A DNA stretch of 61,488 bases, from NCBI GenBank assembly GCA_049421025.1, contig JBMSMG010000001.1, positions 1 through 61,488 of the forward strand. The letters are read 5' to 3'. This document shows, piece after piece, positions 1-61,488 of the stretch. The notes under the pieces were generated by a model, which saw only the letters and a program-made list of their open reading frames with translations, was not told the origin of the DNA and did no database searches. Made by a program: the position numbers and the translations under genes. The DNA comes from Prochlorococcaceae cyanobacterium (lineage in GTDB: Bacteria; Cyanobacteriota; Cyanobacteriia; PCC-6307; Cyanobiaceae). Position 1 is the first letter of the stretch. Every line of letters begins with the position of its first letter.

Positions 1-286
1 TATGGGTCACCACGTTGACGCAGTGGTGAATGCCATAGCTCACATAGACATAAAAGCGCCCAGGTTCACCAAACAGCGTTTCGTTGCTGGGGCTGCGGCG
101 CCGATGCCCGTGGCAGGCGGGCTCGCTCTGGCAATACGCCTCCGTTTCCACAATCACGCCCCAAAACAACTCGCCATCGGGTTGGCGTTTCACCAGCAGG
201 CAACCGATGAGGTCGGGGGCAACCTGCTCGGCGGGGCGGGCAAAGAAACTGGTGGGGAGCGCTGGGAGCTGTTGAAAGGTCGTCAT
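1..286 (-). CDS. mpg: DNA-3-methyladenine glycosylase (Mpg/AAG family), 5' part only; continues past the left edge
   Basis: Own minus-strand translation from ATG(286): [95 protein letters not shown]... The IVETEAY and FGxPGxxYVYxxYGxHxCxN blocks are family signatures. It is absent from the ORF track because no stop lies in the window. Confidence 0.7.
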
Positions 287-393
287 CGACAGGCAAACGC
301 AACGGCGGATTGGAACCCCCACCTCCACCAAGCAACGGCTGTGATGACAAGGCCCCTGGAAACGGCTACAAGACTGGCAACTGCTTGATCAGC

Positions 394-594
394 ATGTCGA
401 CCTCCGGACTCCAAGGACTGCTGGCCAGGAGCTTTGATGACCCCGAGCTGGAAGCACAGCTCAAGGCACCAGGGGCTGATGTCGTTGCCATTGCTTCGGG
501 CGCAGGCTTCAGCATCACGGCCGAAGAATTCGCCAATGCCCAAAAGTCCTGGGAGAATTGGCGCATCGCTTCGATGCACGACGACGAGGTCTGA
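394..594 (+). CDS. Nif11-like domain small protein (66 aa)
   Basis: Internal ATG(394) of track ORF 310..594: MSTSGLQGLLARSFDDPELEAQLKAPGADVVAIASGAGFSITAEEFANAQKSWENWRIASMHDDEV. The pattern L..LL...DPEL...LK...DVVAIA...GF.IT.EE matches the Nif11 N-terminal/leader domain. The tail has no Cys and no GG/GA cleavage motif. Confidence 0.6.
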   Translation: MSTSGLQGLLARSFDDPELEAQLKAPGADVVAIASGAGFSITAEEFANAQKSWENWRIASMHDDEV

Positions 595-598
595 CCCA

Positions 599-736
599 AT
601 GGAGACCAGCGGATTCAACCTGGGCACCGTGCTGCTGTTCGGCAGCGGTCTGTTTGTGCTGGCCACCCTGTTTTTCGGCACCAGGGGCGGTTACTACGAC
701 ACCGACAAGTACGACGGCAACGGCACGGCTCACTAG
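599..736 (+). CDS. small single-pass membrane protein (45 aa), function unknown
   Basis: ATG(599) lies 4 nt after the Nif11-like stop: METSGFNLGTVLLFGSGLFVLATLFFGTRGGYYDTDKYDGNGTAH. It has one hydrophobic helix followed by a Gly/Tyr/Asp tail. The upstream part of track ORF 434..736 overlaps the previous gene out of frame and is not credible. Confidence 0.45.
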   Translation: METSGFNLGTVLLFGSGLFVLATLFFGTRGGYYDTDKYDGNGTAH

Positions 737-1032
737 CCCTGACTGCCAAGCTTTTCGGCTTCGGGACAGTCATCGGCCGTGGTCAGCTCATCGGCTGTGG
801 TAAGCCGGCTCACATAGGAGAGCCGGGTGCTGACCGCACCGATTGAGTCGAGCCGCACGCTCTCTTCCCAGCTGTGTTGCTCGTCGTCGTCTTCGGCGTC
901 GTAGCGCAGGGTGACCAGATCGCCCTCGATCTCGGTGATCGTGGCCTCCTCGATCCAGCGCTGCTGATCGCGCAGAAAGACCCAGACCGGCCGTGCTTCA
1001 GCGTGAAACTGGTAGAGCTTGCGATGCAGCAT
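733..1032 (-). CDS. hypothetical acidic protein (99 aa)
   Basis: Clean ATG ORF with non-repetitive composition (MLHRKLYQFHAEARPVWVFLRDQQRWIEEATITEIEGDLVTLRYDAEDDDEQHSWEE...). Its stop overlaps the stop of 599..736 within CTAG (733-736). I recognise no motif. Confidence 0.5.
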   Translation of the reverse strand: MLHRKLYQFHAEARPVWVFLRDQQRWIEEATITEIEGDLVTLRYDAEDDDEQHSWEESVRLDSIGAVSTRLSYVSRLTTADELTTADDCPEAEKLGSQG

Positions 1033-1105
1033 CGCTCATGCCGCTGCAGGTTCCGTCATGCTAGGCAGGGCGAGCGGCTCTGCTGTTCAGAGCAAGCCAA
1101 ACCCG

Positions 1106-1879
1106 ATGCCGACAGCCACCACCGAAGCGATTCGCCTGCAGCTGCGCAGCTGGCCCGAAGTCGAGACCTACCTGCAGCGCTGCACAGGGGTCATCGTGCC
1201 CCTGGGCTCAACTGAACAGCACGGCCCCACCGGCGCGATCGGCACAGATGCCCTCACCGCTGAAGCGGTGGCCCTGGAGGTGGGCCGGCGCACCGGCGTG
1301 CTGGTGACTCCGGCCCAGGCCTTTGGCATGGCCGAGCACCACCTGGGGTTTGCCGGCACGGTGAGCCTGCAGCCCTCGACCCTGCTGGCGGTGCTGCACG
1401 ACATCGTGCTGTCGCTGGCGCGCCACGGCTTTGAGCGCATCTATGTGATCAATGGCCACGGCGGCAACATCGCCACCGCCAAGGCCGCTTTTGCGCAGGC
1501 CTATGGCACCGCCGCCACCCGCGGCCTGCCGAATGCTGCTGCCCTGCGCTGCAAGCTGGCCAACTGGTTCACCGCTGGCCCGGTGATGAACGAAGCCCGC
1601 TCCCTTTATGGCGAGCGCGAAGGCCATCACGCCACCCCCAGTGAGATCGCCCTGACCCTGGCGCTCGAGCCCAGCCTGGAAGCCAAACAACGGCCTTTAC
1701 CCGAGCCCGCCCCGGCCGGGCCCATTCACAGCCCCGAAGACTTTCGCCAGCGGCACCCCGACGGGCGCATGGGTTCAGATCCCTATCTGGCCAAAGCCGA
1801 GCATGGCCAGCGGCTTCTCGATCTGGCGGCAACAGCCCTGAGCCAAGACCTGCAGGAGTTTCTGGGCAGCGAGGCCTGA
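1106..1879 (+). CDS. creatininase (creatinine amidohydrolase) family protein
   Basis: WPEVETYL...VIVPLGSTEQHGPTGAIGTDAL...VINGHGGN are typical creatininase-family blocks. The start is placed at ATG(1106), which lies just before the conserved N-terminus; the track start at 1019 overlaps the divergent gene. Confidence 0.8.
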   Translation: MPTATTEAIRLQLRSWPEVETYLQRCTGVIVPLGSTEQHGPTGAIGTDALTAEAVALEVGRRTGVLVTPAQAFGMAEHHLGFAGTVSLQPSTLLAVLHDIVLSLARHGFERIYVINGHGGNIATAKAAFAQAYGTAATRGLPNAAALRCKLANWFTAGPVMNEARSLYGEREGHHATPSEIALTLALEPSLEAKQRPLPEPAPAGPIHSPEDFRQRHPDGRMGSDPYLAKAEHGQRLLDLAATALSQDLQEFLGSEA

Positions 1880-1930
1880 ACCAACAAGAGGCTCTGGTGG
1901 CGTAGCTTCAGCCCAACACGCAACCGCCGC

Positions 1931-2224
1931 ATGAGCCGCATTTCAGCTGACGACGTGCGCAAGGTCGCTCACCTGGCTCGGTTGGATCTGCCTGAGGACA
2001 AGGTCCAGGCCTATACAGGCCAGCTCGAGCGCATTCTCGATTACGTGGCCCAGCTCGAAGCCGTCGACACCGAGGGGGTGCCGCCCACCACTCGCGCTGT
2101 TGAAGTGGTCAACGTGACCCGCAACGACAGCGTTGAACCCACACCGGTTCGCGAAGACCTGCTGAATCTGGCGCCCCAGCGCGAGGGTGATTTCTTCCGC
2201 GTACCCAAAATCTTGGCTGACTGA
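1931..2224 (+). CDS. gatC: Asp/Glu-tRNA amidotransferase subunit C
   Basis: 97 aa: [53 protein letters not shown]... is the classic GatC sequence pattern and size. Confidence 0.9.
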
Positions 2225-2236
2225 GCGGCGAGAGCC

Positions 2237-3268
2237 TCAGCGCACCGGCGTGACCGCGGTGCGGTGCAACAGCTCAAGCACCCGCCTGCGGGCATGGCGG
2301 GTTGGCATGAGGGCGGCCAGCGGCCTGAGCTTGCTGCGGCGGCGGCGGTGGCTGCGAACACCCAAGAAGATGTCGTAGAGGAAATTGAAACTGTCCTTAC
2401 GACTTTCAAACAAACCGAGGCGCTGGGGCGAGCCCTTGGCATCAAGAATGTGTCTAGTGGCGTGATAGGCAGGTCTGTACTCAAACCAAGGAATCGAAGG
2501 CCACAGATGATGGATCAGGTGATAGTTCTGGCCCATGATCAACCAATTCATCAGCCGACCCGGATAAACCCTGGCGTTGTGCCAGCGGTTGCGTGACTGA
2601 AATGGCCGGTGCGGCAGATAATCAAAGAACAATCCCAAGGTCACGCCCACCATCAGGGCAGGCGCGAACCAGCAATTGAACACAAAAGGCAGAAAACCAT
2701 ATTTCGCTGCTGCAATAACAATGCAGACAAAAATGCCGCGGGCGATACCCCACTCGAGCAGTTCATAACGTCGCCAAAGACGACGCTTGAAGAAGAACAG
2801 TTCGTGATAGAAAAATCTGGGCGCTATGAGCCACAGCGGGCCAAACGTGCTGACGATGTGATCGGGGTCGTGCTTCGGATCGTTGACATGGGCGTGGTGC
2901 TGCAAATGCACCCTGGTGAACACCGGAAAACTGAAGCCCAGCAGCATCGCGGCTCCATGGCCCATCACCGCGTTCCAGATGCGGTTGGGATGGGCCGCGT
3001 TGTGGCAAGCGTCATGAATGACCGTGCCTTCTAAGTGCAAGGCCAGAAAACCCAGCCCCAGCAGCACAGGCAGCGGCCACTGACCCACAAACCAACCCCA
3101 GATGGTGAGCGCCGCCAGGGCATAACCACCCAGAAACAGGCCGACTGTGGGGTTCCAGTGGGCCGGCGGATCCAAAAATTCCTTGGGAACCGAGCGCACA
3201 GATTCCGCCTGCAGGGTGCGAGGGGCGGGCGTCTGCGCAATCAGCGGTTGAGGCAACGCCTGGGTCAT
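2237..3268 (-). CDS. crtR: beta-carotene hydroxylase, desaturase-type (CrtR)
   Basis: Fatty-acid-desaturase-like His boxes (HDACHNAAH, HLQHHAH, NYHLIHHLWP) with N-terminal TM helices, as in cyanobacterial CrtR. ATG(3268) is preferred over the TTG(3301) of the track. Confidence 0.8.
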   Translation of the reverse strand: MTQALPQPLIAQTPAPRTLQAESVRSVPKEFLDPPAHWNPTVGLFLGGYALAALTIWGWFVGQWPLPVLLGLGFLALHLEGTVIHDACHNAAHPNRIWNAVMGHGAAMLLGFSFPVFTRVHLQHHAHVNDPKHDPDHIVSTFGPLWLIAPRFFYHELFFFKRRLWRRYELLEWGIARGIFVCIVIAAAKYGFLPFVFNCWFAPALMVGVTLGLFFDYLPHRPFQSRNRWHNARVYPGRLMNWLIMGQNYHLIHHLWPSIPWFEYRPAYHATRHILDAKGSPQRLGLFESRKDSFNFLYDIFLGVRSHRRRRSKLRPLAALMPTRHARRRVLELLHRTAVTPVR

Positions 3269-3367
3269 CAGCTCTGAAAAAACCTGGTTGCAAACAACCA
3301 AGGCGTGCAGCAGACCCCAATCGATCGGGGCTGCCCCAACTTAAGGGGCCTCAGGCCCTGGCGCGAA

Positions 3368-3449
3368 TGCCCACCGGGGGACTTGAACCCCCACAGCCGA
3401 AGCCACTGGAACCTAAACCCAGCGCGTCTACCAATTCCGCCAGGTGGGC
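3368..3449 (-). tRNA. tRNA-Leu (anticodon UAG), type II with long variable arm, CCA not encoded
   Basis: Folded by hand: acceptor GCCCACC/GGTGGGC, D arm GCGGAATTGGTAGACGC, anticodon stem CTGGG/TCCAG with loop TTTAGGT, long variable arm, T arm GGGGG-TTCAAGT-CCCCC, discriminator A. Confidence 0.85.
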
Positions 3450-3516
3450 ATTGCCCAGAGCTTACGAAGACCCGCAGCGTGACTCACAATGGAGGGCAGA
3501 TCCATTTACCGAGACG

Positions 3517-4059
3517 ATGCTCGCCACCCTTGCCGGATTGCTGGCCCTCCTTGGCGGCCTGGTGGTGCTGCTGGTGCCGCTCATGACCCCTGAGCTCTCC
3601 CGCCAGCGCGATTCGTTCTGGGGCGCGGTGGTGCTGCTGCTTGGTCTCACCCTGGTGACCTGCAGCGAGCGCCTGGCAGGGGCACCCATGCTGGCTGTGA
3701 TCTGCGCGGGCCTGCTGATCGGGCGGCTGAGCCTTGAAGTGTCTCAGCTGCGCTGGCGGCTGCTGACGGGCGAAGAGCGTCAGGTGCTGCTCTCTGCCGA
3801 GCGCTGGCAGGCCAACCTGCAGCAACTGGCTGCAGCGGTGGCCAAGTTGGTGGCGATCAGTGCCGAGCTCAAAGACCAGCTGCTGCAACTGGTGAGCTCC
3901 AAGGGCGGACCGAAAACCCCTGGCAAACGCTGGGTGCGAGCTGACAACCCTCAGACCACCGCAGCAGCTGCCTCCGGCGCGCAGGATGCCCCTGACCATG
4001 TGGTGGTCAGTTCGTTTGCCGAGATAGACGCGCTGATCGAGAACGCGAGCCCCGCCTGA
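3517..4059 (+). CDS. Ycf66-like membrane protein
   Basis: From ATG(3517): MLATLAGLLALLGGLVVLLVPLMTPELSRQRDSFWGAVVLLLGLTLV... Two N-terminal TM helices with the P.L.R..D.F motif resemble Ycf66. The track ORF start at 3367 overlaps the tRNA and is rejected. Confidence 0.5.
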   Translation: MLATLAGLLALLGGLVVLLVPLMTPELSRQRDSFWGAVVLLLGLTLVTCSERLAGAPMLAVICAGLLIGRLSLEVSQLRWRLLTGEERQVLLSAERWQANLQQLAAAVAKLVAISAELKDQLLQLVSSKGGPKTPGKRWVRADNPQTTAAAASGAQDAPDHVVVSSFAEIDALIENASPA

Positions 4060-4108
4060 GGGCCGACGCGGTGAAACGGGATAATCGCCGTTTGCCGCTT
4101 CTGTCCCT

Positions 4109-6994
<2,886 letters not shown>

Positions 6995-7309
6995 TCACCA
7001 GCGCTGCGGATCGAGAAACGTCTCGACGGCAGCCGGGCCAGCCAGCAGCTGCTCGGCCGCCGGGTTGAGGGGAGCGGCCAGCAGCTCGGCACCGCTGAGC
7101 GCGACGCCCGCTGGCAGCACAGGGCGGTCAGGGTCGATCTCGGTGGGGTGGGTGGTGCTGCTGGAGAAGCCCCTGTAGATCAACAGCTCAAAGGGTTCGC
7201 GTTCAGCACCCGCATCGCCAGCAGCCAAGGTGCCGCGCACCCTGAGCACCCGCGTTGGCTGCTCACGGCTGATCGCCTCGAGGCGGGCGAGCCACTGCTG
7301 CTGGCTCAT
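6995..7309 (-). CDS. hypothetical protein (104 aa)
   Basis: ATG ORF that exactly fills the gap between ileS and the next gene, with protein-like composition. No motif recognised. Confidence 0.5.
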   Translation of the reverse strand: MSQQQWLARLEAISREQPTRVLRVRGTLAAGDAGAEREPFELLIYRGFSSSTTHPTEIDPDRPVLPAGVALSGAELLAAPLNPAAEQLLAGPAAVETFLDPQRW

Positions 7310-7312
7310 GGC

Positions 7313-7933
7313 TCAAAACTCACCAGCCACGCGGCCAGCGCGCGGCAGGCGCACCAACAGCCACTGCAACAGACCAACGACGTAGCCCAACAGAGCCAAG
7401 TAACCGCCGATGGCGGCCATGGTCGGAGTCCAGTTGCCGCCGATCACAAAATCGAGCGCCGGATCGGTGATCGCATTGAGCTGCTGGGGCGGCTGACGCC
7501 ACACCAGGCACCGCGCTGCCGCCAGCAACGCGCCCCCGCGGCTGCAGCCCAGGGCCGTACTGACGAGCAGCGCCGAGGCCAAGGCCTGCAGCGTCAGGCA
7601 CCAACGCCAGATGCGCAGCGTCAGCGGCAAGGCCCGCCAGGGGGGCAGATCCTGAAGCTCCTCGTTGAGATCGACCCAGAACCAGAGCACAGCAGCGATG
7701 AGCAACTGGGCCAACAGCACCAGTGGATAGCCAATGGGCTGGTTGCCCACCAGCAGCATCAGGGCGATGAACAGCAGGCTCGCCACCTTCCAGTAGAGGC
7801 CGAGCAGCCGCAGGATCGCCGGCTGAGCCTTGATGGCTGCCCAGATCAGCAGCACCAGCGGCAGGCCCACCGCAAACAACAGACCAAGCCGCACATCCAG
7901 CCAGACCAACGTGCGGTAGAGGGTTTCGCTCAC
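7313..7933 (-). CDS. multi-pass membrane protein (DUF3177-like, tentative)
   Basis: Several hydrophobic helices (LGLLFAVGLPLVLLIWAAI, VASLLFIALMLLVG, LVLLAQLLIAAVLWFWV ...). The start is placed at GTG(7933). The track start at 8092 would overlap the divergent FIST gene and adds a Pro/Gly/Ala-rich non-membrane extension. Confidence 0.55.
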   Translation of the reverse strand: MSETLYRTLVWLDVRLGLLFAVGLPLVLLIWAAIKAQPAILRLLGLYWKVASLLFIALMLLVGNQPIGYPLVLLAQLLIAAVLWFWVDLNEELQDLPPWRALPLTLRIWRWCLTLQALASALLVSTALGCSRGGALLAAARCLVWRQPPQQLNAITDPALDFVIGGNWTPTMAAIGGYLALLGYVVGLLQWLLVRLPRAGRVAGEF

Positions 7934-8013
7934 GGGTGAAGCCGGCCTGTGGTTCGGGACTTCGCCATTATCCGCGGGCGAATCGAGGGCAGGGGCGGCG
8001 TTAAGGTCCGGCG

Positions 8014-9255
8014 ATGGCTGCCCATCCCCTGTTGGAGCGCCTGGCACGGCGCCAGTCCGGTGCCTGGTGCCGCACAGCTCTGGTGCAGGCAACAGGCCTG
8101 CAAGACGCGGTCGATGCTGCCGTGCGGCAGCTGGGCCGCCCTGGGCCGGCCGATCTGGCCCTGGTGTTTGCCGCCGCCAGCTTTGCCAGCGATCTGCCCC
8201 GGCTGCTGCCGCTGCTGCAAACGCGCCTGCGGGCCAAACACTGGCTCGGCTGCCTGGGGGGCGGCGTGGTCGGTACCGGCGCCGATGGCGCCCCCCATGA
8301 GCTTGAGCAAGAAGCGGCCCTGAGCATCACCCTGCTGCGCCTGCCTGAGACCGAGCTGCACCCGTTTGTGCTCAAACCCGGTGAGCTGCCCGATCTCGAC
8401 GGGCCCGCCGAGGCCTGGCAGCAGCAGGTGGGCTGCAGCAGCCAGGGTCAGCACTCGATGCTGCTGCTGGTCGACCCTGGCTGCCCGGGCATCAACGACC
8501 TGATCAGCGGTCTCGATTACGCCTATCCAGACGCCGTCAAGGTCGGCGGCCTGGCTGCAGCCCACAGCGCCGCCCATGGGGCCTTGCTGGCCGGTTCAGG
8601 CGTGCAGCAAGGGGCTGTCGGCTGTCTGCTGAGCGGGCGCTGGGGCCTCGATGCGGTCGTCGCCCAGGGCTGCAAACCCATTGGACCGGTGCTGGAGGTC
8701 GAGCAGGCCCAGCGCAATGTGGTGCTCGAAGTCAGCGAAGGCAGCAGGCGCCGCACACCCGTTGCCGCGCTGCAGGCGATCCTCAGCGAGCTCAGCCCGC
8801 GCGAGCGTGAGCAGGTGCGTCACGCCCTGTTTCTGGGGGTGGGGCAGAGCAGTTTCAGCCTCGAGCAGCCAGAAACGCCTGCGTTTCTGGTGCGCAACCT
8901 GATCGGGGTCGACCCGCGCAATGGCGCAGTCGCCGTGGCCGAGCGCATGCGCGTGGGGCAGCAGGTTCAGTTTCAGCTGCGTGATGGCGAGGCCTCACGC
9001 GCCGAGCTATGCGAACTGCTCGACGCGCAGGCCATGCGCCAACGCGAACCGCTTGCCGCCCTGCTATTTGCCTGCCTGGGCCGGGGCCAGGGGCTGCATG
9101 GCTGCGCCGATGGCGATGTCACCCCATGCCGGCAGCGCTTCAAGAGCGCGCCGATCGCAGGGGCGTTCTGCCAGGGCGAGGTCGGTCCGGTTGCAGGCAC
9201 GACCCATTTGCATGGCTACACCGCCAGCTGGGGCTTTGTGGTGCCCAAGAGCTGA
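8014..9255 (+). CDS. FIST-domain (FIST_N + FIST_C) sensor-like protein, no output domain
   Basis: ADLALVFAAASFASDLPRLLPLLQTRL...WLGCLGGGVVG and the later ...FACLGRG...GAFCQGEVGP blocks match the FIST N/C layout. 413 aa. Confidence 0.7.
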   Translation: MAAHPLLERLARRQSGAWCRTALVQATGLQDAVDAAVRQLGRPGPADLALVFAAASFASDLPRLLPLLQTRLRAKHWLGCLGGGVVGTGADGAPHELEQEAALSITLLRLPETELHPFVLKPGELPDLDGPAEAWQQQVGCSSQGQHSMLLLVDPGCPGINDLISGLDYAYPDAVKVGGLAAAHSAAHGALLAGSGVQQGAVGCLLSGRWGLDAVVAQGCKPIGPVLEVEQAQRNVVLEVSEGSRRRTPVAALQAILSELSPREREQVRHALFLGVGQSSFSLEQPETPAFLVRNLIGVDPRNGAVAVAERMRVGQQVQFQLRDGEASRAELCELLDAQAMRQREPLAALLFACLGRGQGLHGCADGDVTPCRQRFKSAPIAGAFCQGEVGPVAGTTHLHGYTASWGFVVPKS

Positions 9256-9258
9256 ACC

Positions 9259-9993
9259 ATGGTTCGCCAGCACGTCAATCCGCTGAGCCGCTTCTATCAA
9301 CTGCCGCGGCCACTGCCGCTGCCGGCCGAGCTGTTTGCCGAACCAAATCTGCCGCTGCACCTGGACATCGGCACGGCGCGGGGGCGCTGCCTGCTGGAGC
9401 TCGCGCAGCGCCAGCCGCGCTGGAACCACCTGGGGCTCGAAATCCGCAGACCACTGGTGGCTGCCGCCCAAGCCGACTGCCAGGCCCTGGGGCTGACCAA
9501 CCTGCACTACCTGTTCTGCAACGCCAACGTGAGCCTGGCGCCCTGGCTTGCGGCTTTGCCCCCGGGCCTGCTCGAGCGGGTGAGCATTCAGTTTCCGGAT
9601 CCGTGGTTCAAGAAAAAACACCACAAACGCCGGGTGCTGCAGCCCGAGCTGGCGCTGGCCCTGGCGGGGGCCCAGCAGAGCGGCCACGAGCTCTTTGTGC
9701 AGAGCGATGTGCTGGCGGTGATTGAACCGATGGTGGAGGTGATCGAAGCCACGGGTTGCTACGAACGGCCCAGCGGCGATGCACGGCCCTGGCGGCTGAG
9801 CAATCCGCTGCCGGTTCCCACCGAGCGGGAGCAGCTGGTGCTCAGCCAACACCTGCCCGTTTACCGGGTGCTCTACCAGCGCACCACGGCCCAGCCGCCC
9901 ACACTTGTGGAGCTGCAACAACAGCTGGCAAAGGGCCTGGAGCAAACCGCCAAGGGCGCGGATAATCCACCCAGCAGCGACGCTCTGCCCTGA
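9259..9993 (+). CDS. trmB: tRNA (guanine-N7)-methyltransferase
   Basis: VRQHVNPL..., LDIGTARG and the [15 protein letters not shown] box are diagnostic of TrmB. Confidence 0.9.
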
Positions 9994-10025
9994 CCCCCTT
10001 TTCGCCTTCTCAAGAACCGCTGCTG

Positions 10026-11312
10026 TTGCGCTGGCAGGGCCTGCTCAACGATCAGGCTCAAGGGCCGCTGGCCCGCCACCTGCAGCTGATCAGCGGGGCA
10101 GTGCTCTGCGTGCTGATGGCGGGGCTGCCGCTGCTCGATCGCGGCGGGCTGGGCCTGTTGATCGCCGCCAGCGGACTGCTGTGGATCGTGTGGGCCCTGC
10201 GCACACCGGCAGGCCGGCTGGGCTCGATCAATCTGTGGATCCTGGCGACGCTGGCAATCGCCACCTTGGCCACTGGGTTTTCGCCGGTGCCGCTGGCGGC
10301 CTTCAAAGGCCTGTTGAAACTGATCAGCTACCTGGGCGTCTACGCGCTGATGCGGGAGCTGCTGGTGCAACAGCCCCGCTGGTGGGACCGGATCGTGGCT
10401 GCCCTGCTGAGCGGCAGCCTCTACACCAGCGTGATCGGCATTCGCCAGCTGTATGGCAACACCGAAGAGCTGGCCCGCTGGGCTGACCCCAACTCGGTGG
10501 CCGACGGCACGATTCGCATCTACGGCACGCTCGAGAACCCCAACCTGCTGGGGGGCTTTCTGCTGGCGGTGCTGCCGCTGGCTGTTGCAGCGCTGTTGCG
10601 TTGGCGCCCGCCGCTGCAGCGGCTGTTTGCCGCCAGCAGCCTGGCGCTGGGGCTGATCGCCCTGGTGCTCACCTACAGCCGCGGCGCCTGGATGGGCATG
10701 GTGGCCTCGCTGGGGTTGATGGGGCTGCTGCTGGCCCTGCGCCAGACCCGCAGCTGGCCGCCGCTGTGGCGACGGCTGTTTCCGCTGCTGCTGGTGGCGG
10801 TTGGCAGCGCCGCATTGGTGGTGCTCATCACCCAGGTCGAGCCCCTGCGGGTGCGCGTGTTGAGCCTGGTGGCCGGCCGCGAGGACAGCTCCAACAACTT
10901 CCGCATCAACGTCTGGCTGGCCGCGCTCAAGATGGTCGAAGCAAGGCCCTGGCTGGGCATCGGCCCGGGCAACACCGCCTTCAACCTGATCTACCCGCTG
11001 TTTCAGCAGCCCAAGTTCAACGCCCTCAGCGCTTACTCGATTCCACTGGAAATCGCTGTCGAGGCGGGCATTCCTGGGCTGATCGTGCTGCTGGGGCTGG
11101 TGGTCACCGCCGTGCGCAACGGGCTGCGCCAGATCAGAGGCGAGGGGACGCAGGTGCTGCCGGCTCTGGCCGCGCTAGCCATGGTGGCGGGCCTTGGCGT
11201 GCAGGGGCTCACCGACACGATCTTCTTTCGGCCCGAGGTGCAACTGATCGGCTGGTTTGCCCTGGCAACACTCAGTGCCGCTCAGGCCCGCGGCGACGCC
11301 TCAGCAAGCTGA
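10026..11312 (+). CDS. O-antigen ligase-like / IctB-family integral membrane protein
   Basis: About 10 TM helices with a YSRGAWMG (Wzy_C-type) block; the overall layout resembles cyanobacterial IctB. TTG start as in the track. Confidence 0.7.
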   Translation: MRWQGLLNDQAQGPLARHLQLISGAVLCVLMAGLPLLDRGGLGLLIAASGLLWIVWALRTPAGRLGSINLWILATLAIATLATGFSPVPLAAFKGLLKLISYLGVYALMRELLVQQPRWWDRIVAALLSGSLYTSVIGIRQLYGNTEELARWADPNSVADGTIRIYGTLENPNLLGGFLLAVLPLAVAALLRWRPPLQRLFAASSLALGLIALVLTYSRGAWMGMVASLGLMGLLLALRQTRSWPPLWRRLFPLLLVAVGSAALVVLITQVEPLRVRVLSLVAGREDSSNNFRINVWLAALKMVEARPWLGIGPGNTAFNLIYPLFQQPKFNALSAYSIPLEIAVEAGIPGLIVLLGLVVTAVRNGLRQIRGEGTQVLPALAALAMVAGLGVQGLTDTIFFRPEVQLIGWFALATLSAAQARGDASAS

Positions 11313-12284
11313 ATGGGATCCCTGATCGCAGGCTTTGATGCGGGTCAGACCCACACCCGCTGCAGGCTGGCTGTGCTGCTTGAGAGTGGTGAGCTGCAGC
11401 CGCTGGGCCATGGCGAGGGCCCAGGCGTCAGCCACCTCGATGCACCCGGCGGCGAAGAGCGCTTTGAGCAGGCCCTGCGCCAGAGCCTGGCTGCAGCCCT
11501 GCTGCAGGCCAACGGCCCTGCTGCAGGCCCCCTTGAGGCAGCAGCCATTGGCGCCAGCGGCATCGAAACGCTCAGCAGCGTGCAGGGCCGCGCTCAGCAG
11601 CTGGCCGCCGCGGCCCTGCAGCTGCCTGCCGATCGGCTCAGCGTCAGCGGCGATGAACGCACCGCCCTCGAAGGCGCCCGCGGCGCCTGCAGCGCTGGCA
11701 TCTTGCTGATCAGCGGCACCGGCTGCATCGCCCTGGGACGCAACAGCACAGGCAACGAGCACCGCTGCGGCGGCTGGGGCTGGCTGCTCGATGGCGCCGG
11801 CTCGGCGATGGACATCGGCCGCGACGGGCTGGCCCTGAGCCTGCAGATGGCCGATGGACGCCACCCCGAGAGCCCGCTGCGGCGGCTGCTATGGCAGGCC
11901 CTGGGGCTCGAGGCCGATGCCGCCGCGGCCCCGCAGGCGATCAAGAGCCTGGTGGTGCAACCGGGCTTTGGGGCAGCAGGCTTTGCCCGCCTGGCACCAG
12001 TGGTGCATGCCGAGGCCCTGGCCGGCGACCCTGATGCCCGCACGATCGTGCAACGCTCGGCCGAGGCACTGGCCCAGATGGCAGCGGCGGTGGCGCAGCA
12101 GCTGCAGCTCGAGCGTCCACCTGTCTGGGGCAGCGGCGGCGCGCTCGAGCACCTGACGTTGCTGCGTCAGGGCCTGGCCACGGCACTGCAGCAGCAGCTG
12201 CCTGGAGCGCTGTTGGCTGTGCCCGCAGGCGATGGCTGCGACGGCGCCCTGAGCCTGGCTCGAGCGCTGCTCAGGCCGCGTTGA
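11313..12284 (+). CDS. BadF/BadG/BcrA/BcrD-type ATPase (N-acetylglucosamine kinase-like)
   Basis: N-terminal [12 protein letters not shown] (phosphate-1-like), [10 protein letters not shown] and [17 protein letters not shown] blocks. The ATG follows the previous stop directly (TGAATG). Confidence 0.65.
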
Positions 12285-13665
12285 GATGGGTGTCGGCCAG
12301 CTGGGCCAAGCTCTGGGCCCAGTGATCGACATCGGCCTGGCTGGCCGCTTCGACCATCACCCGCAGCAACGGTTCGGTGCCGCTGGCACGCACCAGCACG
12401 CGCCCTTCAGCTCCCATGGACACTTCGGCTTGCTCGATCGCCTCACGCAGCGGCTCGCACTGATGCCACTGGGTGCGGCGCTCGCGATCGCTCACGGTGA
12501 CGTTGACCAGCAGCTGGGGATAGGCCGCAAAGCTCTGATCCAGCCACTCAGCCAAGGTCAGGCCACGCGCCTGAATCAAGGTGGCCACCTGCAGGGCCGT
12601 GAGCAGGCCGTCACCGCTCATGCCATGGCGGGCCGAGAGAATGTGCCCGGACTGCTCGCCGCCAAGGCCAGCACCGAGCTCTTCCATCGCCTGGTGCACG
12701 TATTGATCACCCACGGCCGTGCGCTCGAGCAGACCGCCCTTGGCCTGCCAGGCGCGCTCGAACCCGAGGTTGGACATGACCGTGGCGACCAGGCGCCGAT
12801 CGGGCAGCTCATCAGCCTCGAGCAGGGCTGAGCCCCACAAATACAGAATTTGATCGCCATCAAAGACGCGGCCGCGGCCGTCGACGGCGAGCATGCGATC
12901 GGCATCGCCGTCAAAGGCGAAGCCCATCGCCGCACCACTGGCCATGACGGCCTGGCGCAAAGGCTCGAGATGGGTGCTGCCGCAGCCCACGTTGATGCGC
13001 TGACCGTCGGCGGTGCCGTGCAGCACCTGCACCTCGGCGCCCAGCGCGCGAAACACGGCCTCGCTGCAGGCGGTGGCAGACCCCCAGCACAGATCGAGCA
13101 CGATGCGGCAGCCATCGAGCCGTTGGCCAGCCACGCTCTGCCAGAGGCTGTTCTGGTAATCGAGCAACAGTCCGGGGCGCTCATGCACCGTGCCGATCGG
13201 CGCAAAGCCGTGGTCGCGGGCGATGGGATCGCCGCGCAGACCGGCTTCGATCGCCTGTTGCTGCACCTTGGGCAGCTTGGCGCCAGAGGCGCCAAACACC
13301 TTGATGCCGTTGTCGTGAGGTGGGTTGTGGCTGGCTGACACCATCAAGCCACCGGCAGCACCTGTGCGCCGCACCGACAGGGGAACCGCCGGCGTTGGGC
13401 AGAGGCCCAGGTTCCAGACCTGACGGCCGGCTGCCGTGAGCCCAGCACTGAGCGCTGCCGCCAGCATCGGCCCACTGGAGCGGGAATCCATGCCGATGAC
13501 AACAGGCCCCTCGGCCTTGAGCACCTGACCGCACCAGTACCCCAGCTGCAACGCCAGGGCCGGGGTGACCTGCTCGCCCACACGGCCTCGCACGCCATCG
13601 GTGCCGAACCCGGTAAAAGCCTCGCCCAGAGGTGCGCCGATCGGATGCGGTGCTCCGCTGGTCAT
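12271..13665 (-). CDS. glmM: phosphoglucosamine mutase
   Basis: [11 protein letters not shown], the active-site loop [22 protein letters not shown] and GEQSGH. Start at ATG(13665). Confidence 0.9.
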
Positions 13666-13704
13666 GGGTCCAACCTTCACGATGCCGCAGGCTACGCCGA
13701 AGCT

Positions 13705-14028
13705 TTATCGCCAGCGCCGCGGCCACCACAGCCAGATCAACAGCTCAAGCAAAGCCCAGACCAAAAGCAGCCCCACCAGCCATCCGGGCAACAGGCGCAG
13801 GGGCCACAGGGGCCTTAGCACCATCAGCAGACCGGCGGCGGCCCAGACCCGCAGCGCGCGCTGGCGCTGCTGCCAGCCGGGCAGGCTGGTCAAGCTGGCC
13901 GGCAACGCTGCATGCAAGCGCTCAACAGCAGGCTGCAAGTAGCGCAACAGCTCTGGCACACGAGGCAGGGCGGCTCTCCCCAGAATGGCTTGAGCGTTGC
14001 GCATCTGGGCTGCCTTTGCGGTTCGCAT
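13705..14028 (-). CDS. hypothetical Trp/Leu-rich tail-anchored membrane protein (107 aa)
   Basis: ATG...TAA ORF with G/C-dominated third positions (my manual tally is roughly three quarters). The C-terminus is hydrophobic: LLMVLRPLWPLRLLPGWLVGLLLVWALLELLIWLWWPRRWR. The competing plus-strand reading (track 13632..) is Ala/Arg/Ser-rich low complexity here. The start could instead be ATG(14004). Confidence 0.35.
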   Translation of the reverse strand: MRTAKAAQMRNAQAILGRAALPRVPELLRYLQPAVERLHAALPASLTSLPGWQQRQRALRVWAAAGLLMVLRPLWPLRLLPGWLVGLLLVWALLELLIWLWWPRRWR

Positions 14029-15968
14029 TTCTGCTGACGGCCTTAAGCGCAGGGGTGCTCGCCAGCCTGGCGGCGGGCCGGGCGCTGCTGGTGCAGTTGC
14101 CGCGGCCCACGCCGGCGGGCAGTGCCGCGGGTTTGTCGATTGAGCAGCGCTTGGCGCTCAACCCGCTGCGGCGGCGCGAGGCGGCCCTGCTGCTCGCATC
14201 CCGCAGCAACAGTGAGCCCAGTCACAAGCAACGCCTGCTGCGCAGCCAGGGCTGGGGCCTGGACCCCCTGGCCGCCGTTGTGCTCAAACATCAGGCCCTG
14301 ACAGAAGTCGCTCTGGGCCAAGCCCAGCAGGCCAAGACGGCTTGGCAGCTGCTGCAAAGGCGCCACGGCTCCGTTCCAGCCAGCGCTGATGCCCTCTATG
14401 CGCTTGGCCAGCGCCGCACCTTGCTGCAGCGCTGGCCGGCCCACCCCGCAGCCCTGGCTGCTGCCAGTGAACAGGCCGACCTGGCTGGCGCCCTGCACCT
14501 GGCCCGCTGGGGAGCCCGCTGGCCCGGCGCCGCTGAGCGCATCAACACAACCTGCCTGCAACCAAAACTGAGCGAAGCGCAGCGGCAGCAACTGGCCCAG
14601 GGACTGGCTGAGCTGGGCGCCGCAGCAGACGCCGAGGCCTGCCTGGCCGGCGCCACACCCCTACCAGCAACCGCCCTGCTGCTCGCTGATGCCGACCTGC
14701 ACAGCGCCAATGCCGATCAGCAGCAGCGCGGGACGGCGCGCCTGCTGCAGCTGCTCAACCACCAGCCCAGCTCGACTGCAGCCAAGAGCGCCGCTGCAAT
14801 GCTGGCCGCCTCAGACACCCCAGCGGCCCAGGGCGCCCTGGCCAACCTGCCGGCGCGGTGGCAGGCCAGCGCCGCGGTGCAGGCCAGCGCGGCAAAACAG
14901 GCTCAAAACAACGCTGCTGCGATCGCCGTAGTGCAGCGCTGGCCGCGCGATGCGTCCAGCTGGGAGCTGCAGTGGCACAGAGCACGCCTCAACGCACTGG
15001 CAGGACGCTGGCGCGAAGCGCTCGAGCTGCTGCGGGCCGGCGGGCCAGCACTCGAGGCGAGCATGCCCGCGGCCCTGCAGGCGCGCCGCGAGTTCTGGCT
15101 GGGCTTGAGCCTTTTGCAACTGGGCGAGCCGACGCCCGCACGCCGCCATTGGCAACAGATTGTGCAGCGCTGGCCAGGCGGCTACTACGGCTGGCGCGCC
15201 GCCGCCCGCCTGGGGCTCAAGCAGCAGACAACGCCTGCAGGAGCGGCCCCAAGCTGGAGACCGCTCCAGAGCGGAGATGCGCAGGTCGATCGGCTCTGGC
15301 GGCTGGGTCAGCCGCTTGAGGCCTTTGAGCATTGGCGGGCCATGCGCCGCGGCCGCCCTGCAAGCCAGAGCCGCGCCCTGCAGGCCGAAGGGCGCCTGCG
15401 CGAAGCCATCGGCGATGGCTGGGCGGGCCTGGGCCAGCAGGAGCTGGCCGCCCTGCGGGCGCCTGCTGCTGACTGCCAGCTGCAACAGCTGATCGAGCAC
15501 AGCCGCTACCAGGTGCGCCAACACCAGTCCCTCAGCAAAGCTGCACGCAGCGAACAGATGCCGCTGCACCTGCTGCTGGGTGTTGCCAAACAGGAATCGC
15601 GGTTTCAAAGCAACGTGCGCTCTGTGGTCGGTGCGCAGGGCCTGCTGCAACTGATGCCTGAGACCGCTGCTGAAGTGCATGGCTCAGCATTGAGCGAAGC
15701 GCAACTCAGTGATCCCCAGCTCAACGCCCGCCTGGGTGCGCGCTATCTCAAGCAGCTGCTGCAGCGCTGGGGCGGCAACACAGTGCTGGCGGTGGCCAGT
15801 TACAACGCAGGCCCCAACGCGGTGGTCCGCTGGCTGACGCCCCAGCTCGAGCAGGTACCCGAGCTCTGGGTAGAGGCGATTCCCTACCCAGAAACGCGTC
15901 ATTACGTCAAAACCGTGCTTGGCAACAGCTGGAGTTTCAGCGCCCCGCGCTTGCCCCGCTGCCGCTGA
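14016..15968 (+). CDS. soluble lytic murein transglycosylase (Slt70-like)
   Basis: C-terminal SLT domain: LLLGVAKQESRFQSNVRSVVGAQGLLQLMPETA ... ASYNAGPNAV ... YVKTVL, preceded by an Ala/Leu-rich superhelical region. The start is uncertain. TTG(14016) gives a signal-peptide-like MRFAFLLTALSAGVLASLAAGRA; the track start at 13632 overlaps glmM. Confidence 0.75.
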   Translation: MRFAFLLTALSAGVLASLAAGRALLVQLPRPTPAGSAAGLSIEQRLALNPLRRREAALLLASRSNSEPSHKQRLLRSQGWGLDPLAAVVLKHQALTEVALGQAQQAKTAWQLLQRRHGSVPASADALYALGQRRTLLQRWPAHPAALAAASEQADLAGALHLARWGARWPGAAERINTTCLQPKLSEAQRQQLAQGLAELGAAADAEACLAGATPLPATALLLADADLHSANADQQQRGTARLLQLLNHQPSSTAAKSAAAMLAASDTPAAQGALANLPARWQASAAVQASAAKQAQNNAAAIAVVQRWPRDASSWELQWHRARLNALAGRWREALELLRAGGPALEASMPAALQARREFWLGLSLLQLGEPTPARRHWQQIVQRWPGGYYGWRAAARLGLKQQTTPAGAAPSWRPLQSGDAQVDRLWRLGQPLEAFEHWRAMRRGRPASQSRALQAEGRLREAIGDGWAGLGQQELAALRAPAADCQLQQLIEHSRYQVRQHQSLSKAARSEQMPLHLLLGVAKQESRFQSNVRSVVGAQGLLQLMPETAAEVHGSALSEAQLSDPQLNARLGARYLKQLLQRWGGNTVLAVASYNAGPNAVVRWLTPQLEQVPELWVEAIPYPETRHYVKTVLGNSWSFSAPRLPRCR

Positions 15969-16481
15969 TCAGGCTGCCCAGAACCCTGCGAGATGGCGCC
16001 CCACGGCTGAGCCAAACAGCACCAGCACGCTGAGCGCTAGAGCGCTCAGCCAGGGCGGGGGCAACAGGCGCAAACGCACCAAATCAAGACGTGCCAGCAA
16101 CACAGCCGAAGCCAGGATCAGCACATTGGCCAGCACATTGAGATGCAGGAGATACAGGCCCCCGATCGTGACGATCAGCAAGGTGAACACCAGGCTGATC
16201 ACCCTGGAAGCCGCCATCAACGACGACACCCGCTGCAACAGCAGCTCAGGCATGGTGCACACAAACACCACTAGGACGGCGTGCAGACAATCAATCGACC
16301 AAAACACCTCGGCGAACCAACCGCCCGACAACTGCTGATGGGCCTCGCTGAGGCTCCAATGTGCCCCCAGGTACACCGAGATCGCCAGCAGCAGGAGCAG
16401 CAGCGGCGCCCGAACCGGCAGCAGCAACAGCCCCAGCAGGCGTGCCAGACGCTCCAGAGCTGCTGAAGAGCTGCGCATCAC
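15969..16481 (-). CDS. hypothetical multi-pass membrane protein (170 aa)
   Basis: Four to five hydrophobic helices. Its start overlaps the upstream gene's stop by 4 nt (ATGA), implying an operon with the NIL-ferredoxin gene. Confidence 0.5.
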   Translation of the reverse strand: MMRSSSAALERLARLLGLLLLPVRAPLLLLLLAISVYLGAHWSLSEAHQQLSGGWFAEVFWSIDCLHAVLVVFVCTMPELLLQRVSSLMAASRVISLVFTLLIVTIGGLYLLHLNVLANVLILASAVLLARLDLVRLRLLPPPWLSALALSVLVLFGSAVGRHLAGFWAA

Positions 16482-16927
16482 GCCCGCTCCACTGACGGTT
16501 GGATGGTGACGGTCACAGGCTGGTCCAACCCAAGCGAAATGGCATCAAAGGGACAGCTGGGAATGCACTGCTCACAGACCAGACAACGGTCGGCATGAAA
16601 CACCAGCTGCCAGTTTGGAGCGCTGAACTGCAACGCACCGCTGGGGCAAACACTTGAGCACAGACCGCAATCGACGCAGCGAGCGGCATCGATGCGAAGC
16701 TGACCTGGGGCGCGATCCAACCTGAGCCCCTGACGCTCAAGCCACTGCTCTGCAGCATTGAGCTCATCGATGTCGCCCGAGAGCTCAACCACCATGGTGC
16801 CGCTCTGATTGGGCGCCACCTGCGCCCGCAGGATCTTGGCCGCCACGTCAAAGTCAACGGCCAGCCGATAGGTGAGCGGCTGGTGCACCGCTTCGCGCGG
16901 CACATGCAGCGTGAGACGGCGCTTCAT
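16478..16927 (-). CDS. NIL-domain protein fused to a 2x[4Fe-4S] ferredoxin domain
   Basis: From ATG(16927): MKRRLTLHVPREAVHQPLTYRLAVDFDVAAKILRAQV...GTMVVELSG (NIL-like), then CVDCGLCSSVCP and CLVCEQCIPSCP cluster motifs. Confidence 0.75.
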   Translation of the reverse strand: MKRRLTLHVPREAVHQPLTYRLAVDFDVAAKILRAQVAPNQSGTMVVELSGDIDELNAAEQWLERQGLRLDRAPGQLRIDAARCVDCGLCSSVCPSGALQFSAPNWQLVFHADRCLVCEQCIPSCPFDAISLGLDQPVTVTIQPSVERA

Positions 16928-17025
16928 CGCTCCACAACCCGCATCAGCCAGGCCCTGTGCGCCGACCGTAGCAACCGTTCTGCTGCCAGAGTGCACCAGC
17001 AGCTGTGGTGCCTGCCGCAACCGTC

Positions 17026-17577
17026 ATGAACGAGACCCTGGGCCGGCGTGAGAGAGCCTTGCTAGGAGCCATCGCCGCTGCCCTGCTGGTGGCGCTGATT
17101 TGGTTGCGCGGCGGGCTGCAACCAGCGGCGCCTTTGGAGCAACTGGCACGCCAGTCGCTGGATCTACCCGTGGCCTTGAGCAACGGACGGCCCACGATCG
17201 TCGAGTTCTATGCCGACTGGTGCGAGGCCTGCAGAGCCATGGCGCCTGCCATGGCCAAGGTGGAGCAACAACACCAGGGATCTCTCGACGTGGTGCTGCT
17301 CAACGTCGACAACCCCCGTTGGCAACCGGAACTGGATCGCTACGGAGTCAATGGCATTCCGCAACTTGAGTTGTTTGACAGCCGTGGCGACGCTGTAGGC
17401 CGCTCGATCGGTGCGCGCCAACTGGCCGAGCTCGAAGCCATTGGTGACGCCCTGATCGCCGAGTCTCCGCTGCCCCAACTGGCAGGCATGGGTGCCATCA
17501 GCACCTTGAGCAGTGACAACGCGCTGCGAGCCGAGACGAACCCTGCCACGATGGCCTCACCTCGTAGTCACGGCTGA
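17026..17577 (+). CDS. txlA: thioredoxin-like membrane-anchored protein
   Basis: N-terminal TM helix, then PTIVEFYADWCEACRAM (WCxxC) and GIPQLELF, as in cyanobacterial TxlA. Start at ATG(17026). Confidence 0.75.
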   Translation: MNETLGRRERALLGAIAAALLVALIWLRGGLQPAAPLEQLARQSLDLPVALSNGRPTIVEFYADWCEACRAMAPAMAKVEQQHQGSLDVVLLNVDNPRWQPELDRYGVNGIPQLELFDSRGDAVGRSIGARQLAELEAIGDALIAESPLPQLAGMGAISTLSSDNALRAETNPATMASPRSHG

Positions 17578-17587
17578 CGCCCTTTCC

Positions 17588-18319
17588 ATGCCGATGGATC
17601 CCCGCTTCCGGGTGGAGCTGATCGCAGCCACCCCCAACCCCCAGCAATGTGTGTATGCGGGCATGCACCAGGACTACAGCGAAGGGTTTGTGGCTGCAGC
17701 CCGCAGCGACTGGCCTGATGAAACCCGCGCCGGCGAGATTTGCGTCAAGCGCCTGCTAGCCGGCGAACGCGGGCACTACGGCCCACTGGAGCACGCCCAG
17801 ATCGTGCTCAACGTGGGCTGGTTTCCGCACTCGGTGATGCAACAGGCCCGCACCCACCGCGTGGGTGTGAGCTTTGACGTGCAGTCGATGCGCTACACCG
17901 GCGAGCGCATCTGCCGCGCAGCCAACGGCGAGATCGAACTGGAAGAGGTGTTCTATCTACGTCCTGTTGGCGACTACAGCGACCGCCAAGGCAAGAAGTA
18001 TCACTACGACGACGCGCAACGCAGCAAAGACCTGGAACTCTGCCGCGCGGCTGCCGAGCGCTACCGCGATCTGCTGGCAGCCGGCTATGCCGAAGAACAT
18101 GCCCGCGGCATCTTGCCGTTTGATTACCGCCAGCACTTTGTGGTGAGTTTTTCGCTGCGGGCCTTTCTGCACTTCATGGACCTGCGCGCCAAGCTCGATG
18201 CCCAAGAAGAAATCCGCGACCTCTGCGACCTGATGTGGCCGCACATGGTCAGCTGGGCACCACAATTTGCCGCCTGGTACGAAAAGAGCCGCCTGCATAA
18301 GGCCAGGCTCGCGCCCTAG
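17588..18319 (+). CDS. thyX: FAD-dependent thymidylate synthase
   Basis: ThyX motif RTHRVGVSFDVQSMRY (RHRxxS...S.RY) plus typical N-terminal VELIAATPNP. Start at ATG(17588). Confidence 0.9.
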   Translation: MPMDPRFRVELIAATPNPQQCVYAGMHQDYSEGFVAAARSDWPDETRAGEICVKRLLAGERGHYGPLEHAQIVLNVGWFPHSVMQQARTHRVGVSFDVQSMRYTGERICRAANGEIELEEVFYLRPVGDYSDRQGKKYHYDDAQRSKDLELCRAAAERYRDLLAAGYAEEHARGILPFDYRQHFVVSFSLRAFLHFMDLRAKLDAQEEIRDLCDLMWPHMVSWAPQFAAWYEKSRLHKARLAP

Positions 18320-18342
18320 GGGGCAGGCACCTAGCTCAGGCG

Positions 18343-18936
18343 TTAAACCTTGGCGAGGGTGACGCGCTCTGGCTGGTGCTGGTATTTGCCGGCGCGATCA
18401 CGGTAGGTGGTTTCGCAGGGATCACCTTCGAAGAACAACAACTGGCAGATGCCCTCATTGGCGTAGATGCGGCAATCGGCTCCTGAGGAGTTGCTGAACT
18501 CCAGGGTCAGATGTCCCTCCCAGCTGGCCTCGGCAGGGGTGGTGTTGACGATGATGCCGAGCCTTGCGTAAGTGCTCTTGCCCAGACAGATCACGGTGAT
18601 GTTGGGCGGCACGTGCATCTTCTCGAGCGCCACGCCCAGCCCGTAGGAATGGGCCGGCAGGATGAAATAGCTGCCGTCCTCATCTTCATGCAAGGGCGCC
18701 GGCTCCAGGTTGGCGGGGTTGAACCGCTTGGGGTTCATCACGGTGCCTGGCACGTGCCGGAAGATCAGAAATTCCTTGGCCGACAGTCGCAGGTCATAGC
18801 CGTAGGAGGAGCAGCCGAAACTCAGCACAGGATCGGCTTTGTTATCGGGATCGAGATGGCGCACCAGGGTGGGCTGGAACGGCTCGAGCATGCCGCTGCG
18901 AGCCATTTCGTTGATCCAACGGTCGTTCTTGAGCAT
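18343..18936 (-). CDS. dcd: dCTP deaminase
   Basis: MLKNDRWINEMA...GMLEPF..., SSYGYDLRL, ...LEFSNSS...IYANEGICQLLFF are classic Dcd blocks. Confidence 0.9.
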   Translation of the reverse strand: MLKNDRWINEMARSGMLEPFQPTLVRHLDPDNKADPVLSFGCSSYGYDLRLSAKEFLIFRHVPGTVMNPKRFNPANLEPAPLHEDEDGSYFILPAHSYGLGVALEKMHVPPNITVICLGKSTYARLGIIVNTTPAEASWEGHLTLEFSNSSGADCRIYANEGICQLLFFEGDPCETTYRDRAGKYQHQPERVTLAKV

Positions 18937-19568
18937 CAGAAACCTCGGCGCAACTCGGTAACCTGATCAGCCATCGCCATCAAGGGCTCGGGGATCGACG
19001 GTCCGGTGAGAATGACATCCATCTGGGCCGGGCGCTGCTCAAGGGTGGCGATCACGTGTTGTTGATCGAGGTAGCCGTAGCTGATCGCTAGGCCCAGCTC
19101 ATCGAGCACCATCAAATCAACGGAGCCAGCCAGCAACAGCTCAGCGCAGTGCTCCCACAGTGCAGCGATCGCCTCGGCATGCGCCTGTTCATCGGCAGAA
19201 CCTGCAGCCGCTGGCGCATCAACGCAAAGCGGCATGGCCGGGCGCATCCACTGCAGCCGGCCACACAGGCTCAAGGCCTGAGCGGCACCTTGATCAACCC
19301 CACCTTTGAGAAACTGACTGATCAGCACACGACTGCCCAACCCCGCTGCCCGCAGCGCCTGACTGAGCACGCTGGGAACACTGCCGCGAAAGGGAGCGGT
19401 ATGGACCTGCAGCAACCCCTCGGGCTGGGACACCAGGCGCAACACCGGCGCAGCCTGCGTCTGGGGCAGCGCATGCAGAGCCCGCTGGGGCCGATGGGCG
19501 TGCCCCGCTGCCTGCGGGAGGCTATTGGAGAGGCTGGCGGTCATCGAATCCCCAGACGGCGGCCGCAT
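18936..19568 (-). CDS. CobA/CobO/BtuR-family (corrinoid adenosyltransferase-like) protein with degenerate P-loop
   Basis: VLISQFLKG, DLMVLDELGLAISYGYL, VILTGPSIPEPLMAMADQVTELR align with CobA. The position of the CobA P-loop (GNGKGKTT) reads TAPFRGSV. The stop shares one base with the dcd start (TGATG). The start could be ATG(19544). Confidence 0.7.
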   Translation of the reverse strand: MRPPSGDSMTASLSNSLPQAAGHAHRPQRALHALPQTQAAPVLRLVSQPEGLLQVHTAPFRGSVPSVLSQALRAAGLGSRVLISQFLKGGVDQGAAQALSLCGRLQWMRPAMPLCVDAPAAAGSADEQAHAEAIAALWEHCAELLLAGSVDLMVLDELGLAISYGYLDQQHVIATLEQRPAQMDVILTGPSIPEPLMAMADQVTELRRGF

Positions 19569-19625
19569 GGGCGCATGAACCTGAATGTAGCGGGCTCAGG
19601 CACATTCACAAGCAGCGCACACCAC

Positions 19626-19655
19626 CTGTAGTGGCATACAGATGAACCACTACAG
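19626..19655. repeat. perfect 9-bp inverted repeat CTGTAGTGG-N12-CCACTACAG in the cobO-like/ntcA divergent intergenic region
   Basis: Read directly: 19626-19634 is the reverse complement of 19647-19655. Confidence 0.8.
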
Positions 19656-19671
19656 CCACGGCTTCAAAACC

Positions 19672-19713
19672 GTGTGATTTGCTACAAGCGACTGCCCAAG
19701 CGCTCCGTAGTTT
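19672..19713 (+). promoter_or_regulatory. putative NtcA-activated promoter of ntcA (NtcA box GTG-N8-TAC plus -10 TAGTTT)
   Basis: GTGTGATTTGCTAC at 19672-19685 (consensus GTAN8TAC, one mismatch). Exactly 22 nt downstream lies TAGTTT (19708-19713, TAN3T type). ntcA ATG is at 19810. This is the canonical class-II NtcA promoter geometry. Confidence 0.5.
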
Positions 19714-19809
19714 CCGCTCATTCGTCTCGCCCCGATGGTCGGCGCCACCCGCGGGTTCAGCCGCTACCCCAGCACCCCTTCCAGCGGATCTCCCGGAGCC
19801 GTCGCAGCC

Positions 19810-20475
19810 ATGGGAGCTGCAGCGCAGGCGAGCCTCACCCTGGTTGAGGTCATCCGCGGGCTGGCCGGCAGCAGCGTTGAAACCATTGAGCGCGGCAAGA
19901 CGATCTTCTTTCCGGGCGATCCAGCCGAGCGTGTGTATCTGATCCGGCGGGGGGCTGTGCGCCTCTCACGGGTGTACGAATCGGGTGAGGAGATCACCGT
20001 GGCGCTGCTGCGCGAGAACAGCCTCTTTGGGGTGTTGTCGCTGCTGACCGGACAACGTTCTGATCGCTTCTATCACGCCATCGCCTTCACCCGCGTCGAG
20101 ATGGTGAGCGCACCAGCTGGCTCGGTCCGCAAGGCGATCGAAGAGGACGCCAGCGTCGGGCTGCTGCTGCTGCAGGGTCTGTCCTCACGCATCCTGCAGA
20201 CCGAAACCATGATCGAAACCCTCACGCACCGCGACATGTCGTCGCGGTTGGTGAGCTTTCTTTTGGTGCTGTGCCGCGATTTTGGTGTTCCAGGCAATGC
20301 CGGCATCACCATTGATCTACGCCTGTCGCACCAGGCGATCGCTGAGGCGATCGGCTCCACCCGCGTGACGATCACGCGCCTGCTGGGCGACCTGCGCCAG
20401 GAAGGCCTGCTGCAGATCGATCGCAAAAAAATCACTGTGTTTGATCCGATCGCTCTAGCCAAGCGATTCAGCTGA
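19810..20475 (+). CDS. ntcA: global nitrogen regulator NtcA (CRP/FNR family)
   Basis: 221 aa from ATG(19810): ...[50 protein letters not shown]...[31 protein letters not shown] is near-invariant NtcA sequence including the HTH. Confidence 0.92.
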
Positions 20476-20530
20476 ACGTTTCGCCGACACGTGTCAGCTG
20501 ACACGTTCAGTTGACACGTTCAGCTGACAG
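20468..20530. repeat. tandem 13-mer / palindrome block immediately after ntcA
   Basis: The block reads CCGACACGTGTCAG | CTGACACGTTCAG | TTGACACGTTCAG | CTGACAG (20484-20530). It contains the palindrome GACACGTGTC (20486-20495). A 12-bp inverted repeat pairs TCAGCTGAACGT (20468-20479) with ACGTTCAGCTGA (20516-20527). Confidence 0.8.
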
Positions 20531-20597
20531 ATCGCAGCAAAACAGCCCAAGGGGGCTTGCACGCCAGAGATACTGAGGCTTCTGCTGCGGTGCTGGC

Positions 20598-21764
20598 GTG
20601 TCGGGCTGGCTGCTGATCCTGGCGCTCTTGCTGCTCGGGGGGGTGCTCTCAACCCTGGGCGATCGGCTGGGCAGCCGCGTCGGCAAGGCGCGGCTGAGCC
20701 TGATGGGCATGCGCCCCAGGCGTACCGCAGTGCTGATCACCGTGCTCACCGGCAGCCTGATCAGTGCGGTCTCGCTTGGTTTCATGCTGCTGGTGAGCGA
20801 ACGCTTGCGGGTGGGGCTGTTTCAGCTGGACCAGCTCGAAGAACGCCTGCAGCAAAGCCGCAGCGCCCTCGAGCGCAGCAAAGCCGAGCTGAGCCTCGCC
20901 GAGCAGCAACGCAACCAGGCCCGCCAGCGGGCCCAACGGCTGCGCCAGGAGCTCGCCCCCTTGCAGGCCCAGCGCACCCGCCTGGAGCGCGAGCGCGACC
21001 GGCTCAGCCAAGAGGTGAGCCAGCGCGACGCCGAAATTCAACGCAACCAAAGCGAACTGAGCCGGGTGCGGCAGCAGATCGCCAGCCGCACCCAAGAGCT
21101 CAAAGGGTTGGAGAACAACCTCATTGCGCTGCGACGCGGCGATGTGGTGATCAGCAGCGGTCAGCCACTGGCCACCGCCAAGGTGAAACTTGAGCGTCCG
21201 CAGCAAGCCACTGAGGCCATCACTGCGCTGCTGCAGCAAGCCAATCGCAACGCGTTTGCCCGCGTGCTGCCGGGCGAGCCAGCCACCCGGCAGATCCTGC
21301 TGGTGCCGCGCAACGACATCACCAAACTGGAAACGCTGCTCAAACAACCGGGCAGCTGGGTGGTCAGCATCCTGTCGGCCGCCAACGTGCTGCGCGGCGA
21401 ACGACAGGTGCTGGGTTTCCCTGACCTGCGCCCCAACCGCACCGTGGTGCGCGCTGGCGAGGTGCTAGCCGGCACCACCATCGAGGGTGATCTGCGCGAT
21501 CCCAACCAGATCGCCCGGCGGCTCAATTTGTTGCTGGCGGCCGCCTACGCACGCGCCCAGCGCCAGGGGACCCTTGTCGATGGCTTGCAATACGACCCCA
21601 CAAGGCTGAACCAACTGGTCCGCAGCCTCAGCGAGCGCCAGAGCGGCCAGGTCGTCCAACTCGAGGCCGTGAGCCTGGGCGATGCCGATACGCCCGATCC
21701 GATCACAGTGGATCTGCGCTGGGTCAACAGCGCCAGCCTGCCGGGTCAACCGCGGCGCTCTTGA
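20598..21764 (+). CDS. DUF3084-like membrane-anchored coiled-coil protein
   Basis: N-terminal TM helices (MSGWLLILALLLLGGVLSTLGDRLG...), then a long heptad-like Q/E/R/L-rich segment. This layout is common in cyanobacteria. GTG start. Confidence 0.65.
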   Translation: MSGWLLILALLLLGGVLSTLGDRLGSRVGKARLSLMGMRPRRTAVLITVLTGSLISAVSLGFMLLVSERLRVGLFQLDQLEERLQQSRSALERSKAELSLAEQQRNQARQRAQRLRQELAPLQAQRTRLERERDRLSQEVSQRDAEIQRNQSELSRVRQQIASRTQELKGLENNLIALRRGDVVISSGQPLATAKVKLERPQQATEAITALLQQANRNAFARVLPGEPATRQILLVPRNDITKLETLLKQPGSWVVSILSAANVLRGERQVLGFPDLRPNRTVVRAGEVLAGTTIEGDLRDPNQIARRLNLLLAAAYARAQRQGTLVDGLQYDPTRLNQLVRSLSERQSGQVVQLEAVSLGDADTPDPITVDLRWVNSASLPGQPRRS

Positions 21765-21776
21765 GGCAAAGCCCCC

Positions 21777-22214
21777 ATGACCGTTGCCACGAGCTGCCTG
21801 GCCGCGCTTGATCCTGGACGCAGCAAGTGCGGCCTGGTGCGCACCGATGCCCAGCAGCTGCGCATCGAAGAGGCCTGCATTGTCAGCCCAGCCGACGCCC
21901 TGGCATTGCTGGCGACATGGCAGCAGCAGGGGCTGCTGAGCAGCGTGGTGCTCGGCAATGGCACCGGCAGCCAGCAGTGGCGCACGAAACTGATCGAACT
22001 GGGTCTTGCCGTGGCGATGGTCGACGAGCGCGGCAGCACCCTGGCGGCCCGTGGGCGCTACTGGCAGCTGTGGCCGCCCCGCGGTTGGCAGCGGCTGTTG
22101 CCGGCTGGCCTGCGCCTGCCGCCACGCGATCTCGATGATCTGGCCGCCCAACTGCTGCTCGAGCAGCAGCTGCAACGGCAACTGCCGCGCGGGCCGCTGG
22201 CCCTGGGCGCTTAA
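21777..22214 (+). CDS. YqgF/RuvX-like RNase H-fold nuclease (resolvase-like)
   Basis: ALDPGRSKCGL (cf. LGLDxGxKRIGVA), VVLGNGTGS and VDERGSTLAAR (cf. DERLST..A) match the block order of YqgF/RuvX. Confidence 0.6.
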   Translation: MTVATSCLAALDPGRSKCGLVRTDAQQLRIEEACIVSPADALALLATWQQQGLLSSVVLGNGTGSQQWRTKLIELGLAVAMVDERGSTLAARGRYWQLWPPRGWQRLLPAGLRLPPRDLDDLAAQLLLEQQLQRQLPRGPLALGA

Positions 22215-22468
22215 AAGCGGGCGCGCACCGTGAAGGCGTAATCGCCCCCTGGTTCGAGTTGGTAATCGGCCTTAAGCAAAAACCGCAACAGGGCGTCCTG
22301 TATCAAGGCCCGGCCCAGCGACGGTTCCACCTCAAGGGTGCCGCGATCAAAAGCCCAGCGAAAGGTCCAGTGGAATCCACCGGCGCTGACCTCACCCTCC
22401 ATGACGCGCTGGCTGAAGCTCTGATGCAGCACCCGCAATTGGGCCGTGGTGGCAGGCAGGCGGCTCAT
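22211..22468 (-). CDS. hypothetical protein (85 aa; DUF3146-like, tentative)
   Basis: Compact ATG ORF. Its stop overlaps the convergent gene by 4 nt, and the stop of pth overlaps its start (ATGA). No catalytic motif. Confidence 0.5.
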   Translation of the reverse strand: MSRLPATTAQLRVLHQSFSQRVMEGEVSAGGFHWTFRWAFDRGTLEVEPSLGRALIQDALLRFLLKADYQLEPGGDYAFTVRARF

Positions 22469-23118
22469 GCGGGCACAAAGCCATTGAGGCGATTACCGGC
22501 ACGCTCCAGGCCAAGCCGCTGAATCAAGGTGATGCCGGCCTCGACCTCGCTGAGCACCTGATCGAGCACTGCCTGCTCAGATGCCGCAAAACGGCCGAGC
22601 ACATGACCCACCGTGCGTGCCTTGCGCTCGGCCGGATTGTCGGCAGGGGCGCCGATGCCGATGCGCAATCGAGCAAAGTCCTGCGTACCCAAGTGGCTGA
22701 TGGTCGAGCGCAATCCGTTGTGGCCGCCAGCACTGCCCGAGGCGCGCAGGCGCAATTTGCCCAGCGGCAGATCCATGTCATCGACCACAACCAGCAATTG
22801 ATCGGGCTTGAGATCAAACCAATCAAGTGCCGCCCGAATCGAGCGGCCGCTGTCGTTCATGTAGGTCTGAGGCATGAGCAACCGCAGCCGCTGCTCACCC
22901 ACCCCCACCTCGGCCAGCAGACCATGCAGCCGCGCCTGATTGCGAAAGCCAGCACCTGAGCGGCTCGCCAGGCGCTCTAAGGCCATGAAGCCAACGTTGT
23001 GGCGCGTTTGCCTGTACTGATCGCCTGGATTACCGAGGCCGACCACCAGCTTCAGGTCAAAGCCTGAACCAAGCCTTGAGGGCTCAGACGCCTGGAGCAC
23101 TGCCCGAACCGGCGGCAT
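22465..23118 (-). CDS. pth: peptidyl-tRNA hydrolase
   Basis: LVVGLGNPGDQYRQTRHNVGFMAL, ...MNDSGRS..., ...DDMDLPLGKLRLR..GS.GGHNGL. ATG(23118) overlaps the tatA 3' end by 35 nt, so the true start may be further in. Confidence 0.9.
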   Translation of the reverse strand: MPPVRAVLQASEPSRLGSGFDLKLVVGLGNPGDQYRQTRHNVGFMALERLASRSGAGFRNQARLHGLLAEVGVGEQRLRLLMPQTYMNDSGRSIRAALDWFDLKPDQLLVVVDDMDLPLGKLRLRASGSAGGHNGLRSTISHLGTQDFARLRIGIGAPADNPAERKARTVGHVLGRFAASEQAVLDQVLSEVEAGITLIQRLGLERAGNRLNGFVPA

Positions 23119-23395
23119 CGTTCGACGCCGTCACTGCTGCTTCGCCGGCAGATGCAGCAGCATCGGCTGAAGCGTCCAGGGCTGCGGGCGCCTGGGCAGC
23201 AGCGCTCTCGCTGCTGCTGCTCTCGGCGATGGCACTACGAAATTCCTTCTCAAAGTCCTGAGAAGCGCTCTGAAAACCTTTGAGCGTGCGTCCCAAGGTC
23301 TTGCCCAACTCGGGCAACCGCTTGGGGCCAAACACCAGAAGACCAATGGCGGCAATCACCGCCATCTCTGGCAAACCGATCCCGAAGATGTTCAT
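23084..23395 (-). CDS. tatA: Sec-independent (Tat) translocase subunit TatA/E
   Basis: MNIFGIGLPEMAVIAAIGLLVFGPKRLPELGKTLGRTLKGFQ is a textbook TatA N-terminus. The tail is Ala/Ser-rich. Confidence 0.85.
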   Translation of the reverse strand: MNIFGIGLPEMAVIAAIGLLVFGPKRLPELGKTLGRTLKGFQSASQDFEKEFRSAIAESSSSESAAAQAPAALDASADAAASAGEAAVTASNDAAGSGSAPGV

Positions 23396-23420
23396 GGCGG
23401 GCGGCCGGCTGAAGAAGGAA

Positions 23421-23621
23421 TCAGCCGATGCCGTTCCAGTTGACGTTGATGCCTTCGAGCAGCAGCGACTTGTTGTACAGCTGCAGGATCACCAGCAGGA
23501 ACACCAGAAACAGCACCATGAAGATGCCCATCACGGGTGTGGTGCCCCAGCCAGGAACCACCTTGCCGTACTCAGAGTTCAAGGGGCGCAGCAGGTCTCC
23601 AAGACGGGTGCGTTGAGCCAT
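23421..23621 (-). CDS. psbH: photosystem II reaction-centre protein H
   Basis: [66 protein letters not shown] is full-length PsbH. Confidence 0.95.
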
Positions 23622-23726
23622 GGCGGCGGGGGCCTCTCGGGCAGTGAAGCGGTCTGGTTACTGTAAGGGCCTTGCCTGCCTTGGCGCGCCGGGCTGTCAA
23701 GCGTTGTGATGGAAGGCCTCGCCACC

Positions 23727-23876
23727 ATGGAACCCAGCAGCACCGGCTCACCTGCCCTCAGCGTCGCGATCGCCGTGCTGGTAGCCCTGCTGGGCCTCAC
23801 TGGCTTTGGGGTCTACACCGCCTTCGGCCCACCGTCCAAACAGCTCAGCGATCCCTTCGACGATCACGACGACTGA
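23727..23876 (+). CDS. psbN: photosystem II protein N
   Basis: Not in the ORF track (under 60 aa). Own translation: [49 protein letters not shown]. The [26 protein letters not shown] signature is present, and the gene is divergent from psbH as usual. An in-frame ATG at 23709 is an alternative start. Confidence 0.85.
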
Positions 23877-23888
23877 GGCAAGCGGCCC

Positions 23889-26867
23889 TTAGCGCCCAGC
23901 CGGGACGATCCGCCAACAACCGATCTGCCACGGCCGCAGCCAGTCGTCAGCCGCTGCACCGTCAAGGGGACGATCGAGCCCATCGAGGCGCCCCAGCAGC
24001 TGCCAGTTGGGCCCCAGATCCAGACGCTGGCGGCAGCTCGAGAGGTTCTGCACGGTGATCACGCCACGGCGCGCCCCCAGCAGCAGCAGATCAGGGCCCA
24101 GCGCCGGCAACGCCTCAAGCGCTGTTGCGCGGCGAGCGTGATCGGCGCCCAGGTGGTGCTCTAAGCGCAGCGGGCGGCACCACAGCGGCTCGCGAAACTG
24201 CACAGCCCGTTGCGGCAGACCCGCCAGCCGCCAGCCAGCGGGGCAGGGCATCAGCGCTAGCCGCAGGCGCTGCCAGCCGTTGTCAGCCGAGGGATCAGGC
24301 CAGGTGGGAGCGCGCAACAGCGACACCCCCAGCTGCTTCGGGCTCGCCGAAACACCCTGGGGGCCATCGAGCACAACGCCAAGGCCACCACCCGGGGCAG
24401 CGGCCTCAGAAGCAAGCCAACTGATCGCCGGCGCCTCCCAACGGGCCTGTTCACGGGCGGTGAACGGTTGCGCCGGCCGCTCGATCACACCGCCGCTGGT
24501 GTCGCTGGCCCAGCGGCAGGCGTCTTGAGCCAGCGGCAACTCAAAACGCAGCAGTTCATGCTGCTGCCGCCAGTCGATGCTGAACAGCAGCTCAAGCCAT
24601 GGACTGGCGGCCTGCAGACGCGCATCGAGCCGCAGGGCGGAGCTGCCCAGGCGGCCGCGCCAGCTCACCTGAACACACAAGGGGCCTTGCTCAATCCAGG
24701 CGATGGTGCGTTGCCACGCAATGGGGCGTGGCTGGGCTGCGTAGTCAGCTGCCAGATCCCAGGCATCCCAGAACTCACCGGCATCGCGGTAGCGCCGCAG
24801 CTGGGCCGGCGCCATCAGATAGGCGCGCCCTGCTGCATCGCTCAGCTGCTCAAGCCCGGACGGGCCGATCTCGGCGCTCAACAGCCCATTGCCGAGCCGC
24901 CAGCGACCGCCTGCAAGCTCCTGGCATTCGACTGGATGCACAAGCGCTGGTGCTGCAGGCTGTTTTGCCACCGCAGCACCCAGACGCTGCAGCGGTAGCG
25001 CCTGGATGCCAGAGAGCGCGGGCAGCTGCAACCAGCAGCCCCCAGCGGCAGCGCTTTGGGCAGGTAGCGCCGGGCCGTCATGACCAACAGCCCAAGCCCC
25101 CGCAGGCAGACGCACGCAACGGCCCTGGGTCTCAAGCGGCTGCAGTTGGGCCACCGCCCAGCAATCAGCCGAAGCAGCCAAAGGGGAAAGCCACTGCTGC
25201 AGCGCAGCATCGCGCTGAGCGCGGGCCTGCCGCCGCGCCGAGCGCCACTGCCCTTCGGCCTGCTCAAACACCTCAGGAATCGAGGTTCCCGGAAGGATGT
25301 CGTGAAATTGCTGAAACAGCAGGGGCTCCCAGTCAGGAACTCCCGCAGGGGGCTGTGCTGGATCGAGCTCGCCGCGACCGCTGCAGGCAGCGAGCATCTG
25401 GGCCAGCTCAGCCTCGCGCAGCAGCCGCTCCAGCGTGCGGTTGTGGCGCTTCTGGTCAGGCCGGCTGGTGGCGCAGCCGCGATGCAGCTCCAAATACAGC
25501 TCATCGCGCCACACCGGCAAAGCCGCTGCGCAGGGCTCAAGAGCGCTGAGGTACTGGCGCAGGCTGCCGTGGCGCTGCGGGGCCAGGGGCGCACCCCGCT
25601 CAGCCTGGGCCTGCCAGAGGGCGAGCTGCTCGAGCATTTCGGCGGTGGGGCCGCCGCCGTGATCGCCCACCCCAGGCAACCAGAGCGCATCAGCCAGGCC
25701 TGTGGCCTGCTGCCACTGCCGCCGGTAGCGCTCGATCGCGATCGGGTCGCCATCGGTGCCGATGGCGGCGGTCATCAGAGCCAGCACCTCGCTGCCGCAG
25801 CGGCTGCGCCAGCGAAACAGACGATGCGGAAACGGATTGGTGGCGTTCCAGGCGAGTTTGTGGGTGCAGAACCAACGCACCCCAGTGGCGCAGGCAATCG
25901 CCGGCAGACCCGCCGCAAAGCCAAACGAATCAGGCAACCAGGCCAGCTGATGGCTCAGCTGCGGGAAGGCGGCCTGGCTCCACTGCTGACCCAGTTGGAA
26001 CTGCCGCAGCAGCGAGCTTGTGCTGATCAGCACGCAATCGGTTTCCACCCAGGGACCGTTGATGGGTTCGAAACGGCCGCAGGCAACCGCAGCCTCAAGG
26101 CGAGCAAACAGCGCAGGCCTGTTGGCCTGCAACCAGGCATAGAGGGCTGGGGTCGAATGGGCGAAATGGAGCTCTTGGAAGCGCTCCATCAGATCAAGCA
26201 CCGATGCAAAGGTGCGCACGGCCGCCTCCCAGGTGTCGGCGACCGGCCACAGCCAGGCCAGATCCAAATGGGCATGGCCCAGCACATGCACCAAGCCGCG
26301 AGGCTGATCAGGCGGGACCGCAATGTCCTGCTCCAGCTGCCTGAGCTGTTGCCATTGGGGCTGCAGCAGCCCGTGAGGATCGTCTGGATCGAGGGGCTCA
26401 AGCTCCAGACGGCTCATCACCAAGGCGCCGTCGTCATGCCGCGGGCTGCGCAGCGTCAACTCAAGCTCAAGGCACTGGCCTTGCCACCAGCGCTCAGGCA
26501 GTTGCCAGCGGCAGGCGCTGTCAAACAGGTCGCCGCGGTGCACAACCGTGCCATCGACCCGCAGCTCGAGCGCCTCGGCCCACCAGCGCAGTGCCAGCCT
26601 GCCGCAGGCGCTACCAGCCAGCTGCTGCCAAGGCTCAGGGCAGCGCAGGGTCAGACGCAACACACGGCTGATGCCGCCGCGCGGCCAGATGATCAGACCG
26701 CGGGCGTGCCAATCGGGCCGGTGGCTAGCGCCCCAGGGATCGTCCAGCGCCGAACTCCAGTCGCCACAAGCGCTTTGCCACTGCCAGAGCGGCTGGAGCT
26801 CCAGGCAGAAAGATGACTGAATCGTTTCAATCCGCTCAGGCAATGGCACCTCGGGGGGCTCAGGCAT
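23889..26867 (-). CDS. glycoside hydrolase family 38 (alpha-mannosidase-like) protein
   Basis: 992 aa, with VHVLGHAHLDLAWLWP (GH38 metal/catalytic N-domain motif) and ...WLPDSFGF... further downstream. Confidence 0.8.
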   Translation of the reverse strand: MPEPPEVPLPERIETIQSSFCLELQPLWQWQSACGDWSSALDDPWGASHRPDWHARGLIIWPRGGISRVLRLTLRCPEPWQQLAGSACGRLALRWWAEALELRVDGTVVHRGDLFDSACRWQLPERWWQGQCLELELTLRSPRHDDGALVMSRLELEPLDPDDPHGLLQPQWQQLRQLEQDIAVPPDQPRGLVHVLGHAHLDLAWLWPVADTWEAAVRTFASVLDLMERFQELHFAHSTPALYAWLQANRPALFARLEAAVACGRFEPINGPWVETDCVLISTSSLLRQFQLGQQWSQAAFPQLSHQLAWLPDSFGFAAGLPAIACATGVRWFCTHKLAWNATNPFPHRLFRWRSRCGSEVLALMTAAIGTDGDPIAIERYRRQWQQATGLADALWLPGVGDHGGGPTAEMLEQLALWQAQAERGAPLAPQRHGSLRQYLSALEPCAAALPVWRDELYLELHRGCATSRPDQKRHNRTLERLLREAELAQMLAACSGRGELDPAQPPAGVPDWEPLLFQQFHDILPGTSIPEVFEQAEGQWRSARRQARAQRDAALQQWLSPLAASADCWAVAQLQPLETQGRCVRLPAGAWAVGHDGPALPAQSAAAGGCWLQLPALSGIQALPLQRLGAAVAKQPAAPALVHPVECQELAGGRWRLGNGLLSAEIGPSGLEQLSDAAGRAYLMAPAQLRRYRDAGEFWDAWDLAADYAAQPRPIAWQRTIAWIEQGPLCVQVSWRGRLGSSALRLDARLQAASPWLELLFSIDWRQQHELLRFELPLAQDACRWASDTSGGVIERPAQPFTAREQARWEAPAISWLASEAAAPGGGLGVVLDGPQGVSASPKQLGVSLLRAPTWPDPSADNGWQRLRLALMPCPAGWRLAGLPQRAVQFREPLWCRPLRLEHHLGADHARRATALEALPALGPDLLLLGARRGVITVQNLSSCRQRLDLGPNWQLLGRLDGLDRPLDGAAADDWLRPWQIGCWRIVPAGR

Positions 26868-26963
26868 CCTTTGATGGCCTGCCAGGACCCATAGGATGAT
26901 GGGCCATCTGGCTAGCTGATCGAAAGATCAGCACTCGCCCTAGCCCGACTCGCAAGCTCGACC

Positions 26964-27083
26964 ATGCTCGCCCTCAAAATCTCGGTTTATTCGGTCGTCT
27001 TCTTCTTCATCGGGATTTTCGTGTTCGGCTTCTTGGCCAGCGACCCCAGCCGCACACCGAGCCGCAAAGATCTCGAAGAGTGA
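26964..27083 (+). CDS. psbI: photosystem II reaction-centre protein I
   Basis: Not in the ORF track. Own translation: [39 protein letters not shown] (39 aa), close to the PsbI consensus. Confidence 0.92.
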
Positions 27084-27136
27084 TCCCTGGGACACTTGCC
27101 GATCCGCGGCAACGCCGCTGATCCGCAGCAGGGTGC

Positions 27137-30100
27137 ATGGGAGGATCGGCCGATCTTGTGCCGACCGCCGAGCCTGTGCCGCGAAACCGATCCTTACGAT
27201 CGGCCTGTGCCGTAGCAGGTCTGGGCTCATTGCTGAGCGCCCTACCGGCCGCCATGGCGGCAGAGCCAGCGGGTCAAGACCAACAAACCGCCGAACCCAA
27301 GGTCGGCTCCTTGCAAGCACCAGCGGCCTCTGGGGCGCTCAAGCAGCAGCAGCCAAGCACCCCGGCCGCGACATCCCTGAGCAACGCACTGCCCGCCGAA
27401 GCCGAGCTGCCGCTTGAGCTCGAGCTCAGTGCGAACGCCCTGCGCTACGACGGCGTTCTCGGTCGTGTCATTGCCGAAGGCAATGTTCAAGCCTTGGTGG
27501 CCGGCGGCAGGCTCTTGGCCGATCGACTCGAATACGAAACCCGCAGCCGCACGGTCTATGCACGCGGCAGCGTGCGGCTGCAGCGCGGTCAGCAGTATCT
27601 GCAGGCCAGCCAACTGCGCTACAGCCTGCTCGAAGGGAGCGGTGAAGCCGATGACGTCTACGGCATTCTCGATCTCGACGGCAGCGACAGTGACTATCTG
27701 CTCAATCAACCGCCTTCACAGCCGCTCACTCCACCTGAGCCACTGAGCTGCACCCCGATTCTGCCGCCGATTCCCAATTGGCATCCCTACAACTGGGCCG
27801 TGACCGCCTGGGGCGGCCAAATGATCGACGCCAACTTTGGTGATTCGTTCTACTTCAAGGGGCGCTGGAGGCCGGAATATCTCGCCGGTGTTGGCCTCAA
27901 CAAGCGCATCGTCGACGGCGGGCCCTTTTCGCTTGAACTCGACGCCAACCTGCTGGCTCACCAGGCCTACCCCCAGGCAGGCGGGCAATACAACCAGGCT
28001 GTTCCCTACGCGTCGGTACCAGGCCAGACCTTTGGCGAAGGAACGCTTGGCATCGGCCTCAGGATCTGGATGCAGCCCTGGCTGAGCGTGTTTCTGGTCG
28101 AAGGGGTGAGTTACACCACCGATGTCAGCAACTACGAGCGGACCTTCCGCAGCCGGTATTCGCAATTTCTCAATTACCTCGCCTTTGAAATTGAAGCGCT
28201 GATCAACCCGCGCTGGTCAGTGGTGGGAAGGCTGCATCACCGCTCCGGCGCCTACGGGGTTTACAGCGGTGTGCGTGAAGGCAGTAACGGCTACCTGGTC
28301 GGCCTGCGATATCGCTTTGGCGAGGGCAAACCAAGGCGCGCTGCACCCGCCATGCCACCAGCCCAGGGCTGCCCTGATGCACCAGCGCCAAGCAGTGCAG
28401 CTGAAAGCAGCATGACCGCAGCACTTGGCCGTGCAGCCAATCAGCAGCAGCAACCGGATGGCACAACCCCAGCTGCAACCCAGCCAGCTGCGGGCGCTGA
28501 AGCCCAAGCGGGCACCAGCACAACCAAGCGGCAGGGCCTCTGGCAGCAAGCCCGCGCGCAAGAAAAAGCTCGCCAGGAAGCGATCAGCCGCATTCAGCAA
28601 CGGGTCAGCGATGTGAAGCTGCAGCAATCGCTGCGGCTCGAGCGCCGCTTCGGCTTCGACGATCGCGAGACCACCTCCAACACCGCCAACGTTTACGGCG
28701 GCATCGTCCCTGAGCAGCTCAAAAGCCTCAACACGACAGCCAACATGAAGGCCGTCGATGGCGGCATCAGCCGCTGGCGCATCCAGGCACGCTCGATCAA
28801 GCTCAGCGCCACCGGTTGGAGCGCCTCAAGGGTTGGCATGACCAACGACCCCTTCACCCCAGCGCAATCGTGGCTTGAAGCCGTCGGTGTTCAGGTCGGC
28901 GTCAACGCCAAAGGCGACACAGTCATCTCAGCGCGCAGCACGCGCATCTTGCTTGAAGAGCGGCTGCCGCTTCCCGGCAGGCAGCGGCAAAGGCTGCGCA
29001 AGAACCAAGTCGACACACCTGTCGTGTTGGGCTTTGACCAGCGCGACCGTGACGGGGTGTTTGTCGGCTACGAAGCCAAACCGATCACCATCGGCAAGAC
29101 AGGGAGTCTGCGGCTGCAGCCCCAGTTCATGCTGCAGCGCACCATCGACGGTGTGACCAACAGCTATCCCCTGCCCGGCTCCCCACCAGGCAGCGCTGGG
29201 GTGCAGCAGAGCGTCAAAACCGGCGATCAGTTTGGCCTCTTGGCCCGCTGGAGCGATAGCCGCTGGGGCTTCAAGAGCCAGGCGACCCTCGACATGTCGA
29301 CGTTCAATCCCGACAACTTCGCAAGCGGCACCCGCAGCTGGGGCGACATTGCCCGCAACGTCAAGTTGCCGCTGCTTGGCGAGAGCACAGCGCGGCTCTT
29401 CGGGGCCTACCGCTTCCGCGCCTGGAACGGCTCTCTGGGCGAGCAAGACGTCTACTCCGCCTATGGCATCTCCCTGGAAGACGAAGGCAAACTGCCCGAC
29501 TGGGGCAAGGTGCAGAACCTCTTCTATTGGCGCGTTGGCCTAGGCAATTTCCGGGCCTGCAGCACCGATTGCCCGACCAACAACAGCACTGGGACTGCAG
29601 CCATTCCCAACCTTGCCGATTTTTGGCGCGGCAACGCCATTGCTTCGCTGACCAGTTCGTTCCCGCTGTGGACTGGCAAACCGCTGGCGCTCACCGCGGA
29701 TCAGGCCTTCCAGAACTCACCAGTGCCGATCGTGCCTGGGCTCAAATTTGACACCAACATCACCGGTGCCTTGGCTTACTACGACGATGGCCAATACCAG
29801 AACACCCTGGCGTTCTCGGCTGGCCCGGTGATCACCCTGGGGCATTTCAGCAAGCCGTTCCTGGACTACACCCAGTTCGCTGTCACCGGCGGCATCACGC
29901 TGCGCTCTGGTCTTAGCCCGTTGAGCTTCGATCGCGCCGTTGATCTGGGAACCCTCAATTTTGGCCTGACCCAGCAGATTGCCGGACCAATGCTGTTGAG
30001 CGTGGGCTATGGCGTCAACGTTGACCCTGCCTCAGGCAACTACGGCGAGACCACCGGCTCCTACGTCGAACTGCGCTGGCAGCGCCGCTCCTATGACATT

Positions 30101-30235
30101 GGCATCTACTACAGCCCCTACGAAGGCCTAGGCGGCATCCGCGTGCGGCTGAACGACTTCACCTACAAGGGCAGCGGTGTTCCCTTTGTGCCGTACCACC
30201 CATCGCGGGCAGGCCTCAAGCAACGGCCTTTCTGA
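27137..30235 (+). CDS. LptD/OstA-like outer-membrane protein (cyanobacterial long form)
   Basis: Signal-peptide-like LRSACAVAGLGSLLSALPAAMA/AEP. The OstA/LptA-like N-domain reads ANALRYDGVLGRVIAEGNVQALVAGGRLLADRLEYETRSRTVYARGSVRLQRGQQYLQASQLRYSL. There is a Q/A/P-rich linker and a long aromatic/Gly-rich beta-barrel-like C-part ending in Phe. The start could be GTG(27176). Confidence 0.65.
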   Translation: MGGSADLVPTAEPVPRNRSLRSACAVAGLGSLLSALPAAMAAEPAGQDQQTAEPKVGSLQAPAASGALKQQQPSTPAATSLSNALPAEAELPLELELSANALRYDGVLGRVIAEGNVQALVAGGRLLADRLEYETRSRTVYARGSVRLQRGQQYLQASQLRYSLLEGSGEADDVYGILDLDGSDSDYLLNQPPSQPLTPPEPLSCTPILPPIPNWHPYNWAVTAWGGQMIDANFGDSFYFKGRWRPEYLAGVGLNKRIVDGGPFSLELDANLLAHQAYPQAGGQYNQAVPYASVPGQTFGEGTLGIGLRIWMQPWLSVFLVEGVSYTTDVSNYERTFRSRYSQFLNYLAFEIEALINPRWSVVGRLHHRSGAYGVYSGVREGSNGYLVGLRYRFGEGKPRRAAPAMPPAQGCPDAPAPSSAAESSMTAALGRAANQQQQPDGTTPAATQPAAGAEAQAGTSTTKRQGLWQQARAQEKARQEAISRIQQRVSDVKLQQSLRLERRFGFDDRETTSNTANVYGGIVPEQLKSLNTTANMKAVDGGISRWRIQARSIKLSATGWSASRVGMTNDPFTPAQSWLEAVGVQVGVNAKGDTVISARSTRILLEERLPLPGRQRQRLRKNQVDTPVVLGFDQRDRDGVFVGYEAKPITIGKTGSLRLQPQFMLQRTIDGVTNSYPLPGSPPGSAGVQQSVKTGDQFGLLARWSDSRWGFKSQATLDMSTFNPDNFASGTRSWGDIARNVKLPLLGESTARLFGAYRFRAWNGSLGEQDVYSAYGISLEDEGKLPDWGKVQNLFYWRVGLGNFRACSTDCPTNNSTGTAAIPNLADFWRGNAIASLTSSFPLWTGKPLALTADQAFQNSPVPIVPGLKFDTNITGALAYYDDGQYQNTLAFSAGPVITLGHFSKPFLDYTQFAVTGGITLRSGLSPLSFDRAVDLGTLNFGLTQQIAGPMLLSVGYGVNVDPASGNYGETTGSYVELRWQRRSYDIGIYYSPYEGLGGIRVRLNDFTYKGSGVPFVPYHPSRAGLKQRPF

Positions 30236-30250
30236 TGCTGGCCGCCTGTC

Positions 30251-30889
30251 TCAGGCGGCCAGAGCAAACTGCTGCAAATACGGCAACCGCGTAGCGGTCG
30301 CATCGAGCGAAGCAGCATTGGCCAGCAGCTGAGAGGTTGCATCCCACTGGCCGCTCACCAGCATGCGATGGGGCCCCGGATCCAGATGCACCCCCCAGCG
30401 GTTGACGCCAGTGAACTCGCTTTCGAGTTCCACCTCAAGAGCCTCGAGATCAAGCCACAGCTCGGCGGCGGGATCTGCTGCGATGGCTTCTTGCAGCGCA
30501 GCAACAACAGCCGGCTCAGCGCTCAGGCAGGGGATCCCCAAAGCCAGGCAGTTGCCAAAAAAGATCTCAGCAAAGCTTTCACCCACAACGGCACGAATGC
30601 CCCAGCGCATCAGCGCCTGGGGCGCATGCTCTCGGCTGGAGCCGCAGCCGAAGTTGCTGTTGACCACCAGCACTGAGGCCTGCTGATGCTCGGGGCGGTC
30701 AAATGGATGCTCACCCGCCAGCTCGGCCCGATCGTCAGCAAAGGCGCCAACGGCAAGATCGTTGAAGGTGACGCATTTGAGAAAGCGCGCCGGGATGATG
30801 CGATCGGTGTCGATGTCAGCCCCGACAACGGCGATGCCGCGGCCGCGGTGGTTGCGAATCGGGCCCTGAGGAAAAGCTTGAGTGGTCAT
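30251..30889 (-). CDS. leuD: 3-isopropylmalate dehydratase small subunit
   Basis: ...[18 protein letters not shown]..., [15 protein letters not shown]. Overlaps leuC by 4 nt. Confidence 0.92.
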
Positions 30890-32292
30890 GGCAGGAGCGT
30901 ACGCACGTCGGTGACCTGGCCGGTCACGGCGGCAGCCGCCACCATCGCCGGGCTCATCAGCAAGGTCCGGCCACTGGCTGAACCTTGCCGCCCCTTGAAG
31001 TTTCTGTTGCTTGAACTGGCGCTGATCTGACGCCCTTCAAGGCGATCGGGGTTCATCGCCAGACACATCGAGCAACCCGGCTCGCGCCACTCAAAACCTG
31101 CGGCCACAAAAACACGATCAAGGCCCTCGGCTTGAGCGGCAGCGGCGACCTGCTCACTGCCCGGCACCACAAACGCCTTGATGCCCGCTGCCACCTGGCG
31201 CCCGCTGGCTACCGCGGCGGCGGCGCGCAGATCAGACAGACGGCCGTTGGTGCAGCTGCCGATGAAGCAGACATCAACCGGTGTACCGGCAATGGCAGAG
31301 CCGGGCTGCAGATCCATGTAGCGGTAGGCCTCCTCGGCCAGGGGACGCTCTTCTGGGGCGGTCTGCTCCAGGGTTGGCACAGCCTCATCGACGCCGATGC
31401 CCTGGCCTGGGGTGATGCCCCAAGTCACCGTCGGGGCGATGGCACCTGCGTCAAAGCGCACCTCATCGTCAAACACCGCATCAGTGCCGCTGGCCAGCGA
31501 ACCCCACCAGGCCACAGCCCGATCCCAGGCCTCACCCGATGGCGCGTGGGGCCGGCCCTGCAAATAGTCGAAAGTGACCTGATCGGGATTGACGTAACCG
31601 CAGCGCGCACCTCCTTCGATGGCCATGTTGCACAGGGTCATGCGCTCTTCCATCGAGAGCGCAGCAATGGCGGGGCCAGCGAACTCATAGGCATAGCCCA
31701 CACCGCCTTTGACACCGAGGCTGCGGATCACATGCAGCACCAGATCCTTGGCATAGACGCCACGCTGCAGCTGACTATCGACCCAGATGCGGCGCACCTT
31801 GAGCTTGTTCATCGCCAGGCTCTGACTGGCGAGCACATCACGCACCTGGCTGGTGCCGATACCAAAGGCGATGGCGCCGAAGGCGCCATGGGTTGAGGTG
31901 TGCGAGTCGCCGCAGGCCACGGTCATGCCGGGCTGGGTCAGGCCCAGCTCCGGGGCGATCACATGCACGATCCCCTGCCGCCCGCTGCCCAGGCCATGCA
32001 AGGTGATGCCGTGATCGGCGCAGTTGGCCTCGAGGGTGGCCAGCATCTGCTCGGCCAGAGGATCGGCAAACGGCCGCGCCTGGTTGGTGGTGGGCACGAT
32101 GTGATCAACCGTGGCCACCGTGCGCTCGGGCCGGGCCACGCCTAAGCCCAGGTCCTTGAGCGCCGCAAAAGCCTGCGGGCTTGTCACCTCATGGATCAGA
32201 TGCAAGCCGATGAACAGCTGGGTGCTGCCTCCTGGCAGCTCGGCCACCCGGTGCAGATCCCAAACCTTGTCGTAGAGGGTGGCGCTGCTCAA
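30886..32292 (-). CDS. leuC: 3-isopropylmalate dehydratase large subunit
   Basis: [14 protein letters not shown]...[42 protein letters not shown] and GCSMCLAMN aconitase-family cluster ligand motifs. Confidence 0.95.
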
Positions 32293-32325
32293 GGTCTCCT
32301 AACTCACAGCAATCGATCGACCACC

Positions 32326-33606
32326 CTAGGCACCGGCATGACCGTCGATCTGCAGCCGCAGGCGGTTCAACGCCTCACCGGTGGTGAGCGTCTGAATCCA
32401 ACTGCGGCCGCGCCTTGAGCCAAAGCGCGCGGCTTCGCTGCTGGAGCCAGCTGGCCCAGCAATGGCGATGTGCACCAGACCAACGGGCTTGGTCTCACTG
32501 CCCCCAGCCGGCCCGGCGATGCCGGTCACGGCAATCGCCCAAGTAGCACCAGTGGCGCGCCGGGCGCCCTCGGCCATCGCCAACGCCACCGGATCGCTCA
32601 CCGCCCCGTGCAGCGCAAGCAGCTCGGCAGGCACACCCAACAGGTGCTGCTTGGCGCTGTTGGCATAGGCGATCACGCCACCCAAAAACACATCTGAGGC
32701 ACCAGGAACCGCCGCCAGTGCAGCGCCGATGCCGCCGCCGGTACAGCTTTCAGCCACCGCCAGCGTCTCACCGCGCTGGCGCAGACGCTGCAGCACCACA
32801 GCCGCCAGGCTGTCGTCGTCATCTCCGAAGCAGAGCGATCCAGTGCGCGCACGGATCTCGGCCTCAAGGGGCTCAAGCAGCGCTTCGGCAGCGCTCCGGC
32901 TGGCGGCACAGGCCGTCAGCCGGAGCTTGACCTCACCCGCCCCGGCATAGGGAGCCACGGTGGGGTTGCTTTGCCCCAGCAGATCACCAACCTGCTCAGC
33001 AAGGGTCGATTCGCCAACGCCCCAAAAACGCAGCATGCGGCTTGCCATGACCCCTGCAGCAAGGCCCGCCTGGCGCAGCCAGGGTGCGGCGGTGGCCTGC
33101 CACATGGCGTGCAATTCACTGGGGACCCCAGGAAACGTGAGGATGGTGAAGCCGGGTTGCGGGGTCCAGATCATCCCCGGGGCGGTACCTGTGGGATTGG
33201 GCAGCACCTGAGCGCCAGCGGGCAGCAGGGCCTGCTTGCGGTTGCTGGCGGCGATGGGCCGGCCACGGCCGCTGAGCTTGGCCTGAATGTCGGCCCACAC
33301 CTGCGGGCGCTCCACCAGCGGGGCGCCAAAAGCAGCGGCAAGCGCCTCGGTGGTCAGATCATCGGGCGTGGGGCCGAGCCCACCTGTGGTGATGAGCACG
33401 CGGCAGCGGCCCGCCGCTTCGCGCACCACCTCGATCAACCGCTCACGGTTGTCGCCCACCACCTGTTGGCGGTGATGGGTGATGCCCAGGGCGGCCAGCT
33501 CTTCGGCCAGCCAACGGGCGTTGCTGTTGGTGATGTTGCCCAGCAGCAGCTCAGTGCCAATGCAAAGCACCTCGGCCGCAGGCGCGTGCGCAGCTGCAGA
33601 CGCCAT
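32326..33606 (-). CDS. cinA: CinA-family competence/damage-inducible protein (MoCF-binding + nicotinamide-nucleotide amidase domains)
   Basis: From ATG(33606): [37 protein letters not shown]...[16 protein letters not shown]... and C-terminal ...[12 protein letters not shown].... The 189-codon upstream extension in the track overlaps the next gene out of frame. Confidence 0.85.
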
Positions 33607-34691
33607 CAGGACAATTCGCGCTGCACGGCCCGGCGGGTGGTGACCACCACGGCGATCAGGATCGCCGTGGCCAAAGCCAGCCACAAAAAGCGCAGCTCGG
33701 CATTGACCAGCACAAGAGCCAATGCCGCGAGCCATTGGGTGAAGGCGTAGATCAGCAGCACCGTGCGCCGGTGGCTGACGCCCTGGCGCAGCAGCCGGTG
33801 GTGCAAGTGACGACGATCGGGGTAGAAGGGCGAGCGGCCCTGGCTCAGCCGACCGACGATCACCGCCGACATGTCGGCCAGTGGCAGCGAGAGGATCACC
33901 AGCGGCAGCAGCAAGCTGACGCTGGTGAGTCCTTTGGCGGGGCCGACAATGCTGATGGCCGCCAAAGCAAAGCCCAAGAAATACGAGCCCCCATCGCCCA
34001 TAAAAATGCGGGCAGGGTTGAAGTTGTGGCGCAAAAAGCCAAGGCAACTGCCGCCCAATGCCGCCGCCAATAGACCAGCTGCCGGCTGATGCAGGCTGAA
34101 GCTCACCGACAGCAGACCCACTGCAGCGATGCCGCTGACGCCCGCGGCAAGACCATCGAGGCCGTCCAGCCAATTGATCGCGTTGGTGATGCCAACCAGC
34201 CAGATCACGGTGGCCAGCAAACTCAAGCTTGGCGGCAGCACAAGCGAGGGCTCGCTGTTGCCAAGCAGGGCAAAAGGAAGCTCGATCGTGCCGATCTGAA
34301 CGCCCTGGCTCCAGACCGCCATGGCGACGAGCAGCTGTGCGACCAACCGCGGCAGCGGCGGCAGCGCAAACAGATCATCAGCCAGACCGATCACAAAGAA
34401 ACACAACGCACCCGCCAGGGTTGTCCAGATCAGCTGGTCTTTGTCGGGCGGCAGCTCAGCAAACCCGCCCCAGTGCCAGGTGATCGCCAACGCCAGGCTG
34501 AAACCCAGCACAATGCCGATGCCGCCAAGACGCACCATCGGGGTGGTGTGCTGTTTGCGCGGATCGGGTGCGTCAATCAGGCCGTAGGCCAATCCCAACC
34601 GCCGCACAACCGGCACCACCAAAGCCGTGAGCACAGCTGCCACCGCAAACGTGAGCAGGGCTGCTGCGTTGGGGTGGTAGGCAAGCGTCAC
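33606..34691 (-). CDS. glycosyltransferase family 4 polyprenyl-phosphate sugar-1-P transferase (MraY/WecA family)
   Basis: About 10 TM helices; [21 protein letters not shown], ...[13 protein letters not shown]..., ...[13 protein letters not shown]... are family blocks. GTG start. The stop shares a base with the cinA start. Confidence 0.8.
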
Positions 34692-34734
34692 AGCAGAGCG
34701 CCTTTAGCGCCCAGGTTACGGGCGCCATCAAGCC

Positions 34735-36024
34735 TCAGGCGTGTTGAAGCTGACGTTCTTGGCTATACAGCGGAAAGCGTTGACACAGCGCAGCCACCCG
34801 ATCACGGCAGCGCTGCTCGATCGCCGTGTCGTCGGGGTTGAGCAGCCGGTCGGCGATCACATCGGCCACCTCGGCAAAAGCGGCCTCGTCAAACCCGCGG
34901 GTGGTCATAGCGGCTGTGCCCAGGCGCAGGCCGCTGGTTACAAACGGCGATTCAGGATCAAAGGGCACCGTGTTCTTGTTGGCGGTGATATTCACATCAC
35001 TGACCAACAGGTCGGCCACCTTGCCGGTCATGCCGATGCTGCGCAGATCCAGCAGCACGATGTGATTGTCGGTGCCGCCAGAAACCACCGCAACACCGCG
35101 CTCCTGAATGCGGGCGGCCAGGGCCTTGGCATTGGCGATCACCTGCTGGGCATAGGCCTTGAAGCCCGGCTGCAGCGCCTCACCGAAGGCGACACCTTTG
35201 GCGGCGATGACATGCTCCAGCGGACCGCCTTGGCTACCAGGGAACACGGCTTTGTCGAACTGCTTGGCAAAGTCAGCGTCGCGGCAGAGGATCAGGCCGC
35301 CGCGGGGGCCGCGCAGGGTCTTGTGGGTGGTGGTGGTCACCACATCGCAGACCGGCACGGGGTTGGGGTGCACGCCAGCGGCCACCAGGCCGGCAATGTG
35401 GGCCATGTCGGCCAGCAGGTAGGCGCCGACTTCATCGGCAATGGCGCGAAACGCCGCAAAATCAATGGTGCGCGGATAGGCCGAATAGCCGCACACGATC
35501 AGCTTGGGCTTGTGCTCCAGGGCCAGCTGACGAATGCTCGCAAAGTTGAGCTGCTGGGTTGCCGGGTCGACGCCGTACTGCACGACCTTGAACCACTTGC
35601 CGCTGACGTTGACCGGTGAGCCATGGGTCAGGTGACCGCCATGGCTCAGGTCCATGCCCATGATTGTGTCGCCTGGCTGAAGCAGCGCCAGAAACACCGC
35701 AAAGTTGGCCTGGGCGCCGCTGTGGGGCTGCACGTTGGCCCAAGCAGCGCCAAACAGCTGCTTGGCCCGCTCGATCGCCAGCTCTTCGATCGCATCGACG
35801 TGCTCGCAGCCGCCGTAATAGCGCTTGGCCGGCAGACCCTCGGCGTACTTGTTGGTGAGCACCGAGCCCTGGGCCTCCATGACGGCGCGGGAGGCGAAGT
35901 TTTCTGAAGCGATCAGCTCCAGGTGTGTCTCCTGGCGGTGAGCCTCACGGCCGATCAGCTCAGCCAGCGTGGGATCAGCGCTAGCCAGCGACTGGTTGAT
36001 CGGGGCGTCGCTGCTGGCAGCCAT
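34735..36024 (-). CDS. glyA: serine hydroxymethyltransferase
   Basis: ...[32 protein letters not shown]..., [16 protein letters not shown] (PLP-Lys). Start at ATG(36024). Confidence 0.95.
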
Positions 36025-36104
36025 CGCGTTTGGGCATCTCACAAGCACCCAATCGTAGGCAGTGACGCCAAGTCGCGAGCGTCTGCTCGCATCACGATCA
36101 GCAC

Positions 36105-36129
36105 AAAAAAACCGCCCTTACTGGGGCGG
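36105..36129 (-). terminator. intrinsic terminator downstream of tRNA-Arg
   Basis: Minus-strand RNA: CCGCCC-CAGUAA-GGGCGG followed by UUUUUUU (plus-strand A-run 36105-36111). Confidence 0.6.
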
Positions 36130-36141
36130 CTCCTTCGTGTA

Positions 36142-36215
36142 CGCGCCTGGAGAGATTCGAACTCCCGACCCTCTGATCCGTAGTCAGATGCTCTAATCCG
36201 CTGAGCTACAAGCGC
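36142..36215 (-). tRNA. tRNA-Arg (anticodon ACG), CCA not encoded
   Basis: Hand fold: GCGCTTG TA GCTC AGCGGATT AGAGC A TCTGA CTACGGA TCAGA GGGTC GGGAG TTCGAAT CTCTC CAGGCGC G. Confidence 0.9.
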
Positions 36216-36280
36216 ATGGGACCATTTTCAGCGCACCGAGGGCCCATCCGTCAAATCCATCTGTCGCTGAGGCGCATCGC

Positions 36281-36556
36281 ATGCCCATTCGCTGGTACGG
36301 ACCCGCCGACCCCAACGATCCGACCTATCGCCATTTTGAGCGGATCGTCAATTTGACCCTGCATGCCGCGCTGTTTTCGGCACTCAACAGCGGGCTGTGG
36401 GTGGTGCAGGAACTGCGTCACCCCTGGCACCATCTGAACTGGCTGAGCCTGGGCTGGCTCATGGTGTTGGTGGTGCACGGCAGCGTGGTGTTCGCCATGC
36501 GTCCGAAACGCGCGGACGATGACGAACCAGCAGGCCCAACCCACCCCACTGCGTGA
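36281..36556 (+). CDS. small two-helix membrane protein, hypothetical
   Basis: 91 aa with two hydrophobic stretches (LTLHAALFSALNSGLWVV and WLSLGWLMVLVVHGSVVF). No motif recognised. Confidence 0.45.
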   Translation: MPIRWYGPADPNDPTYRHFERIVNLTLHAALFSALNSGLWVVQELRHPWHHLNWLSLGWLMVLVVHGSVVFAMRPKRADDDEPAGPTHPTA

Positions 36557-36569
36557 GCGAGCACAGATC

Positions 36570-36860
36570 ATGACGCTGAGCGCCAGCCAACTCAACGATC
36601 TCGAAAACGCCATTGCCGATCGGCTCTACTTGCAGATCGCCGGTTGGCATCTCTATCTGGGCGATGCCGGCCTGGCGCAGCCACTGGCGATCGAATGCGC
36701 CGCCCGGCTCGAGCAAGGCGCCTCTGTCTGCGCCCGCCAGGCCCTCGAGGCCGTGCAGGTGCCGATCGGCGGTGGCGCCACCCGCCTGCCGCTGGCGCGC
36801 CTGGTGCCGGCTGCCCAGTTGCGCGACCTCGAGGATGTGTTGCAAGAGCTCGACGCCTGA
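36570..36860 (+). CDS. hypothetical protein (96 aa; DUF3181-like, tentative)
   Basis: From ATG(36570): MTLSASQLNDLENAIADRLYLQIAGWHLYLGDAGLAQPLAIE... The composition is protein-like. The track start at 36519 overlaps the previous gene. Confidence 0.5.
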   Translation: MTLSASQLNDLENAIADRLYLQIAGWHLYLGDAGLAQPLAIECAARLEQGASVCARQALEAVQVPIGGGATRLPLARLVPAAQLRDLEDVLQELDA

Positions 36861-36913
36861 GCCTCGCCGGACTGCCTCACCACTAGGGTTGCGCCTGCAG
36901 CGCTACCGGGGCC

Positions 36914-37174
36914 GTGCTGGTCATTGAAGTCACCAACGCCCATGAGGTGGTGCGCAAACGCATCGGCCGGCTCGGCAGCCGCCTTCTAGGCCGGGTCGTT
37001 GACGCCGAAGCCCAGGTCGAAAAAGCGCTGCTGCAGGAGCTCGAGAACGCCTTTCGCGACTTCGGCATCGAAGCACGCATCTATTCGATCGACGGTCCCC
37101 AGATGCTGGGACGCTCGCACCTTGAGATCCCGTTGCAGGTGCGCGAAGAGCGCGAGGTGCGGCTCGACCCTTAA
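36914..37174 (+). CDS. hypothetical protein (86 aa)
   Basis: GTG ORF: MLVIEVTNAHEVVRKRIGRLGSRLLGRVVDAEAQVEKALLQELENAFRDFGIEARIYSIDGP... with balanced composition. 4-nt convergent overlap with murJ. Confidence 0.45.
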   Translation: MLVIEVTNAHEVVRKRIGRLGSRLLGRVVDAEAQVEKALLQELENAFRDFGIEARIYSIDGPQMLGRSHLEIPLQVREEREVRLDP

Positions 37175-38820
37175 CGGCGCTGACCTGGCAGGCGGCGACT
37201 GAGGCCCGCCAACATCTGTTGCGCCTCCGGCACACCGGCCCAGGAGGCCAGCAACCCATAGAGCGCCAAAGCCAGCCCAGCGCTGAGCGCCGGGCGTAGC
37301 AGCAGCCCCGCCCAGCCTGCAGGCCAGCCGACCCAGTTGGACGCAGCCCAGGCCAGCCCCCCGCAGAGCGCAGCCGCCAACGCCAGCAGCAGGGTGTCGC
37401 GCCCCCAGGCCGCCAAGGGCAGCCCGCCCAAGCGGCGATGCAACACCAGCAGCAGGGCGGCGCAGGTGATCACGTTCACCACCACCGTGGCCAGCACGAG
37501 CCCCGCCGCACCAAAGTTGCTGGCCGGCAACTGCAGTCCCCAGGGGCTGGGGCCGCCCACCAGCACCCAGTCGGCAAAGGCATTGAGGCCGATGCCTGCC
37601 AGCGACAGGCGAAACGGTGTGGTGCCATCACCGAGGGCATAAAAGACCCGCACCAACACATCGCGCGCCAGATAAGCCGCCATACCCAGGCCATAGGCCA
37701 TGAGCAGGCCATCGACCAGATCGCCAGCTGCGGCATCAAAAGCGCCGCGCTCGTAGATCAGATCAACGATCGGGCCCGCCAGGCCGATCATCAAGGCCCC
37801 CAAAGGCAACATCGAAGCGCTGGAGAGCATCAGCCCCTGGCGGATGCGAGCCACCAGTTGCGGCCGATCAGCCGGCGCGGTGAGCCGCGCAAACGTCGGC
37901 AGCAGCGGCACCAACAGGGCGTTGGAGATCAACCCCAGCGGGGTCTGCACCAGCAAGTTGGCGTAACCCAGGCCCGCGGCGGCCCCCACAATGCCGCTGG
38001 CAAAAAACAGATCCACAAACACGTTGATCTGCAGCATCCCCGAGGAGAAGGTTGCCGGTGCCATCACCTGCAACACCTCCTGGACGCCCGGGTGCTTCCA
38101 ATCCCAGACCAGCTTGAACTGGTGCAGGCCCTGGCGCGCCAACGCCGGCAGCTGAATCAACCACTGCAACAGCGCGCCAAGGGTTGTGGTGGCCGCCAGC
38201 ACCACCCCGCCGATGACCGCCATCTGCGGCGTGGCAATCGCCGGACCCAGCTGCCACCAGAGCACGCCGAGGCCGCCGATCACCGCCACGCTCGAGAGCA
38301 AGGGGCTGACCGAGGGCAGCCAGAAGACATCGGCAGCATTGAGCGCGCCAAAGCCCAGACCGATCAGACCGGCCAACAGGGCCATCGGTGCCATCCAACG
38401 CAGTTCAAGCACCGCCAGGGCATGGCGCTCGGGCCCAAGCCCTGGCCCCACCAGGGTGATCAAGGGGTCAGCAGCCAGCCACAGCATGGCCGTGACCGCG
38501 ATCAAACCGGCGCCGACCAGGGTGTTGACCGCCGCCAGCACGTGGGCCCCCTCCTCACGCGGGCGGCGCGCCAGGGCGCTGACCATGGCGCTGTGGAACG
38601 GACCGTTGATCCCCCCCAACAGGATCAGTAGAAAGCCCGGCAACACGTAGGCGTAGTTGTAAGCGTCGTAGGCAGCCCCAACGCCGAAAGCGGCCGCGAT
38701 GGCCTGCTGGCGCAGCAGGCCCGCCACCTTGCTGAGGGCCGTAGCGGCGGCCACGATCAAGGCGATGCGTTTGAGCGAGCGAGCAGGGGCTTGGCTCATC
38801 GGTGCTGGGCGCTGCCCCAT
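37171..38820 (-). CDS. murJ: lipid II flippase MurJ (MviN family)
   Basis: LKRIALIVAAATALSKVAGLLRQQAIAAAFGVGAAYDAYNYAYVLPGFLL is a typical MurJ N-terminus, followed by about 14 TM helices. The start could be ATG(38799). Confidence 0.88.
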   Translation of the reverse strand: MGQRPAPMSQAPARSLKRIALIVAAATALSKVAGLLRQQAIAAAFGVGAAYDAYNYAYVLPGFLLILLGGINGPFHSAMVSALARRPREEGAHVLAAVNTLVGAGLIAVTAMLWLAADPLITLVGPGLGPERHALAVLELRWMAPMALLAGLIGLGFGALNAADVFWLPSVSPLLSSVAVIGGLGVLWWQLGPAIATPQMAVIGGVVLAATTTLGALLQWLIQLPALARQGLHQFKLVWDWKHPGVQEVLQVMAPATFSSGMLQINVFVDLFFASGIVGAAAGLGYANLLVQTPLGLISNALLVPLLPTFARLTAPADRPQLVARIRQGLMLSSASMLPLGALMIGLAGPIVDLIYERGAFDAAAGDLVDGLLMAYGLGMAAYLARDVLVRVFYALGDGTTPFRLSLAGIGLNAFADWVLVGGPSPWGLQLPASNFGAAGLVLATVVVNVITCAALLLVLHRRLGGLPLAAWGRDTLLLALAAALCGGLAWAASNWVGWPAGWAGLLLRPALSAGLALALYGLLASWAGVPEAQQMLAGLSRRLPGQRR

Positions 38821-38855
38821 CTCAGGCGATTCTTGCCTGCAGCAGCGTCGCCGTC

Positions 38856-39635
38856 ATGCCACAACCCTCTGCCGCCCAGCCGCCTGTGGTGCTGCCCCTG
38901 GCCGATCTACACGAAGGCGTGTTGATCAGGCGCTACAAGCGCTTTCTGGCCGACGTCGAGCTGGCCGATGGCCGCGTGGTCACAGCGCACTGCCCCAACA
39001 CCGGCCCCATGCGCGGCGTGCTGCACCCGGGTGGGCGCGTGCGCCTGCGCCACGACCCTTCGCCGGCGCGCAAGCTGGCCTGGACCTGGGAGCAGGCCGA
39101 AAGCCCGGGCGCCGGTGGCCTACCCGTGTGGGTAGGCGTCAACACAGCTCTGCCCAACAAGCTGGTGCGCGCCAGCCTCGAAGCCGGCCTGCTGGAGCCG
39201 CAGCTGGGGCCGATCGAGGGCATTCGCGCCGAGGTGCCCTACGGCGAGGGGCGCCGCAGCCGCATCGATCTGCTGCTGAGCCCAGCAGCCAGCAACCCTG
39301 ACCAACGGCCGATCTATGTGGAGGTCAAGAACACCACCTGGAGCGATGGCGATCTGGCCCTGTTTCCCGACACGGTGACAGAACGGGGCCAGAAGCACCT
39401 GCGCGAGCTGATGGCCCTGCTGCCCGAGGCCCGGCCCGTCCTTGTGCCGTGCCTGAGCCGCAGCGACGTGAACCGTTTTGCGCCTGGCGATGCGGCCGAT
39501 CCGCACTATGGCGAGCTGTTTCGCCAGGCGCTGGCGGCAGGGGTGGAGGTGCTGCCCTGCCGCTATCGCTTTGAGCCTGATGGCATCCACTGGCTGGGGC
39601 TGGCCGAGGTTGTGGCGCACCAGAGCGGGCACTGA
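38856..39635 (+). CDS. sfsA: sugar fermentation stimulation protein A homologue (SfsA nuclease-like)
   Basis: GVLIRRYKRFLADVELADGRVVTAHCPNTGPM..., ...SRIDLLL..., ...YVEVKNTT... blocks. Start at ATG(38856). Confidence 0.85.
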   Translation: MPQPSAAQPPVVLPLADLHEGVLIRRYKRFLADVELADGRVVTAHCPNTGPMRGVLHPGGRVRLRHDPSPARKLAWTWEQAESPGAGGLPVWVGVNTALPNKLVRASLEAGLLEPQLGPIEGIRAEVPYGEGRRSRIDLLLSPAASNPDQRPIYVEVKNTTWSDGDLALFPDTVTERGQKHLRELMALLPEARPVLVPCLSRSDVNRFAPGDAADPHYGELFRQALAAGVEVLPCRYRFEPDGIHWLGLAEVVAHQSGH

Positions 39636-39696
39636 GCCCCGGCAAAGCCCAGAGCGCAAGCAGCGCCCATAGAGTTGGCGCACCAGCAGCGCTGCC

Positions 39697-40917
39697 GTGG
39701 ATACCCGAGCCTTTAAGCGATCTCTGCACCACTCGGAGCGCTACAACCGCCGCGGCTTCGGGCTGGGCGACGAGGTCGCCGGCACGCTCGAGCAGGCCTA
39801 CCAGAGCGATCTGATCGCCGAGCTACGGGCCAACGGCTATGAACTGCGCGACGGCCGGCTCACGGTGCGGCTGGCTGAAGCCTTCGGTTTTTGCTGGGGG
39901 GTGGAGCGCGCCGTGGCAATGGCCTACGAGACGCGCCGTCACTACCCCAGCGAGCGCATCTGGATCACCAACGAGATCATCCATAACCCCTCGGTCAATG
40001 ACCATCTGCGCGAGATGAACGTGCAGTTCATCGCGGTCGAGCAAGGCGTCAAAGACTTCTCCGAAGTCGCCAGCGGCGATGTGGTGATCCTGCCGGCGTT
40101 TGGCGCCACGGTGCAGGAAATGCAGCTGCTCAACGAGCGCGGCTGCCACATCGTCGACACCACCTGCCCGTGGGTCTCCAAGGTGTGGAACACCGTTGAA
40201 AAGCACAAAAAACACGCCTTCACCTCGATCATTCACGGCAAGGTGAAGCACGAGGAGACACTCGCCACCAGCAGCTTCGCCGGCACCTACCTGGTGGTGC
40301 TCGACCTGGCCGAAGCGCAGCTGGTCTGCGATTACATCCTGGCCAGCGAAGGGGGAGCCAGCCCCAGCGCCGCGCAGCGTGAGGCGTTCATGGCCCGTTT
40401 TGCCAAGGCTTGCTCGCCCGGCTTTGACCCTGACCGCGACCTGATCCGCCTGGGCGTGGCCAACCAGACCACCATGCTCAAAAGCGAAACCGAGGAGATC
40501 GGTCGGCTGTTCGAGCGCACCATGCTGCGCCGCTACGGGCCAGCCGAGCTGAACGAGCATTTTTTGGCGTTCAACACCATCTGCGATGCCACCCAGGAGC
40601 GCCAGGACGCCATGTTTGCCCTGGTCGATGAACCCCTCGATCTGATGGTGGTGATCGGGGGCTACAACTCGTCGAACACCACCCACCTGCAGGAGATTGC
40701 GATCAGCCGCGGCATCCGCTCGTTCCACATCGACACCCCCGAGCGCATCGGCCCTGGCAACCGCATCACCCACAAACCCCTCGGTGGTGAGCTCGAGAGC
40801 GTCGATGGTTTTTTGCCCGAGGGGGTCATCCGCGTTGGCATCACATCAGGCGCCTCAACGCCCGATCGGGTCGTCGAAGACGTGATCCGCCAGTTGATCA
40901 CGCTCAGCAAAAGCTGA
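39697..40917 (+). CDS. ispH: 4-hydroxy-3-methylbut-2-enyl diphosphate reductase
   Basis: Long cyanobacterial form: [22 protein letters not shown]..., [27 protein letters not shown], ...NTICDAT..RQ..., [11 protein letters not shown]. Confidence 0.93.
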
Positions 40918-40963
40918 CGCCCAGCCACGCGCCGGTGCAGAGCGCCGCCCGCTGGCTTTACAT

Positions 40964-41671
40964 TTGGTTCATAGTCGGCCATCTGATCCGGCCTCCGGGA
41001 GTTCCAAGCCGTTGCCAGCCCTCTCGACGCCAAGCACGGCTTCCAGCGCTCCGGCTTCTGCGTCAGGCACCAGGCTGCGTGCGAGTGATGACCCGCGGGT
41101 GCGTTGTTACAGCAGCACCTTTGCCGATCTCATGGAGATGCGGGCCAGCGCCCCGGTGGTCGCCTCCTACCTCGATCGCCACGAGGGCTGGTTTCGGCGC
41201 TGCGCCACGCCCATGCAGGTGCTGCCGCTGGGCGATTCGCTCAACGGCTATGCGCTGACCCTGGGGCGCTTTGGCAACTTCGGCTTTGAGGTCGAGCCCA
41301 CCATCGGGCTGGAACTGCTGCCGCAAGCGCACGGGGTGTACCGCATCGCCACGGTGCCGCTGCCGGCCTCGCAAGCCCCTGGGGGGCTGCAGTCGCTCTA
41401 TGACGTTGAGTTCAACGCCGCCCTGGAGCTCGATGAAGGCAGCTCAGAGGAACCGCTGACCACGGTGCGCTGGCAGCTTGAGCTGAGCGTCTGGATCACA
41501 TTGCCTGGCGTCATCACGCTGCTACCAGACAACCTGGTGCAGAGCAGCGGCGATCACCTGCTCAAGCAGATCGTGCGGCAGATCTCCAGGCGGCTGACCT
41601 GGAAGGTTCAGGAAGACTTCCACGCCAGCCACGGCATCGCTTGCCCGCCACGCAGACGGGCCCAGTTTTAA
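40964..41671 (+). CDS. hypothetical protein (DUF1997-like, tentative)
   Basis: ...APVVASYLDRHEGWFRRCATPMQVLPLGDSLNGYALTLGRFGNFGFEVEPTIGLELLP... resembles DUF1997 proteins common in cyanobacteria. The N-terminal Ser/Pro-rich 40 aa make the start uncertain. Confidence 0.55.
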   Translation: MVHSRPSDPASGSSKPLPALSTPSTASSAPASASGTRLRASDDPRVRCYSSTFADLMEMRASAPVVASYLDRHEGWFRRCATPMQVLPLGDSLNGYALTLGRFGNFGFEVEPTIGLELLPQAHGVYRIATVPLPASQAPGGLQSLYDVEFNAALELDEGSSEEPLTTVRWQLELSVWITLPGVITLLPDNLVQSSGDHLLKQIVRQISRRLTWKVQEDFHASHGIACPPRRRAQF

Positions 41672-41682
41672 GCCAAAGCTGT

Positions 41683-42147
41683 TTAAGCAGGACGGTTCTC
41701 CCAGATCTTGGCGACGATCTGCATACCGCTGACCGCCTGCCACAGAAACAGGGTCATCAAGCCCATGTTCAAGCCCACATGCACCTTGCGGGCGATCAGA
41801 TTGCCCTGCTGAATCATCGGAATCAACGCCACCGCCAGGGCCAGCAGGCAGGTCATGCCGATGCCCACCAGCAAATGGGGCCCCACGAACAGCTTGCCGT
41901 TGTTGAGGTAGGTCACGGCCATACCGCCGAAAGTGCCGAGCACCATCAAGGCCAGCATCAGAGCGCCCACCTGAAAGTGACGCTTGGCGTAGTTGCCCTT
42001 GATCAGGGTCTTGCGGGTCTCGGCGTCGGCGGTGCGGGTCTTCTTGGCCTTGATGCCAAGCCACATGCCATAGCTCGAGAGGGCCAGCAGCGCCCACATC
42101 ATCAACGGGTGGATGAAGTTGAGGTTGTAGGCGAGGCTCTCGGACAT
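41683..42147 (-). CDS. membrane protein (DUF4079-like, tentative)
   Basis: From ATG(42147): MSESLAYNLNFIHPLMMWALLALSSYGMWLGIKAKK... with four TM helices. The track start at 42159 is a TTG. Confidence 0.55.
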   Translation of the reverse strand: MSESLAYNLNFIHPLMMWALLALSSYGMWLGIKAKKTRTADAETRKTLIKGNYAKRHFQVGALMLALMVLGTFGGMAVTYLNNGKLFVGPHLLVGIGMTCLLALAVALIPMIQQGNLIARKVHVGLNMGLMTLFLWQAVSGMQIVAKIWENRPA

Positions 42148-42222
42148 GACGAGGTGCAAGCAGTGCGGCTGAACCTAGCTACCAGAGGGGAGCTGGCTGC
42201 AAGCGCAACAAGCCAAGCCGCC

Positions 42223-43788
42223 TCAATGCAGGAAGTGGCGGCGGCCCGTGACCACCATCGCCACGCCCAGCTCATTGCAGGCAGCGATCGATTCGCCGTC
42301 GCGCACACTGCCGCCGGGCTGAATCACCGCAGCAATGCCGCAGCGCGCCGCCAGCCGCACGGTGTCATCAAACGGGAAGAAGCCGTCACTGGCCAACACA
42401 GCACCGCGGGCGCGATCGCCGGCGGCATCGAGCGCCAGCCGCGCTGAGCCGACACGGTTCATCTGACCTGCACCGATGCCGAGGCTCTGCCCCCCCTGGG
42501 CCACTGCGATGGCGTTGGAGCGCACATGCCGCACCAGCCGCCAGGCAAAGCGCAGATCGTCGAACTCAGCGGCGCTCGGCTGGCGGTTGGTCACCACCTG
42601 CCAGTCAGCCTCACTGACCGGCTCATCGTCGAGCTGCTGGGCCAGCACGCCCCCCAGCACACTGCGCAGATGCTGACGCGAGGCCCGCTCGATCGCCTTA
42701 GCGTCCAGCTCCAGCAACCTCAGGTTGGCCTTGGCCGCCAGGTGCTCACGCGCCTCAGGGGCAAAACCGGGCGCCACCACGCACTCCAGAAACAGGCTGG
42801 TGAGCTGCTCGGCCGCCACCAGATCCACCGGTGCGTTCAGTGCCACGATGCCGCCGAACGCCGAGACGCGGTCGCCGTCGAGCGCGCGGGTGAGCGCTTC
42901 AGCGCAGCTTGCCCCGGTGGCCAGACCGCAGGGATTGGTGTGTTTGACCACCGCCGCGGCGCACTGAAACCGCTCGCTGCCGGGCCCCTGACTGCCGTAG
43001 CCGAACTCGCGCACCGTGGCCAGTGCCGCATCGAGATCGATCAGGTTGTTGTAGCTGAGTTCTTTGCCCTGCAGCTGCTGGGCCCCGCCCCAACCGGAAC
43101 TGCTCTGGCTAAACCAGGTGGCGCTCTGATGCGGGTTCTCGCCGTAGCGCAGGCTCTGCTGCGCCGGCAAAGCCAACTGCAACGGCTCTGCCGGCGCTGC
43201 ATCGCTGCTCAGACGCGAGGCGATCCAAGCGCTGATCGCCGCGTCGTAGCTGGCGGTGTGCTCAAAGGCGGCCAAGGCCAGCTGGCGGCGTAACGCGGGA
43301 GTCACCGCACCAGCCGCCAGGGCCTCGAGGAAGGCGGGGTACTGAGCCGGGCTGGTGAGCACAGCCACATCGGCATGGTTCTTGGCTGCAGCCCGCACCA
43401 TCGCCGGGCCGCCAATGTCGATGTTTTCGATCGCCGTATCCCAACTCACCGCCGGATCGGCAACGGTCTGGCGGAAGGGATAGAGGTTGACCACCACCAC
43501 ATCGATGGGATCAATGCCCTGCGCCGCCAGGTCAGCCTGGTGAGCAGCATCGTCGCGCTTGGCCAGGATGCCGCCATGAATGCGGGGGTGGAGGGTCTTG
43601 ACCCGGCCGCCAAGAATCTCAGGAGCGCCGGTGTGCTCAGCCACCTTGGTCACGGCAACACCTGCAGCCTGCAGCGACGCCGCTGTGCCGCCACTCGAGA
43701 GAATCCGGTAACCCGCGGCCACCAGGCCCTGCGCCAGGGGCACCAGGCCCTCTTTGTTGGACACACTCAACAGGGCCGTAGGAGCCAT
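42223..43788 (-). CDS. purH: bifunctional AICAR transformylase / IMP cyclohydrolase
   Basis: From ATG(43788): [22 protein letters not shown]...SSGGTA...[29 protein letters not shown]...; C-terminal ...GGSVRD...[11 protein letters not shown]. The 150-codon track extension is Ser/Pro/Cys-rich noise. Confidence 0.95.
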
Positions 43789-43879
43789 CGCAGCTGCAAA
43801 GGGGTCAGCCAGACAACCTACGCAGCGGTGCGCACGCAGCATGGCCGTGGCAACGTGAATCCCAGCGGCGCTACCAGCG

Positions 43880-44524
43880 ATGGACCCGATCACTCCTGCT
43901 GTGGGCGAGGCCTTCTGGAGTGGTCCAGAGCAGGCCAGCCGCAGGCTGGTGCTTCTGCATGGCTGGGGCGCCGACGCCGACGACCTGCTCGAGCTGGGCG
44001 AGCTGCTGGCCGGCCCCGAGGTGCAGGTGGTGGCGCTGCGCGCTCCTGGTTTGCACCCGGCAGGCATGGGACGCCAGTGGTACGACCTGCAGCAGCCGCT
44101 CTGGCCAGAGCTACCAGCGGCCTTGAGCGATCTGCGCACGCGGCTTGGAGCGCTCTGCCAGAGCGTTCCGCTGGCGCAAACGGTTTTGCTCGGCTTTTCG
44201 CAAGGGGCGGCGTTGGCGCTCGATGTGAGCTGCGGCAACGGCGAGCACGAGGCCCTGCCGCTAGCCGGCGTGATCGCCTGCAGCGGCTACCCGCATCCAA
44301 GCTGGCAAAGCGGGGCTTACAGGCCGCAAGCGCAGGATTTGGCCGTGCTGTTGACCCACGGCGAGCAGGATCCGGTGGTTCCCCACGGCGCGAGTGTCGA
44401 ATTGGAGCGGTTGCTGAAGCTGGGCGGCGCCCAGGTGGAGTTGCTCAGCTTCAGCGGCGGTCACACGATCGACCCTGATCTGTTTGGGCCCATGCGCAGC
44501 TTCATGGCGCGTTGCTGGGCTTAA
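43880..44524 (+). CDS. alpha/beta-hydrolase, phospholipase/carboxylesterase family
   Basis: [14 protein letters not shown], the nucleophile elbow GFSQGAA and ...[10 protein letters not shown]... give the serine-hydrolase triad layout. Confidence 0.75.
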
Positions 44525-44530
44525 GCACGA

Positions 44531-44902
44531 TCAGACGAAGGCGTATTCGTACTCCTCCATCTCCTCCCAATCATCGGCAGCCAGAGCTTCGATGCCCTCA
44601 AACAGCACCTCTTCGCCGATGCGATCGACGATCAATCGCAGCGACGGGAACAGGAAATGATTTTCTTCGGCGTACTGCGCACTGAACAGACCCTTTTCAC
44701 CCCAGAAGAAGCGATCGGTGGTGTGCTCATTACGGCGCACATTGAGGATCGCCGGAGGCACGAGGGTTTGCTCAGCGATGTAGCGGCGGGCAGCCGTCAC
44801 CGGCTTGTGTGAGCCGGTCTCAAGATTGAAGGTGGGAACGTGAGCCAGAACCCGCTGGCCGGCGAGCCGGCGGCGGCTGATCCGCTTGCGCTTCTTGGAC
44901 AT
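44531..44902 (-). CDS. hypothetical protein with polybasic N-terminus and acidic C-terminus (123 aa)
   Basis: From ATG(44902): MSKKRKRISRRRLAGQRVLAHVPTFNLETG...FWGEKGLFSAQYAEENHFLFPSLRLIVDRIGEEVLFEGIEALAADDWEEMEEYEYAFV. Lower GC than its neighbours. No motif recognised. Confidence 0.5.
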   Translation of the reverse strand: MSKKRKRISRRRLAGQRVLAHVPTFNLETGSHKPVTAARRYIAEQTLVPPAILNVRRNEHTTDRFFWGEKGLFSAQYAEENHFLFPSLRLIVDRIGEEVLFEGIEALAADDWEEMEEYEYAFV

Positions 44903-45307
44903 GAATCGGAAGAAGGGAGGGTGAACGTGTGATGACGGCGCAACCCGAAGGCGCAACACAGTCCTTGCGGCTGGCTCCTGCCGGCGCACCGGGAGAGCAA
45001 CAGCGACGCCCAACCATCTGTCGTGCGAAGCAACGGCAACCGGTCAATCGGCAACGCTTCAGCGGAAACCTGATCCCCAACGAACAGGCGATCTGGAGGG
45101 ATCAACGTTGACCCCTTGACTCCGCTGTAGCTCGGCTGCGGGAAAACCGCAACGACAACATCAAAGATGCCGCCCCGACTGCGACTTGCCGTCTGCTTGC
45201 AGACTGCGAAGTATTGGTCGATGAATCGAGCTTAAGACTTTTTTCTGAATTTCGAACACACGGGGCAGATTTTTGTTCTGGCCCCTCAAGCAGGCCGCTG
45301 AACCGCC

Positions 45308-46447
45308 TTGCTGCAGCATGCGTCTGTGACCGTGCACGTCTCCGAACGCTTTCTCAATCTGCTGCGCTTCCAGCTGGCTCAGTTCGCCGATCGAAGCGAT
45401 CTGAGCTCGCTGGTGGTGTATGTGGCCCAAGCTGGCGACTCCGAATCGCCGGCCCTGATTCCTGTGGGCCAGTGGCCTAGCCATGGCAGCACTCTGGCCC
45501 CGATTGCCAGCGGCAGCCCCCTGCTGCAACCCGCCGACGAGAGGCGCTGGCTGCCGTTGCGCCACAACCAGATGCTGCTCGGAGCCCTGCAGGTGCAGAC
45601 GCAGCAGTGGCCCTGGCCAGAGCCCCTGGCCCAGCGGCTGCAGGCGGTGGCGCTGTGCCTGACCGAAGCGCTGCTGCAAGACCTCGAGCAACAGCGCCTC
45701 GAGCAACAACTGCTTCGCCAGGGCGAGCAACTGGAGGTGCTGGTGCACCAATTGCGCAACCCGCTCACGGCCCTGCGCACCTTTGGCCAGCTGCTGCTCA
45801 GGCGCCTCGACGACGACAGTCAAAACAGACCACTGGTCGAGGGGTTGCTCGCCGAAGAGCGGCAGCTCAACCGTTATGTCGATGCGCTGAGCGAACTGGG
45901 CACCCTGCCCCCGCAGGCGCTGCCTGAGGCCACACCTCAGCCACTGCTACTGCCGCCGCACCTCAATGGGCCGCAGGGCGAATTGCTCGCCGAGCGGCTC
46001 GAGCCGCTGCTCAGCCGTGCCGCCGCCACTGCTTCTCTGCAGCAGCGGAGCTGGACGCCGCCCAAGGCACTGCCCAGCTGGCGCGGCGACAGCGGCGCGG
46101 TGGCCGAAATCATCGCCAATCTGCTCGAGAACGCCTTTCGCTACAGCGGTGAGGGCACTCCGATCGGGCTGCACGCGCACGAGGCAGCAGACGACGCACT
46201 TGTGCTGTGCGTCTGGGACGGCGGCACAGAAATCGATGCCGCCGAGCGCGAGCGCATCTTTGAGCGGGGCCAGCGCGGTGCACGGGGCCAGCAGGTCCCC
46301 GGTACTGGCCTGGGCCTGGCGCTGGCCCGCGAACTGGCGCGCGAGCTGGGCGGCGACCTCAAGCTGGTGATTCCACCGGCGCAGGTCGATCCACAACTCA
46401 GTGGCCGCGGCAACGCCTTTTGCCTCACCGTGCCGCCAGCGCGCTAA
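45308..46447 (+). CDS. sensor histidine kinase (GAF-like N-domain + HisKA + HATPase_c), cytoplasmic
   Basis: H-box LVHQLRNPLTALRTFGQLL; N/G boxes IIANLLENAFRYS and GTGLGLALARELARELGG. There are no TM helices. The TTG start is uncertain. Confidence 0.8.
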   Translation: MLQHASVTVHVSERFLNLLRFQLAQFADRSDLSSLVVYVAQAGDSESPALIPVGQWPSHGSTLAPIASGSPLLQPADERRWLPLRHNQMLLGALQVQTQQWPWPEPLAQRLQAVALCLTEALLQDLEQQRLEQQLLRQGEQLEVLVHQLRNPLTALRTFGQLLLRRLDDDSQNRPLVEGLLAEERQLNRYVDALSELGTLPPQALPEATPQPLLLPPHLNGPQGELLAERLEPLLSRAAATASLQQRSWTPPKALPSWRGDSGAVAEIIANLLENAFRYSGEGTPIGLHAHEAADDALVLCVWDGGTEIDAAERERIFERGQRGARGQQVPGTGLGLALARELARELGGDLKLVIPPAQVDPQLSGRGNAFCLTVPPAR

Positions 46448-47234
46448 ACAGCACCCCGCACAGCAGCAAGGCCAGCGCTTCGCTCCATTCGACGCAGGCG
46501 CCATAGCTATCGCCGCTGTGCCCGCCCAGGCGCCGGCCCAACCAGAACGGCAAACACACAGCTGGCAGGGCCGGCAGCAGCAGCGCGGTCCACCAGCTGG
46601 CGCCAGGCATGACTCCCAACGCCAATGGCACGGCGCCAAGCAGCGCCAGCAACACTGCTGACGGCAACAGCTCACGGCGCAAAGGCCGCAGGCCCTGGCG
46701 ATGGAAGCCGGCTGTGCCCCCGGCGCGCAAATAGGGGAAATGCGCCATCGCCAGCAATGGACTGATGCGCCCCCAGATCGCCACCAGCACCAGCGTCCCA
46801 GCGACAAGAGCAGGGCCCGTTGCCGCAGCCAGCGCCACCAGGCCGCCAGCGCGCAGCAGCAGCAGCAGGGCAAAGGCCTGCACCCCAGCCGCACCGGCGC
46901 GGCTGTCATCCATGGCATCGAGGGCCCTGGAGCCTGCCGCCAGGCCGTCGGCTGTATCAATCACGCCATCGGCATGGAGGCCGCCCGTGAGCCACAGGCC
47001 CAAGGCGATGACCAGAGCGATCTGGGCCAGCGGCGGCAACCAGCCATGGCTCAGCCACCACAGCACCCCTTGCAGCGCTCCAATGACCAGGCCGATCCAA
47101 GGAGCAAAGCGAGCGATGCGCTCAAAGCTGGGGGTGATCCCCGGCCAGGCCGGCAGCACGCTGTAAAAGACCCAAGCCCCCGCCAGATCACGCAGCCAAC
47201 CGCTCTGGCGCCGTCCGCCATTTGGATCAGCCAT
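46425..47234 (-). CDS. cobS: adenosylcobinamide-GDP ribazoletransferase (cobalamin synthase)
   Basis: From ATG(47234): ...WVFYSVLPAWPG...FAPWIGLVIGAL...LTGGLHADGVIDTADGL...MDDSRAGAAG... are CobS blocks, and the protein is polytopic. The 3' end overlaps the kinase gene by 23 nt. Confidence 0.8.
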   Translation of the reverse strand: MADPNGGRRQSGWLRDLAGAWVFYSVLPAWPGITPSFERIARFAPWIGLVIGALQGVLWWLSHGWLPPLAQIALVIALGLWLTGGLHADGVIDTADGLAAGSRALDAMDDSRAGAAGVQAFALLLLLRAGGLVALAAATGPALVAGTLVLVAIWGRISPLLAMAHFPYLRAGGTAGFHRQGLRPLRRELLPSAVLLALLGAVPLALGVMPGASWWTALLLPALPAVCLPFWLGRRLGGHSGDSYGACVEWSEALALLLCGVLFSALAAR

Positions 47235-47309
47235 GGTCTGCAATGAGGGCGGACTCCTAGCGTCGCCGTAGAGCCAGCCGGTTGCCAACACCCCTGGCCA
47301 CACCCAGCG

Positions 47310-48431
47310 TTGACCTTCGGCTTTGCGATCACGGCCCGCTGCCCCCACACGCGGGCGCGCTGCGGCGCCTTCAGCACCCCCCATGGTGTGGTGCAGACCC
47401 CGCGCTTCATGCCGGTGGGCACAGCTGCCACGGTCAAGGGGCTGAGCACAACGCAGCTGGCCGAGACCGGCGCCCAGATGGTGCTGGCCAACACCTTTCA
47501 TCTGCATCTGCAGCCCGGTGAAGACGTTGTCGCCGAAGCGGGCGGGCTGCACCGCTTCATGGGCTGGAGTGGGCCGCTGCTGACCGACTCGGGCGGCTTT
47601 CAGGTGTTCAGCCTTGGGGCGATCAACCGCATCAACGATGACGGTGTGGTGTTTCGCTCACCACGCGATGGCAGCCGCATCGAGCTGACGCCCGAACGCG
47701 CCATGGCCATTCAGATGGCCCTTGGGGCCGATGTGGCGATGGCCTTTGACCAGTGCCCGCCCTACCCCGCCACAGAAAGCGAGGTCGAGGCCGCCTGCCG
47801 GCGCACCCACCACTGGCTAGAGCGCTGCGCCAGCTGCCACAGCAAAGCCGAGCAGGCGCTGTTCGGCATCGTGCAGGGTGGCTGCTACGCGCACCTGCGG
47901 GCCGAGTCGGCCCGGGTGGTGGCCGCCATGGACCTGCCCGGCATCGCCGTGGGCGGGGTGAGCGTGGGCGAACCGGCCGAAGACATGCATCGCATCGTGC
48001 GCCAGTTGGGGCCGCTGCTGCCTGAGGCCAAACCCCATTACCTGATGGGGGTAGGCAGCCTGCGCGAGATGGCGATCGCCGTGGCCAACGGCTTTGACCT
48101 GTTTGATTGCGTGCTGCCGACGCGCCTGGGGCGCCATGGCACGGCGCTGGTAGGCGGCGAGCGCTGGAACCTGCGCAATGCCCGCTTCAAACGCGACCAC
48201 ACGCCGCTCGATCGCAGCTGTTCGTGCCTGGCCTGCCGCCAGCACAGCCGCGCCTACCTGCATCACCTGATCAGAGCCGAGGAGATGTTGGGGCGCACGC
48301 TGCTGAGCCTGCACAACATCACCACGCTGGTGCGCTTCACCACTGCGATGGCACGCGCCATCAGCGAGGGGTGTTTTTCAGAGGATTTCGCTCCCTGGGA
48401 TCCGGCCTCTGAGGCCGCCCACACGTGGTAG
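47310..48431 (+). CDS. tgt: queuine tRNA-ribosyltransferase
   Basis: ...[22 protein letters not shown]..., [19 protein letters not shown] and the Zn site [17 protein letters not shown]. Confidence 0.93.
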
Positions 48432-48463
48432 CGTCCGGCTCACGCAACCCTTGGACATTGGGG

Positions 48464-48607
48464 ATGGCTCTTTACGCCCTGCAGACCCTGGCCCAATTGC
48501 CCGAGGCCTACCAGGCCTTCGGCCCGCTGGTCGACATCCTGCCGATCATCCCGCTGTTCTTTTTGCTGCTGGCTTTTGTGTGGCAGGCTTCGGTCGGCTT
48601 CCGCTGA
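48464..48607 (+). CDS. psbK: photosystem II reaction-centre protein K
   Basis: From ATG(48464): [47 protein letters not shown]; the LPEAY..F.PLVD.LP.IP..F..LAFVWQA.VGFR signature is present. Confidence 0.92.
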
Positions 48608-48625
48608 GCCAACTGATAACGCGCG

Positions 48626-49351
48626 TCAACCGCCCCTCAGCACCGCCCAGGCAAAAGCTGGCAGGGCCAGCATGCGGCGCCAGCGATGCGGCTCTTGCAA
48701 CAGCCGGTAAAGCCATTCGATTTGCAGGGTCCCCATCCAACGGGGAGCCCGTTGTTTGACGCCCGCCCAGACGTCAAAACTGCCGCCCACGCCCATCCAC
48801 AGGCCACTGCGGCGCGGGCCAAGGCCAGCGATCCAGGTTTCCTGGCGCGGCACCCCCAGGGCCACCAGCACCAGATCGGGCCTGGCCACAAGCAGCTGGC
48901 GCTCGAGCTCGGGCCAGGCGTCGCTGCGCTGGTAGCCATGGGCGTGAAACACCACCTGCAGGCGCGGCAATTGCTGCTTGAGCCGCTGCACGAGCGTCTC
49001 CATCACGGCAGGAGAAGCACCCACAAGCGCCACGCGCCAGCCCAACTGCTGCGCAGTCTCAAGCAGTGACCAGGCCAGCTCAATGCCGGGGCTGCGGCGC
49101 ACCCGCAGACGCTGACGCCCTAGGGCCCAGACCACTCCCGATCCATCGGGGATAACCAGGCCAGCCGCCTCAATGGCCGCACCCAACGCTGGATCAGCCA
49201 GCGCTGCCATGGTCATTTCGGCGTTGAGGGTGACGATCTGGCCGCCGCCGCTACGGCTTAACGCCAACGCCGCCGCCTGCACATCGGCGCAGACATCAAC
49301 CGGGACCCCCAGCACCCGGGTTCGCAGCGATTCTGTGGCGGTTGTTGCCAT
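48626..49351 (-). CDS. WecB/TagA/CpsF-family glycosyltransferase
   Basis: VLGVPVDV..., ...IVTLNAEM..., ...LVIPDGSGVVWA..., ...GVPRQE.W... are family blocks. 241 aa. Confidence 0.8.
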   Translation of the reverse strand: MATTATESLRTRVLGVPVDVCADVQAAALALSRSGGGQIVTLNAEMTMAALADPALGAAIEAAGLVIPDGSGVVWALGRQRLRVRRSPGIELAWSLLETAQQLGWRVALVGASPAVMETLVQRLKQQLPRLQVVFHAHGYQRSDAWPELERQLLVARPDLVLVALGVPRQETWIAGLGPRRSGLWMGVGGSFDVWAGVKQRAPRWMGTLQIEWLYRLLQEPHRWRRMLALPAFAWAVLRGG

Positions 49352-49378
49352 TGGGGGGCCGGCGGGCAGAGAGAATCT

Positions 49379-52300
49379 ATGGCTGTCCCGCTCACAGCCA
49401 TGCCGCCGACTTCAGGGACAGCCCATGCCAGCGACCGCGCCGCAGCGCAGCGCAGTCCAGGCCCTCTGGTGATCGATGCGGCTGGCGGCAGCCAACGGTT
49501 GAGCGAATCGGAAAGCTGGCAACTCCTTGCCGCCATCGACGCGCAGATCGAGCAGGTGGTGCTCGCGCGCCAGCACCCCATCACCGGCCTCTTGCCTGCC
49601 AGCACAGCCAACACCGTGCATGGCAACTACGGCGATGCCTGGGTGCGCGACTGCGTGTATTCGATCCAGTGCGTCTGGGGTCTGGCCCTAGCCCATCGCC
49701 GCATCGACGGAACCAGCACGCGCGCCTTCGAGCTCGAGCAGCGGGTGGTGCAGCTGATGCGCGGCCTGCTGAACGCCATGCTGCGCCAGTCCCACAAGGT
49801 GGAGCGTTTCAAACACAGCCTGAACAGGCTGGATGCGATCCACGCCAAGTTCGACACCGGCAGCGGCGAGCCCGTTGTTCCTGACGACGGCTGGGGGCAC
49901 CTGCAACTCGATGCCACTGCCCTGTACCTGCTGCAGCTGGCCCAGCTGACCCGCAGCGGCCTGGTGGTGATCCAGAGCAGCCACGAGCGCGATTTCATCC
50001 AGAACCTTGTGTATTACGTGGCCCGGGCCTACCGGGTCGCCGATTACGGCATCTGGGAGCGGGGCGACAAAGGCAACCACGGCCTGCCTGAGCGCAACGC
50101 CAGCTCGATTGGACTGGTCAAGGCCGCGCTCGAAGCGCTCGAGGGTCTTGATCTCTATGGCCCCCACGGCGATGGCCGGGCCACCTTGGTGGTTCCCCAC
50201 GATGCGATCGTGCGGCTCAGGCGAGCCCTGCGCGGCCTGCTGCCGCGCGAATCGGCCAGCAAAGAGGTCGATTCGGCCTGCTTGGCGGTGATCGGCTATC
50301 CCGCCTGGGCTGTCGAAAACCCGCAGCTGATCGAGCGCACCCGCAGCACGATCCGCAGCGAGCTGGGCGGCGCCTACGGCTACAAGCGCTTCAAACGCGA
50401 CGGGCACCAGACCGTCGTCGAAGACCACACCCGGCTGCACTACGAACGCGAGGAGCTGGCCCAGTTCGAGCACATCGAATGCGAATGGCCCTTGTTCTGG
50501 GCCTACGAGCTGATCACCGCCTGCTGCGAAGAGCGCTGGGCCGAGGCGCGCCAGTGGCGCCAGCGGCTGGCGGGGGTCAGTGTGCTCGCAGGCGGCACAG
50601 CGCTGCTGCCTGAGCTGTACCGGGTCCCGCAGCAAGCGATCGAGGCCGAGCGGCGCCAGCCCGGCAGCCAGCCGCGCGAGGCCAATGAGAACGTGCCCCT
50701 GCTGTGGACCCAGAGCCTGACCTGGCTAGCCGATCTGCTGCTAGCCGGGCTCATTACCCCAGAGGATCTGGACCCCAGCGGCAGGCGCAACACCATCAGC
50801 CTGGGGGCCGATCAGGTGCTGGTGGCCTTGGTGCCGGCCAACGCCAGCATCGCCGCGGCCCTTGAGCAAGCAGGGCTACCGACGGCAGGCACGGCGCTGT
50901 CGGTGGCCAGCTCGGCTGAGCTGGCCCAACGCATGGCGCGGGTGGGCGCCAATGGCCGGCTGGGGCTGAGTGGACATCCGCCAGTGCGCATGGAGACCAT
51001 GGCTACCGCCCGGCTGTACTGCAGCGAAGGCGGCCAGCAGCGCTGGGCCTTCCTGCCGGCGGTGCTCGAAGAGAGCACCTTTTACCTGGCTGACGATGCC
51101 GAGCAACTGATCGACACGGTGGGCGCCGAGGTGCGGTTGCTGCAGCGGCACTGGCGCGGGCCGGGAGCGCCGCTGCTGCTGATCCCGATCGCAGCAGGAG
51201 CTTTCAAGACGGACCCTGACGCCTTTGTGCGGCTCGGCCAACAGCTGGCATCGGGTTGCTTTGACGGTGTTGCCGTGCAGTTGGCCAGCCTGGCCGAGCT
51301 GCAGAGCCAGGCCTGCTGGCAGATCCTGCCGCGCGAGGCCTGCGGACCCATCGAAGGCCTCAGCGAAGCCATCACCACCTCACCCCTGCTGGCCAGCACC
51401 ACCAGCGCGCCACTGACGGCTGAGCAGGAGCTCGAACTCGAAGACAGCTCGACCTGCGATCTGCTCGATCGCCTCTGGCAAAGCACCTCGCTGAGCGAAC
51501 AGGCAGAGGTGCTTGAGCAGCTGGGCCTGCGGCTTGGGCTGGCGGCTCAGCTGCAGGGTCCACAAGCCGACAAATTGTTGCTGCACGATCTGCTGAGCGA
51601 GGTCTACCAGCGCGCCCTCAGCCAAGGCGAGTGGGGGGTCGTGCGGCGCATGGCAGCTGCCCTCGATCTGGTGCACCCCCAACTTGAAGATGCCCTGACC
51701 GACCTGCTGCTGCGCCAAAAACAGGTTGTTGTTGGCCGCAACTACACCCGCGACTCACGGATTGCAGAACCCCAAGGCAGCCGCACCATCGCCAGCATGA
51801 TTCGCCGCTTCAGCGGTGAGGACGGCCGCGAGTGGATGCTGCAGCAGGAGCTGCTGCTAGCCCTCGACAGCCTGGCGCGGCGTGAACCCGATCTGTTGAG
51901 CGGCAGCTTGACCCTGCAGCTGGGCCAGCTGCTGTTGCTGCTAACCGGTGAGCTAGCCGCAGAGCGCGAACTCAGCCCGATCGATGGCTTCGAGGCGCTG
52001 TGCAACCTGCCGCCGCACACCCTCAGGCGGCTGCTGCGCAGCATGCTGAGCGACCTGGAGCACGCGCGCGATGCCCTGCAGCGCAAGGAGCACCTCCATC
52101 TCAGCGGCCGGGTGCGCTGGAGCGCCACCGATCCCCTGGAGGAGCATCCCAAAGGGGGCTGCTGGCTGCAGCACCGCTCGCGGCTAGGCGCCATCGGCCG
52201 GGTGCCGCGCGATTTTTACCCCGGCATCTGGGAGCTGCTGCACCATTGCCGCGGCATCGTGATCGGCGACAAGCTCGACAAGCGCAACCGGCTCGAAAGC

Positions 52301-52651
52301 AAGCCGCTGCTGCGCGAAAAGACCCCAGGAGAGCGCAATTTCGCCAGCCAGGTCGACCATCTGCTCAGCAAGATCGAAGCCCCCGAATACCGCCAGCTGT
52401 GTAGCGAAACCCTGCTGACGCTGATCGCCTTTGTCGAAGTCAACCCGCAGGTGTACCTCGACGACGACCTCGCTCTCGACGTGGTGATCGGCCACGCCGT
52501 TCGCGTCGGCTGGCAGCTGCAGCATCCACAGATCGCCTCTGGTGAGTACGGCAGCCACAAAGCCGAAGCCTGGGCCAGCTTCTACAGGGCATCGCCAGCA
52601 GATTGCAGGCGCTGGCAACTCGAAGCTCTCAGGCAGCTCACTGAGGCCTAA
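49379..52651 (+). CDS. large GH15 (glucoamylase)-like protein homologous to phosphorylase kinase alpha/beta regulatory subunits
   Basis: [133 protein letters not shown]. The start is uncertain within 49379-49469. Confidence 0.7.
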   Translation: [1090 protein letters not shown]

Positions 52652-52665
52652 AACCGAGGCTTCAG

Positions 52666-53658
52666 TCAGATCGGCTGATCGAGGCTCATGCAGAGGTTGG
52701 GCTGCTCAACGCACTGCTCAATTAGATCGGCCAGCTGCAGCGCCCGCGACGCTTGCAGACCATCGACCGCTGGGGTCTCTTGGCCGCGCACGCAGCGCAA
52801 AAAGTGCTCGAGCTCGGCGTAGAGCGGCTCAATCGAGGTGGTGCTTACCTCTTCGATGAAGCCATCGTTGCGGTACACCAACTCGCCGTGGTCGGCACTG
52901 ACCGACTCGTGCGAGCGGCGATGGATGCGCAGGTTGTGGTTAAGGAAGTCCGTCTCCATCAAGCTGCTGCGGCAATGGCAGTACAGCCGCCTGATTTTGC
53001 GGTGCGCCATTTTGCTCGCGGTCAGGCTGGCCACAACGCCATTGGCAAAGCCCAAGGTGGCGTTGACGTAATCGATGGGCCCCTCGGCGCTGCGCCCGCC
53101 TGCCGCCGCCAGCCGCACCACCGGTGAGGCGGCCAGCTCGAGCACCAGATCGATGTCATGAATCATCAGATCAAGCACCACCGACACGTCGTTAGCACGA
53201 TCGGCATTGGGGCTGTGGCGACGCGCCTCGAGCACCACCACCTGCTCACCGGCGACCACCTTGACCAACTCGCGGAAGGCCGGATTGAAGCGCTCAATGT
53301 GGCCCACCTGCAGCAGCCGGCCAGCGCTCTCGGCGGCACGAATCAGATCGGCAGCCTCGTCCTGGCTGGCTGCGATCGGCTTTTCAATCAACACATGCAC
53401 GCCCGCCTGCAGACAGGCCAGACCCACGCGGTGGTGCAGCAGTGTCGGCACGGCGATGCAGACCGCCTCGACCTCGCTGAGCATCTCTTGGTAGTTGCCA
53501 AACCAGCGGCAACCGAACTGCTCGGTAGCGAGCTTGCCGCGGGCCTCATCGGGATCAGCCACGCCGACCAGCTGGGCATCTTTCAGCAGGCTCAGCACGC
53601 GGGCGTGATGCCAGCCCATGTTGCCGATGCCAATGACACCCACGCGAACAGGGTTCAT
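52666..53658 (-). CDS. Gfo/Idh/MocA-family NAD(P)-dependent oxidoreductase
   Basis: From ATG(53658): MNPVRVGVIGIGNMGWHHARVL... is a Rossmann N-terminus, with EKPIA typical of the family. The track start at 53712 runs into the tRNA. Confidence 0.85.
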   Translation of the reverse strand: MNPVRVGVIGIGNMGWHHARVLSLLKDAQLVGVADPDEARGKLATEQFGCRWFGNYQEMLSEVEAVCIAVPTLLHHRVGLACLQAGVHVLIEKPIAASQDEAADLIRAAESAGRLLQVGHIERFNPAFRELVKVVAGEQVVVLEARRHSPNADRANDVSVVLDLMIHDIDLVLELAASPVVRLAAAGGRSAEGPIDYVNATLGFANGVVASLTASKMAHRKIRRLYCHCRSSLMETDFLNHNLRIHRRSHESVSADHGELVYRNDGFIEEVSTTSIEPLYAELEHFLRCVRGQETPAVDGLQASRALQLADLIEQCVEQPNLCMSLDQPI

Positions 53659-53711
53659 GGCTGACGTCCCGGCAACGGGCGCATTATCGGCGATGAAGCA
53701 GCCGTTGCGCA

Positions 53712-53784
53712 TGGGGGTCGCGAGGATCGAACTCGCCTAAGGCGGATTATGAGTCCGCTGCATTCACCAGATTGCTAGACCCCC
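53712..53784 (-). tRNA. tRNA with anticodon CAU (elongator Met, or Ile2 if lysidine-modified), CCA not encoded
   Basis: Hand fold: GGGGGTC TA GCAA TCTGGTGA ATGC A GCGGA CTCATAA TCCGC CTTAG GCGAG TTCGATC CTCGC GACCCCC A. The 1:72 pair is G:C and the anticodon stem lacks the GGG/CCC run, so this is not an initiator. Confidence 0.8.
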
Positions 53785-53803
53785 GAGCAGAGCCCAGGGG
53801 TGT

Positions 53804-54334
53804 CTACCACAGGCCTCGTACAGGCGTGCGGTAGCTGGCGCCGCGGCCGCCACCGGCTGCAGAACGGCCCTGCTGGCCGCAGCCCCCAGGTGAGCCAAGG
53901 CTGCAGCCAAAACCGTTGCCGATGTCAGCGGTACGCCAGGGCATCGGATCGCTTTGAGCCTCCAGCAACACGCCATAGGTGTTCTCGAGTGCCGTGCCGT
54001 CCCAGACGATCGTCTGATCGGTGAAACCAAACGCGTTGATCGAATCGCCGCTGTTGATCGAACCGGTCGCAATGCCAAACAGATCGCGGACCTGGCCGCG
54101 AATGCTCACGCCTTCAGCAAAGGGAGCGGTGTAGGTGAAAAACCGCTGATCCACCAGCTCGGGCACGGTTTGCACAGCACCACAGCGGGTGATCTCGACC
54201 GGAGCTGCGCCGCCAGCAGCAGGCGCCTCCAAGGTGGTGGTGCACAGCACAGGTCCTGCCTGGGCAGGGGCGGTCAAAAGCGGCAGCCCCAACAGCACCG
54301 GGGCCAGCATCAGCAGAGAGCGCAGAGAAGCCAT
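53804..54334 (-). CDS. exported hypothetical protein with two Cys pairs (176 aa)
   Basis: Signal peptide MASLRSLLMLAPVLLGLPLLTAPAQA/GP. The mature part carries C-x20-C near its N-terminus and GCSLGSPGGC near a Gly/Arg-rich C-terminus. No family recognised. Confidence 0.5.
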   Translation of the reverse strand: MASLRSLLMLAPVLLGLPLLTAPAQAGPVLCTTTLEAPAAGGAAPVEITRCGAVQTVPELVDQRFFTYTAPFAEGVSIRGQVRDLFGIATGSINSGDSINAFGFTDQTIVWDGTALENTYGVLLEAQSDPMPWRTADIGNGFGCSLGSPGGCGQQGRSAAGGGRGASYRTPVRGLW

Positions 54335-54418
54335 GGCGGCAGCCAGGCGGCAGCAAACGGATTGAGCGCAAACTAGACAGTCTCAAGCCATTGCACCAGT
54401 CCCCGGCCGGCCCTGCCC

Positions 54419-55000
54419 ATGAACCCTTTGCCCACCACCAGCGCTGCGATGCGCGAAGTCCTGCTGCCGCTTTTGGCGACCAAGGCCTACCGGCATGGTC
54501 AGTTCACGCTGGCCTCAGGCCGCACCAGCCACCACTATGTGAACTGCAAGCCGGTGAGCCTCAGCGGCACGGGACTGGCGCTGCTCGGGTCCTTAATGCT
54601 TGAGCAGGTCGAAGCTGAAGCCGCCGCTGTGGCCGGCCTCACCCTGGGGGCTGACCCTCTGGTGAGCGCGGTGGCCCTGCAGGCTGCATTGGCCGGCCGC
54701 ACACTCGACGCATTGATTGTGCGCAAGGAGGCCAAGGGCCATGGCACCGGCGCCTGGCTCGAAGGGCCGCTGCCAGAGCCGGGCAGCGTGATCACCGTGC
54801 TCGAAGACGTGGTCACCAGCGGCGGCTCCTCGCTCAAGGCTGTGCATCAGCTGCGCGAAGCCGGCTACAGGGTCAACCGGGTGGTCACGATCGTCGATCG
54901 CCAAGAGGGCGGCCTGGCGGCCATGGATGCCGCCGGCCTTGAGCTGCGCAGCCTGTTTCTGCTCGAGCAAATCGCATCTGTTGCCGCCGCCGCAAGCTGA
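54419..55000 (+). CDS. pyrE: orotate phosphoribosyltransferase
   Basis: ...[21 protein letters not shown]... and the PRPP loop [11 protein letters not shown]. Confidence 0.9.
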
Positions 55001-55962
55001 TGGATGGCGCCGCATCGTGCTGGAGCTGGCGCCCTGAGGCGCCCAGCCGCCTTGAGCAAAACGTCAGCGTGTTGCGCCTTGCGGGGCCCGATGCACTGCG
55101 GGTGCTGCACGGCCAGACCAGCCAAGCGATTGAAGCGGCAGCCCCAGGCCGCGCCCTGGCCACCTGCGTGATCAGCCCAACTGCCCGGCTGCGGGCCACC
55201 GCCCAGGTGCTGGTTGATCAAGGCGGCGCTTGGCTGGTGATTGAAGCCGGCGATGGCGCAGCCGTGCGCACAGCGCTGGATCGGGTGCTGTTTCCGGCCG
55301 ATCGGGTCGAGCTGGGGCCCTTGCAGCAAGCCCGGCTGATCATCCCTGTGCCGTCTGCTGCTGAAACGGCCCTGCCGGCCGAGCTGCCCAAGAGCGAGCC
55401 CAGCCAGTGGGCCCCTTTACCTGGGGCCGATGGCCTGTGGCTGCTGGGTCAGCAACTGCTGGTGTTGACCAGCGCGGCGGGCCTGCCCGATGCGTTCAGC
55501 CGCCGCACCCCGCTCACCACGCTCGAGCAGGAGCGCTGGCGGCTGCAGCAAGGCATCCCGGCGCCGCCGGGCGAACTGAACGACGAGGTCAACCCCTTTG
55601 AGCTGGGGCTGGCCGATCGGGTCAGCCTCAACAAAGGCTGCTACGTGGGCCAGGAAACCCTGGCCAAGCTGGCCACCTATGGCGGCGTGAAGCAACAGCT
55701 CAGGCGCTGGTGCTGGTTGCAGACAACAAGCGGTGCATCGCCCCAAGCAGGGGAGGTCTTGTTCTCAAGCAACGGCGAGCGCGCCGGCAGCATCAGCAGC
55801 GCCTTGGCGATCACCCAGAGCGATGGTGCGGTGCTCTGGCTGGGGCTGGCCCTGGTGCGCCGCAGCGCCCTTGATGCGCGCACCCTGCAGCTTGGCGATC
55901 AAGGGCCTGAGCTGGCCATCTCTGTGCCCGAGGCCTTTGTGGAGCCGCCACAGCGGTCCTGA
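55000..55962 (+). CDS. ygfZ: folate-binding YgfZ-type protein (GcvT-like fold, Fe-S cluster repair family)
   Basis: The KGCYVGQETLAKL motif (K-G-C-Y-x-G-Q-E) with GcvT-like upstream blocks. The ATG shares a base with the pyrE stop. Confidence 0.75.
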   Translation: MDGAASCWSWRPEAPSRLEQNVSVLRLAGPDALRVLHGQTSQAIEAAAPGRALATCVISPTARLRATAQVLVDQGGAWLVIEAGDGAAVRTALDRVLFPADRVELGPLQQARLIIPVPSAAETALPAELPKSEPSQWAPLPGADGLWLLGQQLLVLTSAAGLPDAFSRRTPLTTLEQERWRLQQGIPAPPGELNDEVNPFELGLADRVSLNKGCYVGQETLAKLATYGGVKQQLRRWCWLQTTSGASPQAGEVLFSSNGERAGSISSALAITQSDGAVLWLGLALVRRSALDARTLQLGDQGPELAISVPEAFVEPPQRS

Positions 55963-57485
55963 GTCAGCAGCCAGTGGGCCACGGTCCAGCTGGCCAAGCT
56001 GTCGTCACGGTTGTACAGAAAAATCTGCTGCAGATGGCGCAAGCCGGTGCGCCACTGCCGCCACTGCCGCCACCAGAGCAGGCAGCGGGCACCATCGACC
56101 CCGCTCTGGCTCCAGCGAAACCCCAGCCAGCTGGCCGTGGCCTTGAGCCCATAGCTGCCCACCGGCAGCCGCCAGCTGCGCCGCAGGCGTGCATGCAGAT
56201 CGATGCAGCGGCTGCGCAGCGCACCGATCTGGGCCTCTGAGGCACCCTGCCGCTGGGCCAGGCGCACCAGCGCCAGCGACTCAGTTTCGCCGTAGTGCAG
56301 CAGCGGCCAGCCGGGGTAGGCCGCCAGCAGCACCTGCAAACGCTTCCACAAGCGGGCTTCGCCGTGCTCGTGCAGCGCCAGCAGGGGTTTGTAGGGCGCA
56401 CGCGCCAGCGACTGGGAGCCAGGCGCCGGCCAGGTGCCATCGCTCTGGCGCCGGAGCATCACAAAGCCGTGCAAAAAGTCGTCGCGGGCATCGGGGTCCG
56501 ATTCGATGTCGTAGAGCAGCACCCCAGGCACCTCACTGAGCTCGGGCAACGCCACAGCGGCCTCAAGACGCTCGGGACGCCCGCCCAGCTGCACCCGCGC
56601 CTGCGCCACCAGCTCGGCGGCGATGGCAGCGTGCTGCTTGGCGTGCTGCGGATCGCTGCTCTCAAGCTGTGCCGCCAGTTGCTCAGGATCGGTGGCAGCC
56701 AGCTCGGCCAGGCTGCCGATGCCATGCCCCAGCAGCAGCTCACGGCGTTTGCCGCCAATGCCGCTCACCTCACTGAGGTGTCCCTCGGCGGCGGCCTGCT
56801 GATCGCAGAGCTGCTTCCAGCTGCAGAGGGTGCATTTCTTGCGATCGCTCACCAATGGCGGCGGATTTGAGCGCTCCAGATCGGCGGCCAGGCGCTGCAG
56901 GCTGTCATCGAGTTGCTGCTGCAGGCCAGCGCCCAGGGCCAGCCGCTCCTGCTGCAGGCGCGCGCCACCGGCGACCACCAGGCCGTGCGGCACCGGTGCC
57001 TGCTGCAAAGGCTCCAGCAACCGGCCCCAGAGGGCCAGCTGCAGGCGATGCTCGCGGGTTGTGCGGTAGCCCTGCCGGGCCAGCACGGGCTGGTAACGCC
57101 AAGGCCCCCAAAGGCTGCTGCCGGTGATGCGCTGCAGCAGCGGCGGGTGGGCCTCCAGCCGCAGCCCGCCAGGGGCCGCGCCCTTGAGCCGCAAGCCCAC
57201 CACCGCTTCAGCCCCCGCCTGGGCAGCAGGCAGACCGTGGCGTGGCCGCACAGCAACCAGAGCCTGAAAGCTCTGCACCTGCTCCTGCAGGGCAAGCGCG
57301 CGGTGCGCGCTCCACTGACGCTGATCAGCAGGACCTTGCTGATCAAGCCAGGCGCGCCGCCTGCAGCGCACCCAGCTGCGCAACAGGCGATCGGTGAGCA
57401 CGATCTCGGCCAAGACCCAGGTGGTTGGTTGCGGGTGAACTGCTTCGATCACAGCACGGCCAAAGGCTGAGGGCAGCTGAACCAC
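55899..57485 (-). CDS. TM0106-family RecB-like nuclease (PD-(D/E)xK with Cys cluster, HhH-like and RNase H-like regions)
   Basis: N-terminal LTDRLLRSWVRCRRRAWLD, mid KKCTLCSWKQLC, GIGGKRRELL (HhH-like), and C-terminal ...LLYDIESDP... ...YNRDD..A.. blocks as I recall for this family. GTG start is uncertain. Confidence 0.65.
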   Translation of the reverse strand: MVQLPSAFGRAVIEAVHPQPTTWVLAEIVLTDRLLRSWVRCRRRAWLDQQGPADQRQWSAHRALALQEQVQSFQALVAVRPRHGLPAAQAGAEAVVGLRLKGAAPGGLRLEAHPPLLQRITGSSLWGPWRYQPVLARQGYRTTREHRLQLALWGRLLEPLQQAPVPHGLVVAGGARLQQERLALGAGLQQQLDDSLQRLAADLERSNPPPLVSDRKKCTLCSWKQLCDQQAAAEGHLSEVSGIGGKRRELLLGHGIGSLAELAATDPEQLAAQLESSDPQHAKQHAAIAAELVAQARVQLGGRPERLEAAVALPELSEVPGVLLYDIESDPDARDDFLHGFVMLRRQSDGTWPAPGSQSLARAPYKPLLALHEHGEARLWKRLQVLLAAYPGWPLLHYGETESLALVRLAQRQGASEAQIGALRSRCIDLHARLRRSWRLPVGSYGLKATASWLGFRWSQSGVDGARCLLWWRQWRQWRTGLRHLQQIFLYNRDDSLASWTVAHWLLTQDRCGGSTKASGTEMASSGP

Positions 57486-57559
57486 CGACTCTTGAGGCGA
57501 GCTGAGCAGCGATCAGGCTGCTATCAAACCCCCAGTCTTCAGCCCGCCGCTGCCCTGCC

Positions 57560-59038
57560 ATGGCCTCTGCCCCCCTGCCGCTGCAGGCCAGCCCGATCAG
57601 CTTCGGCACCGATGGCTGGCGCGGCATTTTGGGCGTCGACATCACGCTGGAGCGCCTGCTGCCTGTGGCGGCTGCGGCAGCGCGCGAGCTCGAGAGCTCA
57701 GCACCAGCAGCTCTCAGCAGCCGTGAGGTGGTAATCGGCTACGACCGCCGCTTTCTGGCACCGGAGCTGGCCGAAGCGATCGCCAGCGCCGTGCGCGGCG
57801 CCGGTCTCGAACCCCTGCTGAGCGATTCACCCACCCCAACCCCGGCCAGCAGCTGGGCGGTGGTGCAGCGCCAGGCCCTGGGGGCCCTGGTGATCACCGC
57901 CAGCCACAACCCACCCGAATGGCTGGGCCTCAAGATCAAAGGTCCCTTTGGCGGTTCGGTCGAGGGCGACTTCACCGCACGGGTCGAGCAGCGGCTCGAG
58001 GCCGGGGGCATCACCGCGGCGATCGCACCCGGCGCTGGCGGCGAGCCTCGCTTTGACGCCCTCAGCGCCTATGTGAGCGGCCTGCGCGCCAAGCTCGACA
58101 CCGCCGCGCTAGTGCGCGGCCTGCAGCAGATGGGGCTGTGCGTGATTGTCGATCCCATGCATGGCTCGGCCGCGGGCGTGCTGCCCGCTCTGCTGGGGGC
58201 CGAGGCCAGCGCTGACGGCCCAATCCAAGAAATACGCGCCAACCGCGACCCCCTGTTTGGCGGCAACCCGCCCGAACCCCTGGCGCCCTACCTGGGTGAG
58301 CTGATCGCGGCGGTGCAGGCCTCCACGGCCGCCGGCAAACCAGCGGTGGGGATTGTCTTCGATGGCGATGGCGACCGCATCGCCGCCATCGATGAGCGCG
58401 GCCGGTTCTGCAGCACCCAGCTGCTGATGCCGCTGTTCATCGACCATCTGGCGAGGGCGCGGCAGCTGCCGGGGGTGGTGATCAAGACCGTCAGCGGCTC
58501 CGACCTCATGCAGCAGGTGGCCGAGGGCCTGGGCCGCACTGTGCTTGAAAAGCCCGTCGGCTTCAAATACATCGCCAGCGAAATGCTGGCCGGTGAGGTG
58601 CTGGTGGGCGGCGAAGAATCAGGCGGGGTGGGCTTCGGCATCCACACCCCCGAGCGCGATGCTCCCTTTGCGGCGCTGCTGCTGCTCGAGGCCTTGGTCG
58701 AAGGCGGCCTACCCCTGGGCGCGCGGCTCGATGCGCTGATCGAGCGCCATGGCACCCCAGCCCACTACGACCGCCTCGATCTGCGGCTGGCCAGCATGGA
58801 GGCCCGCGCCAAGCTGGAGCGCCTGCTGGCCGAAACACCTCCTGCCGAGGTGGCCGGACTCCCTGTGCAGCAGGTGATCACCACCGACGGCGTCAAGCTG
58901 CGCCTGGGCCCCAGCCACTGGCTGATGCTGCGCTTTTCGGGCACCGAACCGCTGCTGCGCCTCTACTGCGAAGCCCCTACCCCCGAGCGGGTGGACGCGG
59001 TGCTGGGCTGGGCGCGGCAGCTCGCCCAGGGGGCCTGA
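57560..59038 (+). CDS. alpha-D-phosphohexomutase (phosphoglucomutase/phosphomannomutase family)
   Basis: FGTDGWRG, the active-site loop TASHNPPEWLGLKI, FDGDGDR, GGEESGG. This is a second family member besides glmM. Confidence 0.88.
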   Translation: MASAPLPLQASPISFGTDGWRGILGVDITLERLLPVAAAAARELESSAPAALSSREVVIGYDRRFLAPELAEAIASAVRGAGLEPLLSDSPTPTPASSWAVVQRQALGALVITASHNPPEWLGLKIKGPFGGSVEGDFTARVEQRLEAGGITAAIAPGAGGEPRFDALSAYVSGLRAKLDTAALVRGLQQMGLCVIVDPMHGSAAGVLPALLGAEASADGPIQEIRANRDPLFGGNPPEPLAPYLGELIAAVQASTAAGKPAVGIVFDGDGDRIAAIDERGRFCSTQLLMPLFIDHLARARQLPGVVIKTVSGSDLMQQVAEGLGRTVLEKPVGFKYIASEMLAGEVLVGGEESGGVGFGIHTPERDAPFAALLLLEALVEGGLPLGARLDALIERHGTPAHYDRLDLRLASMEARAKLERLLAETPPAEVAGLPVQQVITTDGVKLRLGPSHWLMLRFSGTEPLLRLYCEAPTPERVDAVLGWARQLAQGA

Positions 59039-59043
59039 GCCAA

Positions 59044-59679
59044 ATGACAGTCAAGCCGCTCGCCGTTGAGCCGCCTCACGGCATTCGCCTGGTAATCGCC
59101 TCAGGCAACGCAGGCAAGGTGCGTGAATTCACCGCTTTGCTCGCCGAACTGCCGCTCGCGATCGAGGCCATGCCCGCAGGGCTTGAAATCGAAGAAACCG
59201 GTTCCACGTTTGCCGAGAACGCCCGCATCAAGGCCATCGCCGTGGCCCGCGCCACCGGCACCTGGGCCCTGGCCGACGACTCGGGCCTGTGCGTCACAGC
59301 GCTTGGCGGCGCTCCTGGTGTGCATTCAGCCCGCTACGCCGAGACCGATGCGGCCCGCATTGCCCGGCTGCTGCAGGAGCTCGCCGGCATGAGCGATCGC
59401 AGCGCCCACTTCAAGGCCGCCCTGGCACTCGCCAAACCCAATGGCGATGTCGCTGTTGAAGTGGAGGGCTGCTGCCCTGGGCAGATCCTCGAGGCCCCGC
59501 GCGGTGAGGGCGGCTTTGGCTATGACCCCGTGTTTTATGTGCCTGAGGCAGGACTCACGTTTGCCGAAATGGACAAGACGTGCAAGGGCCAGATCGGCCA
59601 TCGCGGCAGGGCTTTCCAGCTTCTTATGCCGCAGCTGCAAGCCTTTCTGGCAAGCAAGCAAGAGCAGCCAAAAAACTAA
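59044..59679 (+). CDS. rdgB: non-canonical purine NTP pyrophosphatase (RdgB/HAM1 family)
   Basis: LVIASGNAGKVREF, ...ETGSTFAENA..KA..., ...ADDSGL.V.ALGG.PGV.SARY..., FGYDPVF, ...KGQIGHRGRAF. Confidence 0.88.
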   Translation: MTVKPLAVEPPHGIRLVIASGNAGKVREFTALLAELPLAIEAMPAGLEIEETGSTFAENARIKAIAVARATGTWALADDSGLCVTALGGAPGVHSARYAETDAARIARLLQELAGMSDRSAHFKAALALAKPNGDVAVEVEGCCPGQILEAPRGEGGFGYDPVFYVPEAGLTFAEMDKTCKGQIGHRGRAFQLLMPQLQAFLASKQEQPKN

Positions 59680-59690
59680 TCGTTTAAACT

Positions 59691-60233
59691 TTGCTCCATC
59701 ATTGCCCAAGCTCCGTGGGACTCCATCTGCCCAGCCAACCAGGCGAGTCCAGAAGGGCAGGGGTACGTTATGCACTTTGTGCATTCATTGGAGGACAAGC
59801 TTTAGGCATCGCGGCCCCAGCAATGGCGGGAACCCATCGAGCCATCTGCTCGTACTACACCCGCTACGAACCCTGCACGGTCACGGTTGGCGTGAACCAA
59901 GTCGAAGCCAACTTGCCAACCGACTTTCTGAGCATTGACAGCGCCAATTACGTCGACACCAAGATCTACGACGACACTGGCCGTGAATCGAACCACGCCA
60001 TTGGTGCGGCCACCACAATCCTGTTCGGCCCCATCGGCCTGCTCGGCTTTTTAGCGACCAAACGCGCTGGAACAGTCGATTTCGGCATGGAATTTCGCGA
60101 CGACCGCGGCAAAAAGAGAACAGCCTTTATTCGCTTTGTGAACATGCGTGCCGCCGACGATTTCGGCAAAGACCTCAAAGGATTTTTGAAGACAATGGAG
60201 CGTGAAAGCGGCGCCAAAGCGCAACAACACTGA
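59691..60233 (+). CDS. exported hypothetical protein A (Cys pair + Gly-zipper-like hydrophobic segment), in the AT-richer cassette
   Basis: ...ESRRAGVRYALCAFIGGQALGIAAPAMA/GTHRAICSYYTRYEPCTVTV... has a signal-peptide-like N-region. The start is ambiguous: TTG 59691, GTG 59715 or ATG 59823. Mid-protein segment: AIGAATTILFGPIGLLGFLA. G+C is about 52% (31/60 at 59881-59940). Confidence 0.45.
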   Translation: MLHHCPSSVGLHLPSQPGESRRAGVRYALCAFIGGQALGIAAPAMAGTHRAICSYYTRYEPCTVTVGVNQVEANLPTDFLSIDSANYVDTKIYDDTGRESNHAIGAATTILFGPIGLLGFLATKRAGTVDFGMEFRDDRGKKRTAFIRFVNMRAADDFGKDLKGFLKTMERESGAKAQQH

Positions 60234-60308
60234 AGCCAATTAAAGGATCACCTTCTTCAAAATCTGCTCAGCGAGTTGTGCTAACATTAAGCAAGTATTG
60301 CAAAGCCC

Positions 60309-61073
60309 ATGTTCACGCTTCGTTCTCCGCTTGCTTATGCCCTTGCAGCTGTCCTGATTGCGGGCTCAACCAATAGCGCTCTTGCGCAACAAAAGAAAAG
60401 CAAGCCAGCCTCAGCAGCCGATACTGCGGGCGAAACACTGAGAGGCATTAAGTCCACGACCGCTCGCAAGGTCATTCTGATGCCGGTCACAGATAAGTCT
60501 GGACAGGGCTCGGCATTAGCTGAATTTGCCACCGAAGTCATTAACCAGTCAGTACGGAACGGCGGCATCACCACCGTGGCCTGGTTCAAAGTTGAAAAGC
60601 AGATGAAAAAAGTGATGGGTGGCGGAAATCCTTATGCCTATGCAGGCAGCGGCGGCCTGACCAGTGATTCGAACATGAATGAATTGATCGAGGCCGGGAA
60701 AAAGCTGGGAGCTCGCTATATTCTCCGCTCTGTCATCATGACCCAATCTGCAAATAGTCAAGCAGAGACAAAGGTCACGCCCACCGTTGGAATGTTCTTT
60801 GGCTTTGGCGGCCCTAGCGTGAGGACGGAGGTCAAAAACGATGCCAATGTTGATGTCAAAGTTGACATCATCAGCACCCGCGATGAAGACATCATTGCCT
60901 CCAGAACTTTCTCTGGGCGTTCACAAGAAGTGACAAAAGACCGCGCCAATCGTCTTGACGGCATCACTGGCATGCAAGTGTTTAGTGGTGGCAGCACCAT
61001 GGACGCCACCAAAATTGCTTTCTACGACACCATCGACAAGATTGTTGAATTTCTCCAGGATAAAACCCAGTAA
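60309..61073 (+). CDS. exported CsgG/HfaB-family-like protein (no lipobox)
   Basis: Signal peptide MFTLRSPLAYALAAVLIAGSTNSALA/QQ. Blocks in CsgG-family order: KVILMPVTDKSGQG, FATEVINQSVRNGGITTVAWFKVEKQMKK, EAGKKLGARYILRSVIM, MFFGFGG, ANVDVKVDIISTRDEDIIASRTFSG. Confidence 0.5.
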   Translation: MFTLRSPLAYALAAVLIAGSTNSALAQQKKSKPASAADTAGETLRGIKSTTARKVILMPVTDKSGQGSALAEFATEVINQSVRNGGITTVAWFKVEKQMKKVMGGGNPYAYAGSGGLTSDSNMNELIEAGKKLGARYILRSVIMTQSANSQAETKVTPTVGMFFGFGGPSVRTEVKNDANVDVKVDIISTRDEDIIASRTFSGRSQEVTKDRANRLDGITGMQVFSGGSTMDATKIAFYDTIDKIVEFLQDKTQ

Positions 61074-61196
61074 GAAAACACCGACAAGGAGCGATCACTA
61101 GTTAATCACGTGATCGACTGTTGGAGATAGCTACGACAAGCTCCAATTGATTAGTCAATTACAGGATCCCTACAAACTTCATCCTCAAGCACTCTC

Positions 61197-61488
61197 GTGA
61201 AGAAATACAATTGGCTTCGTTTAATCCCTGGCACACTAGGAGCAATTGCAATAGCAACCTCTTTAGCCTTGGCTACTTCTAGGCCAGCTTTTGCAGCCGA
61301 AGAATTTACAGATCTTCAGTGCTTGAGCGACATCAAGTCAAAGGATCTTTGCAATGTCAGCTTCTACCGGAAGTTCATGAAACTGAACTTCGTCAGAACT
61401 GGCCGCTCAGTCAAAATTAACTACGCCGATATCATTCACTGGAACTATTCTGATTCCAGTCTTCGCAAAATTGATTACGGGCTAGCAA
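61197..61488 (+). CDS. exported hypothetical protein C, 5' part only (paralogue of protein A); continues past the right edge
   Basis: Not in the ORF track. Own translation from GTG(61197), first start after the in-frame TAG at 61152: VKKYNWLRLIPGTLGAIAIATSLALATSRPAFA/AEEFTDLQCLSDIKSKDLCNVSFYRKFMKLNFVRTGRSVKINYADIIHWNYSDSSLRKIDYGLA... No stop occurs before the edge. Third codon positions are A/T-rich. Confidence 0.45.
   Translation, partial: MKKYNWLRLIPGTLGAIAIATSLALATSRPAFAAEEFTDLQCLSDIKSKDLCNVSFYRKFMKLNFVRTGRSVKINYADIIHWNYSDSSLRKIDYGLA

Follow-up and report, generated by a model that had tools for sequence, protein, structure and literature searches.

One of the described systems closest to the locus studied here is CsgG/CsgE/CsgF of E. 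coli (csgDEFG), in which one operon likewise encodes an exported alpha/beta protein of ~250 aa and two exported proteins of ~130-150 aa. HfaB-HfaA-HfaD, the holdfast anchor system of Caulobacter, has a comparable layout, with a CsgG-family outer-membrane protein beside a pair of small exported proteins that require it. According to a Foldseek analysis, outer-membrane lipoproteins of the PqiC-, LptE-, PelC-, and CsgG-like types are built around one alpha/beta core and function in envelope transport (PMC13631591). Proteins of the PelC/PqiC group tend to form rings for trans-envelope transport, namely, a 12-mer for PelC and an 8-mer for PqiC-like proteins (PMC13631591). For cyanobacteria, exported proteins annotated as CsgG family, namely, sll1835 of Synechocystis, A2435 of Synechococcus PCC 7002, and alr3345 of Anabaena, have been recovered from the envelope fraction or the exoproteome (PMC7880944, PMC10936207). 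As for genomic setting, the locus shares several features with the hypervariable islands and integrase-borne elements of Prochlorococcus and Synechococcus, including low GC content relative to the host, presence/absence among strains, surface-type cargo, assembly breaks, and occasional neighboring tyrosine integrases. Tycheposons are one example of such integrase-borne cargo elements in these genera.

In this work, we analyzed a window of 61,488 bp from a freshwater Prochlorococcaceae with a Cyanobium/Synechococcus-type genome and found that its right end covers two and a half genes, counted from the left, of a ~2-kb three-gene accessory operon. The window is the entire 61,488-bp contig, so the third gene is cut by the assembly itself, not by the choice of region. 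GC content is 0.659 over positions 1-59679 and 0.502 over positions 59680-61488, with the step located at the 3′ end of rdgB. Across all upstream 1,809-bp windows, GC content has a mean of 0.660 (sd 0.023; minimum 0.601), which places the low-GC end ~7 sd below upstream windows of equal size, and the sliding profile drops from 0.64-0.70 through 0.55 to 0.43 across the break. The same step is seen at third codon positions. GC3 is 0.83 in pgm and 0.73 in rdgB, with a mean of 0.76 (sd 0.067) for 49 upstream ORFs, and is 0.62, 0.56, and 0.41 in the three cassette ORFs, lower than in every plausible gene on the contig. The sharp GC/GC3 step after rdgB proposed in the initial annotation was therefore borne out by the window statistics, the sliding profile, and the ORF values. 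Nucleotide homology to relatives detected by blastn stops at 59606 (L103), 59615 (L018), 59655 (L029), and 59571 (L024), within the last codons of rdgB, which puts the break at ~59.61-59.68 kb. The left boundary zone is the 3′ tail of rdgB (59606..59679, + strand), where similarity to relatives ends and GC content starts to drop; relatives also differ in the C-terminal tail of RdgB.

Signatures of mobility at the border (tRNA, integrase, and direct repeats) are absent both in the window and in the complete copies at the rdgB site, in agreement with what had been proposed for the left border from the sequence alone. The nearest tRNA is more than 5.9 kb from the cassette, and an Rfam search of the whole window returned three tRNAs and nothing else. 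No integrase was found in the window, and no flanking direct repeats were found either in the window or around complete cassette copies. These features set the present site apart from hypervariable islands and tycheposons. A scan of positions 59300-61488 revealed no promoter-like site and terminator-like sites only at chance level.

The site of insertion is a recombination-prone variable interval that extends from rdgB to a convergent gene encoding an RPE65-family carotenoid oxygenase. Among close relatives, this interval may be empty, contain other genes, or carry the cassette in either of two forms (type A or a rearranged type B). The trio occupies the rdgB site in several freshwater relatives (L018, L019, and L105-L110). 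The interval contains only a YciI-like gene in L029 and other genes in L024, L027, L028, L030, and L031, while L022, L023, and L032 have unrelated low-GC islands directly after rdgB, with RPE65 not found there. In type B (L103 and L104), the orientation of the middle gene is reversed and the two flanking genes have exchanged places, with all three still adjacent. Pgm of L103 is 90% identical to that of the window, whereas the type B cassette proteins of L103 are only 37-42% identical to their counterparts here. In relatives, the cassette comprises three genes and its end lies immediately before RPE65; the third gene is therefore short of ~0.2 kb in our contig. No rightward extension of the contig was found, so the right border is taken from these relatives. 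Two contigs of same-species MAGs stop 385-386 bp past rdgB, and an exact copy of the middle protein occurs elsewhere only on an 820-bp contig.

Outside of the rdgB site, the trio was found in seven single-cell genomes of Prochlorococcus and one Cyanobium MAG, and the three genes are also linked in Synechococcus YX-04-1. In Prochlorococcus NATL1A, the trio is located in an island; in another Prochlorococcus context, it lies between ubiE and glyQ. Four loci (L002-L004 and L104) are associated with integrases situated ~3-6 kb from the cassette. Linkage of the three genes is thus kept across at least five different contexts, and no cargo gene accompanies the trio consistently. The genes are tightly spaced, with intergenic gaps of 19 and 6 bp in L002, a stop codon that abuts the next start in L009, and a 4-bp overlap in L013, a spacing that would fit translational coupling. 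In every host compared, the GC content of the cassette is lower than that of the host: 0.39-0.55 vs. 0.68-0.72 in L018, 0.42-0.51 vs. 0.59-0.64 in Synechococcus YX-04-1, 0.45-0.49 vs. 0.61-0.72 in L103, and 0.32-0.33 vs. 0.34-0.36 in Prochlorococcus. The low-GC DNA is a three-gene cassette that moves horizontally and is restricted to picocyanobacteria, Prochlorococcus among them. Its earlier description as accessory DNA holds, as the cassette is missing from the same site in many relatives, occurs elsewhere in other genomes, and has low GC content.

Two other origins were considered. One is that the trio consists of vertically inherited core genes, with low GC content resulting from amino-acid or expression constraints and no island involved. 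The recurrence of the cassette between rdgB and RPE65 in L018, L019, and L105-L110, the divergent version in L103, and the lack of flanking integrase, tRNA, and direct repeats here are in line with this explanation. However, many relatives with 66-82% Pgm/RdgB identity have other genes in place of the cassette at this site, and only eight of 185,579 species-representative genomes matched under strict search patterns. The surroundings of the trio in Prochlorococcus and marine Synechococcus are unrelated to this site, some copies lie beside integrases, and the GC3 values of the trio (0.41-0.62) are below those of all plausible contig genes, such that vertical inheritance appears very unlikely. 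The other is that the cassette came from a phage or plasmid or represents an anti-phage defense system, which we consider highly improbable. Hypervariable islands and the integrases near some loci could be cited in its favor, and CsgG-like genes are known as pelagiphage auxiliary genes. However, export of all three products is not typical of known defense systems. A scan of IMG/VR contigs, tblastn searches of INPHARED and PLSDB, and PADLOC models were all negative, PHROG matches were not meaningful, and this origin was rejected.

The middle gene (60309..61073, + strand) encodes an exported, cysteine-free protein of 254 aa, which is predicted to be a distant and marginal CsgG-like member of the CsgG/PelC/LptE/LpoB superfamily of alpha/beta folds. 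At the sequence level, the Pfam CsgG family (PF03783) matched the C-terminal half of the protein (residues 157-252 vs. profile positions 107-200 of 210) with an E-value of 2.4e-4 and 20.9 bits, at a cut-off of 20.8. Within the middle-protein family, 15 of 27 members touched PF03783 at E ≤ 0.1 and none scored better than the window protein, while some members had sub-threshold matches to FlgT_M. The family profile found no CsgG chain among PDB sequences, with chance matches only; hhalign against E. coli CsgG gave a probability of 1%, and a global alignment of the protein to CsgG gave z 2.7. At the structural level, the AF2 model has moderate confidence (pLDDT 67.7), and its best Foldseek match was the CsgG pre-pore (4uv2; E 2.9e-6, 235 columns, TM 0.40-0.44). 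Other Foldseek matches were GNA1162, CT253, HpaA, PelC, LpoB, FlgT, and LptE, and the scores of the sister folds GNA1162, PelC, LpoB, and HpaA were similar to that of CsgG. The CsgG-like reading in the initial annotation accordingly stood in part: Pfam at threshold and the top Foldseek match point to CsgG, but the sequence profile recovered no CsgG in PDB. The family is small, with 33 relatives among 1.84e9 representative proteins in an exhaustive search. It appears to form a separate tiny clade (33 representative clusters), unlike sll1835, A2435, and alr3345, which are regular PF03783 proteins by annotation. PelC, PqiC, LptE, and GNA1162 (DUF799) resemble the middle protein in core fold (Foldseek E-values of 1e-5 to 1e-3) and in envelope location, but these proteins have only 130-190 aa, lack a long hairpin, and work with partners (PelB, PqiB, and LptD) that are absent here.

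Several local features can be compared with CsgG. The D-[KE]-[ST]-G-Q motif that follows strand 1 aligns with CsgG, in which a D-x-[ST]-G-Q motif and an F-G-x-G tip are collinear with those of our protein. A long amphipathic beta-hairpin (residues ~145-185; 60741..60863, + strand) with the conserved tip G-M-F-F-G-F-G-G is a candidate counterpart of CsgG TM1. In the AF2 model, this region comprises strands 135-157 and 170-189, and confidence is low for the tip between them; residues V171-I187 show an alternation of polar and hydrophobic residues as read from the sequence, and MFFGFGG was placed on RYFGIGAD of CsgG by both hhalign and global alignment. The segment equivalent to TM2, TKDRANRLDGITGMQVFSGGST, is of suitable length, but it is charged, and a helix is predicted for it at low confidence. 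Because this TM2 equivalent is polar, there is one candidate membrane hairpin per protomer. A further difference concerns membrane anchoring. The predicted signal peptide (60309..60386, + strand), delimited by family alignment, is of the SPase I type with cleavage between ALA and QQKK and has no lipobox. The window protein contains no cysteine and so is without the lipid anchor on which outer-membrane targeting of CsgG depends. The lipobox Cys is absent in freshwater and Synechococcus-type members, whereas Prochlorococcus members have L-x-G-C-S and are lipoproteins, as is CsgG. Overall, sequence similarity to CsgG is at or below the limit of detection.

The upstream gene (59715..60233, + strand) encodes 172 aa from a GTG start, the position at which its closest homologue, P0121, also begins; an alternative TTG start at 59691 is possible. 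We found 43 homologues of this protein and no match to any Pfam or NCBIfam family. A Sec signal peptide with cleavage between AMA and GTH (59715..59828, + strand) is predicted based on the family alignment and an AF2 helix at residues 22-39. Among 23 homologues, the N-terminal part is hydrophobic and varies in sequence, and the conserved region starts at T48-H-x-A-I-C-S. Tat export was also considered and rejected, because the RR of the window copy is not kept in homologues. Invariant residues of the family include C53, C62, and the motif G-P-x-G-L-L-G-F. The AF2 model (pLDDT 79.6 overall and >90 in the core) has strands at residues 47-54, 60-66, 71-74, 79-82, 87-96, 127-136, and 142-149, followed by a helix at 152-179. 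This arrangement, a seven-stranded antiparallel sandwich capped by a C-terminal helix, fits the PH-like superfold. Consistent with this, nearly all of the top 50 Foldseek matches are PH, PTB, or FERM-F3 domains (best E 1.5e-3), and we predict that the protein has a PH-like fold, a call based on weak Foldseek E-values (1e-3 or worse).

Between strands 5 and 6 of this fold is a hydrophobic insert (residues 102-121, HAIGAATTILFGPIGLLGFL; 59994..60053, + strand), in which G113, P114, G116, L117, G119, and F120 are near-invariant across the family and which appears as a low-confidence helix in the AF2 model (pLDDT 52-70). A transmembrane helix was rejected for this segment, as the PH-like sheet that contains it is contiguous and predicted with confidence, and no more than ~8 hydrophobic residues occupy this place in the downstream paralogue. 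The hydrophobic inserts could alternatively be buried core or membrane-dipping loops.

Only the first 97 codons of the downstream gene (61197(GTG)..61488, + strand) are present before the contig end. Its full-length homologues have 143-159 aa, or 173 aa according to one extended gene call in L105. A signal peptide with cleavage between AFA and AEE (61197-61295, + strand) is predicted from the family alignment, and C47, C57, and W-N-Y-S-D-S-S-L are invariant. Comparison of the upstream and downstream profiles by hhalign (E 3e-5, probability 73%, 107 columns) identifies the flanking proteins as distant paralogues, with the upstream insert aligned to RIGIIGLLF of the downstream family; both have a conserved hydrophobic insert of the I-G-L-L-G-F type. 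Accordingly, the PH-like fold was modeled for the upstream protein and is assigned to the downstream one through paralogy. One type B downstream protein has a sub-threshold match to YcxB, a PH-like family. Three proposals of the initial annotation agree with these findings, namely, that the flanking two ORFs are paralogues, that they encode exported proteins with Cys pairs (C53/C62 and C47/C57, both invariant), and that all three ORFs have signal peptides, given that conservation in the family alignments starts exactly at the three cleavage sites. Neither the window copies of the flanking proteins nor their full-length homologues match any Pfam or NCBIfam family, and no CsgE-, CsgF-, or CsgA/B-like partner was found among them. 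The locus therefore differs from curli in that the partners are PH-like paralogues unrelated to CsgE/CsgF, with no amyloid subunit genes and no CsgD regulator. HfaA and HfaD, set beside the flanking proteins here by description, are amyloid-like or adhesin-like and not PH-like paralogues.

Taken as a whole, these observations lead us to favor, with modest confidence, a model in which the mobile trio encodes a hetero-oligomeric complex of the outer envelope. The middle protein would oligomerize into a ring at the inner face of the outer membrane or partly within it. The two PH-like paralogues would act as stoichiometric accessory subunits that dock via their hydrophobic inserts, in a role modeled on that of CsgE and CsgF in serving CsgG, and the assembled trio may form a surface-proximal conduit or gate for an envelope component. 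The presence/absence pattern, the two deeply divergent alleles, and the contig breaks would fit diversifying selection on a cell-surface structure, with phages or grazers as the probable selective agent, judging from the population pattern. Some observations count against a complex of this kind, including the pLDDT and TM values of the middle model, the hhalign probability, the lack of CsgG matches in the profile search of PDB, the missing lipobox Cys, the charged TM2 segment, the weak E-values for the PH-like fold, and the lack of a consistently linked cargo gene; the same superfamily also includes the non-transport proteins LpoB, HpaA, and FlgT. A more specific and rather doubtful version is that the trio is an unrecognized, picocyanobacteria-specific outer-membrane machine, in which a single-hairpin CsgG-like barrel or ring would be plugged or gated by the PH-like proteins via their hydrophobic inserts, with at least two deeply divergent, rearranged types (A and B) maintained and exchanged at island hot spots under diversifying selection by phages or grazers.

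The CsgG resemblance could also be taken more literally, such that the middle protein would be a genuine CsgG-type secretion channel with a transmembrane barrel and the flanking PH-like proteins would be its surface-delivered substrates. HfaB of Caulobacter exports HfaA and HfaD, and CsgG exports CsgA and CsgB. In size and strand order, the middle protein is closer to CsgG (235 columns to 4uv2) than to the smaller PelC, LpoB, and GNA1162. The aligned D-[KE]-[ST]-G-Q motif and F-G-x-G hairpin tip, the lipoprotein orthologues in Prochlorococcus, and the export of both disulfide-bearing flanking proteins are in keeping with such a channel as well. However, CsgG-type pores carry unfolded, Cys-free, repeat-rich amyloid subunits, whereas the flanking proteins appear to be compact, disulfide-bonded PH-like folds without repeats. 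Moreover, the middle protein has one membrane-hairpin candidate per protomer and a polar TM2 equivalent, the window type is unlipidated, and a 1:1:1 operon with coupled starts suggests subunits over bulk substrates, all of which make a channel of this type a less probable reading.

Conversely, the trio could form no pore at all. The middle protein would then be a periplasmic or outer-membrane-tethered scaffold or regulator, for example, an adaptor for peptidoglycan or surface-layer organization, and the PH-like proteins would be membrane-dipping partners. Foldseek matches to GNA1162, CT253, HpaA, LpoB, and FlgT that are as good as that to CsgG, the sub-threshold FlgT_M matches, the lack of a lipid anchor in the window type, the polar TM2 equivalent, and the absence of linked cargo genes would all be compatible with a non-transport role of this kind. 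Nevertheless, the middle protein is CsgG-sized, has an amphipathic hairpin of ~2 × 13 residues with a CsgG-like tip that is absent in small adaptors, and belongs to a family with Pfam matches specific to CsgG (15 of 27 members); we consider such a scaffold unlikely.

The cassette is a compact, strongly conserved, and taxon-restricted envelope module, with a middle protein on the periphery of the CsgG superfamily and a partner family not yet named in Pfam or NCBIfam. If a pore or surface gate is indeed formed, the trio would represent a new architecture for the CsgG/PelC/PqiC group and a concrete candidate for strain-level surface variation. If it serves only as a scaffold, the locus would still be a clean case of allelic replacement at a non-tRNA hot spot. 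Prochlorococcus, Synechococcus, and Cyanobium dominate oceanic primary production and much of that in lakes, and the hypervariable islands of picocyanobacteria are believed to determine which cells are grazed or infected. A structure or role has been assigned to very few genes of such islands, and the outer-membrane machine described above, if true, would be a surface determinant in the phototrophs that outnumber all others on Earth.

The initial annotation had also stated that such a system is not described in picocyanobacteria. Our literature search on CsgG in Prochlorococcus/Synechococcus, NATL1_15801, and sll1835 found no paper on this family, in line with that statement. However, the genes themselves had already been annotated, as the family is present in Prochlorococcus NATL1A (NATL1_15801) as "hypothetical protein" or "lipoprotein," and some homologues are labeled CsgG by JGI auto-annotation. 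Some of the trio loci in other genomes lie beside integrase genes in gene-dense, low-GC stretches.

The DNA downstream of rdgB carries a three-gene cassette whose composition departs sharply from that of the rest of the window. GC content is 0.659 in 1-59679 and 0.502 in 59680-61488. This tail lies ~7 sd from the upstream 1809-bp windows (mean 0.660, sd 0.023, minimum 0.601), and a 300-bp profile running at 0.64-0.70 drops to ~0.55 over 59.5-59.8 kb and to 0.43 at the contig end. GC3 is 0.83 in pgm (a phosphoglucomutase-family gene), 0.73 in rdgB, and 0.62, 0.56, and 0.41 in the upstream, middle, and downstream cassette ORFs; the 49 ORFs upstream of the cassette have a mean of 0.76 (sd 0.067). 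Because nucleotide similarity with related loci ends at 59571-59655, within the final rdgB codons, and the C-terminal tail of RdgB varies among relatives (the last ~25 codons are unlike in all), we place the break at the 3′ end of rdgB, in agreement with the initial annotation. Elsewhere, the contig's second-lowest GC patch (2100-2800; 0.53-0.58 in 500-bp windows) is located inside a reverse-strand ORF (2237-3268) and adjoins a tRNA-Leu gene (3367-3450).

All three cassette genes are on the forward strand. The upstream gene (59715-60233) has a GTG start that matches its 91%-identical homolog P0121, and a TTG start at 59691 is possible. The middle gene (60309-61073) encodes 254 aa. The downstream gene starts with GTG at 61197 and is incomplete, with 97 codons to the contig end; the window is a complete 61488-bp MAG contig (Prochlorococcaceae), and this cut is an assembly end. 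In related contigs with middle proteins 67-83% identical to that of the window (L018, L019, and L105-L110), the cassette occupies exactly this site, in the order rdgB, three cassette genes, and a convergent RPE65-family gene, with an extra 1.7 kb in L105. Based on this layout, the cassette therefore consists of three genes, and the window misses about 0.2 kb of the last one. A palindrome centered on TCACGTGA (61100-61119) is present in the 123 bp that separate the middle gene from the downstream gene; it may be a regulator site or have arisen by chance.

The DNA after rdgB differs in other relatives, which retain pgm and rdgB and, in several cases, RPE65. This DNA contains only a small YciI-like gene in L029, a SIMPL-like and a YciI-like gene in L024, L027, L030, and L031, and an added toxin-antitoxin-like HEPN/nucleotidyltransferase pair in L028 (5585-6456) and L023 (7066-7937). 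Unrelated low-GC islands follow rdgB in L022, L023, and L032, three contigs in which RPE65 was not detected. Sialic-acid-type sugar genes and an IS transposase are present after rdgB in L032, and large repeat-rich secreted proteins are encoded there in L023. The post-rdgB site is a general insertion hot spot, and no tRNA, integrase, or flanking repeat was found at it, in agreement with the initial statement on the left border. This differing content, together with the cassette's presence elsewhere in other genomes, confirms the proposed accessory nature of the DNA; that these are native core genes, even with the shared rdgB-RPE65 position, is very improbable. L016 and L111, two other, independent MAG contigs belonging to the window's species, end 385-386 bp past rdgB, inside the upstream gene (~60064). 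Contig ends at the same point are a usual sign of strain heterogeneity, and these repeated breaks, including that of the window contig, suggest such heterogeneity within the cassette.

The order upstream-middle-downstream is repeated in many genomic settings. The trio was found in Prochlorococcus NATL1A (on an island that also carries sulfotransferase and RTX-like genes), in one Prochlorococcus genome between ubiE and glyQ, in marine Synechococcus YX-04-1, and on freshwater metagenome contigs that have a tyrosine integrase ~6 kb upstream of it. A search of 185,579 species-representative genomes with strict patterns matched only seven Prochlorococcus single-cell genomes and one Cyanobium MAG. 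Cassette GC is below that of the surroundings in every host. Gene gaps are 19 and 6 bp in L002, and stop and start codons abut or overlap in L009 and L013, which fits translational coupling. A divergent type B, only 37-42% identical to the window type, has the middle gene inverted and the flanking genes exchanged, with all three still adjacent; copies are located beside an integrase (L104) and between rdgB and RPE65 (L103). L103 carries type B even though its Pgm and that of the window (57560-59038) are 90% identical. The neighboring RdgB (59044-59679) is only 68% identical between the two, and rdgB, next to the variable site, apparently diverges or recombines along with it. The cassette is thus a mobile, low-GC, three-gene operon restricted to picocyanobacteria and located in a variable non-tRNA interval, and its linkage outlasts rearrangement. 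A phage-related or defense function is extremely improbable, since searches of phage collections, plasmid collections, and defense-system models found nothing related.

In the family alignments (27, 23, and 10 members for the middle, upstream, and downstream proteins), the N-termini are hydrophobic and variable, and the conserved part begins exactly at the predicted AxA site: AMA|GTH-x-AICS in the upstream protein, ALA|QQ followed by ETLRGI in the middle protein, and AFA|AEEF-x-DLQC in the downstream protein. This onset of conservation argues for Sec export of all three products, in line with their initial description as exported.

The CsgG affinity claimed for the middle protein holds for the fold and is marginal by sequence. 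The Pfam CsgG model scored 20.9 bits (gathering score 20.8), covered only the C-terminal half, and reached E ≤ 0.1 in 15 of the 27 family members. NCBIfam gave no match, the family profile retrieved no CsgG chain from PDB, and hhalign against Escherichia coli CsgG gave a probability of 1%. The fold evidence is clearer: the AF2 model (pLDDT 67.7) has the CsgG pre-pore as its best Foldseek match (E 3e-6, 235 columns, TM 0.40-0.44), followed by GNA1162, CT253, HpaA, PelC, LpoB, FlgT, and LptE. A recent study clusters PqiC-, LptE-, PelC-, and CsgG-like outer-membrane lipoproteins around a common alpha/beta core that functions in envelope transport (PMC13631591).

The weak alignments to CsgG are collinear (hhalign; global alignment z 2.7). 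They pair D-K-S-G-Q, after strand 1, with D-E-T-G-Q; V-D-I-I-S-T-R-D with V-V-N-V-S-T-G-E; and the hairpin tip G-M-F-F-G-F-G-G with R-Y-F-G-I-G-A-D, which we take to be the TM1 tip. Residues 145-185 form a long hairpin, the return strand of which has perfect charged/hydrophobic alternation. Three points speak against a canonical CsgG: the TM2-equivalent segment is charged and modeled as a helix; the window protein has no cysteine and so is not a lipoprotein (lipoboxes are present in Prochlorococcus orthologs); and genes for CsgE, CsgF, and amyloid subunits are absent. Among 1.84 billion representative proteins, searched exhaustively by HMM, only 33 relatives were found; the family forms a small and isolated clade on the margin of the CsgG superfamily. 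Two loops (residues ~60-70 and ~100-120; 60486-60668; columns 130-250 of the family alignment) vary greatly in length between lineages, with Gly/Met/Gln/Pro-rich low-complexity stretches in Prochlorococcus and marine Synechococcus (e.g., MQMQQMQMLQMRNMGMY) and the shortest versions in the window. The first is presumably at the position of the CsgG constriction loop.

The flanking proteins matched no Pfam or NCBIfam family, and each family has one invariant Cys pair. Profile-profile comparison (E 3e-5, probability 73%, 107 collinear columns) shows that they are distant paralogs, as had been guessed. For the upstream protein, AF2 predicts seven strands and then a long C-terminal helix (pLDDT 79.6 overall and above 90 in the core), and nearly all Foldseek matches are PH, PTB, and FERM-F3 domains (E 1.5e-3 or worse). 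Strands 5 and 6 are separated by a nearly invariant hydrophobic insert, ILFGPIGLLGFL, to which RIGIIGLLF aligns in the downstream family. The model has low confidence here, as would be expected of a segment ordered solely within a membrane or a protein interface. Some cassettes additionally contain a third PH-like paralog type (L012:1363-1815, L015:1314-1967, and L104:5991-6545), with the motifs A-[IL]-C-x(4-6)-C, G-P-V-G-L-V-G-F, and I-Q-F-K-N.

The trio thus combines a CsgG-superfamily core with two PH-like paralogous partners. That the middle protein is a CsgG-type channel and the flanking proteins are its substrates is unlikely, and a non-transport scaffold, even with a charged TM2 equivalent, is quite unlikely. 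We somewhat favor a mobile exported trio forming one envelope complex, in which a ring of the middle protein would associate with the outer membrane and the PH-like paralogs would dock as accessory subunits via their hydrophobic inserts, analogous to CsgG with CsgE and CsgF. This complex may serve as a conduit or gate, although a true membrane-spanning pore within it is doubtful; allelic diversity may reflect surface selection. We found no paper on the family, and database labels read "hypothetical," "lipoprotein," or, automatically, "CsgG." The core belongs to a known superfamily and the partner family is undescribed; the cassette as a whole is clearly defined and ecologically situated, and lends itself to testing.

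An optional fourth neighbor gene (L008:4849-5211, L009:4490-4861, L010:4768-5130, L013:4831-5193, and L105:3622-4053, reverse strand) codes for ~120-143 aa. Its product has a signal peptide, the shared motifs LMCK[LI]QL and [DE][KE]YC, and no Pfam match, and, judged by sequence, is probably helical. In several Prochlorococcus single-cell genomes this gene precedes the trio, and in a freshwater relative it follows the trio on the other strand.
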